From the IMG/VR virus record IMGVR_UViG_3300021406_000003, positions 1 through 55,115 of that record: 55,115 bases of DNA; one strand, given 5' to 3'. Positions 1 to 55,115 of this stretch are shown here, in pieces. The translations under genes were made by a program, and so were the position numbers. Source of the DNA: a virus (lineage: Duplodnaviria > Caudoviricetes). Under the pieces are notes generated by a model that did not search any database, was not told the origin of the DNA, and was given only the letters and a program-made list of their open reading frames with translations. How positions within the stretch are numbered: the first letter of the stretch is position 1; the number at the start of each line of letters is the position of its first letter.

Positions 1-127
1 TTCATCCGGCCAGCGGGCGTTTTCCCAAAGTCGTATCGGCTTGGGCCAGAAATTAGACTCTTAATAGACTTCTCCCCGAAAGGAGTTTCTTTCCCAGCCC
101 AGTCAGTATCCTGAGTCCAGGGCGTCA
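1..127. repeat. Terminal direct repeat, identical to 54989-55115 (circular assembly overlap)
   Basis: 127 nt exact match at both ends; an ORF continues across the junction. Confidence 0.97.
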
Positions 128-473
128 CCTGCTCCAGAAATGGATTTCCGCCGGTCATCAAATTAGTTCCGCCCGGAAGCTTGCTGTAAATTTCAAAGAG
201 ACGATTAAACTCAGTCTGAGCCTCGTTTTGCTGAGGAGAAATTTGGCCTTGATTGTCTTCCCTGAAAAGGTTATGCGGGTCTGCCCCCTTGTCGATAGCG
301 CGTTTGAGCGCCGCGAGCACATCCATCCGCTGCTGATGGTATTTCATCTCAGGCGTGATCTGCGTTGATGCTTTACCCGCGAGAAGATCGCCCATAGGGT
401 CCGGCTCCGCAGGCGGGGGCGTCCCAAGCTCAGGTGGAGGAAGCATCTGCGAAGGCGGCTGCGACTTGTACAT
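1..473 (-). CDS. Hypothetical protein (158 aa) spanning the circular junction; stop at 54985-54987
   Basis: Hand-translated MYKSQPPSQM...GKTPAGRMK*; AGGAG SD upstream; stop lies just before the portal ATG. Confidence 0.75.
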   Translation of the reverse strand, partial: MYKSQPPSQMLPPPELGTPPPAEPDPMGDLLAGKASTQITPEMKYHQQRMDVLAALKRAIDKGADPHNLFREDNQGQISPQQNEAQTEFNRLFEIYSKLPGGTNLMTGGNPFLEQVTPWTQDTDWAGKETPFGEKSIKSLISGPSRYDFGKTPAGRM

Positions 474-483
474 ACGCGATCTC

Positions 484-843
484 CTACGGTGCCGTGATCG
501 TCTCGATGACGCGGTACACACCAACCGGCGCGTTGGAGTTGGAAGCCGAGGTCGCGTATGCCTGAACGCGCGCGGTCTCCAAGGGGTAGTACGTCGTCGA
601 GGTAGCGAGCTGCACAATATACGTAGGACTCGCACCCCCGGGAATCGTCACGTTCGCTAACGCTGGAAAAGCCGGGGCAGTCACGATCTCCTGAATCTCT
701 GCGATCTGAACCGCGGCGTTCGAGTTCCCCGCAGAGAGCGTCACGGCAGCGGCGAGCGCATTGAACCACCCGGAGTAACTCGTGCCGCTCGTAAGCGCCA
801 CAACCCACTGTACGTCGATTGGCTGCTGGGCGAATGTTGGCAC
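484..843 (-). CDS. Hypothetical, probably virion-associated protein
   Basis: 119 aa, Ala/Thr/Val-rich beta-type composition; between terminase and portal. Confidence 0.65.
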   Translation of the reverse strand: MPTFAQQPIDVQWVVALTSGTSYSGWFNALAAAVTLSAGNSNAAVQIAEIQEIVTAPAFPALANVTIPGGASPTYIVQLATSTTYYPLETARVQAYATSASNSNAPVGVYRVIETITAP

Positions 844-847
844 GGCC

Positions 848-1252
848 TTATCGTCCCCCTATCGGTCTATACGCAGCTTTTTCAGTAGGGGTCAAGCCGT
901 GACGCGCTGCGATCTCACGGCGCTTTCGGTTCGAGCTCACTTCATGGTTGCTCAAGGGGCGGTAAGCCAACTTCGGCTTACCGTCAGGTCTTGTACCGAC
1001 TACGGCATCCACCCCCGGTAGACCGATATTCCAGGATGCGCTCCCATCGGCAACTCTCCTCGGATCCCGGGAGTCCTCACCCGACGAGTCGACGCGCATC
1101 TGCACAGCATTCGAGGGGCCAAAGTGCTGCGCTGCGAAGTCGCCGCACCCCGGACAGCGCAGCATCCCAAGGCCAGCATCTTCAACAGTTGCCAGCGTCT
1201 CAAGAACTCCACATGCCGGGCAGCTCGTATCGTACCTTCGCATTTGCCCCAT
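848..1252 (-). CDS. FmdB-like zinc-ribbon protein
   Basis: MRRYDTSCPACG...CPGCG motif. Confidence 0.7.
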   Translation of the reverse strand: MGQMRRYDTSCPACGVLETLATVEDAGLGMLRCPGCGDFAAQHFGPSNAVQMRVDSSGEDSRDPRRVADGSASWNIGLPGVDAVVGTRPDGKPKLAYRPLSNHEVSSNRKRREIAARHGLTPTEKAAYRPIGGR

Positions 1253-1317
1253 GCTAGCCTGGAACAGGCCGTAGGATATGTGTAAAAATACCTTTAAGGA
1301 GTTACTGTGGAAAATGG

Positions 1318-3147
1318 TTACCACCATTTGCTATCTTCTTCCAAGCTTTCTTCATCCACGTCGCGCTTCTGAAAGCCCGGAAGCCCAGCGCCAACCAACT
1401 CGAAGGGGTCCCACGGGATATCGTCTTCGTCATAATCCAGGGCGGAGAAGTCGTTGGTATCTCCGGGCTCATCGGCTTCAGGGCCAAAGACCTGAGCGCG
1501 AATCCGAAGGAGCACGCAGAGAATCTGAAGCGCGGAAACGAGGTCATCATGGCGTCCGCCTGCCCCTCCGTAGGAACTCGCGTCTCCGTAGCTATCAAGC
1601 TGTTTATAGGTAGACATCTGCGTTACGACTTCCTCATCGGGAATGTCGATGAGGTCATTCTCCACCATGCGGCAGGTGTAGCTCACCATGATCGGCTTGG
1701 TCTTGGCGTTGCTCTCCCAGCCGATCGTGCGCGTCGCGGGAGCTCCGATCTTCACGAAGTCCTGATACCGATACAGCATCGGGTACAGACCCTTCTTGTC
1801 GATGTACGAGCACATCGCAGCACCGGGTCCGGTCCATTCCGGCACGAGCTCGGGCATCGAGACCTTCTCTCCCACGACACCCCGAATCGCCCAGCACAGA
1901 GCCGCCGCAAGTTCCCCGAAGAGAATCGGATTGATGTGCCCTCGCCAGCTCATAATCACTTCGTCCTGGTGAAATTCATTGAGCACGCCAACGAGGAGCG
2001 TTGAAAAGTCGGGGTCCTTGCTATTAGGGTTCCCCTGTCCCACGTCGCAGCAAACGAAGACCCGCTCGTTCTTTTTCGGATACCGAAAAATCTTGAGGTT
2101 CTCGTAGCACCTATCGTTGTCGTGGGGATCGAACCCAGCATCCTGCGCCTCGAGTGCAGTAAGGAGCTGCGGGCGACGTACGAGATCGTGTATGGTTTCC
2201 GTCTCGGCGTCTTTGGGCGAGTCGCCCCAATAGACATCGCCTTCCCAGATCGGAGGGCGGCTCTTATTGATGAGCCTCTTGATCGCCTTGCGCGTAAATA
2301 CACTCACGCCGCTCGTGAGAAATGCTGTGGCCAGGTCTTCAGGGAACTCCTGGCAGAAGTAATCCTCGTCGCCGTTGAAGGTCGGGCCGGCCAGCATCAT
2401 CCGCCGCCAGCGAAGCTGCTCCATGCTGATGTACGGGAAGCGCCGGAGCAGATCGGTCTCTGTAACGGCGAGCGTCTTTGAAAACGCGATACGAGACTCT
2501 TCATCGTCAAAGGGAAGCGCAAAGCTGTACGCCATCTCGTGCCACGGGATGAAGAGCAGGCTCATCTCGCCGTACTGCGTCTTCTTCCGTGAATGCGCAT
2601 CCATGCAATTCTCATAGAACCAAGCACCCTTGCCTTCTTGGCCATTGGGCGTCGACTCTATGTAGAGCGAGGAGTGCGGCTTCTTAGAGATGGTAGGGTA
2701 TAGCGCGCGAAAGAGATTCTCCGCATCGACGTAATACGCGGCTTCGGTCGCGTGACAATTCTGGAATCCGAAGCCAAGGTACGCATCGAGAGAGCGAGCC
2801 GTGGCAACGAGGAGCTTGGAGTTCAGCGGAGGAGCGAACTCGATCCGATCTTTAGGCGGAGAGTTCTTAAACTGCGGTGGAAGCGGCGGACGCACCGGAA
2901 GCAACCCACCCGGTATGAGACTTTCCGGGACGTGCATGTGCTCAGGCATGTGCTCCCAGAAGCGCCGACACATTGCCAGGATGTTCTCGGACGGATTGCG
3001 CTCGTTTGCGAGGATGAGCGAATACGTATTGGGGTGCGTGATCGTGTCGTCGAAGATGATCGACTCGACGCCCGTGGAAAGGCCGGCACGTCGAGCCTTA
3101 CAGATGACGATGCGCACGGGCATACGCCGCTCTTGATACCACTGCAC
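1318..3147 (-). CDS. terL: Terminase large subunit (frame open upstream to 3309; true start uncertain)
   Basis: Walker A-like KARRAGLST, Walker B-like CHATEAAYY, motif III ESTPNG, nuclease DVGQG and HDDLV. Confidence 0.93.
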   Translation of the reverse strand: MQWYQERRMPVRIVICKARRAGLSTGVESIIFDDTITHPNTYSLILANERNPSENILAMCRRFWEHMPEHMHVPESLIPGGLLPVRPPLPPQFKNSPPKDRIEFAPPLNSKLLVATARSLDAYLGFGFQNCHATEAAYYVDAENLFRALYPTISKKPHSSLYIESTPNGQEGKGAWFYENCMDAHSRKKTQYGEMSLLFIPWHEMAYSFALPFDDEESRIAFSKTLAVTETDLLRRFPYISMEQLRWRRMMLAGPTFNGDEDYFCQEFPEDLATAFLTSGVSVFTRKAIKRLINKSRPPIWEGDVYWGDSPKDAETETIHDLVRRPQLLTALEAQDAGFDPHDNDRCYENLKIFRYPKKNERVFVCCDVGQGNPNSKDPDFSTLLVGVLNEFHQDEVIMSWRGHINPILFGELAAALCWAIRGVVGEKVSMPELVPEWTGPGAAMCSYIDKKGLYPMLYRYQDFVKIGAPATRTIGWESNAKTKPIMVSYTCRMVENDLIDIPDEEVVTQMSTYKQLDSYGDASSYGGAGGRHDDLVSALQILCVLLRIRAQVFGPEADEPGDTNDFSALDYDEDDIPWDPFELVGAGLPGFQKRDVDEESLEEDSKWW

Positions 3148-3309
3148 CTTGCTGTACAGTTTGATCTGCGCCTCGTTGTACCGAAGCGGGATGATCTCTC
3201 GCGTATCGGCTTCGAGGATTTTATAGAGCGCCTCGATACGAAAGCGGGCATCAGAACGAAACCGTGCAAGCCGCCGCGCTATCTCCGCATCGACGGCTAC
3301 GTTCGAGGC

Positions 3310-3498
3310 TTAGTCATCTTGGGGGTCTTTCACGAGATTCGAAGATGCTTGGGCCACCTCGGCAAGAGCCTGCAGGCGTTCTGAACTCCCCTCTCCGGTA
3401 TCGAGAATCTTCTCAATCTGCGTAAGGGCTTTGAAGTACACGGAGCGGCTAATAACATCGAGGCGCGCGTCGCCGTAGGTTTGGGCCTTTGTATTCAA
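3310..3498 (-). CDS. Hypothetical protein
   Basis: 62 aa, TTGA coupling to upstream gene. Confidence 0.55.
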   Translation of the reverse strand: MNTKAQTYGDARLDVISRSVYFKALTQIEKILDTGEGSSERLQALAEVAQASSNLVKDPQDD

Positions 3499-3878
3499 GC
3501 GTGGCTTCCTTCTGTGACGGGGGGGACGAACTCTTGCGGGTTGACGATGCCCAAAGAAATTGCGATCGCAACGAGATTGGTTCGATTAAGCGCGTAGAAA
3601 TACCGCATCATCTGCGCGATCTCATTCTCGGTATAGCGCTGTGAAAGCCCGATGATCGGGCCTATGTGCCGGGCACTAAACCCGTGCGCAAGCAACACGA
3701 GAATCGTGCGCCATCGCTTTCCCAGGGGCGAAGATCGGTCGACGACGTTAACGTGATAGCAATCACATCGTTCGCACAATGCGCAGGAGAGACGAAGCCG
3801 AAACCGACTCTCCATTCTCCGGCGTGCAAGCATCGCAAGCTGTTGGGTTTTCCATGCTGCTCTCACGCAAACGCTCAT
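3495..3878 (-). CDS. LuxR-type HTH DNA-binding protein
   Basis: ILVLLAHGFSARHIGPIIGLSQRYTENEIAQMM...NRTNLVAIAISLGIV matches the LuxR C-terminal pattern. Confidence 0.75.
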   Translation of the reverse strand: MSVCVRAAWKTQQLAMLARRRMESRFRLRLSCALCERCDCYHVNVVDRSSPLGKRWRTILVLLAHGFSARHIGPIIGLSQRYTENEIAQMMRYFYALNRTNLVAIAISLGIVNPQEFVPPVTEGSHA

Positions 3879-3943
3879 TGCAGCCCCCTTCTCCAGACGA
3901 AAAGCCGCCGTGCTGCTACCGCACGAGCGGCCCTCTTCGAGGC

Positions 3944-4774
3944 CTACTCATTATCTTCTTCATCACCCGAACTCACCATCTCGGCAACTTGTAAGTCTCC
4001 CAAGCTTACACGCACCGGCTCTCCCGGATCATGAGCCAGAAGCGTAAGAATGTCATTCTTGTTTTGAGGCGCTTCAAGGGGAAGAACCTGCTTCTCTTGG
4101 CTTTGCGTTTCAACCGCTTCCTTTGCATGAACCAGCGAGTGAAGATTGATATGAACATTGGTGCTATTGCCGGTATCCCCCTTAACCCAACCTTCGATCT
4201 TCGCAAGCTGCACCGCTGCCCGAATCGCGGCGTCGTCGGCTCCAAAGCGAGCAATCTTCGTGATACGCGCGATAATCTCAGCCCGCTGCTCGCGAGCCGG
4301 GCGCATCGACTCCTCGACGATCTGAGCCACGCCCTGGGTCCCGATGACGCGGCGCTGAAGCTCTTCGCTAAAGCAGATATCTTCTGGGAACCCGAGCAGC
4401 ATAAGCGCCCGCCGTGGGTCGCCCCACTCGCGCATATAGGCGATCGACGCCATCTCGTCACGCGAACGCTGGGAGCCAAAGCGCTCCCAACTCTCGATAT
4501 CCGTAGGCGCTTTCTTGAGCGCGAGCTGCTCCCGCAGACGGTCGATCTCCTCACGAAGCTCTTTGGTCACGACAGCTTTCCGGCGAGGAGACTTCGCACT
4601 TCCGGCCTTTCGTGCGTGTTCTTTTCGCTCTGCGATAATTTCCGCCCGAGCCTTCTGCGCTTTTACGGGGTCAACGTACGTTGTTATTGCGGTAGAAGCC
4701 ACCGCCCGGGATGGGGGCTTGGTCGGGGATCCCTTCGTTGCCGTGCGTCGTATATTCGCGGTCTTCTTCTGCAT
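3944..4774 (-). CDS. Putative terminase small subunit
   Basis: Upstream of terL; AEIIARITKIARFG...AIRAAVQLAKIEGW resembles the TerS oligomerisation segment. Confidence 0.55.
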   Translation of the reverse strand: MQKKTANIRRTATKGSPTKPPSRAVASTAITTYVDPVKAQKARAEIIAERKEHARKAGSAKSPRRKAVVTKELREEIDRLREQLALKKAPTDIESWERFGSQRSRDEMASIAYMREWGDPRRALMLLGFPEDICFSEELQRRVIGTQGVAQIVEESMRPAREQRAEIIARITKIARFGADDAAIRAAVQLAKIEGWVKGDTGNSTNVHINLHSLVHAKEAVETQSQEKQVLPLEAPQNKNDILTLLAHDPGEPVRVSLGDLQVAEMVSSGDEEDNE

Positions 4775-5078
4775 TCGCTAACCTCTGCGCAAGTAAAGCA
4801 GCGCGCAAATCTTCTTCTGATGGAGCATCATACGGCGGCCTGTGGCGGCTTCCACCATCGCTATGAACCTCGCGAATTTTCTCGACCGCATCACTTGCTT
4901 GATGGAGGATGGATTCTTCGGCATCTGCTTGTGCTCCGTGCGCGCGAGCTTTATGGAGAGCGGCGATGGCTTCGGCCCACCCACGAGCTCCCATTACGGT
5001 CACAAAGAGCACGAAAGCCAGCATCAAAATGCCGCAGAAGAGCAGTAGGATACAAAACACGTCAAACGCATCACTCAT
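4671..5078 (-). CDS. Hypothetical membrane-anchored protein
   Basis: N-terminal hydrophobic helix; ATGA-type overlap with neighbour. Confidence 0.65.
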   Translation of the reverse strand: MSDAFDVFCILLLFCGILMLAFVLFVTVMGARGWAEAIAALHKARAHGAQADAEESILHQASDAVEKIREVHSDGGSRHRPPYDAPSEEDLRAALLAQRLANAEEDREYTTHGNEGIPDQAPIPGGGFYRNNNVR

Positions 5079-5356
5079 AGGGCGTTAAGTTGTTCTAGCG
5101 CATCGCAAAGGCTTATCGGCTCCGGCATCATTTTCTGCGGGGCCTTACGTATGGGATATTGCTTCGGAAGAAATCGGCGTATTATTTTTCCGTTTTCCCC
5201 TCTCACCACTTCCAACTGAACGCGCTCACGGTTTCCGTTGCGATGCGACGTATAGCCGCCCATCGCGTGCATACGTTTGCGCTTATGCGAGGACATCTCA
5301 AGGGCCATCGTCTCACGCCCGCGACGACGGTGCTCCTCGTTCACTCTATGCGTCAT
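5075..5356 (-). CDS. Hypothetical protein
   Basis: 93 aa in coupled operon. Confidence 0.6.
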   Translation of the reverse strand: MTHRVNEEHRRRGRETMALEMSSHKRKRMHAMGGYTSHRNGNRERVQLEVVRGENGKIIRRFLPKQYPIRKAPQKMMPEPISLCDALEQLNAL

Positions 5357-5558
5357 CGTTCACCTCTGTCATAAAGTGGTGCGCCGATAGAAAACTTCTC
5401 ACATCCGTATTCCATTCGCCGGTTCTTGGACACAGATATTTTACTTGGTCTCCCCAGCGTTCTAGAATCGTGAACGTCCCTCCGAGTGCCTCAAACCTCT
5501 TCCCGACTTGAATGCTCTCGGGGTCGATGTGCTCATTGCCATAGGTAGGCTCGTTCAT
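5346..5558 (-). CDS. Hypothetical protein
   Basis: 70 aa, AAGGA SD. Confidence 0.6.
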   Translation of the reverse strand: MNEPTYGNEHIDPESIQVGKRFEALGGTFTILERWGDQVKYLCPRTGEWNTDVRSFLSAHHFMTEVNDDA

Positions 5559-5577
5559 TTCCGGCTTCCTTCATACA

Positions 5578-5653
5578 TGGGGTAGCCTGCGGGAGTTGAA
5601 CCCTGCATTCTCGCTTTCACAGAGCGGCGTCCTACCGTTGGACGAAAGCCACC
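5578..5653 (-). tRNA. tRNA-His (GUG)
   Basis: G-1:C73 pair, acceptor GTGGCTT/AGGCTAC, D arm GTCC/GGAC, anticodon loop CT-GTG-AA, T loop TTCAACT, encoded CCA. Confidence 0.85.
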
Positions 5654-5870
5654 ATAACACATCATCGGCAACTGAGCGATCTCCGCCCACATCCGGCATT
5701 CGGCAAGCTCGCAGTGATGAACGGGACAGCTCATCGAGCATCAATCCATCTGAGCATCGTGTCGCGCCTCATGCTCAACCACCAAGCCGCGACATCTTCA
5801 CCATCAACTACAACGATCGCGTCTTTCGTCATCTCGCTTGCGTTCATCGTCATTACTCGCCCGTCGCATG

Positions 5871-6101
5871 TCATATCGCGTGCTTATCCCCCAGCTTCCG
5901 CTGATAATATTCCCGAAGCGCCTCCCGCGTGGAAAGCGGCAGCGATGCCTCTCCTCGCTCGTAATCCTCAAGCCAATCCCGCGTCAGGCTCCAGCCGACC
6001 TCTCTCACCACGTCTTCCAAAGAAAGATTGAGCCCAATACGCAGCTCACGCCACCAAGAACGCTGATGATGAACCGCTTGGGGTGCCTCTGCTTGTCTCA
6101 T
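5871..6101 (-). CDS. XRE-like HTH protein
   Basis: RELRIGLNLSLEDVVREVGWS...LEDYERG. Confidence 0.7.
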   Translation of the reverse strand: MRQAEAPQAVHHQRSWWRELRIGLNLSLEDVVREVGWSLTRDWLEDYERGEASLPLSTREALREYYQRKLGDKHAI

Positions 6102-6415
6102 GGATGCTTTTCTTTGAGCGCTTTCTTCCCGGCTTCCAACATCGCTTTAATTTTCGCTCCGCCCTTTTCCCCGATCTTCTGATAGAAATCGGGCGGCTGA
6201 TTCTCTTTTACCTTGTTCCCGCCAATCTTGCCGATGAGGCGGTAGAAGTCGGGTCCCTTCGTGTTCCGAGTGGCAACCCCACCCATAGAACCGATCTTTT
6301 GGTAGAACTCTTTGCCGCGTTGCTTGGTCTTCTCGCCTCCACGGCGACCCGCCTCGCGCGTGGTCATCTCGCCGTACGAGGTCTCATCCTCATCTAAGTC
6401 TGAACTCTCTCCCAT
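6098..6415 (-). CDS. KGG-repeat general stress protein (GsiB/YciG-like)
   Basis: MTTREAGRRGG plus three FY..IG..GG repeats. Confidence 0.85.
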   Translation of the reverse strand: MGESSDLDEDETSYGEMTTREAGRRGGEKTKQRGKEFYQKIGSMGGVATRNTKGPDFYRLIGKIGGNKVKENQPPDFYQKIGEKGGAKIKAMLEAGKKALKEKHP

Positions 6416-6421
6416 TGCTTG

Positions 6422-6451
6422 AGTCTAGACCAAGCGAGGGTATCTGTACAA
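6422..6451 (-). promoter_or_regulatory. Sigma70-like promoter giving a leaderless KGG mRNA
   Basis: TTGTAC-18-TAGACT, ATG 6 nt downstream. Confidence 0.55.
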
Positions 6452-6543
6452 TCCCCGCGCAAAAAGAAAAACCCACATTTTGAGTGCGGGCTTTTCCCTG
6501 TGAGAAAAAAGAACCGATGGTATGCTACGCCGACGATCTTTTT

Positions 6544-6921
6544 CTATGAGGCCGGCACTGTCCCTCTATCACCTCTGACAAGCGGCGTGAGCGCATGAAC
6601 GATGCTGGTGAAGATGCTGTCCTTGAGCCTCTGCTCTAGGGGAAGCTGGTCATAAGGAACATAGCATGGATGCTCTTTCTTGTCCGGGTCCTTGATCGGC
6701 CCGTACTTCCAACCATCCTGTGCTTTGCCTTTGAGCCAGTTCTCGTGCGACCCCGAAGGTCCAGCGTTAGGATTCTCGAGATGGAAGAGCACACCGTCGA
6801 TCGCACTCCGGACCTGCCAGGTGGGCGCGTCTTCCCACGCAGGCTGTGAGGCGTCCCCTAGCTCCTGGCAATATGCTCGGTTTGCTTCATGAACAATCCG
6901 AGCGATTCCCGGAATGGTCAT
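6544..6921 (-). CDS. RyR-domain protein
   Basis: HENW...DGWKYGPIKDPDKKEHPCYVPYDQLP.EQRLKD is the RyR repeat signature. Confidence 0.88.
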   Translation of the reverse strand: MTIPGIARIVHEANRAYCQELGDASQPAWEDAPTWQVRSAIDGVLFHLENPNAGPSGSHENWLKGKAQDGWKYGPIKDPDKKEHPCYVPYDQLPLEQRLKDSIFTSIVHALTPLVRGDRGTVPAS

Positions 6922-7319
6922 ACCGTGACCCCAATCCTTTCCGTGTGCGCGAGCTCAGGGGCAAGAGGCTCAAGCCGCGGTGCCTCAAACGTAATCGCTG
7001 AGTTCGCGATCATGACGATCTCGTTGAGGTCGGCAGCAAAGCTCTGTACCATGTCCTCAGCGGGGACGAGCGCATCAAGTCGCGTGAGTGCTCTATCACG
7101 CCGGCTCTTTGCATAGTCCGCCAAAGATTCACTTGCGGGAGGCTGCTCGGGAGCTGATTGAACAATCGCATCACGCATCTCCAAAGACGCTTCACGCAGA
7201 GCGAAAAGAGCAAGCGCGGACTTCTTAGCAGCCGCACGAATCGCGTTGCCCTTTAGCACTTGCTCGGGAGACCACGGATGATATTGGAAAATCTCGCTGA
7301 GGTTCTCCGGCGTTATCAA
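6918..7319 (-). CDS. Acb2/Tad1-like hairpin protein (putative immune-signal sponge)
   Basis: FQYHPWSPEQ...AIRAAAK and RALTRL...EIVMIANSAIT motifs; TTG start with GGGGAG SD. Confidence 0.6.
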   Translation of the reverse strand: MITPENLSEIFQYHPWSPEQVLKGNAIRAAAKKSALALFALREASLEMRDAIVQSAPEQPPASESLADYAKSRRDRALTRLDALVPAEDMVQSFAADLNEIVMIANSAITFEAPRLEPLAPELAHTERIGVTV

Positions 7320-7323
7320 GCGG

Positions 7324-7449
7324 TTAGCTCCCCGTAGGATTAGGCGCTGAAGGAGCGGCGGCATCTTCTTTGGGTGCGTCGGCTGGCGGGACGGCGGGAA
7401 TCGCCGCGGTCTCTTCGCCTGGGTCAGGAGTCTTTTCAGTATCGCTCAT
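7324..7449 (-). CDS. Small acidic Pro/Ala-rich protein
   Basis: 41 aa; TATCCT -10 box 7 nt before ATG. Confidence 0.45.
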   Translation of the reverse strand: MSDTEKTPDPGEETAAIPAVPPADAPKEDAAAPSAPNPTGS

Positions 7450-7557
7450 GGCAGGCAGGATACCGCAGGCCATGAAAAAAGCCCTCGTCGTGTGATTCGG
7501 ATACGAAGGCTTCGTGTCCACAACGCTCAACTTACTCATCGCAAAATAAGGAGCACC

Positions 7558-7785
7558 GTGCCTGTACCATATCCGCCCGATCCCAAGGAAGTCCTCCTGT
7601 CTGACATGGATCGCCAGGTCATCTTCCTCATCGCCGAGGGCCAGCGCGCCAAGGTCATCGCCGGCCTCCTCAAGCTCTCGCGCAAACAGCTCACGACCAT
7701 CTACGAAGACCTCCGCAAGAAGATCGGAACGCCCTCGTGGACCGGCGTTGCGGTGTGGGCCATCCGAAACGGAGTCATCAAATGA
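7558..7785 (+). CDS. LuxR-type HTH regulator
   Basis: LSDMDRQVIFLIAEGQRAKVIAGLLKLS...LRKKIG; AGGAG SD with GTG start. Confidence 0.85.
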   Translation: MPVPYPPDPKEVLLSDMDRQVIFLIAEGQRAKVIAGLLKLSRKQLTTIYEDLRKKIGTPSWTGVAVWAIRNGVIK

Positions 7786-8045
7786 GCGTTAACGTCCATA
7801 ACCTACCGATCAACGAAGAACTCACGATGGACGGCCCCGTGAACGTCTATATGCCCGAGGATATCACGATGGGAGTTTTCGGACTCGGGGATGACTTGAA
7901 AGCCCCACTAGTGGTCATTATCGTCGACCACTATCCTCCATGCTGCGTCGCGAAGACCGCAGAGCAATGCCGCCATTGGGCCGCAGACTTCACGCGAGCA
8001 GCAGAAGAACTCGAGAAGCGCGCGAAAGTTGAGGAGCCGAAATGA
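7782..8045 (+). CDS. Hypothetical protein
   Basis: ATGA coupling. Confidence 0.6.
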   Translation: MSVNVHNLPINEELTMDGPVNVYMPEDITMGVFGLGDDLKAPLVVIIVDHYPPCCVAKTAEQCRHWAADFTRAAEELEKRAKVEEPK

Positions 8046-8242
8046 CTATTCTTCAGATCGCTGCCGCCCTGGAGATCGGAGGCTTCGGCTTCGATGAATC
8101 CATCGCTATAGCAAAGGGAAGCGGCGCGAAAGTCCCCTCTCTCCGAGAGCAACTCCACATCGCTCGCACAGCGCAAGAACTCCAACGCAGGCGTGCCGAA
8201 GCTCTCGAAGAGATCATCGGGCAGATCGAACGTGAACCGTGA
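8042..8242 (+). CDS. Hypothetical protein
   Basis: ATGA coupling, GGAG SD. Confidence 0.6.
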   Translation: MTILQIAAALEIGGFGFDESIAIAKGSGAKVPSLREQLHIARTAQELQRRRAEALEEIIGQIEREP

Positions 8243-8571
8243 TCCCGGACTCTAAACTCGACGAGCTCCTCGCGCTCGCAACGAACGCTTTGCAATCGCG
8301 TGATATTTGGTATTTATGGAATGAGAATCCGTCCCCCGATGGAGGCAGAGCATCTCGGCTGATTTACGCTGCGGATCCCGAGACTGTCATGCGACTCGTC
8401 GAGGAAATACGCATGCTCCGCCTAGAGCGGGATGAAGCAAGGACCGAGATCAAGCGTCTCATGCACCTAGCGATGGAGATGAATAAGGAACTTAGCGCCT
8501 ACCACCAAGCAGAAAGACCCCCAGAAAAAATTTCTCAGGGAGCAGAAGGAGACCCCAAGCCGACGCCGTAG
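8239..8571 (+). CDS. Ead/Ea22-like protein
   Basis: LIYAADPETVMRLVEEIRML followed by coiled coil. Confidence 0.6.
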   Translation: MIPDSKLDELLALATNALQSRDIWYLWNENPSPDGGRASRLIYAADPETVMRLVEEIRMLRLERDEARTEIKRLMHLAMEMNKELSAYHQAERPPEKISQGAEGDPKPTP

Positions 8572-8787
8572 ATACACCATCGCGAGACGACCGCTCGACG
8601 GAGCGCCGATCTCGGAAAGGCTTGTGGGCGCATCGGCGTCCTTACCACAAGCGGGATGTCGGTAGCCCAGAGTCCAGTCGCTCGCGCGATTTCACTCCCT
8701 CGGGATACCTAGAGGGAGTTTTTCTTGCCAAGTCCATCACGAAAACAAGCACACGGGTACGGCTACGGCAGCGGACGAGGCTCCGCC

Positions 8788-8991
8788 ATGACCAAGCAGT
8801 TCAACGAGAACATGGCCAAGCCGCCAAGCGAAAGACCCTACCCCTTCCGCTCATCCGACTCCCCCACCCCATCCGGGAGACAGTGCTACGGCCTCTCAAG
8901 CCTCTCCGATTGGCAAGTCCTCACCCTCATCGCCGTCGCCATGTACCTCATCCACGCCATAGCCATGAAGCTCGGATGCAACTGCCCATGA
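8788..8991 (+). CDS. Small membrane protein
   Basis: C-terminal TM helix. Confidence 0.5.
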   Translation: MTKQFNENMAKPPSERPYPFRSSDSPTPSGRQCYGLSSLSDWQVLTLIAVAMYLIHAIAMKLGCNCP

Positions 8992-9278
8992 AGATACGCC
9001 TCGATTCCGGCACCGTGCTCGACGTCGACCATGAGCTTCGTCTCGCAAGCGCAGCAGATCAATGGAAGCTCGTAGCAGTTCTTCAGGCCCTCCACGCAGC
9101 CCTTAGCGTGCGCACTAAACACGGTCCCCCATACCCCGGCGTAGTCGATGCGATAAACGAAGTGCTCGATAACCACGGCGACTCCGAGGACATCGGAGAT
9201 GCGTGCTATTTGCATGGGCGTTCGTCCATGCGGCAAGCCGTCCGCCAAGCCGCAGGCGTCGTCGAGGAAGGCTCATGA
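8988..9278 (+). CDS. Hypothetical protein
   Basis: ATGA-coupled on both sides. Confidence 0.6.
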   Translation: MKIRLDSGTVLDVDHELRLASAADQWKLVAVLQALHAALSVRTKHGPPYPGVVDAINEVLDNHGDSEDIGDACYLHGRSSMRQAVRQAAGVVEEGS

Positions 9279-9487
9279 CCTTCCCCCCCGGCTCCATCCT
9301 CACGCACCGCAAAGGCGGCACCTACACCGTCATCCTCACCCCTGACCTCTGCACCCTCGAGGAAACCCGCGAGCCCGCATACGCCTACCTCGCCCAAAGC
9401 ACCGGCAAAATTCACGTCCGCCGACAATCGGAGATGGAAGACGGGCGCTTCCGGCGTCTCAAAGAAGCGCAGGAGCCTCAGAGATAG
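9275..9487 (+). CDS. DUF1653-like protein
   Basis: THRKGGTYTVI...YAYLA...GKIHVR...DGRF. Confidence 0.75.
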   Translation: MTFPPGSILTHRKGGTYTVILTPDLCTLEETREPAYAYLAQSTGKIHVRRQSEMEDGRFRRLKEAQEPQR

Positions 9488-9875
9488 CTTTCTGGTATCC
9501 GTTGCCATTTCCATACAGACCAAACCGAGGATTGAGCCGGTACAAATGCCCCGCTCCTATTCTTCCCCCACGTAAGATAACGTTTCTTCGTAAAAGCTGC
9601 GTTATCGCCCGCGAAACACCCTGTTGCTTTAACCCGAGCGCCTTCCCTATCTGCGCCTGGGAAGTCACCGCGCATCCGTTCCCAACGCGCGTCTTCGAAA
9701 CCAAATAGCAAAGCACACGCAAGCTCTCCCCTCGTAACACCTTATCCCTGGCAGCCTTGTCCAAAGCCCCCTGGAATACCATCACAAACGGCGGCAGGGG
9801 ACTTTTTCTCCTCGAAGAAGCACCGTCCTCAACGACCTCATACGTCGTCGCGTCGATCTCAATCGTCTGGTTCAT
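9459..9875 (-). CDS. RepL-like winged-HTH replication/maintenance protein
   Basis: FVMVFQ...LRVLCYL...SQAQIGKALGLKQQGVSRAITQL...YRLNPRF. Confidence 0.7.
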   Translation of the reverse strand: MNQTIEIDATTYEVVEDGASSRRKSPLPPFVMVFQGALDKAARDKVLRGESLRVLCYLVSKTRVGNGCAVTSQAQIGKALGLKQQGVSRAITQLLRRNVILRGGRIGAGHLYRLNPRFGLYGNGNGYQKAISEAPALL

Positions 9876-10573
9876 TTCGCCCTCATACAACACCCACTAC
9901 AACACGGGTGTTGTACTGTTACTACACATAGGTAGTAAAGCCTTTCACGACACGAAACGCGCTTTCCCTTTATTCATACCGGAAAGATTCGCGCTCTTCT
10001 CCTTCATACTACTCCGCCCTCTTATTCTTATATACCTTATACGCGGAGGCACTCCGCAGTGAAGCCGTAGGCGTAACGGAATACCAAGCAACCCATTCAC
10101 TACTCTCAACTCGCCTCAGAAAAAATCTCTGCGCAAATTTTCACCGGGGGCACTAGCAAAGGGTGAAGATCATCCCCCACACCGCCGTAAGCCAGGGGTC
10201 ACCGGGTTGTCGTCGGCGATCGTCGTCGGTGCGCTGCGGGAGTGCGTCGTGCTTGGTAGGTGTTGCTTGTTTGCGAAGGGGGTGGGCGTGGCACGGGGCC
10301 GGCGTTGGGCGGTGCGGATGCTGGCCTTCAGGGTGCCGTCGGGCACCGTGGGGGCTCTCCTTAGCGGAGGTCGCCACCAACGGCATGGGATGCCATGGCA
10401 CCGGCGCACACAGCTACGACAAAAGACATGGCAGAGAGAGCAGGAAGGGGCTAGGATGTGTGTAGGGGGATGTGGTAATCCCTCGCTTACGAGTAGCTTT
10501 GGCCGGATCCTGGCGTATTGGCTGTGGTTTAGGCTTGGCTGTCGTTGTATGCTATGAATAGGAGCTTAGTGGT

Positions 10574-10735
10574 ATGAGAGACGTATACGTGCGCGTTGCG
10601 CGAGCGCGCATCGAGTTGGATGAGATTTCGGCTGCGGTGTGGAGACTGCAGACGGCGAAGGATGTGGAGGGACTAGCAGATGGTCGGTATCGGACGTATA
10701 CGATTTTGGTGCCGTCGCGTGAGGCATGCGTATGA
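10574..10735 (+). CDS. Hypothetical protein (53 aa)
   Basis: AGGAG SD; ATGA-coupled to next gene. Confidence 0.6.
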   Translation: MRDVYVRVARARIELDEISAAVWRLQTAKDVEGLADGRYRTYTILVPSREACV

Positions 10736-10950
10736 TCGTCGATATCCGGCAGAGTATCGGACCTCATGTGAGCCTTGGGACGTTTTGGCTTGACTTGCTG
10801 GAGCGCAAGATTGCTCAGTATGCGCGTCGGCCGGATCCCGGCGTGACGTTGATTTCCACGGGGCTTGATCGACATCGTCGGCCTCGGGTACGTATTGATC
10901 GAGAACCTGGGCGTATGTATATCGACGCCACGTCGCCTATTGAGCGATGA
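10732..10950 (+). CDS. Hypothetical protein
   Basis: Coupled; stop immediately before hammerhead 1. Confidence 0.6.
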   Translation: MIVDIRQSIGPHVSLGTFWLDLLERKIAQYARRPDPGVTLISTGLDRHRRPRVRIDREPGRMYIDATSPIER

Positions 10951-10951
10951 C

Positions 10952-11022
10952 GGCTTCGCCTGAAGAGTCTCAGCGTGTCGGTTGAGACGAAACGGCCTTG
11001 AGGCCGTCGCGGAATCCGATTC
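10952..11022 (+). ncRNA. Type I hammerhead ribozyme 1 (cleavage after C11008)
   Basis: CTGAAGA-stem II GTCTCAGC/GTTGAGAC-GAAA-stem III CGGCC/GGCCG-TC-stem I; loop II GTCGG can pair with downstream CCGAT. Confidence 0.92.
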
Positions 11023-11062
11023 CGTACTTTACTTTCTCTCATCTCTAGGAGTATTTCAGACC

Positions 11063-11395
11063 ATGTCTATTCCAGCTTCAGCGGCCAAGCTTGCTTCGGC
11101 TGACCACGGATCTCATGGGCAGCCGGGCAGTGGTGCTACGCAGCGCAGCGCCAGCGTATGGCGTCTCATTTCCGGGAAATTCGCGTGTCAAGTGCGGGAG
11201 CGATCCGGCAGTAATCAGGGATACATCGAATGGCATCACGAGCGCGAGGTAATATACCGCCACGCATCCCTAGATGAGCTCCTTGCCGTTGCGCTATCTG
11301 AGGAGAGCGTCCCTGAGATCAGGGCCGCGATTCGGGAAGCGATTGGCGATGCGGAGGATGCGATGGACGCGGCATCTACGTCCCAGACCGCCTGA
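11063..11395 (+). CDS. Hypothetical protein (110 aa) flanked by hammerheads
   Basis: TAGGAG SD; stop TGA is the UGA of the hammerhead 2 core. Confidence 0.8.
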   Translation: MSIPASAAKLASADHGSHGQPGSGATQRSASVWRLISGKFACQVRERSGSNQGYIEWHHEREVIYRHASLDELLAVALSEESVPEIRAAIREAIGDAEDAMDAASTSQTA

Positions 11396-11465
11396 CGAGG
11401 CTAGGCTGATCGGCCTAGCCGAAACCGGAACGCTTGCGGGCGTTCCTGGTCGCGGAATCCGATCT
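11388..11465 (+). ncRNA. Type I hammerhead ribozyme 2 (cleavage after C11451)
   Basis: CCGC-CTGACGA-GGCTAGG/CCTAGCC-GAAA-CCGGAACGC/GCGTTCCTGG-TC-GCGG; loop GATCGG pairs with downstream CCGATC. Confidence 0.92.
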
Positions 11466-11593
11466 TCCATCGAGGTTCTTCGCCGCCTTGCGTAACCGGC
11501 TAGGCGCGTTGCTCCCCCTGTGTACTCCTATTCCGGGGGGAGCGACGAGGTGCTTTTGGTTGGTAGGAATAGGGTGTTAGGAGTGCTTCGCTT

Positions 11594-11851
11594 ATGTATA
11601 CCGTGACGAACTTCCGCACGAAGAAGGCGCTGAAGGATGCGCTGATCGCAGGCAAGCGTGTGGAAGTGTACCAGCCCAACGGAGATATCTTTGGGCGCGC
11701 ACCGCAAACAGAGGGGCGCGTGGCGATCGAAGGGCCGCATTATCCCGAGCCTCACCGTTGGTATGCCGAGGCGATCATTGCTGGCGGCGTTATCGTTTCT
11801 CTCGACGGGAAGAGCGTTGAGAAGATGCGCGCGAAGGCGGCTATATCATGA
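11594..11851 (+). CDS. Conserved phage hypothetical protein
   Basis: NFRTKKALK...EGPHYPEPHRWYA motif; TAGGAG SD. Confidence 0.75.
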   Translation: MYTVTNFRTKKALKDALIAGKRVEVYQPNGDIFGRAPQTEGRVAIEGPHYPEPHRWYAEAIIAGGVIVSLDGKSVEKMRAKAAIS

Positions 11852-12094
11852 GCCGATTCGCTGCGTCAAGCTTTGGCCGGGAATGTGGCCAAGCGTACTT
11901 GCGCGAGAACGGGTTCGCAGTACACGACATAGGGGAGACTTCGTGAGTTCCTCTGCGCGCGGGCGCGTAGGCGCGCGGGAGGCTTTGCGGGCTGCGAGCT
12001 TGCGCTTGCCGCTTCCTGGGCAGCTCTCGCTCTTGGAGGAGTATGCGCTTTCCGGGGCCTTTTTCACACTAACCTTCAGGAGTTTTTCCGAGCT

Positions 12095-12349
12095 ATGCTT
12101 ACTGCTTTGCCTGCTGCCGTTCCTCCCAGCTCTCCTGAGATCGAGAAGGCCAAGGCTGCCTGTGTGGCATACTTGCCAACGATCGAGCGGACTTCGCCTG
12201 GCGACGGCGGGGCGCTCAAAGTGCCCTTTGGGGGCTCGTACGTTCGCGTGACGTGCTACCACCGCGCTGACGGAGAGCTTGTCGTCAAAGTTACTCGCCC
12301 GCACCGGGTTCGGCATTACCACCTCGTTTTTTCGGAGACGCAACCATGA
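12095..12349 (+). CDS. Hypothetical protein
   Basis: AGGAG SD. Confidence 0.65.
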   Translation: MLTALPAAVPPSSPEIEKAKAACVAYLPTIERTSPGDGGALKVPFGGSYVRVTCYHRADGELVVKVTRPHRVRHYHLVFSETQP

Positions 12350-12792
12350 TGACGCTGTGCGATCTATGCCGTTCCCCTGAGCTTGATGCCGCTAAGGATG
12401 CGTGCCACTCCGCACGGATAGCCGCTCACGAGGCCGCGAATATCGCCGAGGAGCACTTGCAGCGGATGCGCCTGGAATATCATCTCGTCTTCGACCGATT
12501 GCATCGGGAGCATCCACACCCGTATACGGAGACGCACCCGAAGGCGAGTGAGGAGTTTGCCTCTTGGATGAAGGCCCCGCATGCAGAGCTCATAGCCGAG
12601 CTTCACCGGCGGGGATATGGGGACTTCGCCGCTTGGTGCGGGGCAAATAACGCGCGCGTGAATTATGCTTTGCAGCTCTTGGAGGCCGCAGAGCTTCTCG
12701 TTTGCGGAAAGTGCGGGCATCGGCCGCTGCTCACGATTTTACAATCGCAATCTACGCTCGGGCCGACCCCGCCGCCGGAGAAGCGCGCATGA
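12346..12792 (+). CDS. Hypothetical protein with two CxxC pairs
   Basis: CDLC...CGKC; coupled. Confidence 0.65.
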   Translation: MMTLCDLCRSPELDAAKDACHSARIAAHEAANIAEEHLQRMRLEYHLVFDRLHREHPHPYTETHPKASEEFASWMKAPHAELIAELHRRGYGDFAAWCGANNARVNYALQLLEAAELLVCGKCGHRPLLTILQSQSTLGPTPPPEKRA

Positions 12793-13172
12793 GTTACACG
12801 CCCGAGGAGATCGAGTCCGCGCTGACCGAGGCGAAGGCCCTACTGCGCCATCGCCACGGGGACAACCGCCGCGCGCTAGTCGAGATTATCGAACAGCTCC
12901 GAGCCGACTTACGGCACATGGATAGCGAGCGCGCTTTGGCAGGGGATGAAGCGCAGCATTGGGCAACGCGGGCGATGCGAGCGGAGACCAAACTCGAGCA
13001 CGCCGAGCAACAGCATGCGAAACTGATTGATGCGCTCGAGGCCATTCTGGAGATTCCTAGACCTCGAGAGGTGCAAGGGGACACTGCATTCGCCGTTATC
13101 GTGAACGCGCGGAGCGACGGCTACAATCTCGCTTTGGATGCCGTGCGCGCCGCCGCGAAGGCGCACGAGTGA
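12789..13172 (+). CDS. Coiled-coil hypothetical protein
   Basis: ATGA coupling, GGAG SD. Confidence 0.65.
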   Translation: MSYTPEEIESALTEAKALLRHRHGDNRRALVEIIEQLRADLRHMDSERALAGDEAQHWATRAMRAETKLEHAEQQHAKLIDALEAILEIPRPREVQGDTAFAVIVNARSDGYNLALDAVRAAAKAHE

Positions 13173-13540
13173 AGCGCTTCGCCACGCTTGATGATCTGTA
13201 CGCGGCCATTCCGCCGACCGCGTGCAAGGGGCTCTGCTGGGAATCGTGTATTGCCGGCGTCCGCGCGCACCCCGATGAGCACGAGCGCATGCGTAAGCTA
13301 GCCGAGAACCGCCCGACGGTCGCGAAAGTTGGACATGGGCAATGCCGTTATCTCACGCTCGAGCGGCGCTGCTCGGTGTACGAGGCGCGTCCGCTCATCT
13401 GTCGGCTGTATGGTGCGATCGAGAACTCGCAGATCGGATGCGAGCATGGGTGCTGCGATGAGCCGCTCGTCGAGGCCGAGAGCTTCGAGCTCATGAAAGC
13501 GTACGTTCTGTTGCGTTCCGGGCAGTACGAGCCGATCTAG
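13169..13540 (+). CDS. YkgJ-family (CxxCxxCC) Zn/Fe-S cluster protein
   Basis: CKGLCWESC...CRYL...CSVYEARPLICRLYG. Confidence 0.88.
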   Translation: MKRFATLDDLYAAIPPTACKGLCWESCIAGVRAHPDEHERMRKLAENRPTVAKVGHGQCRYLTLERRCSVYEARPLICRLYGAIENSQIGCEHGCCDEPLVEAESFELMKAYVLLRSGQYEPI

Positions 13541-13713
13541 TGCCCGGTGAGCGCGTGGTACGCCGTGGCGGCCGCTGCGAGGTACAGGAGAACGATGACC
13601 ACGCTCAATGCCCCGCGTTGAGGCGCATGAGCACGTACAGAGCTGCGAAGACGCCTAGAGCTACCATGAGCTCGAGCGTACGACGCTGAGATTATGGGGT
13701 GATGAAGACCACA

Positions 13714-13750
13714 TAAAGAGACCCCGGCGTGCGTTGCCGGGGTCTCTTTA
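13714..13750. terminator. Bidirectional intrinsic terminator between convergent operons
   Basis: Perfect 15-bp inverted repeat TAAAGAGACCCCGGC/GCCGGGGTCTCTTTA. Confidence 0.8.
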
Positions 13751-13775
13751 CTTGCAGTCTCTCTCGTGCTTTGCC

Positions 13776-15143
13776 TTATATGTCCTTGGAGTCTTGGCGC
13801 TCGGTTTCCGCGATGTACCGGATGATTCCCTCCGAAAAGCCGTCGAAGTGCGCTGTCCAGCCCTTGCCGTAGCCCACACCGTTCTGCGATGATGCGACAT
13901 TGAGCATATAGGCTTTGCGAGCGACCGGCGTCGGCACGCGGTCTTCGGTCTGCTCGTCGCTGATGACGATGAGGCGGTCGTGCGGCACCTGCGCGTTGAT
14001 GTGCTCGATGGCTGCACCGAGGCGCGTTGAGCCGTGGGGTTGGGAGTTCAGCACCGCATCGACGCCCGCGAGGCCCCGCCTGGGCGGAACTTCGCGGATT
14101 TCACCGCTGAAGCTGAAGACGCGGAGCTTCTCGCATCGGATGACGCTGGCGAGTGTGGCGGCTGCATCGCAGCGCTTGAGGTCTGACTTGGCCGAGAGGG
14201 GCGAATCCATCGAGCCGGAGATATCGACGAGCACGACGGTCGTGCCGGGCAGCACGGGGGATTCCTCGATGCTCGCGCAGAGTGCCTCGTCGATCGCGGC
14301 TTCCCACATGGGGACCGCTCGCGCCGCAGCGATGTAGCGGAACGGGAGAACGCGATACGCTCCGTGCCCTCTTGCGCGGACGGCATCGAGCACGAGCTTC
14401 TCGTCGCAGCCGGCTTGCTGCATGTTCCGTAGGTTACGCAATAATGCAAAGTAACCAAGCTTTCCCTCGCGAATGAGGCTTTCGAACGTCTCTTTCTTTG
14501 CCTTGCCCGAGCTCAAGAGCACTTCCCACGTTTCAGGCGTGGCGAGCTCCTTGGATGCTAGGCGCTTCCACATCGCCGCCTGTTCGTCGTTGTCAGGCCG
14601 AGGGTGGACCATGAACATGACGTCGCGCAACTTTATTGCACCGTCTCGGTTGTACTTTTGTAAATTATATTCATCAAACGAGGCGAACGCTTGGGCAAGG
14701 CCCTTCTTGACCTGAGCCGAGAGCTTGGGCTTCACCTTATCCGGCGTGACGCCATTGAGGCGCGCATACACGACGAGGAACTCAGCGAGCTCATCCGCGC
14801 GCTGAATCGTATTAGCGATTGCACAGGAGACGAGACTGTTGCCGCGCCCACGCCGTGCGAGCACGGAGAGCAGAAGCAGCGGAACGTGGCGGAGATGAAA
14901 CTTCGAGCGAGCCTCATGCGCGAGCGCTGCGAGGGTCTCGATAGGGACCTTCTCGGCGTTCTCGACGATGCGGTCGGCAATGCTCTGACCGTTTTCATAG
15001 TAACCCTCTTCCCAAAGCAAGCAAGAAAGCACCGACCGACGGAGCTGCTGCTCTGCGTTGAGGTGTGGGTATGCGGGTCCGCCTTCGTGGGTTAGGACGG
15101 GCGGGCGCTCGAGGGGCACGTTGAGCCGGGACATGGACGCCAT
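13776..15143 (-). CDS. rsr: Ro60/Rsr orthologue (TROVE + vWA domains)
   Basis: THEGG, LRRSVLSCLLWE..YE.G, IQRADE, KYNRDGAIKLRDVMFMVHP, TWE, ALLRNLRN, VLPFRY, MIDAS DISGSM; start 15143 or 15134. Confidence 0.95.
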   Translation of the reverse strand: MASMSRLNVPLERPPVLTHEGGPAYPHLNAEQQLRRSVLSCLLWEEGYYENGQSIADRIVENAEKVPIETLAALAHEARSKFHLRHVPLLLLSVLARRGRGNSLVSCAIANTIQRADELAEFLVVYARLNGVTPDKVKPKLSAQVKKGLAQAFASFDEYNLQKYNRDGAIKLRDVMFMVHPRPDNDEQAAMWKRLASKELATPETWEVLLSSGKAKKETFESLIREGKLGYFALLRNLRNMQQAGCDEKLVLDAVRARGHGAYRVLPFRYIAAARAVPMWEAAIDEALCASIEESPVLPGTTVVLVDISGSMDSPLSAKSDLKRCDAAATLASVIRCEKLRVFSFSGEIREVPPRRGLAGVDAVLNSQPHGSTRLGAAIEHINAQVPHDRLIVISDEQTEDRVPTPVARKAYMLNVASSQNGVGYGKGWTAHFDGFSEGIIRYIAETERQDSKDI

Positions 15144-15164
15144 CTCTTTCTGGAGAGGATTGTT

Positions 15165-15306
15165 GACCGGGGAACAGGCGAGGATAGGGTGTTTTTGTGC
15201 TTCTGCTCTACCAGTTGAGCTACGCGATCGCCTTGCGGCGGTCCCGGAGGGAATCGAACCCCCAACCTGAGGCGTCCGATGCACCTAGCCCTCTACGCCA
15301 CCGATC
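15165..15306 (-). ncRNA. Y RNA-like (YrlA-type) RNA, copy A
   Basis: Terminal stem TGGCGTAG...TCGCCTGTTC enclosing a permuted tRNA: T arm GGGGG-TTCGATT-CCCTC, GCAA-capped acceptor-like stem, D arm GCTC-AACTGGTA-GAGC. Confidence 0.88.
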
Positions 15307-15316
15307 TGAAACTGTT

Positions 15317-15449
15317 GGCCCAGGAACAGGCGACCCTGAGGTTTTACCGTGTTACCGCTACACTACGCGGCGCCTTGCGGCACCGTGCCGGGACTCGAAC
15401 CCGGGATGGCTCGCGTTGATCGAGGAACTCAGTTTCTACGCCATGGACC
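15317..15449 (-). ncRNA. Y RNA-like (YrlA-type) RNA, copy B
   Basis: Same terminal motifs; T arm CCGGG-TTCGAGT-CCCGG, GCAA-capped stem, D arm GTGT-AGCGGTA-ACAC. Confidence 0.88.
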
Positions 15450-15471
15450 TAATTGGTGTGTGATGGGATAC

Positions 15472-15535
15472 GCTCAGAGAACAAGCACCACCGGGTTTTC
15501 TTTGAACGAAGTAACCGGCGGTTACGCTACCGAGC
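15472..15535 (-). ncRNA. Minimal Y RNA-like RNA (Ro-binding stem only), copy C
   Basis: GCTCGG-TAGCGTAA...TGCTTGTTC-TCTGAGC; no tRNA domain. Confidence 0.7.
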
Positions 15536-15541
15536 CCGCCG

Positions 15542-15570
15542 ATGCTCTCACACGCGCGAGACGCTGTCAA
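15542..15570 (-). promoter_or_regulatory. Promoter for the Y RNA-Ro60 operon
   Basis: TTGACA-17-GAGCAT with extended TG; predicted start coincides with the 5' end of copy C. Confidence 0.6.
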
Positions 15571-15711
15571 GACCCTACTTGCACGCATATCGAGGGAGTC
15601 CGTACACACGCAAGCATCCGGCCCCCTCGAGCCCTACCGCGCCACCAGCCGGGCCAGCATTCATGCACGTTAACGAACGTGGTGCGCGTTCCCGGCGGCT
15701 TCTTCGCGCTT

Positions 15712-16143
15712 TCAGGACCCTCCCGCCCGGAGGTATGCCTCGACGTGATCGGGTGGCGGGGGCTCCCATCCGAGAAGCCTGCGCTTTGGGGCCGTCGTTA
15801 CGCTAGGATCGTTCGAACGGGTGGGGGCTATACTTTGAGCCACCCGCGCCGATTCCGTGGATTGTGGGGCATTGTAGGGGCCTTTATCGAGGTCCGCGCT
15901 TTCGGCCTCTTCGCCTCGAACGCGCATGCGGTCTTTGGCGTCGTGATAAGCGTTCTCGCACGCTTCGTGGAGGTGTCGAGGAACGCGGAAGCCCCAGGAC
16001 GTCTCGACCATGACCGAGGGCGGGTAGTGCGGCGTGATCGGTAGCGGGTTGGTCTCCCGGAGCGTCTTGCGCTCTGCCGGCGGCATTGTCCATGGCCCGG
16101 CGGGATTGTCGCGATACAGCTCGTCGTCGTCGAAGGTGCTCAT
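15712..16143 (-). CDS. Hypothetical protein (143 aa)
   Basis: GAGGGG SD before MSTFDDDE. Confidence 0.65.
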   Translation of the reverse strand: MSTFDDDELYRDNPAGPWTMPPAERKTLRETNPLPITPHYPPSVMVETSWGFRVPRHLHEACENAYHDAKDRMRVRGEEAESADLDKGPYNAPQSTESARVAQSIAPTRSNDPSVTTAPKRRLLGWEPPPPDHVEAYLRAGGS

Positions 16144-16175
16144 GCTTGCCCCCCCCCTCACGTCCTGAGTGTACA

Positions 16176-17117
16176 TCACGGCAGATTCCGGGGGAAACCG
16201 CGCACTTTCCAGCTCGTGAGCGCAGCGATGCCGAGCATGCCGAAGACCACGCCGGCCGTTACCGCCGGGGAGATGTCGAGACCGCCGATGCCGTGGATGG
16301 CGAGCTTGAAGGCAACGAAGGCCAGGATACCGATGACCGCGAGGTTGAGATGCGTGAGGTATTGCTTGAGTGCCTCGAGCACGAAGTACAGCGAGCGTAG
16401 TCCGAGAATCGCGAAGACCATGGCCGAGTAAATCAGCATCGGGCTTTTGGTGACGGCGATGACCGTCGGGACCGAGTCGAAGCTGAACATGATATCCGTC
16501 ACCTCGATGGCGATGAGGCAGAGAAAGAGCGGGGTCGCGCGGCGGAGCGAAAAGAACCGATGGCCGTCGCACTGTGAGGTCACGGGGAGCCATGTCTTCA
16601 CCCCCCGGATGTACCACCGGCTCGAATGATCGACTTCCCCGCCCTCCTCCCCGCCCTGTGCGAGCTTGAGCGCCGACCACGCGACGAACGCGGCGAAGAC
16701 GATTTCCATGGGGCGGCCGATGAGCGCGAGCGCGCCGACCCCGATGGTCACGAAGAGTAGCCGGGACACCATCGCCCCGAGCACGCCGAAGTGGAGAATG
16801 CGGTGGTGGTAGTCGGGCTTGACCCCGAAGTACGCAAAGACGGAGCCGAAGACCATGAGGTTATCGACCGAGAGCGCTTTCTCGAGGCCGTAGCCGGTGA
16901 GGAACAGCGTCATATCACCGATGCCCTCGTTGAGCGCGAGATACACAGCGAAGACCAAGGCGGCGCCGATGTAGATCATGCTCCAGGCCATCGCGTCGGG
17001 GAGGGTGATAGATTTATGGTTTCGGTGCGCGCGTAGGTCGGCAACGAGCGTTCCCGCGACGAGGCCGAGGAAGACGGCAAGAGTACACATAGCTGCTTTC
17101 AGATCGAGAAAGGGCAC
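16176..17117 (-). CDS. terC: TerC/Alx family integral membrane protein
   Basis: GYGLEKALSVDNL, RRILHFGVLGA, IEVTDIMFSFDSVP, FAILGLRSLYF. Confidence 0.95.
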   Translation of the reverse strand: MPFLDLKAAMCTLAVFLGLVAGTLVADLRAHRNHKSITLPDAMAWSMIYIGAALVFAVYLALNEGIGDMTLFLTGYGLEKALSVDNLMVFGSVFAYFGVKPDYHHRILHFGVLGAMVSRLLFVTIGVGALALIGRPMEIVFAAFVAWSALKLAQGGEEGGEVDHSSRWYIRGVKTWLPVTSQCDGHRFFSLRRATPLFLCLIAIEVTDIMFSFDSVPTVIAVTKSPMLIYSAMVFAILGLRSLYFVLEALKQYLTHLNLAVIGILAFVAFKLAIHGIGGLDISPAVTAGVVFGMLGIAALTSWKVRGFPRNLP

Positions 17118-17149
17118 AGCCTGTTACGAGCGGTGCCCCGGTGTGTATC

Positions 17150-17782
17150 TTAGGCGTTGCGCGCGAGCCAGGCGATCTTCGCGAGGCTGAGTTCGCCGCT
17201 GTCCGCGAACGGCACCGTCGAGCTCACGTCGATCTTGAGGTTGTCGTCGACGTACGCGAGGAACTCCTTGGCTCCTTGGTCGTTGCCGACTTGGATGATG
17301 CAGAAGCCGATGTGCGGGCGACCGGAGTCGTTGCCGGCCTTGTTCATTGCGGTGATGACAGCGTTCTTATCGTCGGCCATGCCGTCGGTGTACACGATGC
17401 CAAGCACGTCCTCTTTGGAGTGCCGAGCGATGTTCTCGATCTCGTCGAGCGCGGCCGCGAGATTGGTGGAACCGCTGGGATGGAACTCGCGAAAGACGCT
17501 CTTGACCTCATCGGGCGTAACTCCGACTTTCACATGCGCGGAGCTGCTGAAGAAAATGAGCGTGAGCCCTCCGGTAGCCCCCGCGGCGACGGCGTCTCGA
17601 GCGACCGCGGTCACGGTCTCCTCGAGCTCTTCCCATTTGGTCTTGCCGGCCATGCGGATTGAGGGCTCGCCCATGGAGCCGCTCTTGTCGAGCGCGATGG
17701 CGATGCGCAGGCTCTTGAGGACCTCGTCGGTCTCTTCGCGGACTTCGTTTTCGGATAGCGTTCTCACGCTCTGAGTACTCAT
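17150..17782 (-). CDS. vWA-domain protein (ter-cluster associated type)
   Basis: MIDAS DKSGSM, GSTNLAAAL, YTDG, IQVGND..A..FL..VDD. Confidence 0.88.
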   Translation of the reverse strand: MSTQSVRTLSENEVREETDEVLKSLRIAIALDKSGSMGEPSIRMAGKTKWEELEETVTAVARDAVAAGATGGLTLIFFSSSAHVKVGVTPDEVKSVFREFHPSGSTNLAAALDEIENIARHSKEDVLGIVYTDGMADDKNAVITAMNKAGNDSGRPHIGFCIIQVGNDQGAKEFLAYVDDNLKIDVSSTVPFADSGELSLAKIAWLARNA

Positions 17783-18490
17783 GCCTGAGATGCAAGCATC
17801 CAATGGTCTGGATGTCAAGGGCGCAGGCTTCGTAAGCACTTCTTCACGAGCTGCACGCATTCGCTCGGCATTGGCAGCAATCTCGGCTCTTGCGGCTTTG
17901 AGTTTGGCTTTTTTCTCTTGCTCGGCGACCTCGATTGCACGCTGTCGTTCTTCCTCGTCGGCTTTTCTTTTTTCCGCATCTAAAGAGTTATGAGAAAAAG
18001 AAGAGACGGGGGTACGGGGGTTTACCCCTGTCTCGAGACTAGAGATACCTTTAACGCGCGTGAGTCCGTTTTCCGTCCGCTCGTCTGTCCGTTTTCCGTC
18101 CGTTTTTTCGCGAGAATCCTTATTTATCAAGCGTTGCTGCTCATAAGTCTGTCCGTTTTCCGTCCGTTTACCCCCCTTATTCTGTCCGTTTCCCGTCCGT
18201 TTTGAAGGAAAGGCTTGTGGTTCAAGGGTTTGCGAATCAAGCTTAGGAAGCGAGCTTGGAGGGCGTTTCTTTTTGAACCGAACACCTTGGGTTTTGTGTT
18301 TCTTGACAAACTTCTCGAGCCACGCAGAAGCCTGGGCATTCGTAAATGAAGCCCCTGCGTAGCGAGCTATGTCGCGTGTACGCTCCACGAGGTTTACGTC
18401 GCCAGCGTTCTCAAGGGCAAGGTAAATGCCCACAACAAGCTGTTGCGCCTTGAGTTCCTTCGGAGGCTTTTTCCGCCGCTTTATGGGCAC
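17783..18490 (-). CDS. Putative replication initiator-like region, in frame with vWA gene (446-aa continuous ORF)
   Basis: Basic helical N-terminus followed by KRT(E/D/G) repeats encoded by iteron-like DNA repeats. Confidence 0.45.
18064..18199. repeat. Four 16-bp iteron-like direct repeats GTCCGTTT(T/C)CCGTCCG
   Basis: Copies at 18064, 18087, 18151, 18184. Confidence 0.85.
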
Positions 18491-18752
18491 GAGGCAGCCT
18501 GCGTAGCCTGCAATATAGCGGCTAGTGCTACTGGAGTCGTGGGAGGGACTGGCGTCCGTGATGTACTATCGGGCATAGAGCCCTTTCGTTTGGAAGCGAA
18601 GTTCGGCGTTAGAAGGCACCCGTTCGCAGCGGGTGTTTTCGCATTTTCAGGGGGATTGAGCTTGAACGATGAGCTGTCAACCTGAGATGTCGTAGGGTCG
18701 GGCCTTGCGCCCGTGGTATCATCCATGGAGCCTCTTGCTGGAGCAAAGAGTA

Positions 18753-18783
18753 GAAAAACGTGCGCATCGAACGCACGTTTTTC
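18753..18783. promoter_or_regulatory. 12-bp inverted repeat between divergent genes (terminator or operator)
   Basis: GAAAAACGTGCG-7nt-CGCACGTTTTTC. Confidence 0.5.
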
Positions 18784-18891
18784 GTTTTCGAGGGCAGGTA
18801 GTGGGTCCCTCGTACGGATAACCTTTGATTAGCGTCCGCCCTTATTCAAGCTTAGGGGCAAAAGCTTTCACAGGGGCGTATCTCAGAAGAC

Positions 18892-20091
18892 ATGGTTTTC
18901 GCGCTGGTCCTGACGTGCCTCAACGTGGTCGTAAGCAACGTCCCCGGAGGTCTCTCCGTCGACTGCGCGCCGATGCCAAGCCCGAGCCCGATCGTGACGC
19001 CGGTGCCGATTCCAACGCTGCCTCCGACCCCGGCGCCGACGACCGCGGCCCAAGCCGCTCAGGCGTGCGCAAACAGCATCGTGAACGGGCAGCCGTTGCC
19101 TCCGTGCGTTGGCACAAGCTTCTTCCCAGGCACCGGCCCCTACCGGCGCATAATCGCTCCCGGCGCGCAGGCTGACCCGAACTCCGCGGCAATGGTCAAG
19201 GCATACTTTGGGGTAAAAGGGGGTTCAGCCGACATAGTCACAGGGCTGATGTGGCACGTTGGGGCGGCTCAGGCCACATACTCATACGGCCGTCCCCTGT
19301 ATCGTGCCGCGCCATCGGACCCGCTCGTGAACGTCGAGTGCCAGCAGTACTGCGCAATGGGCTCGGCGACGTTACGCATTCCGGCCCATGCGCAGCCCGA
19401 GGGAGGCTCCGATTCGCATTTGTCGGTCTACGAGCCGGACGGAACGCTCTTCGACGCCTGGGAGGCTTCTGGCGGCCCGCAATGGGCATCCATCGTCAAG
19501 GGCACAGCGGGGTCACTCGCGATCTCGACGATCGACGGCACCACATACTCGAGCAACGACATAGCGCCGGGTTTCATGGCGCACGCGGTCACAGCTGGCG
19601 GCATGGTCGGAGTCGCGGGCGTTATCACCCTCGCCGAGCTACAAGCAGGAGCTATCACGCACGAGTTGTATGGGACCGTGCCCTGCGTTGCGTCGAACTG
19701 GTACCCTCCGGCGACGCAAGGCGGGCGCACATGCACCGACGGTCGCCCGGCGATTCCCATGGGAGCGCTGCTTCAGTACGTGCCCGATGGCGCCGCGATC
19801 GCAGCCTCGGGCATGTCCGCGGAGTCGAAGATCATCGCTCTAGCGGCACACACGTACGGTATCCGGATCGCCGACACCGGCGGCAGCTCCGGGCTCTCGA
19901 TCCAAACCGAGAACCAAGCTTCGTTCTGGAGTTACGGCGCCGGCACCGATCCGTTCATCGCGTACGCGCAGGCACACGGGTGGTCGCACGTCACCAACGC
20001 CTCAGCCTCGCCGCCCGTCGACCGCTACATTCACCCACTCACCGATCTCGCGTTACCGGCGAACCTGCGCGTCCTCGCAACCGGAAATTAG
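18892..20091 (+). CDS. Secreted or surface protein of unknown function (moron-like)
   Basis: Hydrophobic N-terminus, Pro/Thr linker, globular domain with GSDSHL, ITHEL and YGIRIADTGG. Confidence 0.8.
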   Translation: MVFALVLTCLNVVVSNVPGGLSVDCAPMPSPSPIVTPVPIPTLPPTPAPTTAAQAAQACANSIVNGQPLPPCVGTSFFPGTGPYRRIIAPGAQADPNSAAMVKAYFGVKGGSADIVTGLMWHVGAAQATYSYGRPLYRAAPSDPLVNVECQQYCAMGSATLRIPAHAQPEGGSDSHLSVYEPDGTLFDAWEASGGPQWASIVKGTAGSLAISTIDGTTYSSNDIAPGFMAHAVTAGGMVGVAGVITLAELQAGAITHELYGTVPCVASNWYPPATQGGRTCTDGRPAIPMGALLQYVPDGAAIAASGMSAESKIIALAAHTYGIRIADTGGSSGLSIQTENQASFWSYGAGTDPFIAYAQAHGWSHVTNASASPPVDRYIHPLTDLALPANLRVLATGN

Positions 20092-20100
20092 TACTCTCGA

Positions 20101-20406
20101 CTATTCGTCGCCATTCAGATCGTGGCAAGCACCGCCGGCAGAGAGCGAGCTTGGGCTGATGAGAGCCATCGGCAGCACGAGCAGATGGCAGCCAATCTGC
20201 ATGACGGCCTCGTACGGTCGCCGTTTGCGCGGGTGCGTTTCGATCCAACGCTCGAAGATGATGCGCTTGCTATCACACTCCACAGTTCCGAACCATACCC
20301 GGTTGATTCCATCATCGCTATCAGCCCATGCGGGGCTTTCGTAGCGCGCTGTTTGGAAGCACTCTGCACGGAGCTTCTCGATCATGGCCGGAGGTGGGGT
20401 GTTCAC
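20101..20406 (-). CDS. Hypothetical protein
   Basis: AGGAGG SD. Confidence 0.6.
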   Translation of the reverse strand: MNTPPPAMIEKLRAECFQTARYESPAWADSDDGINRVWFGTVECDSKRIIFERWIETHPRKRRPYEAVMQIGCHLLVLPMALISPSSLSAGGACHDLNGDE

Positions 20407-20527
20407 GATTGATTCCTCCTACTAAAAAAGGGGGGGGGCAAGGAAGCACGCAAATATGGCCCCGGCAGAGCTCACACTCCGCCGAAGCCGCACACTTCCA
20501 ACCTGAAAGGACCAGGCCAGAGTACCC

Positions 20528-21448
20528 ATGACCACTTCGCTCTCGAACACCAAAACGTCTCCCCAAGCACTCGTCTCCGTTGAGACCATCACGCCCGAAA
20601 TGGCTAAAGAAATGCTGCTACGGAACAAGAACCGCTCGCTCAGACGAGGCTATGTAGCGCAAATAGCAGCTGCAATCGCACGCGGCGAATGGAAAGTTAC
20701 CAATGACGCGATAACCTTTGACCAATATGGGTCGCTCCTCAATGGGCAGCACCGTCTTTGGGCAGTCGTCCTGTCGAATATGCCCATCCAAGCGCTGGTG
20801 CTGCGCAATGCCTCCCAAGAAGCGCAGATCGCGATGGATGTCGGGAAGAATCGGACCTACGGGGATCACATGCAGATCACCGAAGGCGTACGTCATTTCC
20901 AAAACCTCTCGTCATTTCTCAAGCTGTACATGGGCATCGAAAACGCATTCACGGATAGCTCCAAGAAAAGGCCACCCGTCACGGTCCTCGAGCTTGCCCT
21001 CTCTCTGCAAAAAACGGGCCCCAGCTTCGCGCTGTATGACTCCAAACGCGCAGCGCTCGACGGCATACTGACGGCTCTTTCCTTTGGGCGCAAAATCACA
21101 TATACGCGCAAGGAGAAAGAGCGTGCTCTACAGCTCGGATGGACAGGCATATCCGTGGCAGTTTTCCTCACGAGGCGCGCATCTCGCGGCACGATGAACG
21201 ACATCCCGATTTGGGAAAGCGGCGTGGAGACGGGCATCGGCCTCGTGGAGAACGACCCGCGCCTCAAGTTGCGTAACCTGCGCTTGACGATGACACGTTC
21301 TTCGCGGGAGATAAATATGGTGCGCGACGCGCTTGTGTATATCAAGAGCTTTAACGCATGGATTGCGGGTGAGCGCATCAAGATGCTTCACGCTAAGGAA
21401 GACGACTTCTTCGTGCTCCCAACTGGCACGGACCCCTTCGTAGACTAG
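20528..21448 (+). CDS. ParB-like/DGQHR-type N-terminal domain protein
   Basis: ITPEMAKEML..NKNR...GEWKVTNDAITFD..G.LLNGQHRLWAV. Confidence 0.8.
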   Translation: MTTSLSNTKTSPQALVSVETITPEMAKEMLLRNKNRSLRRGYVAQIAAAIARGEWKVTNDAITFDQYGSLLNGQHRLWAVVLSNMPIQALVLRNASQEAQIAMDVGKNRTYGDHMQITEGVRHFQNLSSFLKLYMGIENAFTDSSKKRPPVTVLELALSLQKTGPSFALYDSKRAALDGILTALSFGRKITYTRKEKERALQLGWTGISVAVFLTRRASRGTMNDIPIWESGVETGIGLVENDPRLKLRNLRLTMTRSSREINMVRDALVYIKSFNAWIAGERIKMLHAKEDDFFVLPTGTDPFVD

Positions 21449-21819
21449 GCTTCCCGAGACGCTTCGAGGGCTTCGGTCAGGCTCTCGAAGCGGTTATCCT
21501 CGTCGATAAAATACTTCCTTTTTCTCTTTTCGAATTTCACTAGCAACGGGATAAAACCGGGGGGCATAGGATGTTCCAGTAACTCTGCAAAAACCGCACC
21601 CAACCGCTTGCCCACGCCTCCAATTTCTGCAATGACGTGAGGAAGGCCAGAGTCGAAGGGAGCCAAAGCGATGAGGTCGCCCGCGATCATATTCTCGTCC
21701 TTCCGCTTGCCGCGACGCTGACCCGAGCTGGAAGTTCTCGCGCACCGATACCCCAAGCGCGCGAAGCTGGTCATCACTCCGCCGACACGGGAGGCACCCT
21801 TCTTGGCCGAAGAGCTCAT
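21445..21819 (-). CDS. Hjc-like PD-(D/E)XK protein (resolvase-like, atypical active site)
   Basis: SAKKG...LGY...R..SSG...GDLIA...IAEIG. Confidence 0.55.
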   Translation of the reverse strand: MSSSAKKGASRVGGVMTSFARLGYRCARTSSSGQRRGKRKDENMIAGDLIALAPFDSGLPHVIAEIGGVGKRLGAVFAELLEHPMPPGFIPLLVKFEKRKRKYFIDEDNRFESLTEALEASREA

Positions 21820-21902
21820 GCGCGCTCTCTATATCCCTCGATGACCCATACGAGGCACCACATCCAGGCAAAGAAGCCCAGAACACCAACGACAACGATC
21901 AC
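21816..21902 (-). CDS. 28-aa single-TM peptide
   Basis: MIVVVGVLGFFAWMWCLVWVIEGYRERA; coupled at both ends. Confidence 0.5.
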   Translation of the reverse strand: MIVVVGVLGFFAWMWCLVWVIEGYRERA

Positions 21903-21988
21903 GGCCAGAACAGCGCGCCAACCGAGAAAATGATGAAGAGCCCGAGCCCCAACAGAGCCCAATACAGCGGCTTTCTCTCGATTCTCAC
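21899..21988 (-). CDS. 29-aa single-TM peptide
   Basis: MRIERKPLYWALLGLGLFIIFSVGALFWP; GTGA coupling at both ends. Confidence 0.5.
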   Translation of the reverse strand: MRIERKPLYWALLGLGLFIIFSVGALFWP

Positions 21989-22275
21989 GCGCGCTCCACG
22001 ATAAGATTCGCACGCCGACAGTCGAGCAGATCGCCGTTTTCGTGGCGCACGACCTGGTCGTGGCGCGCGAGCATGATAAGGCGCGACAGTTTGAGTTCGA
22101 ACGGGTACGGTTCACTGCACAGCACGTTGACCACATGCCCCGCAGCATTCACATGCCAATGGAGAGATTCGGCCATCCCACGGTCGCGCCGGTCGATCTT
22201 TACTCCCTCCGGGAGAGCGTGCTGCCGGTACTCCAGATCGACCCACCCCGGCTTCCTCCGTGGCCTAAAGATCAT
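21985..22275 (-). CDS. Degenerate HNH-like protein
   Basis: VVRHENGDLLDCRRANL. Confidence 0.6.
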   Translation of the reverse strand: MIFRPRRKPGWVDLEYRQHALPEGVKIDRRDRGMAESLHWHVNAAGHVVNVLCSEPYPFELKLSRLIMLARHDQVVRHENGDLLDCRRANLIVERA

Positions 22276-22278
22276 GCG

Positions 22279-22587
22279 TCAGTCGTCCCGAGCGCCCTTC
22301 ATGTGGCCGCGCAAAGGCAGCTCCTCGGGCACCGCAGAGGGGCGATGTCCACGACGCGCAAGCTCGCCAACGATCTCGTCTCGCGTAGCCTCGAGCGACT
22401 TCAAAACCTCGCGCTCGGCGCCGAGGACATCTCGCTGAGTCTCGATCGTGGTACAGTAGCGCGCGAGGTCACCCACGAGCTGATCGAGCGATAACTCCAC
22501 AAGCGGCATCTGCTGCATCGCCTGAGCTTTGGCCTTGCGGATGCGTTCTTCTGCGGCTTGCTCAACCGCGTAAATCGTTTTGCTCAC
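22279..22587 (-). CDS. Coiled-coil hypothetical protein
   Basis: GTGA coupling. Confidence 0.6.
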   Translation of the reverse strand: MSKTIYAVEQAAEERIRKAKAQAMQQMPLVELSLDQLVGDLARYCTTIETQRDVLGAEREVLKSLEATRDEIVGELARRGHRPSAVPEELPLRGHMKGARDD

Positions 22588-22889
22588 CGCTCGCTTTCTT
22601 TCTTCTCCTGGCCCGTCAATTCATGCAGATGGAAGCAGTTCGGATGAACATTGATATAAGAAGCTTTCGGAGGCAAGATCATCGCCATCGTTACTTCATC
22701 CGGTACGAGCTGGTATCGCGCTGCGTGAATTTCGCTCCAATCAGGATACCGATGCGGATGGGAGATGCTGAGATGCCACAACGGATCTTGAGCGACGAGC
22801 ACCCTGAGATGAGAGCTTCGGAAGCACCGTGCGCCCGGAGCGAGGTATGCCGCTACGTGGGATGGGATGGCGCACTCGATCCAGTTCAT
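22584..22889 (-). CDS. Conserved phage protein
   Basis: WHLSISH..RYPDW.E...LPP...Y.N.HPNCFHL motif. Confidence 0.75.
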   Translation of the reverse strand: MNWIECAIPSHVAAYLAPGARCFRSSHLRVLVAQDPLWHLSISHPHRYPDWSEIHAARYQLVPDEVTMAMILPPKASYINVHPNCFHLHELTGQEKKESER

Positions 22890-23031
22890 CCTGATGCGCC
22901 CCCCTGCGTTGCCGGCGGCTTGGTCTCCACGAATCCAAGCTGCTCGATGAGCCAAAGCCTGAGCTCTATCTCGCGCTCCCGGAGGAGAGCGGTAAGGGTG
23001 GGGTAGTCGTCAGAATAGTTCACGGCGCGCC

Positions 23032-23247
23032 TCAATTCCAACGACCACTCCCTTCGCCTGCGACAGGAGTCGCACCCTGCTTTTGAAGCGCTGCGTTTAC
23101 GGTCTTTACTTGTCGTAGAGCCTCTTGGCGCTCACGAGGGTCTGTTCCGTCTCTGCGGAACTCGCGTTCATGCTTGAGACCTCGAAGAACGTTGTAGAGG
23201 ATGCTGAGGATATGCATCGCGATCACGAGCCAATAAAGCCACCACAT
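23032..23247 (-). CDS. Small membrane protein
   Basis: N-terminal TM helix. Confidence 0.6.
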   Translation of the reverse strand: MWWLYWLVIAMHILSILYNVLRGLKHEREFRRDGTDPRERQEALRQVKTVNAALQKQGATPVAGEGSGRWN

Positions 23248-23426
23248 TACCGCTCCCCCTCCACCGGAATGCCCTGGGGATTACGCTTGGCCCAGCTCGG
23301 CGCGACGCGGGGCTCCTCGGCAGCCGTGAGGGGCTTCCAGCGGGCGCGCTCGATGCTCTTGACCTCATCCTTCGCTTTCTTCGCGTTCGCCTTGCACCGG
23401 GCTTGGAGATCATCAATATCGCTCAT
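23247..23426 (-). CDS. Hypothetical protein (59 aa)
   Basis: Coupled at both ends. Confidence 0.55.
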   Translation of the reverse strand: MSDIDDLQARCKANAKKAKDEVKSIERARWKPLTAAEEPRVAPSWAKRNPQGIPVEGER

Positions 23427-23704
23427 GGCTTTCCAATTTCTTCATGCGCTCTGCGCACGGCTACCACGGCCTTATAAAGCTCGTATTGCAAACCAAGCGG
23501 CAGCGCCTCGATCTGCTCGGGAGACACCTTCTCCTCAATGAGCGCATCGTTAAATACGCAGATCCCCGCGCACGATATACAGATCGCAACGTCACCCGCT
23601 CTAGGAGTGCCCTCGCCCTCGATGTGAATCGCGCGGTCGTTGATGCGCCCGCAGTACGGACACGCGCTCGGTGTCGTCTCAGACTCCCGCCATTTCTTGT
23701 TCAC
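23423..23704 (-). CDS. Zinc-finger protein
   Basis: CPYCG...CISCAG. Confidence 0.65.
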   Translation of the reverse strand: MNKKWRESETTPSACPYCGRINDRAIHIEGEGTPRAGDVAICISCAGICVFNDALIEEKVSPEQIEALPLGLQYELYKAVVAVRRAHEEIGKP

Positions 23705-23904
23705 GAGAACGGCCCATTCGGCCACTTGGGGCCAGCAACCCAGCACAGACCGTAGAGCGAGAGGTCGAAGCCGCCCGCCGGGACCACGCCACGCGCGAAG
23801 TCTAAGGCGTTACCATCGAACGCTCGAGCAATAGCTGAGTGAAACAGCCACCCATTCGCGACGAGAACGCACAACCAAGCGGATAGCAATACCCATCTCA
23901 GCAT
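23701..23904 (-). CDS. Small membrane protein
   Basis: Hydrophobic N-terminus. Confidence 0.5.
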   Translation of the reverse strand: MLRWVLLSAWLCVLVANGWLFHSAIARAFDGNALDFARGVVPAGGFDLSLYGLCWVAGPKWPNGPFS

Positions 23905-24088
23905 AACGACTGTCCCGATGCCGGTCTCCCGTTGGTGCTCCGACCGTCCCCGCAGCCCTCGCGCGGAAATCGCCCCGTTGGATTCGGGTGCTCCTCGGGC
24001 AGCATGACCCAGCGCCGGAGGCACGCCTCGGACGCCGTGTAGAGCCGCTCGCGGGGAATGGGGCGACCACACCCGCACTCGCAGCGCT

Positions 24089-24505
24089 TTACTTTCGATT
24101 CCACGGCTTGAATCCCAGGAGGTCTTGCATGCTCGGCCATTTGCCAGTGAACGTGATGGCTCGGTCGTCGATTGTGACCATGGCAGAAGGCTTGTGGTCA
24201 GGAAACCCGATCGCATCGAGAACGACTTGAGGAAGGGCGGGATCGCCAGGATGCCAACGGTCACAATGCTCCTCGACATGCTTCTTTAGCCACGCACGCA
24301 TCGCAGAAACGCCTCCAGGTTGGTGTGAGCGTGAGCTATAAATGACGACGTCAAACCGGGATGCAACGACGGTCATGAGAAACGGGATCGCTCCATCCAC
24401 GGGCGGGTCGGGAATCACATCCGCACCTTTCCACCCAGAAACATATGAATTTAGAACTCCGTCAAAGTCCAAGCACAAAATTGGCCTTCGGGAATCGCCT
24501 GGCAT
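24089..24505 (-). CDS. HAD-superfamily phosphatase
   Basis: Motif I DFDGV, motif II YSSR, K-P and IDDR; AAGGAGG SD. Confidence 0.88.
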   Translation of the reverse strand: MPGDSRRPILCLDFDGVLNSYVSGWKGADVIPDPPVDGAIPFLMTVVASRFDVVIYSSRSHQPGGVSAMRAWLKKHVEEHCDRWHPGDPALPQVVLDAIGFPDHKPSAMVTIDDRAITFTGKWPSMQDLLGFKPWNRK

Positions 24506-24555
24506 TAAATGGGTTCCTCCTTGCTTTTGAATGAACCGTTCCATATACTGCATGT

Positions 24556-25029
24556 ATGGAATCCGATGCCCTGGAAATACTGAAAACGATGATGCGATAT
24601 AGCTGCTCCACTCAGGGATATACCCTCGTATCCTGCTTGGAGCATCGCCTCATTATGGCACTCCATTTGAAGCGCCCCCTGGAGACGTACGAAACAGTTC
24701 ATCACAAGAACGGAGACAAGAGGGACAATAGTATAGAAAATCTTGAACTGCTGACCTTTCATGAGCATGCAGAGAGGCATAATTTCATAGGGAAATGGTC
24801 TGAAAGCGAACAAAACCGCAAAGAAAACCACTGGCGATGGCGCAAAAATATCACGGAAGAGATTTTGATTGAATCGTTTAATCGCCTCAGATCTCTTACG
24901 CAAGTAGCGAAAGCGCTCAAAATGCAGCGGAACGCTGTAACCAAGAGGTTCGCCTATTATGGATGGAAGGTCGTTCGCCGTAGAGCACAGGAAGGCCGAG
25001 GATGGAGCAATATCTTGAAGCGGATTTAA
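24556..25029 (+). CDS. HNH homing endonuclease (HNH_3 type), antisense insertion
   Basis: EHRLIM...[16 protein letters not shown]; AT-rich; promoter TTGCTT-17-TATACT. Confidence 0.9.
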
Positions 25030-25035
25030 GCACGA

Positions 25036-25074
25036 CACGCCGTCGAAGTCGAGGCAGAGAATGGGTCTGCTCAT
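25036..25074 (-). pseudogene. Orphaned original 5' end of the HAD gene (MSRPILCLDFDGV)
   Basis: 11 aa identical to the HAD N-terminus on the other side of the HNH gene. Confidence 0.75.
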
Positions 25075-25147
25075 CTCACCGCCCGGCAGTGAAGGCATGT
25101 TGCGCACGCCTCGGAGGTCATGCGCCCGCAGTTTGGACAGAGGACGA

Positions 25148-25642
25148 TCATGGCGTATACGCCTTTCTCGGATAATTGCCCATCAGGAACTCATACGCAT
25201 CGCGGTTCCATCTCGCATCTGAAAGCGAATGATGCTCGCCTTTCCCCTGCTCCGGGAGCTTCGGATTTCCTAGATCGTCGCAAAGCTGCTTCACGTCGCG
25301 GCAATACATCGGCCAACCTTTTGGAAGGTCCATCATCGTGCCGAACATCTGGGCGAACACGACCCAATCGTAAGCGCTGTAATATCCCCAGAACTCCGGC
25401 TTGCCGTCGCCGATGAAAGCCCGGACCTCTTCTTTTATGAGAGAAAGGCTTTTCATTTGCTCAACGGGTCCAAGTCGTGGAAGCACGTTTTCCTTGACCC
25501 ACTTATTGCAGAGGCCCGGGCGAAACTCGCCGCTCTCCGCGTAATACTCGCGCCCATCTTGGCAGACGATGCCGATAGAGATGAGCTCGATCGGATGCGA
25601 AGGCCCCGTCTCAGAGAACTCAGTATCGAGGAAATATCTCAC
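25148..25642 (-). CDS. DEDDh 3'-5' exoribonuclease (RNase AS/Rv2179c-like)
   Basis: YFLDTEF, LISIG, YSAYDWV, HHSLSDARW. Confidence 0.9.
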   Translation of the reverse strand: MRYFLDTEFSETGPSHPIELISIGIVCQDGREYYAESGEFRPGLCNKWVKENVLPRLGPVEQMKSLSLIKEEVRAFIGDGKPEFWGYYSAYDWVVFAQMFGTMMDLPKGWPMYCRDVKQLCDDLGNPKLPEQGKGEHHSLSDARWNRDAYEFLMGNYPRKAYTP

Positions 25643-26895
25643 GCCGTCGCCCTCCGCTCGATCTCGGCTAGCACGGCCTTAACGGTCGTGGGCTTGAGCT
25701 CGTGGTGATGCGTTACGTCCTTGATGAGCATCGAGAGCGCGGCGATATTTAAGCCGAGATGCGAGGCGCCCTCCGCGACTTTCCGAGCATCCTCCGGTGA
25801 AGCTGTCCCTTGTATGGCGAACACGAGCACGGCTAGAGGGTCTTCGGCCTTGGTGAGCTCTTGCACGAGGGCATCACCTTGCTTCAAGGCTTCGCCTGTC
25901 GGGGTTTCCTGCGTGCCTGCCCATTGCGGAGCCACCTCGGGCGGAAGACCGAAGTGCTCTCTCGCCGTTTCGATGACAGGTTCGGACTTCGTAAGGAGAT
26001 TGCGTATTTGCTCCGTGCGCGTCTCGCCCTCCGGCTCCTTGCCGATGCTTAGGTCGAACCAATCATCCGGGGAGCTCATCTCATCCTTGAGCGAGGCGTA
26101 AATGCCCCTAAACTTCGCCATAAGCTCCGAGCTCATGGTGTCGTAATTGCGTTGAATCCGGGCCTCGATCATCGCGCGGGTCACGCCGTATTCCTTGAAC
26201 GCCTCGAGGAGCTTACGCAGCGTATCCGGCGTCACGGGGAAGGCATGTTTCATGGTGCGTTCAGCCTGCGCGAGACCCGCCTCTTTCACGTCGCCAGGTA
26301 TGAGCGTGAGGATACACTGGCGCGTCCGGCGCGCGGCCCAATTCGCAACGTGCTCATAGATGTCGCGCTCCTCATTGAGAATCGTTCCGCCCTCAGCCTT
26401 GTCGCGAATATGCGGTACGTCGAACACACGGCTCACCGGCACGTTGGTCTCAAGGTCCCAGGCGAATGACTCCACAATCGTCTTCCCGGCCTTGATCGGG
26501 ATGAGCTTGCCTTGCGCATTCTTTTCACACGTATTCTCGACGCGGTCGATCGTGCGCCACCCAAAGCGGATATTGCCCCACTGTTGCGCCATGACTTCCG
26601 CGGCGCGAATCGAGAGGCCCCGAATCTTGGTGCCGCCACGAGGGTACTCGTAAATCGCCACCTCGGCCAACGCGGGGCGCGTGAAGGCGTCGATGATGCG
26701 CTCCATACTCTGCCGAGGGTTGCGCGGAAAGCGCTGCGCAGCCTCCATCGCAACGAAGACTTCGGCGGCGGCACGGCGAGATTCGACCTCGACGATTCCC
26801 CCGGTATTACCGTTTCCGTTCTGAATTGGCTTCGGCTGTGCGTACGGGTTTTCCACCCGCTGCATCTGCTGTTGCTGGGGAGACTGCTGTTCCAT
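25639..26895 (-). CDS. Putative single-strand annealing recombinase
   Basis: AQRFPR, G.SIR.AE..A..WGN, AWDLETN motifs; near YqaJ exonuclease. Confidence 0.6.
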   Translation of the reverse strand: MEQQSPQQQQMQRVENPYAQPKPIQNGNGNTGGIVEVESRRAAAEVFVAMEAAQRFPRNPRQSMERIIDAFTRPALAEVAIYEYPRGGTKIRGLSIRAAEVMAQQWGNIRFGWRTIDRVENTCEKNAQGKLIPIKAGKTIVESFAWDLETNVPVSRVFDVPHIRDKAEGGTILNEERDIYEHVANWAARRTRQCILTLIPGDVKEAGLAQAERTMKHAFPVTPDTLRKLLEAFKEYGVTRAMIEARIQRNYDTMSSELMAKFRGIYASLKDEMSSPDDWFDLSIGKEPEGETRTEQIRNLLTKSEPVIETAREHFGLPPEVAPQWAGTQETPTGEALKQGDALVQELTKAEDPLAVLVFAIQGTASPEDARKVAEGASHLGLNIAALSMLIKDVTHHHELKPTTVKAVLAEIERRATA

Positions 26896-27112
26896 GAGGT
26901 CCTTTCTCGACTTCGAGGATGGCTTCGTATATACTGTCGGCCAAGGTTTTAGGGCCGTCTAAGTTGTTCGGCGGAAACGCGAAGTAATGGTCATTGATGC
27001 ACACCAGCACGCCGGTTCTTGTAAGATCGACTCCGTCGACGATCTTCGCCGCCCCGCAATCGCGAATCTGCTCGAACTGATCGCAGCGTAATGTGTCAGG
27101 AGGTCGAGGCAT
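26807..27112 (-). CDS. Hypothetical protein
   Basis: In operon, GGAG SD. Confidence 0.5.
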   Translation of the reverse strand: MPRPPDTLRCDQFEQIRDCGAAKIVDGVDLTRTGVLVCINDHYFAFPPNNLDGPKTLADSIYEAILEVEKGPHGTAVSPATADAAGGKPVRTAEANSERKR

Positions 27113-27368
27113 GTTTTTGGAGCTCCTCTAGCCGCATGATGGACGTGAAAATCTCTTCCGCAAAGGCTTTGAGGTTTGCGATATCATGCCGGAAAACGAA
27201 ATGCACGCCGTCGAGTTTAACCAAAAACGCCCATTCGCCGGTTTGCTTGTTTTCTAGCAAGCCACACGCGACTGCATCGACTTCGTGGAAATACGCACTT
27301 TTCTCACTGGCGGTATATACCTCTTTGGCCGCGCTCATGGCCTCCCGAAGTATTTCCTTAGCGCTCAT
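27096..27368 (-). CDS. Hypothetical protein
   Basis: ATGA coupling. Confidence 0.6.
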   Translation of the reverse strand: MSAKEILREAMSAAKEVYTASEKSAYFHEVDAVACGLLENKQTGEWAFLVKLDGVHFVFRHDIANLKAFAEEIFTSIMRLEELQKHASTS

Positions 27369-28267
27369 TTCTTCACCGCCTTGAGGCGCATGACGCGCGA
27401 CTCGTACGGTTCCACGACGTAGCCTTTGTTGTGCTGGGTTTTCCAGGTGAGAAGCTCTTTGCCATTGTACGTCAAAACCGAGGAAGGCCCAAGAAATTCC
27501 CCGATCTCCCCTTGCAATGTCTCGACCTCCGTGTTGATGTCCTTCGCTTGCGCCTTGAGTTCGCGAAGCCGCTCAACCCGCTCGGCTAAATGTGCGTCAG
27601 CCTCCAGAAAGGATTCATAGCTCGTGGGGAACTTCTTTCGAGCATCCTCTATGTCAATCGCAGCGGGTGGAATCTTCTTGAGGACATTTTGTGTCCAAAA
27701 AGCAACCGCGATAGAGACGACGCGTTCGATAATTTCCGGCTGCGGTTCTACGATGTATACCCTGGCGGAATTTCCCCCGATGCAGGCCGCTAGATACCAG
27801 CGTTCAAACGATGTACACGCGAGGTAGCTCATGCACTGCAAAAAGTGTCGCGGCGGAACGCGATCGTCGCCGGCTTCAGCTCCCCACTTCTCCGTATCGA
27901 GAGCCGCAAAGCGATCCACATTCTTACATTCGAGGCCCGCAGACTCATCGACCACGCGCCCGTCGATGTTCGCCCGTATGAATGGATACTGCGGGTGAGA
28001 AATCGGTTCAGGAACGGTAACGACTTGCTTCCCAGTCTTATCGCTGAACCATTGCCTCAAAACTGGCTCAAGTCTATTTCCAAAATCTATCCTCTCCTCC
28101 GCGCTCAAGTCTTCCGGCTCGCAAAGCTGGAGCTTCTCCTGGTAGAGCTGGAAAGGCGTGCGATATCCGCGTAAACCTATCTTCGCTAAGGCTAGATCAG
28201 CGATATCCGTACCTCCGAGATACTCATGGCGAGTGCGTAAGAACTCTTCTCGCTCAGTCTTGTTCAC
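27365..28267 (-). CDS. YqaJ/lambda-exonuclease family recombination nuclease
   Basis: R..YLGGTD, GNRLE, ANIDG, LECK, Q...Y. Confidence 0.92.
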   Translation of the reverse strand: MNKTEREEFLRTRHEYLGGTDIADLALAKIGLRGYRTPFQLYQEKLQLCEPEDLSAEERIDFGNRLEPVLRQWFSDKTGKQVVTVPEPISHPQYPFIRANIDGRVVDESAGLECKNVDRFAALDTEKWGAEAGDDRVPPRHFLQCMSYLACTSFERWYLAACIGGNSARVYIVEPQPEIIERVVSIAVAFWTQNVLKKIPPAAIDIEDARKKFPTSYESFLEADAHLAERVERLRELKAQAKDINTEVETLQGEIGEFLGPSSVLTYNGKELLTWKTQHNKGYVVEPYESRVMRLKAVKK

Positions 28268-28573
28268 GGTGCGCTCCTCTTGCAGGACAAGCGCGAAGGG
28301 CAGGAAATACCCACTCCGAACCTGGGCGTAATGACCCCACCCCCCTCTCGTCTCGTCTTCTACGCGAACTTCTGGCGGACGATTGAGTTTTCAATGAGCA
28401 GGTTATCGACGAGAGTCGGAGCCTTGCGGCCCTAGCGGGGTCGGCACGTTGGATGATGCCGAACCTCCTCAACCTCTTCCCTGCCGGCATATCGGAGGAT
28501 TTCCGTTCGCCGTGCGAAACACGAGCGGACAGGAAAGAAGCTTTTGGTGGTGTGAGTACCCGGAAGCTTCTTT

Positions 28574-28741
28574 TCATCTTTCAGTCCCCCTCTCGGTCTT
28601 TGGTTGGTCCGAGTTCTTTTTTTTTGCCTGAGCTTCGTCGCCCAGGGAGCGCTCTAGCTCGAAGTCATCCTCGAAGTCCGTTCCTGAATAGGAAGGGCGA
28701 TCGGTTCGCTCGCGATCGAGCTGTGAACGGAAACTGCTCAT
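28574..28741 (-). CDS. Hypothetical protein (55 aa)
   Basis: GAGGAG SD. Confidence 0.55.
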   Translation of the reverse strand: MSSFRSQLDRERTDRPSYSGTDFEDDFELERSLGDEAQAKKKNSDQPKTERGTER

Positions 28742-28853
28742 GAAGTACTCTCCTCTTGGTCGTAAGAATCTAGCGCACGTAAAGCGCGAGCGATGAATGG
28801 CGGAACATACTCCTCATCAGGGGGCGATTCCGGGAATCCCCAATTCGCGTCTC

Positions 28854-30162
28854 TCATTGGGAGTTGAGCCGCTCGTGGATATGGTCGGAGAACGCCGCGA
28901 GAATCACGGATGCTATGTCAGCCCGGCGCGCTGCTTCCTGGTCGTCGCCCCCGGCGTACACGACAGATGCGAGGGATTGCCCGATCTCGTAAGACCCAAT
29001 GCCCATCGCGTGTAGCCTGGTTTTAGAAAGGCGCTCTATGAAGAACGCGTGCATCTCAGCTCTATTCATTGTGAACCTCGTAGCTGCGCCTCGAGCTGAC
29101 GCACCATGTCTTCCTCGTGCTTGAGCAGCGCCTTGAGAACCGCGATATCTTCAAGAAGCGCGAATATATCTTCCCTCATTTGCGCGCTATCGGGTGGCTT
29201 CGCGTACGAAAAGCTGCACGCGCGCGTACGGATGGCGTTGAGGTCCGCTCGCAGGTTAGCGCTCACTTCACGGCCTCCTTGAGCGTGGCCCCGATTGCAG
29301 AGCTAATCGCACGCGGGGCAACGGGTTCCGCGTTGACAAGCGCCGCATACGCTTCCGGCCATTCATCAGAAAGATGCTGCATGAACGCCTCGGCTAACCG
29401 ATCTGAGGTGAAGTGGGACACGGGGGCATGTAGCCTCTCTTCGAGCCGTAGCGCACGGGTGATGAGGTTGCAATTCTCCATTACAAACGTATCTCGCTGC
29501 TCGAGGTCGCCTTCATCAAGCAGAACCTCGAACTCCTTAGACTTACTCATGTCTTCCCCTTCGCGAGCTTCTCGATGCGCCGCTGCGATGCCTTAGCGTG
29601 ATCGTGGCCCGACTGAAACGCCGTAGCGAGAAGCTCCTGGAAGACGGGACCCATTTCTGAATTGATATTTTCAGAAGATAGATGCGAGACCATCGCCGCA
29701 GCATATGCCTTCGCGTCGGCAGAAAGCCTCATGCGCCCACAGCCTTCCCCAGATCATGAAAGCAGTCGCTGAGATTACCAGTTAGCTCTTTAATGGCTTC
29801 CGTCTGCGCGTCCATCGCTTCGATAACCGCGCATAAAGCGATACCGCTTTCCTTGGTCGTCTGATTGTCCTCACACTTGGCCCATTCGCGAACCATTGCG
29901 CGGAAGGGGCGTTCTGCGTCGTCGCTCATGCGGTGCTCTTCCAGTTGCCGATCGCGAAAACAAGCGCCTTGAAGGCGTGCTCCGCCGCGCCTCGATCGAA
30001 GGGGTCAAACGAGATAACGTGCTCGAGCGTCTCGAGGCGAGCGCGCACATCTTCCTCCTGCTTACGCCGCTCTTCCGCAACACTAGGGGGAACGGGGATT
30101 TCAGCGACACGCGCAAGATAGGCGCGGCGCTCAAGGGTCTCTGATTCCATTGTCATTGCCAC
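28854..30162 (-). CDS. Run of six small coupled hypothetical ORFs (28854-29069, 29066-29266, 29263-29550, 29547-29732, 29729-29929, 29926-30162)
   Basis: Consecutive 4-nt start/stop overlaps. Confidence 0.7.
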
Positions 30163-30167
30163 CTGTT

Positions 30168-30386
30168 CTAGCGCGAGTTCTTCATGATCTTCTGTTTATG
30201 AGCCGGGAATGCGCGGGCGAGGCGCTCCAAGCTATCTTGAGACAATCCGCGCTCGCAGCTCATGAACCGGGAAAGCTGCGAGACGTGTATGCCGGTGCGC
30301 CGGGTAATCTCGGCTAAACTATCAATTCCCTCAGCCAGCATGATGTGCCGGAGCGCGGCAGGCAGAAGCCTCGGCGGTCTGTTCAT
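30168..30386 (-). CDS. Cro/XRE-like HTH regulator
   Basis: SLAEITRRTGIHVSQLSRFMSCERGLSQDSLERLA. Confidence 0.85.
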   Translation of the reverse strand: MNRPPRLLPAALRHIMLAEGIDSLAEITRRTGIHVSQLSRFMSCERGLSQDSLERLARAFPAHKQKIMKNSR

Positions 30387-30423
30387 GTCAACATTATTGA
30401 CATTATTGACACCGCTGTCAATA
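30385..30423 (-). promoter_or_regulatory. Early promoter with overlapping palindromic operators
   Basis: TTGACA-17-AATAAT-6-ATG; ATGTCAA-5-TTGACAT and TATTGACA-4-TGTCAATA. Confidence 0.75.
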
Positions 30424-30432
30424 CCCCAGGCC

Positions 30433-30466
30433 AAAGAAAAGCCGCTCCCCCCGTTGAGAGAGCGGC
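30433..30466 (-). terminator. Intrinsic terminator of the structural operon
   Basis: GCCGCTCTC/GGGAGCGGC hairpin followed by TTTTCTTT. Confidence 0.75.
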
Positions 30467-30501
30467 GCTTGCTGACTTCTAAGACCTCTATGACCTCGCC
30501 C

Positions 30502-30723
30502 CTACCTACGGGAGGCGCGCTTGGACTTCCTCTTGTGGCGGCGCTTCGATTTCCGCTTGCCTTTGCGACCTTCTCCAGTTTCCTTGAAGGCGATCGCAAT
30601 TTCTTGGGCCCGCGTGCGATCCTTGTGATGAGGCCCGAGGCGTAAATCATGAAGGGTGGCCCTAAAGCGTTTCTTCTTACGCGCCTTTGAAGCTCCTCGA
30701 GGCAACGGTTTAGGAAGCGGCAT
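30502..30723 (-). CDS. Highly basic small protein
   Basis: K/R-rich; QEIAIA motif; AGGAGG SD. Confidence 0.75.
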   Translation of the reverse strand: MPLPKPLPRGASKARKKKRFRATLHDLRLGPHHKDRTRAQEIAIAFKETGEGRKGKRKSKRRHKRKSKRASRR

Positions 30724-30733
30724 GATCTCCCTC

Positions 30734-31435
30734 CTACGTCTGGAGCCAGCTCATGAGCGTGAAGGCCAAAAAGCTCACATTATAGGCGTTTACGGCGAAA
30801 GCAACCTTCGTGGGTGTGATGAAGGACCCCACGGCCTCGGAATATATTTGGTTGAAATTCACGCCGTCCGTGCCGTACAAGAATTTCAGGTTCGCCCCAT
30901 CGTTGGTGACGCGAAGCCACAAAAGGTTGGTAGGGATAATCTGCTGAGACGTTGCCCCGGCTGAGAATGTCGTGACGTTTGTGTACTGGTCGACGTTGCA
31001 ACGCATGATGAGCGCGGACTGATCGTAGTAGATGTCGAGGAACTCGACTTTCGTGCCATCGTAAAGAGCGATGCCCCCTGTCCCAACGCCGGAGCGAGAC
31101 GCAGAGGACACGAGCGCCGTGTACGTATAGGGGGTCGCGGGAGGCGTCTGCGTGAGCATCGCAATGGCGTTATTTGAGGTATTGTTCGCCGACGTGACAT
31201 AGATGCCGACCGAAGAATCCGCTCCCGTGACGATGCCCTGGTTGACCCAGGTGAATTGCGAGAGCGTCGGCTTGGTGATTATGCCGGAATACAGCCCACC
31301 AGCGCTCGGCGTCTGCCAGGAGAAAGGCTTGCCTGCCGATGTCGTCTCGGTGAGTACCTTGCCAGCACCCTGCGTCGTCTGATCGACATCGCTCAGATTG
31401 GCGGCGGAGGGGTTGAACGGGGCGGAAACGGGCAT
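30734..31435 (-). CDS. Tail fibre/receptor-binding-like protein
   Basis: Beta-rich C-terminal domain; N-terminus shared with next gene. Confidence 0.65.
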   Translation of the reverse strand: MPVSAPFNPSAANLSDVDQTTQGAGKVLTETTSAGKPFSWQTPSAGGLYSGIITKPTLSQFTWVNQGIVTGADSSVGIYVTSANNTSNNAIAMLTQTPPATPYTYTALVSSASRSGVGTGGIALYDGTKVEFLDIYYDQSALIMRCNVDQYTNVTTFSAGATSQQIIPTNLLWLRVTNDGANLKFLYGTDGVNFNQIYSEAVGSFITPTKVAFAVNAYNVSFLAFTLMSWLQT

Positions 31436-31451
31436 GATCTACCTCCTCGAC

Positions 31452-31937
31452 CTATGCAGCCTGGTAAACGCCGGAGATACTGAGTCTCCCGGTCGACAGA
31501 GTGACATTAGCGTTGCCGCCTCCCCCCGCGTTCGTAAATCCCGGAAAGGTGATAGAGCTCCCGTTCGCTTCCGCTCCAAGCAGTGTCGCGGTAGAGTTGC
31601 GCCCTATCGCCAAAGCGCATCTCTTGGCTATGCACGTAACAGGGAGAGAAATCTGCGCCGCGCTTCCGTCCACAGTCACTGGGTAGGTGACATCAAGCTC
31701 GATATATACTAGCTTCCCTATCTGATACACAGAAGAGCTGTTGATCGTGAGCGCGAGAGACGCGCCGCTCACGTCGGCTGGCGTCCATGCCGGAGTCGTC
31801 GCTGCAAGAGGTGTCTGCCACGAGAACGCTTTGCCGCCGCTCGTGGTGTTCGTGAGGACTTTGCCCGCTGCCTGAGTGGTTTGATCGACATCGGTAAGCC
31901 CGGCGGCGGTGCCGCTGTACGGTGAGGTTATTGGCAT
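31452..31937 (-). CDS. Tail fibre-like protein
   Basis: WTP...YQIGKLVYI...ISLP fibre C-terminal pattern. Confidence 0.7.
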   Translation of the reverse strand: MPITSPYSGTAAGLTDVDQTTQAAGKVLTNTTSGGKAFSWQTPLAATTPAWTPADVSGASLALTINSSSVYQIGKLVYIELDVTYPVTVDGSAAQISLPVTCIAKRCALAIGRNSTATLLGAEANGSSITFPGFTNAGGGGNANVTLSTGRLSISGVYQAA

Positions 31938-31938
31938 G

Positions 31939-32970
31939 CTAGGTTAGCTCACTTATCCGAGCGTTCCCGTTTGCAGAAGCCCAGATCCCTGAGATTGCAC
32001 CTTGATACACGGGTAGTGCGCCCTCCAAAGTGCCCTGGGATTGCACCTGATACGAATACGCTGACGTAGATGCCGTGGCAGCGAAAGCAACGTACAGAAG
32101 TTGTGTCGAGTCGTTGAAGATGATGAAGCCCTTACGCGCGGTGTTCAGCGCCAAGAGCGAAACCGTTGTCGCGGAAGACGCAACGCTCGTAAGCGTGGCC
32201 GTGCTAGAAGCGGAAAGCGACGTATCGGCTTTCAGCGCTTTGTTTGCCGTAACGGTCGCGGCGGTGGTGCCTGATTCGTCCTGAATGCGGGCGTAGGCCG
32301 GGTTCGCCGTCGCGCCACCGGGGGAGGCCGTCGTGACCTGAACCGCGTTAGTCGTGCCCGGAGTCGTCTGATCTATGCCGGTCTTCCCGATGATGTTCGT
32401 ACCGGCAGGCAGCGCCGCGTTTACTTGAACGCCATTCGTGGTCCCCGGCGTGGTTTGGTCGATCCCGACCTTGCCGATAATCGCCGAACCGGCTGCCACG
32501 GTCGTCGGCACCGCAGACTGATTGCTCGCGATCGCCACCGGAATCGACGCAGCCATCGCCGCTTGCCCGAGGGAGACGTTCGTCCCACCGACCTGCGTGA
32601 GGTTGACGTTGGAGGTCGCGCCACCACCGCCGGCAAGCGCAAGGGCCTCCGAGGCCGCGATGTTCCCGCTTATGGTCCCCGAGGTGATCGCCGTAAGGTT
32701 GTATCGAAGCGCGGTCAGTCCTAAGCCCGCAATGTTCCCAACGTACGTCCCGGCAGCCGAAATGCTGCCTCCGCCAACCGTCGTCGCCGTTACCCACGTT
32801 GCTGCGCCCGCTTGAATGGCGGCATCGCTATCGCTGGTAACTTGCGGCACCATCGTAAACCCGCCGCCGCTATTGTTTACGACGATGGAAGCGGTGCTTT
32901 GGTCGCTAAGAAGGATAGCTGGCCCAGGGCCAACGGTTGATTGACTAAAGGACTGGCTTACTCGCGACAT
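31939..32970 (-). CDS. Virion structural protein
   Basis: Repeated IIGK.GIDQTTPGTTN.VQV; C-terminal RKGFIIFNDS...G.IS.IW domain. Confidence 0.7.
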   Translation of the reverse strand: MSRVSQSFSQSTVGPGPAILLSDQSTASIVVNNSGGGFTMVPQVTSDSDAAIQAGAATWVTATTVGGGSISAAGTYVGNIAGLGLTALRYNLTAITSGTISGNIAASEALALAGGGGATSNVNLTQVGGTNVSLGQAAMAASIPVAIASNQSAVPTTVAAGSAIIGKVGIDQTTPGTTNGVQVNAALPAGTNIIGKTGIDQTTPGTTNAVQVTTASPGGATANPAYARIQDESGTTAATVTANKALKADTSLSASSTATLTSVASSATTVSLLALNTARKGFIIFNDSTQLLYVAFAATASTSAYSYQVQSQGTLEGALPVYQGAISGIWASANGNARISELT

Positions 32971-32973
32971 CGC

Positions 32974-33123
32974 TTAGGGCGTCGCTTCAGGCTTCGGAGC
33001 GCTTGCGGTCGAGGGAGGCGGGATTCTGCCGCGATTCTCCAGCTCGAGAATGATATAAGGCGCAAGCCGGGCGGCGAGTGCCTCGAGCTCGTGCTCAAGC
33101 AATGCGAGAAGGGGATTGGGCAT
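32974..33123 (-). CDS. Hypothetical protein (49 aa)
   Basis: AGGAGG SD. Confidence 0.55.
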   Translation of the reverse strand: MPNPLLALLEHELEALAARLAPYIILELENRGRIPPPSTASAPKPEATP

Positions 33124-33185
33124 CAAGACCTCCTAGCCTTATGCTACTAGCCCCCTCTCACTGAGTTCACTAACGCTACATACTA

Positions 33186-33617
33186 CTACTGCGCTCCAAG
33201 GTGTACATGATCTTCGGGGCCATCCTCGAAACACGTAACGCCCGCAGCCAGCCGATTCATGCCTGTGTCAGCCGTGCCTCCAAGCCCGATCTGATGGATC
33301 CATGCGGCCCCGGCAGCAATCGTGAGGAAAAGCTGGAAGCTGTGATCGGTTGGGTCCATCCAGTCTCCCGGCGTCGACGATCGGAGGGGCCACACGTCAG
33401 CGCAATAGCCGTTCGCGTGGCAATGCTCTCCCAAGGCGGAATCGTCACGGTGATCGGAGCGAACCGCCGTGATCTCGAGCGTGAAATGTCGGGACACCTC
33501 GAGCAACAATGCGATGAGGGAAGTCTCTGTTCTGTGGATGTCGAGGAGGTCTTCTCGCTGCGATTCTTTTTGGAAGATGAGCCGGGAAACAAGGTTTTGG
33601 CGGGCTTGCAAACTCAT
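33186..33617 (-). CDS. Endolysin, M15/Hedgehog-like Zn peptidase
   Basis: R...H-x6-D (HANGYCAD)...HVH. Confidence 0.7.
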   Translation of the reverse strand: MSLQARQNLVSRLIFQKESQREDLLDIHRTETSLIALLLEVSRHFTLEITAVRSDHRDDSALGEHCHANGYCADVWPLRSSTPGDWMDPTDHSFQLFLTIAAGAAWIHQIGLGGTADTGMNRLAAGVTCFEDGPEDHVHLGAQ

Positions 33618-33624
33618 GAATCGC

Positions 33625-33807
33625 TCACTTTATCACCCGCAACGCGAGTTCCCACAGCGCAGCGAAAAGTCCAAGAAGCGCGGAAGCCATCGTCCCCAAA
33701 ACCCACTTTTTGAGGTCTCCGATGTCTGACCGAAGAAGTTCAAAGTCTTTACGCGTGTCTTTTTCAGCTTGTTCGACAACGGCAACACGCTCTCTCAGCT
33801 CCATCAT
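33625..33807 (-). CDS. XhlA-like holin
   Basis: Coiled coil plus one C-terminal TM helix; adjacent to endolysin. Confidence 0.6.
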   Translation of the reverse strand: MMELRERVAVVEQAEKDTRKDFELLRSDIGDLKKWVLGTMASALLGLFAALWELALRVIK

Positions 33808-33808
33808 C

Positions 33809-36800
33809 TCAAGGTCTGCTCCAATCTATGCCGCCGTTTTGCTCTAAAATGGGCGGCGCGAGCGGCTTGATATAGCCCTCCGATTGGAGGATACGGATAC
33901 GCTCGGCGTGCGGGATGCCAAGTTTGATGAGCTGCCTCTCGCGCTGCTTACGCTGCTGGTCCGGGAAATAGATGCCCAGGAGGCCGGCGGCACCGCTTAG
34001 AGCGTTAGGCGCGTTCGTAGGAAACGGGAAATGCGTGAAGCCTCCGAGCGCACTTCCGCCTGGGAAGAGACGTTGTCCCTCTTGCGCGGCGAAGTCCATG
34101 ATGCGCCCGCTCTGTTTTGCCAGAAGCGCTCCCGGCACGATTCCAACCACGCCCGAACTCGAGGGTGACGCGACGTACTTCAGCGGATCGGCTACAAGCT
34201 CGCCGTAATCTTCGAGGGGTGCCGCTATGTTCAATCCCGTCTTCATCGTCGGATCGGTGACGTCATCGGAGATAACCTGATTAGCGCGAGCATAGAGCTT
34301 GGCGCTACCGGGCTGCTCACGAATCGCTTTGGTCATCGCTTGGGGAACGATGCCTAGCCTCCATGCCGGGAACGCCGCTCCGGCGCGATCGCGAAGCTCT
34401 CGAATCAGAGGAGCCTGATTGTGATAGTCGCCCAGAATATCGCGGACCTGGCCGGCCATCTGAAAGCCCGTCATGCCCTGTTGCTTGAGCGTGTCCGCGA
34501 GCGAGACGCGCATCGCAAGATCATAATCGTCGAGAGCCTCACTGCTCCACTGGCCGACCCACCCCCAAGGTGCTTGATGTGCGGGGTCGCGGAAGTACAG
34601 TGTCGTCGCGCCGGTGTTCACGAGTTCCTGAATCTTGGGCTCGAGTGCCGATGGCGTCTTAGCGCGCCTAGCCTCTCGAAGCTGCCGGTAATATCCCCAC
34701 CCACGCTTTACCGTAGGCCAGCCATTCGGCCCCAGAAGAGCTAGAAGCGTGACGTTTTTCATGTGCGCGAAGGGGAGAATAAACAAAGCCTCGCGCTGAA
34801 GGTCGGTGAAGAGGCTGAACATCGACTTGCGGTATTCCGGCTTATCGGCGAAGAGGCGCTCCTGAAGCGCTTCCGGCATCTCGACGCGGTTCATCCGGTC
34901 GGCCAGCTCTTGAGCGTACGAGACGACTTCCTTATCGGCCGCTTTGGCGGCTTCCGCGGATTCGAGCTTGTTAGCCGTCTGCTGCGTGGATTTGATGACC
35001 TTCGCGAGAGATGCTTTTCCCTCGGCAGCTGCGTGCTGCGAAGGGTTGAGAATGTGCTTGAAAGAAGCCGCGCCAACTTGTGGGGCGCTGGCTTCTGTGA
35101 GGGCTCCGGCGAGCCTGTCTTGTCCGCGCACCACACTCTTGATGCCGCCTTTGATCTCTTTGGGGATCGGAGGCGTCTTCTTGAGCTGGCCTTGGACGTA
35201 TCCGAGCGAAGATCGGAAGGTGTCGCCCATCTCTTTGATATTCTGAGCGATATTTGCAGGTGATCTTTCAGCCATTGGAACGTCGTAGCGCTTCGCGACT
35301 TCCTCGACATTCTGACGCGCGGCGCCGATCGTATTCATCGCTTCATCGAGCATCTTGACGGCTTCCCGCTCGGGGAATTTCTCGTTGTGTTTAAGCTTGA
35401 GCGCCTTTTTCATGGCCTTTTGGACGTCGCTCACTTCCTCCATGGAGTACGAAATATCGCCGATCGACCCGCCGCCCTTGACGTTCGTGGGCAGATCATA
35501 GTGGCCCGGCAGGTCTTCGGAAACGACAGTGAGGCTCGTGCCGGAGGGATGATCGAGGCGATGCGCGGCGATGCGGTGGAGCAGATCATCGACACTCTTT
35601 CCATGACCGCTCTTGTATGCAGTCCCCGCGATGCGCTTCGCAGCGAGATAGGCGGCTTGGAGCTGGCGTACGTCGTCACGCAGCTTGGGAATGTCCGAGC
35701 GATACCCGGCACGCACGAGCTGATGGTTCTCAAGCGCGTTCCCGAGTTTGGAAGTACGTTCACCCTGCTTCTCAAGCGCTTCCGTGATCTTGAAAAACCG
35801 GCTGAATTGCTGCTCTGCCTGCTGCGCTGCTGCCTCTTCGGTAGCTTTCTGCGTGTTCTGCGCTGATTGCCGCATGAGTTCGGAGAGGCGCTCGACGTTG
35901 GTGACGGTTTTCTTGCCTCCTTGGAACCTCGTCTTGAGGGCAGTCGTGTTCAGGCGATGCGCGCCGGTCGGCGGCTTCACCGGAACGCCAAAACCATGTT
36001 CTTCGATGTTGAGTTCGCGCGCTGCGCGTCGGAGTGCCGTCGCCTTGGGGCGGTTCTCCATGAAGGGCTCAAGAAATTCGAGAGTCTCTCCCTTTTGGGG
36101 AGTCTTTTTGAGCGTTTGCTCGCGAAGCGCGGCGGCGCGCTCCTCAGATTGCTCTTGGAGCTTTTGAAGCGCTCCGTAGCGTAGCGTCCTCTTCTCGTTC
36201 TGCCCTATGCGTCCGACAAGCGCAGCGATGAGGCGAGGGTCGCCCGTTTGAAGCGCGGGCTCTAGAAGCGGAAGCGCTTCATTTCGCTCGCTGGCGGCTT
36301 GTTCAAGTCGCTCTCCGGTGCGCCCGATATCTGGAGGTGGCAGTGAGCCCGTATCGCGCAAGATATCATGCCGCGGTCGGTAGTATTCTTCGATGCGAAC
36401 ACCACGCGCAAAGCGATCGCGAAGACGATCAGCCAACGGCATATTGGGATCAAGATTCTTACCCGGAAGATCGAACTTGGCTTTCTTCTTGCCTTGAGAT
36501 AGGTAGTAAATCGGCCCCTTCGATTGCGCGATACGATTGAACTCATCGGACTTATCAACTGGATAGATGTCGTGTGTCGGCTCGTAGGCTTCGCGGAATT
36601 GGTGAAGGACGTTGAGCACGGGAAGATTACGCTCTTCTTGCGTTGGAACGTATCCCTTAGAAAGAGCGAGGGCGCGCACGCGAGGCGTTCCCTCGTGGTA
36701 CGCCCGCTGAAGCGTTGCTTGACGGATTTCCGGAGGGAATGCCTGGTCATGTGCTTTGAGCTGTTGCTCAAGAACGGCGCGATCGGCATCGAGTTTCTCA

Positions 36801-37771
36801 AGGCGACCCTGCGGCCATTCCTTGAGCAGGCCAGGAGTGAGCGCTCCTTGTTCGATGCGCTTACGCATACGCGGAGGTATCTGAGCGAGATTCCGCCCAA
36901 TCTCACCTTTTAGGCGATCACCCTCTGCTTCCCACGCCTCTAGCGCCGGACGATTGCGCTCGACGAGCGCCGTGTATTCGTTCTCGGCAGCCTTGCGTCG
37001 ATTGAGCGCTGCGATCTCGTGACCCTTGACGATGTCCTCGCCTTGGCGCGTCACGCCTTTGCGAAGATTGTAGCCTTCGACGATGCTCCCCAAGGCACGA
37101 TTCTTGGCAGCACCAAGTTGACCCGGAAGCGCTGTCACCGCTTTCTTGATCGCCACAGAAGGCTTCTCTGATGGAGCAGCTTCCAGCTTGAAGAGCTTCT
37201 GGAGCTTCGGCTCCACGAACCCTAACGCTGCGTCGAGACCCTTTCCGGCGGCGCTTATAACGGGTGCTGCCTTTTGCGCGATTGGCCCCACGGCTTTGCT
37301 CAACGGTCCCGCAAGCTTGCCGCCGTATTTGAGCGCGCGTGCGCCGATGTTAAAGACGTTGGCTCCTGGAACGACGGTGCCGGGGTCGTTGATCGTTTCG
37401 AAGAAGAAATCTTCGGGGACGCTCAACCAGGGATTCGAAGGCGTCGGCCATCCCTCGAACTTCTCTGCTTCATGCGTGAGGTCGATCGTGTGTGCCGGGT
37501 CAAGCATGGCCGGAATAGGATTGCGCCCGAGAAGCGTCGCCAATCCCAGATTCCCGCTTGCGTTGAGAGCCGTGTTTATTCCGTGCGCGACCGGCGTATT
37601 TTCCGCCCATTGCCCGAAGGCTTCGAGGCGCTGAAGCGGCGCGATGTCACGAGAGGGCTTTGGCTTCCCAGCGATCGGAGGCGGAGCTACCGTGGGGGCT
37701 TCATCAAGCGGATTCGTCCGTGATTGTCCACGAGCAGCGCCGCTGGACGGAGCTTCATCCAGAGGATTCAC
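33809..37771 (-). CDS. Large internal virion/DNA ejection protein
   Basis: 1320 aa, helical; last in podovirus-like ejection cluster. Confidence 0.7.
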   Translation of the reverse strand: MNPLDEAPSSGAARGQSRTNPLDEAPTVAPPPIAGKPKPSRDIAPLQRLEAFGQWAENTPVAHGINTALNASGNLGLATLLGRNPIPAMLDPAHTIDLTHEAEKFEGWPTPSNPWLSVPEDFFFETINDPGTVVPGANVFNIGARALKYGGKLAGPLSKAVGPIAQKAAPVISAAGKGLDAALGFVEPKLQKLFKLEAAPSEKPSVAIKKAVTALPGQLGAAKNRALGSIVEGYNLRKGVTRQGEDIVKGHEIAALNRRKAAENEYTALVERNRPALEAWEAEGDRLKGEIGRNLAQIPPRMRKRIEQGALTPGLLKEWPQGRLEKLDADRAVLEQQLKAHDQAFPPEIRQATLQRAYHEGTPRVRALALSKGYVPTQEERNLPVLNVLHQFREAYEPTHDIYPVDKSDEFNRIAQSKGPIYYLSQGKKKAKFDLPGKNLDPNMPLADRLRDRFARGVRIEEYYRPRHDILRDTGSLPPPDIGRTGERLEQAASERNEALPLLEPALQTGDPRLIAALVGRIGQNEKRTLRYGALQKLQEQSEERAAALREQTLKKTPQKGETLEFLEPFMENRPKATALRRAARELNIEEHGFGVPVKPPTGAHRLNTTALKTRFQGGKKTVTNVERLSELMRQSAQNTQKATEEAAAQQAEQQFSRFFKITEALEKQGERTSKLGNALENHQLVRAGYRSDIPKLRDDVRQLQAAYLAAKRIAGTAYKSGHGKSVDDLLHRIAAHRLDHPSGTSLTVVSEDLPGHYDLPTNVKGGGSIGDISYSMEEVSDVQKAMKKALKLKHNEKFPEREAVKMLDEAMNTIGAARQNVEEVAKRYDVPMAERSPANIAQNIKEMGDTFRSSLGYVQGQLKKTPPIPKEIKGGIKSVVRGQDRLAGALTEASAPQVGAASFKHILNPSQHAAAEGKASLAKVIKSTQQTANKLESAEAAKAADKEVVSYAQELADRMNRVEMPEALQERLFADKPEYRKSMFSLFTDLQREALFILPFAHMKNVTLLALLGPNGWPTVKRGWGYYRQLREARRAKTPSALEPKIQELVNTGATTLYFRDPAHQAPWGWVGQWSSEALDDYDLAMRVSLADTLKQQGMTGFQMAGQVRDILGDYHNQAPLIRELRDRAGAAFPAWRLGIVPQAMTKAIREQPGSAKLYARANQVISDDVTDPTMKTGLNIAAPLEDYGELVADPLKYVASPSSSGVVGIVPGALLAKQSGRIMDFAAQEGQRLFPGGSALGGFTHFPFPTNAPNALSGAAGLLGIYFPDQQRKQRERQLIKLGIPHAERIRILQSEGYIKPLAPPILEQNGGIDWSRP

Positions 37772-37777
37772 GAGCGG

Positions 37778-38857
37778 TTAAAACCCGCCGCCCTGCATAG
37801 GCAATGCGTGAGAAAGAGCGGCCTTGATACGTGCTTCATTCCAAGGCGGATTAGCAGTTCTTCCAAAATCCATGATCTGCTTATCTGAATAATTTTGAAG
37901 ACGTAAATCCTGGACTTTTCGCACGTCTTTCATGAGCTGCTGCACGTCGAACGGAGGTTGCGTGGGCTGATGCCTATTCACGTTGGGAATCGGAATCTGC
38001 TGCCCATTTGGCATCGTGTAGAAGACGTTGTTTACGACCGGCGCTGAAGGCTGCACGTCTTGTAAGTACGTCTCGGGCTGAGGAGGCGCGTTGGGGTTGA
38101 AGCCCGGAACCTCAGTGCCTCCAAGATACGCTTTCTCCTGCGCGTTGTAAGACTCTACGGCAGCGTGATATTGCGCCATTGCAGTGTTGTAGGCTTGCTG
38201 CTGCCCTTGACCATTCGCCGCATTCAAAGCGGTCATCGTTGCGATAAGCTCTCGCTCTTGAAGCGACATCCTTGAAGACGAGAGCCGCTGCTGTGCGCCG
38301 ATCTTCGCCGCTGCTATGCGTGCCCGCGCACCAACATCGGCTCGATACATGACGCCCTGAAGCGACATCTGCGCCTTCTGGAGATCGACGCCGAGGCGAT
38401 GACTGTAATACCCCGCCTGCGCTTGATCGAGCGGGAGCTTCCCCTGAAGCGTTTCCGTTCCACGAGCGCCATAATATCCGCCCATCGCAGCGCGCTCGGC
38501 CCCAAGGCCCTGCTGCCCCGCGATGCCGACGTAATCTTTGACCACGTCGTGACGATTGGCACCAGATGCCTGTTGAGCAACCTGGAGATCGTAATCAACC
38601 TTCTGCTCGGGCGTAAGCGGGGTTCCGTGGTTGAGCGGCGGCGGCGGAAGCGTGAACGGGAATAGCTGGTCCGTCGCAGGGTCGATGCCTTGCGCTCGAA
38701 GAGAGGCGTTGTCGAGCTTCTGGCGCTGGCCGAACTCTTGCTGCTGCAAGTTATAATTCTGCTGCGCCTGCTGGTTCTCGAACTGCTGCTGCTCACCGGC
38801 GGCTCGCGCACGGTTTCGGGCGCCCATGTAGGTCAGGAGACCTGTGGCAAACGAAAT
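37778..38857 (-). CDS. Internal virion/ejection protein (probable ATT start)
   Basis: Q/A-rich; GGAGG 8 nt before in-frame ATT-TCG-TTT. Confidence 0.7.
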   Translation of the reverse strand: MSFATGLLTYMGARNRARAAGEQQQFENQQAQQNYNLQQQEFGQRQKLDNASLRAQGIDPATDQLFPFTLPPPPLNHGTPLTPEQKVDYDLQVAQQASGANRHDVVKDYVGIAGQQGLGAERAAMGGYYGARGTETLQGKLPLDQAQAGYYSHRLGVDLQKAQMSLQGVMYRADVGARARIAAAKIGAQQRLSSSRMSLQERELIATMTALNAANGQGQQQAYNTAMAQYHAAVESYNAQEKAYLGGTEVPGFNPNAPPQPETYLQDVQPSAPVVNNVFYTMPNGQQIPIPNVNRHQPTQPPFDVQQLMKDVRKVQDLRLQNYSDKQIMDFGRTANPPWNEARIKAALSHALPMQGGGF

Positions 38858-38858
38858 T

Positions 38859-39467
38859 TTAGTACCCTCCCCCGCCTGAGTACACGTTTCCAAAGTTCCC
38901 GTACGCGGGTGTCGGAGACGTGTTCTCCTGAACGCCTGTCGGCACGTTGCCTAAGCCGTAACCGCCGCCGCCGCCAGCGCCGCCACTAGGAAGCGGTGGA
39001 ACGCCGCCGCCAGCGCCGCCAGCGGCTCCAAGCGCGCCGTAGAAATCGCTCAACGACTGATTGTAAGCCCCGGTCTGCGCTCCCGCCTGGCCCGCAGCGC
39101 CGCCGCTCAAGAGGTTCCCGTATTCCCCAAGCGCCTGCGAATACAGCGGCGCGAGAGCGCCGGAAAGCACTCCAGATTGATCGGCGGCGAGCTGGCTGAA
39201 GTCGTTGTTAGCCGCACCGCTATGCGTGATGCCCATCGCAGCCTCGCGCGCGGCGAGATTCTGATTCTGCTGATTAAAGCGCGGCTGAAGCGCGGCTTGC
39301 TGGAGATCGCCGAACTGTTTGGCCGCTGGGCTTCCCGTGGCGCTGATGAGCTGGCCTTCAGCGGGCCCGTACGCGCCTTGGTAAAAGTTGCCAGCTTGAT
39401 TCGCGTTGTACCCCGCGCCGCTGATGTCTTTGACGAGCCCGCCAAGAAGGTTAGCTATGAACCCCAC
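38859..39467 (-). CDS. Internal virion/pilot protein
   Basis: G/A/Q-rich; AAMGITHSG motif. Confidence 0.7.
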   Translation of the reverse strand: MGFIANLLGGLVKDISGAGYNANQAGNFYQGAYGPAEGQLISATGSPAAKQFGDLQQAALQPRFNQQNQNLAAREAAMGITHSGAANNDFSQLAADQSGVLSGALAPLYSQALGEYGNLLSGGAAGQAGAQTGAYNQSLSDFYGALGAAGGAGGGVPPLPSGGAGGGGGYGLGNVPTGVQENTSPTPAYGNFGNVYSGGGGY

Positions 39468-39470
39468 AAT

Positions 39471-39977
39471 TCACCGATCCTCGAAAACGATGCGCGTGCG
39501 GACATACCCGAGCCCGCTCAAAAGAGCCATCATTGACCTATTCTGCATCCCGATTGAGCCGAAGACGCGCAGGCTTTTTTTGCGAGCGTGCTCGACAATG
39601 TGTTTGGTGAGTGCAACAATGGCGCGAGGGGAACCGGCAACGTGAATGATCTCGCGAGCATCTGCGCCCCGTGGGAAGTCGTAAACGCCTCGATATGCAG
39701 CAATGCCAAGAGGCCGCATAGGGTCCCCGTACACAAGCCACGAGAGCATCGAAATCTCGTTGAGCGTCGGCGTGCGCTCATGTCCCATCGCCGCCTCGAC
39801 CTCCGGCGGCAAAGACGGCAGAATACCCTCGGCGGCGAGCGTGCAAACGTGCAAGGCCGGAACCCGTAAAATGCGCCGATCCGTCGCCGTGACCATGCCT
39901 CCCACGGTAGCCGACTTAGGAGCCGGAAAAGTCTGTAAATCTACCTTTAGCCGTACATTGTCAACTTGGGTTGGCAA
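39471..39977 (-). CDS. GNAT-like protein
   Basis: C-terminal N..M..LL..LGY pattern; position before ejection genes. Confidence 0.5.
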   Translation of the reverse strand: MPTQVDNVRLKVDLQTFPAPKSATVGGMVTATDRRILRVPALHVCTLAAEGILPSLPPEVEAAMGHERTPTLNEISMLSWLVYGDPMRPLGIAAYRGVYDFPRGADAREIIHVAGSPRAIVALTKHIVEHARKKSLRVFGSIGMQNRSMMALLSGLGYVRTRIVFEDR

Positions 39978-40332
39978 TCGCTATCAGGTGAATAATTCTC
40001 ACGTCGGTAGCATCGTGACTTGCGATCTTCGCCGCGAATTGAGTTACTTTCTCTGCGAGGTATAGGCGTGAATCGGCGGCTCCGGCCCCCACGGGCAATA
40101 CCGAGATGACCGGAGGAAAGTTGAACGCCGGGGCAAATCTCCACACATAGAGACCACTTACGAGGCTCGCAAGCCGTACTTGCACGTTGGCCGTCGTTAA
40201 GTTCGTGGTGCGTCCCCCCGCAGAGCCAAGGGCTCCAGGAGCAGAGCCAAGGGAGGTCGCGAGAAAATACGGCTCGAGCACCTTGATGAGCTGAGAAGCG
40301 CTGAGGTCGCCGATCTTCTTGCCGGAGTTCAT
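39961..40332 (-). CDS. Hypothetical tail protein
   Basis: F..PP.I.V pattern; TAATG coupling. Confidence 0.6.
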   Translation of the reverse strand: MNSGKKIGDLSASQLIKVLEPYFLATSLGSAPGALGSAGGRTTNLTTANVQVRLASLVSGLYVWRFAPAFNFPPVISVLPVGAGAADSRLYLAEKVTQFAAKIASHDATDVRIIHLIAIANPS

Positions 40333-42365
40333 TAGGTATATGCCTCTTCAATCGCATCAAGGCTAAGGCCCACGAGTTCGAAGGCTGTCTGGTTACTAGT
40401 ATTGCTGATATTGAACATGAATTTATAGCCCTTGAGGAATGGATTAGCCTTTACGACGAGCACTTGACCCGCTTCCTGATTCGCTGTGCCAACGGTTAGC
40501 GGAGAATTGAAGGACGCTGGCGGGTAAATCGTACTGGCAACCCCGTTCACCGGGCCCGAAGCGATCGCCTGAACGACGAAGAACGCGCCGGGCAGCGTCT
40601 CAAGATCGAGATACACCCGATGAAGCTCTTTGAGAAGAGACGGGCTTCCCATGTCGATCCAACCCGTCTGCGCGACCCACGGGATAGAGACGCCCCCTGG
40701 GTCTTGCGTGGCGTTCTGCCCATACTGAATCACCTTGATGGGCGAATTGCCAGGCTGCTGGACCCAATACAGGGTCGGCACATCAAGGCCGGTTCCCGCG
40801 GCGTTCTCGCCTCCGGGGAACGGAATCCAAGCAGCGACATTCCATCCGAAGCCATTCCACGTAGACCATGCCTCCGCCTGAAGCTCCTGACTAGCATCCT
40901 GATCGAACACCATGACGTTATTCGCCAAGCCACCGCCGGTGTCTACGGCGAAAAGCGCGACGTTATTCAAGAACGTCTGGATGGTTTGCGCCCCTGGTAG
41001 CGGGAAAGACCCGTTGAGCGCCACCTGCATCGAAAAATCGCCGGCAACGGCGCGAATAAGCCTCTGATTCCCCCCGGATATTTTGCCGGAGGTGATCGGG
41101 ATATTTCTTCCAATGGGTTCCGGTTGCGTCGCTCCTACAAAGAGACGATTGAAGCTGCTCCCACTCCAGAAAACGATCGTGTCGTTCAAAGCAGCCGCAC
41201 ATCCCGGAGATGGTATCCCGTAGCTCCTCAGCGCCGGCTGTACGTTGAACTGATATTCACCCTGCTGGAAATCGTAGCCCGCGATCGCGTAGACGCTGTT
41301 CGATTTGAACACGTAGAGCACGTTACCGATTGGGATGCACGTCTGAATGCCGGGGTCTCCATCGCCAAGGCCGATCGCATACGGCCCATTGGAAACCATG
41401 AACGCGAAGCTCTCGGGCATATTGAGGTCTGAAGCATAGAGCGTGTTCGGGAAAGCCGGATCGCCCCAAAACCAAACGTGATTATGCCACGTCACACAGC
41501 CAGTGAACGGCCGGGTGATCTGATACGAGAGCGCGGTGAGCGTCGTGCCGTCGTATTTCAGCGGCCCCGCTGTCCCGCCCCCACCCCCCGTAAACGCCGT
41601 GGGCATCCCAACTGGAGCTGCGTTCTTGATGATCTGAACGGTGTAAGCATTCCCGCCGACGCCGCTCACGAGCGCGCCCACGTCGATGTTTCCAGCCTGC
41701 GCGAACGCCTGCGCTAGGAACGGCGTGCCGGGGGCGACCGCGGCGGAGACGTTGAGTGCCTGTACGAGCTGAAGCGCGATGGACTGCGCATTATCGGTTG
41801 CCAGAACGACGTAATTGGGCGTTGTGACCGTCGCAGGGCCAACAACCTGTATCTGTGCCGTATCGCCCACTGCAAACGCCCCTGGGGCGATTGAAGCCTG
41901 CGCTACGCCGAGGTTCGAGGTCGTCGCCCCGCAGATGATGAGGATGTCGCCGCCGGGGTTCATCCCTCCGCCCAGCGCCGGATCATACGCCGAACAAAAC
42001 GAGACCGGGACGGTGTTCCCGCTCGAGAAGTCCGTGATCTTCGAAAGCGCGGTCGGAGAGATAGGCGTCCCAGGGTCTCCGCCGCCCCACAGCGCCCCCT
42101 GCGCGGAGATGACAAGCTTGGTGAGCAGTGAAGGCGACGTGCGATACCAGCGGATGCCGGAGACCGGAGCATTCGGAAATGAGCCGGTGATCGAAGCCTG
42201 GTACACGATGCCGCTGCCAGCACGCTTCCCCCAAGCCCCGAATCTTCTATAAAGCAGGTTCGAGCACGCCGTCAAGCCCGGAACCTGGCTAGGCGTACGG
42301 CCCTCGTTGAGCACCGCACCAAACGCGAGGGCGGAGAACTTGCGGGCCGCCTTATCGACCGGCAT
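40332..42365 (-). CDS. Tail nozzle/stabilisation protein (P22 gp10 or tubular protein B-like)
   Basis: KRAG, LYASDL..PE.F, LYVFKSNS, TGWIDMGSP..LKEL propeller pattern. Confidence 0.8.
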   Translation of the reverse strand: MPVDKAARKFSALAFGAVLNEGRTPSQVPGLTACSNLLYRRFGAWGKRAGSGIVYQASITGSFPNAPVSGIRWYRTSPSLLTKLVISAQGALWGGGDPGTPISPTALSKITDFSSGNTVPVSFCSAYDPALGGGMNPGGDILIICGATTSNLGVAQASIAPGAFAVGDTAQIQVVGPATVTTPNYVVLATDNAQSIALQLVQALNVSAAVAPGTPFLAQAFAQAGNIDVGALVSGVGGNAYTVQIIKNAAPVGMPTAFTGGGGGTAGPLKYDGTTLTALSYQITRPFTGCVTWHNHVWFWGDPAFPNTLYASDLNMPESFAFMVSNGPYAIGLGDGDPGIQTCIPIGNVLYVFKSNSVYAIAGYDFQQGEYQFNVQPALRSYGIPSPGCAAALNDTIVFWSGSSFNRLFVGATQPEPIGRNIPITSGKISGGNQRLIRAVAGDFSMQVALNGSFPLPGAQTIQTFLNNVALFAVDTGGGLANNVMVFDQDASQELQAEAWSTWNGFGWNVAAWIPFPGGENAAGTGLDVPTLYWVQQPGNSPIKVIQYGQNATQDPGGVSIPWVAQTGWIDMGSPSLLKELHRVYLDLETLPGAFFVVQAIASGPVNGVASTIYPPASFNSPLTVGTANQEAGQVLVVKANPFLKGYKFMFNISNTSNQTAFELVGLSLDAIEEAYT

Positions 42366-43528
42366 TAGCCGAGAAACCAACCGGCATCATACCCCTCGGA
42401 ATCCTCGCCGGAGACCGTGGGCTGTGAAGCGCGGTTCGTGTCGAACGTGAACGCCTTGGCCTTGTCCACTGCGGTTTGGTAGCGCTTCATGAAGTCTGCT
42501 GCCAGGCCGCGGTCGCTCTTCCTGATCCAATAGTCCCCGAGCACGCGGTACGCCAGCGCCATGCAGTACTGCGGCGGGATGCCGGGCACATCGCCGGGGT
42601 TGTCGAGCTGAATCCCAAGCGAGCTGTAGTAAAACGTGATCGTATCACCGTTGGGGCTGAAATAGGTCAGCGTCGTCGGGGAGACGACCATCGTCGCCGA
42701 CGTCGTCGTGATCTTGAATTGGATGCCCGTCCCCGGCGCGAGCAGCGCGGTGAGGGTGAGTTGATTCGCGATCGTCGTCGCAGGAGAGAGGAACGCCGTG
42801 ACGCCCTGAACCGCCCCCGTAAGATTCAGCTTGGTCGCAAGCTGAACAGCAATGGTCGTGGTCGTATCGCTTGGCGTCGTGACGTACGGGGCAGACGTGA
42901 ATGACAAAGCGCCATTCGTAACCGTTACCGTCGTCGAATCTCCGACGCTTGGAGCTGCGCTGAGAATGCCGGCGCCAACCCCGGGCCCGACCGCATTCCC
43001 GGGCCCCGGCTGCGGGTAGAGGCGAATATAGCCCGCCCACGGCTGCCGGTAATACAGCGGCTGCCCCACGTTGTTCGGCACGATGCCGCCGACGCGATTG
43101 CTGAACTCCGACATGGAGACGCCGTCCAGGTCATACGTGTAGCCTCCCGCAGGCGTGTACTCGATCTTCGTGAGGCTCACGAGCCCAAGGGGAACCGGGT
43201 AGTCGAGTAACGGCAGCACGGGAAACGTGTCCATGCGGTCGGAGAGATCGGGTGCGATTCCCGTATCGGCGATGAATTGCCCAAGGGCGATGGTGAGGTC
43301 GCGCGCCATGACGCTTGCGGTGAAATCTCCAGACGTGGGCATCGGATAGCCCGTGTCTGGTCCGTCTTCTCTGAGAAGGCTGAGCACACGACACTGCAAA
43401 TCGAACAGCGACATGGACCCCGGCGCGTGCCCGGTGTTCGCCGCGCTCGGGGAAATGAGAAGCCTTCCGCCTTGGGTGTTCCCCAAGTACAATGGTTGCC
43501 CAGGAGCAGCGACGAGCCTGTTAAACAT
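42365..43528 (-). CDS. Head-tail adaptor (tubular protein A-like) with inserted domain
   Basis: L.DLQCRV..LLRE, GQP.YY, IRLYP.P, D.P.IP..Y..AL. Confidence 0.75.
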   Translation of the reverse strand: MFNRLVAAPGQPLYLGNTQGGRLLISPSAANTGHAPGSMSLFDLQCRVLSLLREDGPDTGYPMPTSGDFTASVMARDLTIALGQFIADTGIAPDLSDRMDTFPVLPLLDYPVPLGLVSLTKIEYTPAGGYTYDLDGVSMSEFSNRVGGIVPNNVGQPLYYRQPWAGYIRLYPQPGPGNAVGPGVGAGILSAAPSVGDSTTVTVTNGALSFTSAPYVTTPSDTTTTIAVQLATKLNLTGAVQGVTAFLSPATTIANQLTLTALLAPGTGIQFKITTTSATMVVSPTTLTYFSPNGDTITFYYSSLGIQLDNPGDVPGIPPQYCMALAYRVLGDYWIRKSDRGLAADFMKRYQTAVDKAKAFTFDTNRASQPTVSGEDSEGYDAGWFLG

Positions 43529-43534
43529 AGGCCA

Positions 43535-43654
43535 TGAACGCTCGCGGCCCCATTGAAGCAGCATCCAAATCCAGGTCGGCGCTCCCGCCGCGTACACTTC
43601 CGCGAGCGTTCACTAAAGCAGCATCCAAATCCAGGTTGGAGCGCCAGCCGTGTA
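43535..43654. repeat. 39-bp tandem duplicate of the tailspike 3' end inside 13-bp inverted repeats
   Basis: Direct copies 43556-43594 and 43616-43654; IR 43535-43547 / 43600-43612. Confidence 0.9.
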
Positions 43655-45544
43655 GGTAAGCGCAATGCCCGATCCCGCTGGCACCATCGCCGACACCGTC
43701 GCCGTAGAGAGGATCGGGATTTCAGCGGTTGATCCCCCCGAGCCGTTCACATGCGCCGTAAGATTCGCTGCTCCGTTTCCGGTCACGTACACGATGCAGT
43801 CTGTCGCGTAGGGATTCGCGACGACAACGGTGGTCGCGGCAATCGCAGGTTGAGCGGGGTTCGTCGGGGGGCCAAAGGGATTGGGGCCGATGTTGTTTCG
43901 GTAGCGGCACGCACCAACGCGCGTCGTGGAGTTGTCCGTCCAATTTGTCGTATTCCCGGCGATGTAGTTGTTCTCGAAGATCACGCCGTTCACGGTCGCG
44001 GAGTCGATGACGACGCCTTTGAGATTCTGGCCCCCGGCGATATCGTTTCCGATGGAGCAGTTCCGAAACTCAGTGGTTACGGGAAGATTCCCGCCTCCCT
44101 GAAGATGCACGCCAATGCCTAACGCATTGGTATGGAAATTGCAAGAATGGAACTTTATGGCTTGGGATGTTCCGATGTCGAGTCCGTTTCCGCCCGTCAC
44201 GCATTGAAACGTACATCCAAGGAACAGCACATCGTGAATGGGTCCCGTGCCGGACTGCGCGATGGTCGCAGCATTCACGCCGCCTCCGGTAAAGGGCGGA
44301 TGACCTGTCCAGAAAGTGCAGTCCACCAAACGGATATTGCCGTATCCTGGTGCCCCCGTACCGCATTGTAGGGTCAATCCGCTGTTCGTCGTCCCGTCGA
44401 AGAAACAGTCGGCGAAGTACGAATCCGAGAGATCGCCAAGCGTGGCGTTGAAGTTGAGTCCTTGCCCTATGCTCTCGAAATCGCAGTCTTGCATGTCAAT
44501 GAGGTCAAAGCCGGGCGTAAGCGATCCCGCAGAAATGAGCGCAACGGCGTTACTTGTCCCCGCGTCGTAAGAGGGTCCTGAGCCTCGCACCATGCACTGA
44601 TTGATGAAGAACTGGGCGCTCCTCGTGCGCGTGCGAAGGAAGTCTCCAAACTGATTGTACGAGTCGATTCGGCCCATGAAGAGCGTCGTGACGCTCCCGG
44701 CGTTGTTCACCGCATCGCCCACGTCAAGCGTATGGAAGTGCGCTTGCAGCGTGCAATCTGAAATCCAGATATTGACGCCGAAGGGGATGCGCCACATCGC
44801 CCCGCCGCTCATGTTCCCGTTATTGCAGAGAAAATTTAGGTTTTGCCATGAGAAATTAGCAAGGTTGTTTGCCGCTGTGGGATATGCGCCTCCGGCGAAG
44901 ATGTCATACGTTCCGGCATCGGCATAGATACATGAAGAGCCCTGGGCATCCCCCACGAAGCGCATCCCATATAGCCGACTCGGGGAACCCATTCCGGCGA
45001 GGTTGATCGAGTTGGTGATGCGCCAGTTTCCCGCCGGGAAGTAGACGACCCCGCCACCAGCCGCAGCGCAAGCAGCGATCGCATTGGCAATGGCCGTATT
45101 GCAGACGAAAACGCCGTTGCCGATCGCACCGTAGGTAACGATGTTGAAGATACGGCTCGTACCGGCTGCGAAGAGCGCGGCGACAGACTGCGCGGTAACG
45201 TTCTCGATGACGCCGCCGCGAGAGATGACGAGCAAGTCGGTGTTCTGTGCCGGGCTCCCCGAGGGATACCCGGCGATAGAGAACGGCGGAACGCCTGCGA
45301 GAAGCTGCGTCCACGTCAGGTATTCCGTGAGACCCGTTGCAGGCCGAAAGATCGGGAAGAGGTCCGCACCTTGCGGTGTCGCTCCGGCAGGCAACTCGTT
45401 GATCGTAAAATCAGCGCGAGCAGCTTTCTCGGAGCGAAGCTTGGCGTTACGAAGGAAAAACTCGTCAGCAGAAAGCCCCGCGGATGACCGGCGCTTGCGC
45501 CGCATCTCCGCGATAGCCATTTGGAGGAGATGCTCGTCATGCAC
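43613..45544 (-). CDS. Tailspike with pectate-lyase-like beta-helix
   Basis: FNIVTYGAIGNG...AIANAI...GGGVVYFPAGNW. Confidence 0.88.
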   Translation of the reverse strand: MHDEHLLQMAIAEMRRKRRSSAGLSADEFFLRNAKLRSEKAARADFTINELPAGATPQGADLFPIFRPATGLTEYLTWTQLLAGVPPFSIAGYPSGSPAQNTDLLVISRGGVIENVTAQSVAALFAAGTSRIFNIVTYGAIGNGVFVCNTAIANAIAACAAAGGGVVYFPAGNWRITNSINLAGMGSPSRLYGMRFVGDAQGSSCIYADAGTYDIFAGGAYPTAANNLANFSWQNLNFLCNNGNMSGGAMWRIPFGVNIWISDCTLQAHFHTLDVGDAVNNAGSVTTLFMGRIDSYNQFGDFLRTRTRSAQFFINQCMVRGSGPSYDAGTSNAVALISAGSLTPGFDLIDMQDCDFESIGQGLNFNATLGDLSDSYFADCFFDGTTNSGLTLQCGTGAPGYGNIRLVDCTFWTGHPPFTGGGVNAATIAQSGTGPIHDVLFLGCTFQCVTGGNGLDIGTSQAIKFHSCNFHTNALGIGVHLQGGGNLPVTTEFRNCSIGNDIAGGQNLKGVVIDSATVNGVIFENNYIAGNTTNWTDNSTTRVGACRYRNNIGPNPFGPPTNPAQPAIAATTVVVANPYATDCIVYVTGNGAANLTAHVNGSGGSTAEIPILSTATVSAMVPAGSGIALTYTAGAPTWIWMLL

Positions 45545-45556
45545 GGGGGAGGCTCC

Positions 45557-45745
45557 TTACTTCGTCTTGTGGCTGCCGCGATTGCGCTCTGAACGCGGGA
45601 GATTACCGATATCGACGTGCGAGCCATCAGAATCGGCGATGCGCTTGGTCATGCCCGAATAGATGCCGTCTTCCGGGCAGCGTCGAGGGTCTTGCTGTAC
45701 CGGCACGTCGTCTTTGATCGTGTGTCTACGAGGTTCAAATGCCAT
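45557..45745 (-). CDS. Hypothetical protein
   Basis: GGAGG SD. Confidence 0.6.
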   Translation of the reverse strand: MAFEPRRHTIKDDVPVQQDPRRCPEDGIYSGMTKRIADSDGSHVDIGNLPRSERNRGSHKTK

Positions 45746-46004
45746 CGGACACCCTCCCAAACTTGCGGGGCTCTGGAAGTTTCAGAAGCTCTGCGTTCTC
45801 TTTTGGCTCCGGCTCCGGTTCGGAAAACTCCGGCTGTTCTGGCTCTTCCGACACGCGAACGGGCTCCACGTACGACAAGTTTTTCGTAAAGACGTGATGC
45901 CCCAAGCCGCATGTTCCAACGAGAAGCTCGTCGTAGAAAGAGCCACCACAAGCGGTGAACGTCCCGCAGTTTTGGCAGGTCGCCCCCTGCGCTACGTCAG
46001 CCAT
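45735..46004 (-). CDS. Hypothetical protein with CxxC
   Basis: In structural operon. Confidence 0.6.
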   Translation of the reverse strand: MADVAQGATCQNCGTFTACGGSFYDELLVGTCGLGHHVFTKNLSYVEPVRVSEEPEQPEFSEPEPEPKENAELLKLPEPRKFGRVSDGI

Positions 46005-46776
46005 CGGCGTCTTTCGGCAAGATGCGCCCGGTAGCGGGGTCCCGTTTGCGTCCCATTGAGTCCACGATCGGCATAGGCGTAGTCATCGCTTCAACCGGCT
46101 CGCGCGTCTCACGCGGTATTTCCATCGAAAGCTTAGAAGAGATGAGCCCCTTGAGCTCGGCAAGCTGCATACGGAAATCTTGCGCCTGCTGCTCGTAATG
46201 CTTGCTCAAGCGCGCCATCTCGTCTTCATACTTCTCTTTGAGCTGCTCCGGCGTTTCGATCTGCCCAAAGCTATCTTTGAGCGGGTCAAACTCCCCGATG
46301 CCGTAGATTTTGTACAGCCGGATAGGCTCATCGGCGGTCCCGTCGTCATGGAGAACCTGCACTGTCACGTCAGGCGAACGATGTGGCCCCGAAGGCGTCA
46401 TATTAGGCCGACCGCCCCGCCCGTCGCCGCGAGGATAGTCATACCGATTAAGGTAGCGCGTCTTCTCGACACGCCAGAACTCACGCAGCTTTTCCTTGGC
46501 TTTCTCGTCGATGGCAAACCGGAATTGATCCGGGACGTAGAACGGTCCAAACCACGCCGCAACCTTGTGCATCGGCTGCACGATAGAGCATCCAGGCTGT
46601 AATGGGATTATCGTCGCCTTGCTACGCGGTCCCCCGACGTTCCACTCGAGAAAGACCGTGCGCGGCCACGTCCTCGCAAGCGTGACACGGCACTGCTTTT
46701 CAGCCTCGACGATGCCTCGAGCTTGGGCGACAGCGTCATCACGATCAAGGGACTCGAGTGGATCAACAGTCTGCAT
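45997..46776 (-). CDS. Hypothetical protein
   Basis: 259 aa, AAGGA SD. Confidence 0.75.
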   Translation of the reverse strand: MQTVDPLESLDRDDAVAQARGIVEAEKQCRVTLARTWPRTVFLEWNVGGPRSKATIIPLQPGCSIVQPMHKVAAWFGPFYVPDQFRFAIDEKAKEKLREFWRVEKTRYLNRYDYPRGDGRGGRPNMTPSGPHRSPDVTVQVLHDDGTADEPIRLYKIYGIGEFDPLKDSFGQIETPEQLKEKYEDEMARLSKHYEQQAQDFRMQLAELKGLISSKLSMEIPRETREPVEAMTTPMPIVDSMGRKRDPATGRILPKDADG

Positions 46777-46791
46777 AACCTGATTCGTTCC

Positions 46792-47811
46792 TTAGCAGCC
46801 CACGCAGCCAACGAGCGCGGGGAGGTAGCCTTTGAAGCCGGTGCCGCCGGCAAGGTTTGCACCGCCAGCCGTCGCCGTGGAACCGCCCGTTGCGGCCACC
46901 GCGAAGGTAAGCGAGTTCGCAACCATGCCGGAGAGCGAGATAGTGAAGAAGCTCGCCTCCGTGCTTCCGGAACCGAAGTTCACCTTGAAGAACATCGGGC
47001 TCGTAACCGAGAAATTATTGACGGTCACGGTCACGACGCCAGCCGCGTTGGCCGCGGTGAAGAACGCTGAGAAGCTAGGCTGTGCGTTAAGGTAGGCCAC
47101 AAGCGCCGCCGCCGCGGTCGTCGCCGAGACCGCCTGCGCGGAGGTCAGAGGCGGCGTCGTCCAGGTGGTGGTTTGCGCGGTGCCTGGAGCCGAAGGCACA
47201 TACGGCGTTTGGATCGTCACCGAGAGCGTATCGCCAGCCGCCGGAGCGCCCGCGATCGTATCGGTCTGCGAAGCCGCTGCGAGAGCCGCCGCGGTAATCG
47301 AAGAGCCGATTCCCGAAGCCGGCAGCGAGGCGTTCCCCGCAAAGGCCGAGATGCCGTTGGGAGCCGAAACCGAACCGCCCTGCAGATATCCCGCCGTACC
47401 GCGCGAAGCGATGAGCGGAAGCTTGTCGACGATCGTGACGGCGCCGGCGCCGGACTGATCGACGAGAACGCTGGGATGGAAGCCGGAGATAACCGCGTCG
47501 ATGTACTGCGTGCCGCGCACCAACCCCGCCGTCAAGTTTGCTCCAGACGTGTAATTGGCCGGAGATACAGAACCCCCGAAGCCGACCCAGGTCTCGGAAA
47601 CGATGCCGACGATGGATTGCTGATTCGCGCCGGTTCCCGGAAGCCCAACGCCCTTTTGATCGGGATATGGTTGGATATCCTGACTTGAGAACTGCAAGGC
47701 AATACCGGGGCTATACACCGTGCTCGCTACGGCAGGGCGATACTTGCGCGCCCCACGTTCGTAGTCGCGGTACTGTGAGCCAAAATCAGATACCGAAGTT
47801 GCGGAACCCAT
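46792..47811 (-). CDS. Capsid decoration/cement-like protein
   Basis: Downstream of MCP; Ala/Gly/Thr-rich. Confidence 0.65.
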   Translation of the reverse strand: MGSATSVSDFGSQYRDYERGARKYRPAVASTVYSPGIALQFSSQDIQPYPDQKGVGLPGTGANQQSIVGIVSETWVGFGGSVSPANYTSGANLTAGLVRGTQYIDAVISGFHPSVLVDQSGAGAVTIVDKLPLIASRGTAGYLQGGSVSAPNGISAFAGNASLPASGIGSSITAAALAAASQTDTIAGAPAAGDTLSVTIQTPYVPSAPGTAQTTTWTTPPLTSAQAVSATTAAAALVAYLNAQPSFSAFFTAANAAGVVTVTVNNFSVTSPMFFKVNFGSGSTEASFFTISLSGMVANSLTFAVAATGGSTATAGGANLAGGTGFKGYLPALVGCVGC

Positions 47812-47814
47812 GTC

Positions 47815-48012
47815 TTAGCCTTTGCCTCCCGGAGCCTTGCTGCGACCGCCGAAGTTCGCGTTCAAGACGCGGCCTTCGTTGGGCGGATATCCCTGTTCGT
47901 AATTGCACGGCTCCATCGTAGACTTGGCAGCCGTGTAGATATCGCCAAGGCGCTCGTTGACGCTGTTGTTGATCTTCTGACCCTTGGCGCTGCCGCTCTT
48001 CTCTTTAGACAT
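47815..48012 (-). CDS. Small virion-associated protein
   Basis: GAGGAG SD. Confidence 0.6.
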   Translation of the reverse strand: MSKEKSGSAKGQKINNSVNERLGDIYTAAKSTMEPCNYEQGYPPNEGRVLNANFGGRSKAPGGKG

Positions 48013-48026
48013 GGCTCTCCTCGCTC

Positions 48027-48875
48027 TTATTCTCGACGAATGATCTCGACGACGTGCAAACGGTCGAAGAGGGAATGCTGTAATCCGGCAGCCATGCTCG
48101 CGCGCTTGCGAGAATTGCACGGCTTACAAAGCCCCTGGATGTTGAAAGCGTAATCGCAGCCGCCTCGCGAGAGCGGGACGATGTGATCCTTCGTGAGCAC
48201 GCACTTCTCGCCGCATGACGCACAGCGCCCACGCTGCTTCGCAACGATTGCCTGCCACTCTGGAGCGGTGTGCGAACCAAGGATTCCCAACTTGAGAGCA
48301 CGGCGCTTCTCTTCTCCACGATTGGCGAGAGCGTGCCATCTATCAGGGAACCTGCGTCGCCACCGCATGACGCCAGCTTTGTGCGGTTCTGGGTTCTTGG
48401 CATACTCTGCACGGCATCGGGCATTGTACTCATCGCGATTCTCGGTACGCCACTTCTTGCGCCAAGTGCTATTCCACGCTTTGACCTTTTCAGGGTTTTC
48501 GGCATAGTACTGACGCGCGTAATCTGGGTGTTCTTCGTGCCACTTACGCAGGTACTCACGCTGGCATTCTTTGCATTTTCCGGGGCCGATGTGCTCGTGT
48601 CCGTTTTTGCAAAAGCCTGTACGCTTCGCCGCGTTGTTTGCGGTGAGGCAAGGTCCGCAAGCTCCACGCTGCCCTGGCTTGCGCTCGTGTAGCCCCTTTT
48701 TGCAGAATCGAGGCTCAGCGTTCTTCTTTGCCTTATATTCAAGCTGATAGGCAGCGCGCTGTTCCTTGTGCTCGGCAGCGTAAAGCCGGCTTCTCTCACG
48801 GGAGCATTCAATGCACGACGCACCGACGAGGCGCTCATGGCCTCGCTTACAGAGCGTTGTTTTGTAGTTCTGCAT
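48027..48875 (-). CDS. HNH endonuclease with three CKxG(H) Zn-finger repeats
   Basis: CASCG...DHIVPLSRGG...NIQGLCKPCNSRK. Confidence 0.92.
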   Translation of the reverse strand: MQNYKTTLCKRGHERLVGASCIECSRERSRLYAAEHKEQRAAYQLEYKAKKNAEPRFCKKGLHERKPGQRGACGPCLTANNAAKRTGFCKNGHEHIGPGKCKECQREYLRKWHEEHPDYARQYYAENPEKVKAWNSTWRKKWRTENRDEYNARCRAEYAKNPEPHKAGVMRWRRRFPDRWHALANRGEEKRRALKLGILGSHTAPEWQAIVAKQRGRCASCGEKCVLTKDHIVPLSRGGCDYAFNIQGLCKPCNSRKRASMAAGLQHSLFDRLHVVEIIRRE

Positions 48876-48906
48876 TCGTGCATTTTAACATGCTCCATCG
48901 TAAAAA

Positions 48907-49866
48907 TCAACCGTTGCTCACGTTACGATAAACTCCAGTTGAACTGGGTTTCCTAACCTCGTAATTTCCCAAAACAAAGATATGACCAGTTTCAACATCC
49001 TGATTCGTTGGTTTAATGAACCCCTCAAACTCAAAGTCGCGCTTCTCGTGGATGACAAGTCGCTCGTGATCGAGATTGTGGAAGTTCATGGTGTTCGCAG
49101 GCTGCCCGGAGTCGTCGACAAGCGGACAACCCTGGAACGCAATGTTGTCGAAGCCCAAACTTGCGATCTGAGAATCGACGAAAATCTCTTGCGGCGTGAG
49201 GAGCTGCCAAAACGAAGCGTAGCCGGTCTTGGTCGCAGAGATGAGCTGCACGCGCTCTTCATCGGTTTTACATTGCATCCACAACGTCATCATGGAGGCG
49301 CTCGAGAGCGCGGTGAGCGTGCCCGGATCGAAGACCTGCGCCTGCCACCACGGGTTGGCGACACGGTCGATACCCAGATACACTTGCTGACCCGAGGCGT
49401 TATTGACGGCTGCTCCAAGACCGTCCCAATCTTTCCCACCATTGCCGGAGCCATTGGCAAAAACCTGAGCGCCGATCTTATCGTAGAGCGCCATATATGC
49501 CGACTCCACCTTGTTCTTCACAAGGGAGAGCTGCGCGCGTTTGCCCGAAGCCCGAAGCTTGTCGATCGCAATGATCGTCACCGACGCCTGCGCCTGCTTC
49601 CAGGGGAGTTCGTAGGTCGTAAACTCTTCCTGCGCATCGGTCGGCAGAATGTCGGCGCCGCTATAGGTGATCGCCGTCTCATTGGGCTGCGCCAAGATCG
49701 GCTGCGAGATAATCGAGCCGCCGGATTCGTGGACGATCCGCTTCTTGGAGCGCAAGATACCGATGAGCGGACGCGCGCCGTAGCGTTGGTCGATGATCGA
49801 CGTACGAAGCTCACGCTCGACGAAGGCGTTGATTTCTGCGGTTGAAACAAAGGGTATTTGCGGCAC
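48907..49866 (-). CDS. Major capsid protein
   Basis: GG.II.QP, Y..PWKQ, G.GNGGK..DGL, Y.GIDR...WW pattern; follows scaffold. Confidence 0.88.
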   Translation of the reverse strand: MPQIPFVSTAEINAFVERELRTSIIDQRYGARPLIGILRSKKRIVHESGGSIISQPILAQPNETAITYSGADILPTDAQEEFTTYELPWKQAQASVTIIAIDKLRASGKRAQLSLVKNKVESAYMALYDKIGAQVFANGSGNGGKDWDGLGAAVNNASGQQVYLGIDRVANPWWQAQVFDPGTLTALSSASMMTLWMQCKTDEERVQLISATKTGYASFWQLLTPQEIFVDSQIASLGFDNIAFQGCPLVDDSGQPANTMNFHNLDHERLVIHEKRDFEFEGFIKPTNQDVETGHIFVLGNYEVRKPSSTGVYRNVSNG

Positions 49867-50480
49867 TACATACTCCCTACTACTAACGAGATGCGATCAA
49901 ACAGCGTTGGCTGTACGCCGGGAAGCAGCGCATTTGATTTAGCCGCGTTGCATGTCCGACAAAGACCCTGGATGTTGATTGCCATGTCCGACCCCCCACG
50001 AGAAACGGGAACGATGTGGTCTCGCTCTAGTGGACGGCCTGGAATCTTCCCACAGTGATTGCACTTGCCGTCCTGTCTGGCGACAATCGCAGTCCACTCT
50101 TCGGTAGTGTGGGAGCCTATTGCGTTGAACTTCGCTAGCCGATGACGGCGCGTGCGCGCTCTACAAAGCTCGGGATTCGCCTTCTGCCAAGCTGAGAAAT
50201 ACTCTGGGTTCTCTAGCTTGTACTTAGCGTTATACGTGCGATTGTATTCACGATACCGCTCGGGGTTGTTCACCTTCCAAGCTTTCGTAGTGGCCCGCCG
50301 CTCGTCAAGGTGCTCCGCCATGCGCTTGGCATGGTAAGCCTTCCATCTCTCAGGATGCTCCCGATAAGCCTTCCGTGCATCCGCAATCTTACAAGGACGG
50401 CATGATTTCCGAAGCTCACGCGGCCCTCCGCATCTCCCGCAGGGCTTCCCAAGTTTTGACGTGTCAAGCATGGTATTCAT
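49866..50480 (-). CDS. HNH endonuclease
   Basis: CNHCG...DHIVPVSRGG...NIQGLCRTCNAAK. Confidence 0.92.
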   Translation of the reverse strand: MNTMLDTSKLGKPCGRCGGPRELRKSCRPCKIADARKAYREHPERWKAYHAKRMAEHLDERRATTKAWKVNNPERYREYNRTYNAKYKLENPEYFSAWQKANPELCRARTRRHRLAKFNAIGSHTTEEWTAIVARQDGKCNHCGKIPGRPLERDHIVPVSRGGSDMAINIQGLCRTCNAAKSNALLPGVQPTLFDRISLVVGSM

Positions 50481-51598
50481 GACGCGAATCGCGGATCTGG
50501 GTTAGCCAAATAGCGATCGACGGGATCGTCGAACTGCTTGGCTCTTTGAGCCGCGCCATTGGAGCGCGTGCCGTTGGGGGAAGCCCCCGGGCTTCCTAAG
50601 AGTGCGGGAATCTGCGGCTGCGGTGCCGCTGCCGGCTGTTGCTGCTGCGTGCGCGCGAGCTTGAGCGCGTCGTAAATCGACGCCTTGAGTGCAAGCGCAT
50701 CGAGGAACCAAGGACGATTTTGACCCTGCGGAAAGCCCTGCGCCTGCGCCTGGAAATAGAGCGCGTCGGCGGTGGTCTTCAGATCGGCTTGAAGATGCTG
50801 ATCGGTCGCGAGCATCGGGTACTTCTCAACGCATTTGGCCCAATCGCTCTGCATGCGCTGCTGATCGCTTTGGCGCTGCTGCTCCGCTCTCCATGACTGA
50901 AGCTCTTTGATCTGCTGCGCGAGCACCGGGTCGGGTTGCTGCTGTTGACGCTGCGTGCGCGCCTGCGTCGGCTGCGCGGCGGGTGCGTTCTGATCGAAGA
51001 ACGCAGAGCACTGCTCGAGGTACTCAGCCTTGGGCGCATTCGAGAGATACTCGTCGATGAAGCCCAGCGTGTTCGGCTCTTTGGTGAGGCGCTCCATGAG
51101 CGGCGCCCAATTTTGCTTCGCCTCTTCAGCCGTGCATCGGAAGATGCTCTTGAACGTATCGACTTCGCCCTTCATGGGCTGGAGCTGCGCACGCTCTTGG
51201 AGCGCCGCCACAACCTGGGCGCGCGTCCACTCTATGCCTTCCGCGAGGGGGATTTTGTCCTCGGGGGAAAACGTGGGCTTAGGTTCAATGACAGCCTCAG
51301 CGACCTTCGGAGCTTCGGTTCCGGGGGTCTCTGCTTTAGGCGTCTCCGTCGTCTTTGCGACGGGCGGCTCAACCTTGGGCTGCTCGGTGGTCGCCTTCGC
51401 GGGCGGCGCTTCCGTCTTCGGAGTCACCTCAGCCTGCGGCGTTACCGCCGGAAATTCTTTGGTCTCCGGGTTCTCCTCAATCCACCGATCAATGGGATCG
51501 GCGGGAGCGGAAGAAGATGGAGAAACCTCGCCTCGACCATCGTTACCGATGGGAAGCGGGTCAAGCCCCTTGGGAGTCGCTTCGTCTTGTGGATTCAT
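50477..51598 (-). CDS. Capsid scaffolding protein
   Basis: Acidic P/E/T-rich N-terminus, coiled coils; between portal and MCP. Confidence 0.75.
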   Translation of the reverse strand: MNPQDEATPKGLDPLPIGNDGRGEVSPSSSAPADPIDRWIEENPETKEFPAVTPQAEVTPKTEAPPAKATTEQPKVEPPVAKTTETPKAETPGTEAPKVAEAVIEPKPTFSPEDKIPLAEGIEWTRAQVVAALQERAQLQPMKGEVDTFKSIFRCTAEEAKQNWAPLMERLTKEPNTLGFIDEYLSNAPKAEYLEQCSAFFDQNAPAAQPTQARTQRQQQQPDPVLAQQIKELQSWRAEQQRQSDQQRMQSDWAKCVEKYPMLATDQHLQADLKTTADALYFQAQAQGFPQGQNRPWFLDALALKASIYDALKLARTQQQQPAAAPQPQIPALLGSPGASPNGTRSNGAAQRAKQFDDPVDRYLANPDPRFAS

Positions 51599-51619
51599 AA
51601 GCTACTGCACAACCATGCC

Positions 51620-51665
51620 TGAGCGGTGCGATAGCAGTGTCGAAACGCTGCAACAGCACCGCTCA
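51620..51665 (-). promoter_or_regulatory. Long hairpin upstream of the scaffold gene
   Basis: TGAGCGGTGC...GCACCGCTCA with inner stem and TTCG loop on the minus strand. Confidence 0.5.
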
Positions 51666-51673
51666 ACTGCATC

Positions 51674-51751
51674 TTACCGGCGACCGCGCCGCCCGCCGCG
51701 CTTGCCTTTGCGGCCTCCGCGCATGTGATGGCGCTTTTTTCGTCTAGCCAT
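51674..51751 (-). CDS. 25-aa protamine-like peptide
   Basis: MARRKKRHHMRGGRKGKRGGRRGRR; AAGGAG SD. Confidence 0.7.
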   Translation of the reverse strand: MARRKKRHHMRGGRKGKRGGRRGRR

Positions 51752-51935
51752 GGTTGTTGGTGCTCTCCTTTCCATCCGTCTTCCGGGAACCGGAGATGAC
51801 GATGCGGAGAGCGTAGCGCACCGCTTGCGCCGCCCTATCTGTAAAAATACTTCTAAGCGGTTACTGCAACTTTTTTAAGGAGACTCACTACATTCAGGGT
51901 TGGCTGGGAAGCAATATAGCTCGTAGTATGACGCA

Positions 51936-52240
51936 GGTAGTCCCAGAAAAGAAAAGAAGCTCCGGTGTACCCCTACAGCCCAAAGCTCTTTTCACTCTCC
52001 CGTGTTTCGCACGGCGAACGGATTTCCTCCGATGTGACGGTGAAAAGCGCCTAGAGGCGTTCCGCACCTATCATGCTTGCGGACCTGTTCGGAGCCGAAA
52101 GGCTCCCTTGCCTTCCAAAAAACCGCTGAAAAGCGGGAAGGGAAGGGAAGGCGGGTGGGGAATGTCCCCCTAAGACCCCCTGTCAGTACTACTAAGGAGC
52201 CGGGAACGGTATCGGCTTAGTACGAGGCGGTCTTTTCTTA
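51936..52240 (+). ncRNA. Candidate structured ncRNA
   Basis: Dense hairpins, upstream TTGGCT-18-TAGTAT, terminal stem plus U tract. Confidence 0.4.
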
Positions 52241-52265
52241 TCCTAGGAAGCAAGCGCGCCTCTTA

Positions 52266-52670
52266 TCACATCCCACCGGGAGACCCGGAGAGATCGAGTG
52301 AACTCTTCGCCGGAGGCGGAGCTCCCGGAATCGCTGGCGCGGTCGGAGGAGCCTGTGGCGCAGGCGCGGCGACGGCGGCTTTGATCTGATCGACGAGCAT
52401 CGTGATCGCGGGGGCCAAGCTCGGCACCTGACCGGTAAGCTCGCGCAAAGAGAGAATGGCCGTATCGGCCGCTACTTTCTTCGAGGTTGAGGGATCCCCG
52501 GATGAAAGGCCCCCGATGCCCGTAGGAGGCGGCGGAAGCCCCGGCATGCTCGGAGGGGCTCCCATACCCGCACCAAGAGCCGCAGAGGGCGCTCCAGGCA
52601 TGTTCATGGGCGAAGGACCGGGGCCACCCCCGCCACCCAGAAGAGACGCTAAACCACCACCGTATGCCAT
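52266..52670 (-). CDS. Pro/Gly-rich hypothetical protein
   Basis: 134 aa downstream of portal. Confidence 0.7.
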   Translation of the reverse strand: MAYGGGLASLLGGGGGPGPSPMNMPGAPSAALGAGMGAPPSMPGLPPPPTGIGGLSSGDPSTSKKVAADTAILSLRELTGQVPSLAPAITMLVDQIKAAVAAPAPQAPPTAPAIPGAPPPAKSSLDLSGSPGGM

Positions 52671-52671
52671 T

Positions 52672-52842
52672 TCACTTCCCCCACGAGCTTAGAAGCTCTT
52701 CAGAAAATAGTCTTTTTGCGTCTTCTTCCGTGAAGCACGGTAAAAGCGCGTGCAAGATCGGCTCTATCTCTTCAAAAGAAAGCTCCCGATCAAGCCACGG
52801 CTTTATCGCGCTCGAGACGTCTGCTCTAAATGATGATTGCAT
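52672..52842 (-). CDS. Hypothetical protein (56 aa)
   Basis: Fills gap after portal; GAGG SD. Confidence 0.55.
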   Translation of the reverse strand: MQSSFRADVSSAIKPWLDRELSFEEIEPILHALLPCFTEEDAKRLFSEELLSSWGK

Positions 52843-52845
52843 GCC

Positions 52846-54981
52846 CTACCTCACCGCGGCGTTTTCGTGTCGCGAAGGGATGTTCGAAGGCGGCGCGTTG
52901 CGCGTCTGAACCTTCGGATGATTCTGGGGGCGTGATTGCTCCGGGCCCGGCTTACCGCCAACCTTGGAGGCACGCTTCGCCATGGCTTCCATCGCCTGGT
53001 TTGCCGCCTGCTGCTGGAGCATACGCGGAACTTGCGTGCGGTAGCCCTCGATGCGGTTCTTCTCGTGCCACCAAACCATGTCGACGAGCTTTTTATCGTA
53101 GAGCTGCATCCACTTATTCCACAGCCCAGCGGGAGATGTGGAGAGCGAAGAGACCGGCTCAATCGCAAACTCGACGGCTCCCTGAAGATCGGTCGCCTGA
53201 TACGTGCGGAACTTGGTCTCGACGCTAGAGACGGGCTGCACGACGGGCTGCCCTTGCTCGTCGAAAGTCTGCTCGTAGTGAACCTTGTCTTGGCGCTCCC
53301 GAATAGGCCGCTGCCCGCGGTCGAACTGCTGGATGAGCTGCACGCGCAGCTTCCCGATGCGCGCGAGCCCGGATTCGAAGTTGCGCACCTTTAGGCGGAT
53401 CGGCGCAGCCCCGGATTCCTGGAGCTGATCCATCGTCGCGAATGCCGTATTCCCCGCTGGCATATGACCACTCACCGCGTCATTGACGCCGCTCACTTGC
53501 CCCATCGCCTTGTCAAGAACCTCGTAAAGTTCGAAGAACTCCTTCGGGATGCCGGGCTTGTCCAAAGGCTGCAATCCGTCCATTTTTTCCATGGGAATCA
53601 CGAGCCCAGGCTTGTTCTTGATAGAAGCAGCGTTGACACCAGCATTCTTATCGAGCTTATAACTTGGCGATCCAATCTTTTCGAGGATATCGTAAACCTG
53701 TGACAAGATACGATTTTCCGCGATGGCGCAATCCTTGAGAGCAATGCACTCGCCCTGACCCCAGAATGCGCCGTTGTCGTAGTCTTTCCACATGGCCCAC
53801 GGGAAGCCGTCGGTCTGGAACGGATTGCAGATATCCCGGAGAAGCACGCGGTTGCACCCCGCCGTGATGACCAACCGACCATTGGGATACTTGGGACGCC
53901 AACACGTTTCCATAACCGGCTGCATTTTCGGCTTATAGAACGGGAACGGGAACGGCTGGCCGTCGATCTCGCTAACCTCAGTACGCATGCCCGCAAGCTC
54001 AAGATCATACATACCATCGGGGCCGACGACGGGCTCAAACTGCGGCTGGCCGTTGACGACTTTCTGCTTTTCGTACTCCTCAAGCGTGTCGTCTCGCATC
54101 CAATACTCGAGAACCTCGACGATGTCTCCGTCGTCTTCCCGATACGGCGACGTAGCGTTGGTGTACAAAGGAGCGGTGACGTTTCCGTTTATGCTCTGCG
54201 CTGTGATGATGCGCTTGCGCTCTCCAGCGGCGTCCCCTTCGCGGATGAAGTCACGATCGGCTTCGCTTCCACTTGCCATGCGGATCGTCCGTACGGCATA
54301 GCACGCCTTTGCCTTGTCGGGAAAATTGCGACGAATCCACCCCATCGTTTGCGATTCAGCGTGGATAAGAAACTCGCAATCTTCGATGCACGTTGCCGTC
54401 GCGTTCGTGAAGACTTTGTAGGGGGCCACCGGAATGGCGACATGCTTTCCACGTCCTCCATCTGCGTACGGATCGAACAGAACCTTCATGAAGCCCGTGC
54501 CCCAGATGAGGCCGAACAGCACGAAGATCGAGTTCTTGCCCTGCATATCGTTGTTATCCCAATCGCGGTCGACGAGCTTGCGCAACAGGTCGGCAGCATC
54601 TTCGGAGCCCGGAACTTCGGGCTCAACCGATATACGGGGCTTGTTATCGGTCATGACAGCCTGCTGGAAAGTGACCAGCGCACGTATCTTGTTTACCGAT
54701 ATTTTCGAGCGCCACGTCGGCCATTTATTGGGCCACATATTGGACACGAACAAGTCCCATGCGACATCGAACGTCTCATAAGGATCGCGAGCGCGACGGG
54801 CGTCTTCGTACATGCGGGAGCAGAACTGGAGGATTTCAAACTGATCTTGCTCTTCAGGAGTAAGCTCCTCGATCTCCGGGATTTCACGACGCTCCGCCTG
54901 ATGCTTCTCTTGCTGCGTAGAGAGCCACTCATCGTACTGTAGAAGGCCGGAGTTCCGGCCCATGGCGCTCTGAAGCGGCAT
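52846..54981 (-). CDS. Portal protein (P22-like)
   Basis: N.I...V.......DNKP.I.VEP, G.I.GTGFMKV..DP, YPNGR, FWGQG, SGV.D...G. Confidence 0.9.
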   Translation of the reverse strand: MPLQSAMGRNSGLLQYDEWLSTQQEKHQAERREIPEIEELTPEEQDQFEILQFCSRMYEDARRARDPYETFDVAWDLFVSNMWPNKWPTWRSKISVNKIRALVTFQQAVMTDNKPRISVEPEVPGSEDAADLLRKLVDRDWDNNDMQGKNSIFVLFGLIWGTGFMKVLFDPYADGGRGKHVAIPVAPYKVFTNATATCIEDCEFLIHAESQTMGWIRRNFPDKAKACYAVRTIRMASGSEADRDFIREGDAAGERKRIITAQSINGNVTAPLYTNATSPYREDDGDIVEVLEYWMRDDTLEEYEKQKVVNGQPQFEPVVGPDGMYDLELAGMRTEVSEIDGQPFPFPFYKPKMQPVMETCWRPKYPNGRLVITAGCNRVLLRDICNPFQTDGFPWAMWKDYDNGAFWGQGECIALKDCAIAENRILSQVYDILEKIGSPSYKLDKNAGVNAASIKNKPGLVIPMEKMDGLQPLDKPGIPKEFFELYEVLDKAMGQVSGVNDAVSGHMPAGNTAFATMDQLQESGAAPIRLKVRNFESGLARIGKLRVQLIQQFDRGQRPIRERQDKVHYEQTFDEQGQPVVQPVSSVETKFRTYQATDLQGAVEFAIEPVSSLSTSPAGLWNKWMQLYDKKLVDMVWWHEKNRIEGYRTQVPRMLQQQAANQAMEAMAKRASKVGGKPGPEQSRPQNHPKVQTRNAPPSNIPSRHENAAVR

Positions 54982-54988
54982 GAACTAC

Positions 54989-55115
54989 TTCATCCGGCCA
55001 GCGGGCGTTTTCCCAAAGTCGTATCGGCTTGGGCCAGAAATTAGACTCTTAATAGACTTCTCCCCGAAAGGAGTTTCTTTCCCAGCCCAGTCAGTATCCT
55101 GAGTCCAGGGCGTCA
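54989..55115. repeat. Terminal direct repeat, identical to 1-127
   Basis: Exact match to window start. Confidence 0.97.

What the first reader, a model, noticed from the sequence alone, without database searches (positions are those of the whole stretch)
10952..11465. Tandem hammerhead ribozymes excise a single-gene 443-nt RNA that could circularise
Seen: two complete type I hammerhead cores (CUGANGA / GAAA / GUC) on the same strand. Their stems II and III differ in sequence but both pair, and each has a loop II-3' tail pseudoknot (GUCGG:CCGAU and GAUCGG:CCGAUC). Cleavage after 11008 and 11451 releases 11009-11451, which holds the SD and the whole 110-aa ORF. The ORF stop codon is the UGA of ribozyme 2's catalytic core. 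Both cut sites are followed by the same GCGGAATCCGAT, so end-joining would rebuild an intact hammerhead at the junction. Known: hammerheads leave 5'-OH and 2',3'-cyclic phosphate ends, which RtcB or the reverse reaction can ligate; tandem hammerheads make retrozyme circular RNAs; hammerheads have been reported near phage genes. Inference: this is a phage-encoded protein-coding circular or stabilised mRNA, or a mobile gene cassette, and ribosomes terminating on the core may gate cleavage.
Basis: partly seen in the sequence, partly recalled or inferred. Interest (0 to 1): 0.92.

Follow-up and report, generated by a model that had tools for sequence, protein, structure and literature searches.

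The report
Paired hammerhead ribozymes flanking phage gene
Two genuine self-cutting hammerhead RNAs bracket one small gene in a soil phage, an arrangement already described for many phages, and nothing here shows that the cut-out RNA becomes a circle.

Summary
Complete type I hammerhead motifs lie at 10953-11028 and 11385-11471 (+). Predicted cuts after 11008 and 11451 bracket a 443-nt RNA carrying the SD and the 110-aa ORF, whose stop is the core UGA of the second ribozyme. A simple descriptor finds 2 hits in the window and 0 in 600 randomised windows.

A pattern taken from the two motifs finds at least 117 viral loci and at least 120 bacterial loci. A model built from 84 of those viral hammerheads, without the window's, shows covarying stems II and III and a covarying pseudoknot. 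It scores the window's two at 46.2 and 44.5 bits, with the next hit at 12.9.

In 41 of 100 such loci, hammerheads form same-strand arrays with a median spacing of 594 nt. Identical tails and a stop codon in the core are also common in the class. Perreault et al. 2011 described this arrangement, showed cleavage, and looked for circles without finding any.

The most likely function is processing of a polycistronic mRNA. Circularisation is untested and unsupported. A near-identical phage lacks the first ribozyme through a deletion whose ends are not the cut sites. This is a new member of a known kind, of modest interest.

The parts
10726..10950 (+). Upstream 74-aa ORF. Its stop lies 12 nt before the HH1 core.
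   Evidence: ORF list. Codon-position GC is 0.64/0.48/0.55. No Pfam or PHROG match. The ORF is absent from the near-identical phage L051.
10953..11028 (+). Hammerhead 1, type I. Core at 10960-10966, GAAA at 10989-10992, predicted cut after C11008, pseudoknot 10977-10981 with 11016-11020.
   Evidence: Read. RF00163 gives 23.6 bits, E 0.0047. Class model R1 gives 46.2 bits, E 5.6e-10. It is a descriptor hit.
11009..11025 (+). 7-bp hairpin (GCGGAAU / AUUCCGU, loop CCGAU region) flush with the 5' end of the HH1 3' product. It competes with stem I and the pseudoknot.
   Evidence: Found by the terminator-like scan and in MFE folds. Class-wide, the first 4 nt of the product are paired in 114 of 133 cases, against 70 +/- 5 in shuffles.
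11009..11451 (+). Predicted 443-nt excised RNA, with a 5'-OH and a 2',3'-cyclic phosphate end if both ribozymes cut.
   Evidence: Cut sites are inferred from the motif. Cleavage was not tested. An RNA-library contig spans 10592-11386 uncut.
11047..11052 (+). Shine-Dalgarno sequence TAGGAG of the 110-aa ORF.
   Evidence: The start codon is 54 nt after the cut; the class median is 39 nt.
11063..11395 (+). 110-aa ORF, a member of a conserved family of small proteins of unknown function. Its stop codon is the UGA of the HH2 core.
   Evidence: 36 cluster representatives at E<=1e-3. Alignment A2. AlphaFold2 pLDDT 96.8, with four strands and two helices. No Pfam or PHROG match. Best PDB match is Pur-alpha at E 0.09.
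11385..11471 (+). Hammerhead 2, type I. Core at 11392-11398, GAAA at 11421-11424, predicted cut after C11451, pseudoknot 11408-11413 with 11459-11464.
   Evidence: Read. R1 gives 44.5 bits, E 1.6e-9. Not found by Rfam at E<=10. Identical in L051: of the 9 mismatches in 11239-12055, none lies in 11385-11471.
10601..10608 (.). Left copy of the 8-nt direct repeat CGAGCGCG. It is one endpoint of the 638-nt deletion seen in L051 and in one RNA-run contig.
11239..11246 (.). Right copy of the 8-nt direct repeat, inside the 110-aa ORF. It is the other deletion endpoint.
11507..11547 (+). Strong hairpin (GCUCCCCC...GGGGGGAGC) between HH2 and the next gene.
   Evidence: Picked up as a chance-level miRNA-model match that shows the stem. 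The same stem is present in L051. Its role was not tested.
11594..11851 (+). Next gene downstream (85 aa). Its start codon is 142 nt after the HH2 cut.

Best explanation
The two elements are active type I hammerhead ribozymes of the widespread phage/prophage class that uses a loop II-tail pseudoknot. They sit in the + strand block of small genes (about 7.5-13.5 kb) of a complete 55-kb soil phage.

As the polycistronic transcript is made, each ribozyme cuts itself after its GUC. HH1 separates the upstream 74-aa gene from the 110-aa gene. HH2 cuts 56 nt after that gene's stop codon. The result is a linear single-gene mRNA of 443 nt.

Its 5' end is a 5'-OH that refolds into a 7-bp terminal hairpin. 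Its 3' end is the folded body of HH2 with a 2',3'-cyclic phosphate. The likely benefit is that neighbouring genes are uncoupled in mRNA stability and translation.

Shown here: the motif, class membership, covariation in the class, and the array habit of the class. Taken from the literature: cleavage of comparable arrays. Inferred: cleavage at this locus, the nature of the ends, the role of the hairpin, and the benefit.
For: - Complete cores, with standard pairs next to the core in all three stems of both copies.
- 2 descriptor hits against 0 in 600 randomised windows.
- Stems II and III differ between the two copies yet both pair. The 5' halves are 70% identical over 37 nt.
- A pattern from the two copies finds at least 117 viral loci and at least 120 bacterial loci.
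- On 84 viral members, not including the window's, the covariation score is 0.354 against 0.101 when shuffled (0 of 500 shuffles reach it) and <=0.138 when slid. Compensatory pairs occur in stems II and III and in the pseudoknot.
- Model R1 scores only the two window copies highly: 46.2 and 44.5 bits, next 12.9.
- Arrays are the norm. 41 of 100 loci have 2-7 same-strand hammerheads, and up to 11 were seen in L154.
- Hammerheads abut gene ends. In 124 of 136 cases an ORF of >=40 codons ends within -40..+11 of the core. The next start codon is a median 39 nt after the cut.
- The 3' products start with a hairpin in 114 of 133 cases, against 70 +/- 5 in shuffles.
- HH2 is unchanged in L051 while 6 differences cluster just after it, at 11487-11503. 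In the divergent run X6, the differences listed flank HH2 but none is listed inside it.
- Published: clustered prophage hammerheads flank single genes and cleave in vitro, and one array cleaves in E. coli (PMC3088659, passages). Reviews agree (PMC6155905; PMC6765202).
Against: - No cleavage assay exists for these two sequences.
- Rfam RF00163 scores HH1 below its gathering score and misses HH2.
- The training set for R1 was chosen with a 23-base pattern copied from the window, so part of the R1 score is circular.
- A contig from an RNA library (X5) runs uncut across 11008/11009. This could be uncleaved precursor or DNA carry-over.
- Nearest-neighbour MFE folds do not give the hammerhead fold: HH1 keeps 14 of 19 pairs and HH2 3 of 18. 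My HH2 reference ignored the bulge, and only 23 of 84 class members do better.
- HH2 has a 4-bp stem I, a bulge in stem III, and a 6-nt loop II almost fully used by the pseudoknot.
- HH1 and the intact 110-aa gene are dispensable in a near-identical phage.
Confidence: 0.62

Rival explanations
1. Circular mRNA. After both cuts, the 443-nt RNA is closed into a circle, either by host RtcB or by the reverse hammerhead reaction at a rebuilt HH2-type junction. This would give a stable, translatable circle.
For: - Hammerhead ends (5'-OH and 2',3'-cyclic phosphate) are RtcB substrates; this is established knowledge and was not tested here.
- The 12 nt after both cuts are identical, so a joined junction would differ from HH2 only at the 13th nt.
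- The whole SD and ORF lie inside the excised RNA.
Against: - Identical tails are common in arrays: 9 of 29 within-locus pairs. They are therefore not a special sign.
- The phage has no RtcB, RNA_ligase, T4 Rnl1 or LigT family match. The Rnl1 control rang in no genome, so that one search is uninformative.
- The 5' end of the product folds into a 7-bp hairpin that competes with stem I re-formation.
- Perreault et al. looked for circular or spliced products from such arrays and detected none (data not shown in the paper).
- Three literature searches found no report of hammerhead-derived circles from DNA phages.
Confidence: 0.06
2. Cassette boundaries. The conserved hammerheads act mainly as short homologous sites, at the DNA or RNA level, through which small accessory genes are swapped between phages. 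RNA cleavage would be secondary.
For: - Genes between hammerheads are not constant (PMC3088659; PMC6155905).
- A homologue of the 110-aa gene in another phage (L169) has no hammerhead next to it.
- Tails are more alike within a locus than between loci: mean 5.38 against 3.18 of 8 positions.
- The locus varies among close relatives.
Against: - The L051 deletion runs between 8-nt repeats at 10601-10608 and 11239-11246, not between the hammerheads, and it truncates the gene.
- The X6 replacement (10831-10985) starts in the upstream ORF and ends inside HH1.
- Strong covariation in the stems and pseudoknot shows selection on RNA structure, not just on DNA identity.
Confidence: 0.1
3. Gated cleavage. 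The ribozymes cut only under certain conditions. A ribosome terminating on the core UGA of HH2, or the tail hairpin that competes with stem I and the pseudoknot, sets the fraction of transcripts cut and so tunes expression of the downstream gene.
For: - The stop codon lies in the core in 46 of 136 class members. In most of the others the stop lies 7-15 nt upstream, so a terminating ribosome would cover part of the ribozyme.
- CCGC, a copy of the 5' strand of stem I, lies within nt 8-26 of the product in 91 of 133 cases, against 10 +/- 3 in shuffles.
- The X5 RNA-library contig is uncut at HH1.
Against: - 46 of 124 is close to the one-third expected if genes simply run on until the first stop in whatever frame they are in, so no selection for a core stop is shown.
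- The hairpin is explained equally well as a trap for the product after cleavage.
- No data on cleavage fractions exist.
Confidence: 0.12
4. Inactive relics. One or both motifs no longer cleave and are carried along as neutral intergenic sequence.
For: - HH1 is missing from a near-identical phage.
- Both copies are sub-threshold or missed by Rfam.
- HH2 has a short stem I and a bulged stem III.
Against: - Every conserved core position is intact in both copies.
- HH2 is invariant where its flanks vary.
- Both score within the range of class members: 44-46 bits, against a range of 26.8-74.6.
Confidence: 0.06

Closest known systems
Clustered type I/II/III hammerheads flanking genes in prophages (Perreault et al. 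2011, PLoS Comput Biol 7:e1002031, Figure 3; arrays from Clostridium scindens, Azorhizobium caulinodans and Agrobacterium tumefaciens)
   Same: - Same-strand hammerheads in close proximity flank a single small gene in a phage genome.
- A Watson-Crick pseudoknot ties loop II to the sequence beyond stem I.
- The genes between the ribozymes are not constant.
- The proposed role is processing into single-gene mRNAs.
- The circle/splice idea was already raised there.
   Different: - These are new sequences from an uncultivated soil phage, and the gene between them belongs to a different, unnamed family.
- I did not see the paper's figures or supplements, so I cannot say whether this exact stem I / tail subclass, the stop-in-core habit or the product hairpin is shown there. 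The main text holds no occurrence of 'stop codon'.
Rfam RF00163 Hammerhead_1
   Same: Same core, same type I topology, and all 45 model positions matched for HH1.
   Different: - HH1 scores 23.6 bits against a gathering score of 34, and HH2 is not reported.
- Loop II and stem III are longer than in the model.
- The Rfam scan at gathering thresholds also misses the class hammerheads in 7 array loci.
Retrozymes and viroid-like circular RNAs (tandem hammerheads that release a unit which is ligated into a circle)
   Same: Two same-strand hammerheads release a unit of a few hundred nt with ligatable ends.
   Different: - Those units are non-coding, repeat-flanked eukaryotic retroelements or replicons, and circles have been shown for them (recalled; reviews PMC7761336 and PMC7229834 seen as passages or listing).
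- This unit is a protein-coding stretch of a dsDNA phage operon.
- The only repeat is the ribozyme itself, 15 nt exact.
- No circle has been seen.

Membership tests
Hammerhead ribozyme, type I | Conserved core: C3-U4-G5-A6-N7-G8-A9, G12-A13-A14, A15.1-U16.1, and H17 (not G) | tested here: met
   HH1 has CUGAAGA / GAAA / GUC. HH2 has CUGACGA / GAAA / GUC. Both are descriptor hits.
Hammerhead ribozyme, type I | Three helices around the core with standard pairs next to it (10.1-11.1, 15.2-16.2, 1.1-2.1). Stems II and III are closed by loops and stem I is open. | tested here: met
   HH1 stems I/II/III have 5 / 6-8 / 6 pairs. HH2 has 4 / 8-9 / 10 pairs with one bulged U. Stems II and III differ between the copies yet pair in both.
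Hammerhead ribozyme, type I | [quoted passage not shown] | tested here: met
   5 pairs in HH1 and 5-6 in HH2 by reading. The equivalent pseudoknot covaries in 84 class members: 3 of 4 pairs show changes on both sides. With only two copies in the window, the window itself gives no statistics.
Hammerhead ribozyme, type I | Mg2+-dependent self-cleavage after position 17 | not testable with these tools
   No assay was possible. RNA-run data are contigs only.
Hammerhead ribozyme, type I | Score above the Rfam RF00163 gathering threshold (an operational criterion of one model, not a defining feature of the ribozyme) | tested here: not met
   HH1 scores 23.6 against 34 bits, and HH2 has no match at E<=10. 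Control: no hammerhead is reported at gathering level in 7 loci that hold many R1 hits.
Phage/prophage clustered hammerhead arrangement (Perreault 2011) | Two or more hammerheads on one strand, close together, flanking a gene or a short block of genes in a phage or prophage | tested here: met
   The window is a complete virus record with terminal repeats, with terminase and portal genes. The two hammerheads are 432-443 nt apart around one ORF. The class shows the same habit in 41 of 100 loci.
Phage/prophage clustered hammerhead arrangement (Perreault 2011) | Membership in the same sequence/structure class as other phage hammerheads | tested here: met
   R1, built from 84 other viral hammerheads, scores the two copies at 46.2 and 44.5 bits. 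Caveat: the training set was picked with a pattern from the window.
Retrozyme / viroid-like circular RNA | A covalently closed circular RNA product | not testable with these tools
   Only assembled contigs of two RNA runs could be laid, and no back-joined contig appeared. Contigs cannot show absence.
Retrozyme / viroid-like circular RNA | A non-coding unit bounded by long direct repeats that carry the ribozymes | tested here: not met
   The unit is a coding mRNA segment. The only exact direct repeat is 15 nt, and the 5' halves are 70% identical over 37 nt.

The most novel reading that the evidence does not exclude
The 443-nt RNA released by the two hammerheads is closed in the infected cell, by host RtcB or by the ribozyme's own reverse reaction at a junction that rebuilds an HH2-like ribozyme. 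The product would be a circular, translatable phage mRNA, the first protein-coding hammerhead-derived circle from a dsDNA phage. If so, arrays of such ribozymes in many phages would be circle factories.
Probability: 0.05. Interest if true: 0.85.

Novelty: new member of a known kind. Interest (0 to 1): 0.27.

Why it matters
The biological role of the many hammerheads in phage genomes is still called an open question in the reviews I read (PMC6155905; PMC6765202).

This locus adds no new principle, but it is a compact and clean example:
- two ribozymes, one conserved small gene, and a 443-nt product;
- a natural near-identical variant that lacks the first ribozyme;
- presence in two metatranscriptome libraries.

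The class-level counts made here are cheap, testable leads on how these ribozymes act. They are arrays of up to 11 hammerheads, stop codons abutting or inside the core, and a hairpin at the 5' end of most 3' products. I could not establish whether they are already in print.

Tried and rejected
- **Exact 15-mer search.** The 15-mer at the cut sites (GTCGCGGAATCCGAT) was searched in viral contigs. It gave 49 loci, and 0 of 49 has a hammerhead core upstream, so these are chance matches.
- **Close relatives of the 110-aa protein.** Viral contigs gave none. The word-indexed protein search gave only one 98% identical protein.
- **ORF 11658-12251.** It has no relatives and poor codon statistics, so it is probably not a gene.
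- **Whole-window Rfam scan at E-value level.** It lost HH1 to the filters.
- **RNA runs.** X5 and X8 are contigs only. No back-joined contig was seen. X5 has no cover over 11387-11663. The X5 and X8 contigs stop at different places (11386 and 11329). None of this is evidence for or against cleavage or circles.
- **X8 joint 10600->11239.** It looked like a splice, but it is the DNA deletion form also found as contig L051.
- **MFE folding.** It does not recover the hammerhead fold for most class members, so it was dropped as a test.
- **Fold of the 110-aa protein.** The model is confident, but no structural neighbour reaches E<=0.001 in PDB or BFVD. Pur-alpha at E 0.09 is only a lead. The Atlas gave nothing usable, with scores of 0.82.
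- **Host.** It was not determined.
- **Supplements.** Those of PMC3088659 (Figures S1-S6, Table S1) were not opened. They may already show this subclass.
Full report
**What the window is.** The window is a complete virus record of 55,115 bp with direct terminal repeats. It carries a large terminase and a portal gene. The finding lies in a run of small + strand ORFs, roughly 7.5-13.5 kb, that show coding-type codon-position GC.

**The observation.**
- HH1 runs from about 10953 to 11028. It has CUGAAGA (10960-10966), a 6-bp stem II, GAAA (10989-10992), a 6-bp stem III closed by UUGA, GUC ending at 11008, and a 5-bp stem I.
- HH2 runs from about 11385 to 11471. It has CUGACGA (11392-11398), an 8-bp stem II, GAAA (11421-11424), a 10-bp stem III with one bulged U, GUC ending at 11451, and a 4-bp stem I.
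- In both, loop II can pair with nt 8-13 after the cut: GUCGG with CCGAU, and GAUCG(G) with (C)CGAUC.
- The stretch 11009-11451 is 443 nt. It holds TAGGAG (11047-11052) and the ORF 11063-11395, whose TGA is U4-G5-A6 of the HH2 core.
- The exact repeat at the cut sites is 15 nt, and the 5' halves of the two ribozymes are 70% identical over 37 nt. The copies are therefore related but not recent duplicates, and their stems II and III differ while both still pair.

**Is it more than chance?**
- A simple type I descriptor requires the core, at least 4 contiguous pairs in each stem, and H17. It finds exactly these two sites in both strands of the window.
- It finds none in 300 mononucleotide shuffles and none in 300 first-order Markov resamples.
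- Rfam is unhelpful. At gathering level only a tRNA is reported.
- In a 1-kb scan HH1 matches RF00163 at 23.6 bits (gathering score 34, E 0.0047). HH2 is not listed at E<=10.
- In the genome-wide family search the same HH1 hit has E 6.2e-5. Sub-threshold matches also ring in 13 of 14 control genomes, so that hit alone proves little.

**Relatives of the ribozymes.**
- The exact 15-mer at the cut site is not a class signature. It gave 49 viral loci, and 0 of 49 has a hammerhead core.
- I then used a pattern made of the blocks shared by HH1 and HH2: stem I plus core, CGAAAC, and GTC plus stem I.
- From the number of specified bases and an assumed collection size (my own rough estimate, not from any call), I expected only a few chance matches.
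- The bacterial loci include Cyanobacteria, Bacillota, Actinomycetota, Acetobacteraceae and Acidobacteriota.
- The viral set holds 138 matches.
- I aligned 84 distinct viral members of typical length, chosen by loop length from 131 distinct sequences. The window's copies were not included.
- On that alignment the structure I specified is well supported:
  - 87.6% of cells are paired, against 71.0% when shuffled and <=42.1% when slid.
  - The covariation score is 0.354, against 0.101 when shuffled (0 of 500 shuffles reach it) and <=0.138 when slid.
  - Changes on both sides occur in 5 of 6 stem II pairs, 3 of 5 stem III pairs and 3 of 4 pseudoknot pairs.
- Stem I and the pairs next to the core are invariant by construction of the pattern.
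- Model R1, built from this alignment, was run over the whole window with filters off. It returns HH1 at 46.2 bits (E 5.6e-10) and HH2 at 44.5 bits (E 1.6e-9). The next hit scores 12.9 bits.
- The caveat is that the training set was picked with 23 bases copied from the window, so part of the score is circular. The stem contributions are not.

**The arrangement is the habit of the class.**
- R1 finds 192 hammerheads in 100 class loci.
- 41 of the 100 loci have 2 to 7 hammerheads, always on one strand.
- Across the 92 spacings the median is 594 nt, and 46 are <=600 nt.
- In the remaining loci there are arrays of 11 (L154) and 8 (L167).
- The loci are fragments, so these counts are lower bounds. 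The window's spacing of 432-443 nt is ordinary.
- Tails are often the same within a phage. Nt 5-12 after the cut are identical in 9 of 29 within-locus pairs, the window's pair included, against 67 of 8617 between-locus pairs. The shared GCGGAATCCGAT is therefore no special sign of end-joining.
- In 124 of 136 distinct hammerheads an ORF of at least 40 codons ends within -40..+11 of the core. In 46 of these the stop is the core UGA, and in most others it lies 7-15 nt upstream.
- 46 of 124 is close to the one third expected if a gene simply runs to the first stop in its frame. This count used a crude longest-ORF rule, not a gene caller.
- The next start codon follows the cut by a median of 39 nt. 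In the window the distances are 54 nt and 142 nt.

**A feature I did not expect.**
- The 3' products of the class usually begin with a hairpin.
- CCGC, a copy of the 5' strand of stem I, lies within nt 8-26 of the product in 91 of 133 cases, against 10 +/- 3 in shuffles.
- The first four nt are paired in the MFE fold of the first 30 nt in 114 of 133 cases, against 70 +/- 5 in shuffles.
- In the window, the HH1 product starts with a 7-bp hairpin at 11009-11025.
- This hairpin excludes stem I and the pseudoknot. It could trap the product after cleavage and cap the downstream mRNA.
- That 5'-terminal stem-loops stabilise bacterial mRNAs is recalled knowledge and was not tested here.

**The gene between the ribozymes.**
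- The 110-aa ORF is a real gene. An exhaustive profile-free search finds 36 cluster representatives at E<=1e-3, mostly 100-120 aa and matched end to end.
- The alignment shows conserved motifs, and AlphaFold2 gives pLDDT 96.8 for a four-stranded sheet followed by two helices.
- It has no Pfam or PHROG family and no structural neighbour at E<=0.001. Pur-alpha is the best PDB match at E 0.09, and BFVD gives nothing clear. Function is unknown.
- A 54% identical homologue in another phage (L169) has no hammerhead beside it. This fits the published remark that the genes between hammerheads are not constant.

**Natural variants of the locus.**
- Contig L051 is 99.7% identical to window 6427-10608 and 98.9% identical to 11239-12055, but it lacks the 638 nt between two copies of CGAGCGCG (10601-10608 and 11239-11246).
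- That variant has lost the 74-aa ORF, HH1 and the first 59 codons of the 110-aa gene. It keeps HH2 unchanged behind a 53-aa remnant.
- The same joint appears in a contig of RNA run X8, so it is a DNA variant and not a splice.
- In L051 the 9 mismatches over 11239-12055 lie at 11248, 11251, 11296 and 11487-11503. None lies in HH2.
- A more divergent relative in DNA run X6 replaces 10831-10985 with 131 other letters. It shows listed differences on both sides of HH2 but none listed within 11354-11472. The table was truncated, so this is only suggestive.
- Neither rearrangement has a cut site as its boundary.

**RNA evidence.**
- Nine runs hold parts of the stretch, all soil metagenomes, and two of them are RNA libraries.
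- Only assembled contigs could be laid.
- An X5 contig covers 10592-11386 without a difference and so crosses the HH1 cut site.
- No back-joined contig was seen.
- Contigs cannot show ends, levels or rare forms, and the libraries may hold DNA. These data neither support nor refute cleavage or circles.

**Ligases.** No match to RtcB, RNA_ligase, T4 Rnl1 or LigT families was found in the phage. The Rnl1 control rang nowhere, so that one result is empty. Any ligation would need a host enzyme or the ribozyme itself.

**Literature.**
- Passages of Perreault et al. 2011 (PMC3088659) state the following:
  - Three such arrays cleave in vitro, and one cleaves in E. coli.
  - Pseudoknots between stems I and II are common and needed for speed.
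  - Spliced or circular products were considered but not detected.
- A 2017 review (PMC6155905, passages) says hammerheads are often close together, flanking small non-conserved ORFs tied to phages, and that the role is open.
- A 2019 review (PMC6765202, passages) gives polycistronic mRNA processing as the suggested role.
- A 2026 paper treats hammerheads of DNA bacteriophages as already described (PMC13725137, passages).
- Three full-text searches gave no report of a hammerhead-derived circular RNA from a DNA phage. Subscription journals are not covered.

**Verdict.** The ribozymes are real by every sequence test available, and their arrangement is a textbook case of a known phage habit. The best reading is self-cleavage that turns a polycistronic transcript into single-gene mRNAs, here with a hairpin-capped 5'-OH end. 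The circle, the mobile cassette and ribosome gating remain untested ideas. The features offered for them are class-wide and have simpler explanations. This is a new member of a known kind.

Noticed in passing
window 13776-15284 (-), 15178-15291 (-), 15327-15423 (-): A Ro60-like gene: TROVE domain at E 4.7e-14, a vWA domain, and PHROG 'RNA-binding protein' at E 3.8e-51. Upstream of it are two sub-threshold Rfam YrlA (Y RNA-like) matches at 30.8 and 25.2 bits, against a gathering score of 69.
   Followed up: partly
window 10601-10608 and 11239-11246; L051 4168-4175: A near-identical phage contig lacks the 638 nt between two copies of CGAGCGCG. It has lost the 74-aa ORF, HH1 and half of the 110-aa gene. 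The same joint is present in an RNA-library contig.
   Followed up: yes
window 10831-10985: In DNA run X6 a divergent relative replaces this stretch (the end of the 74-aa ORF and the 5' half of HH1) with 131 unrelated letters. The replacing sequence could not be read.
   Followed up: no
class loci L052-L168; window 11009-11025: The 3' cleavage products of this hammerhead class usually start with a hairpin. It is formed by the stem I 3' strand and a downstream CCGC: 91 of 133 against 10 +/- 3 in shuffles, and 114 of 133 against 70 +/- 5 in shuffles. The hairpin excludes stem I and the pseudoknot.
   Followed up: partly
class loci L052-L168: Hammerheads abut gene ends. The longest upstream ORF stops in the core UGA in 46 of 136 cases, and 7-15 nt before the core in most of the others. 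The next start codon is a median 39 nt after the cut.
   Followed up: partly
L161 1279-1355 (+): A Pistol ribozyme (RF02679, 53.8 bits, above its gathering score) lies on the same strand just upstream of an array of six hammerheads in another viral contig.
   Followed up: no
L154, L078, L071, L089, L167, L161, L064: The Rfam scan at gathering level reports none of the many class hammerheads in these seven array loci. Standard annotation therefore under-calls this phage class.
   Followed up: partly
window 11507-11547 (+): A strong GC hairpin lies between HH2 and the next gene. It is kept in L051, while the spacer just before it (11487-11503) varies. It could be a terminator or a leader structure.
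   Followed up: no
window 5581-5652 (-): A tRNA gene at 44.2 bits.
   Followed up: no
window 11063-11395 (+): The 110-aa protein belongs to an unnamed family of small proteins with motifs such as GSNQGY and AIRxAxxEAED. The predicted fold is very confident (pLDDT 96.8), but no clear structural neighbour was found.
   Followed up: partly
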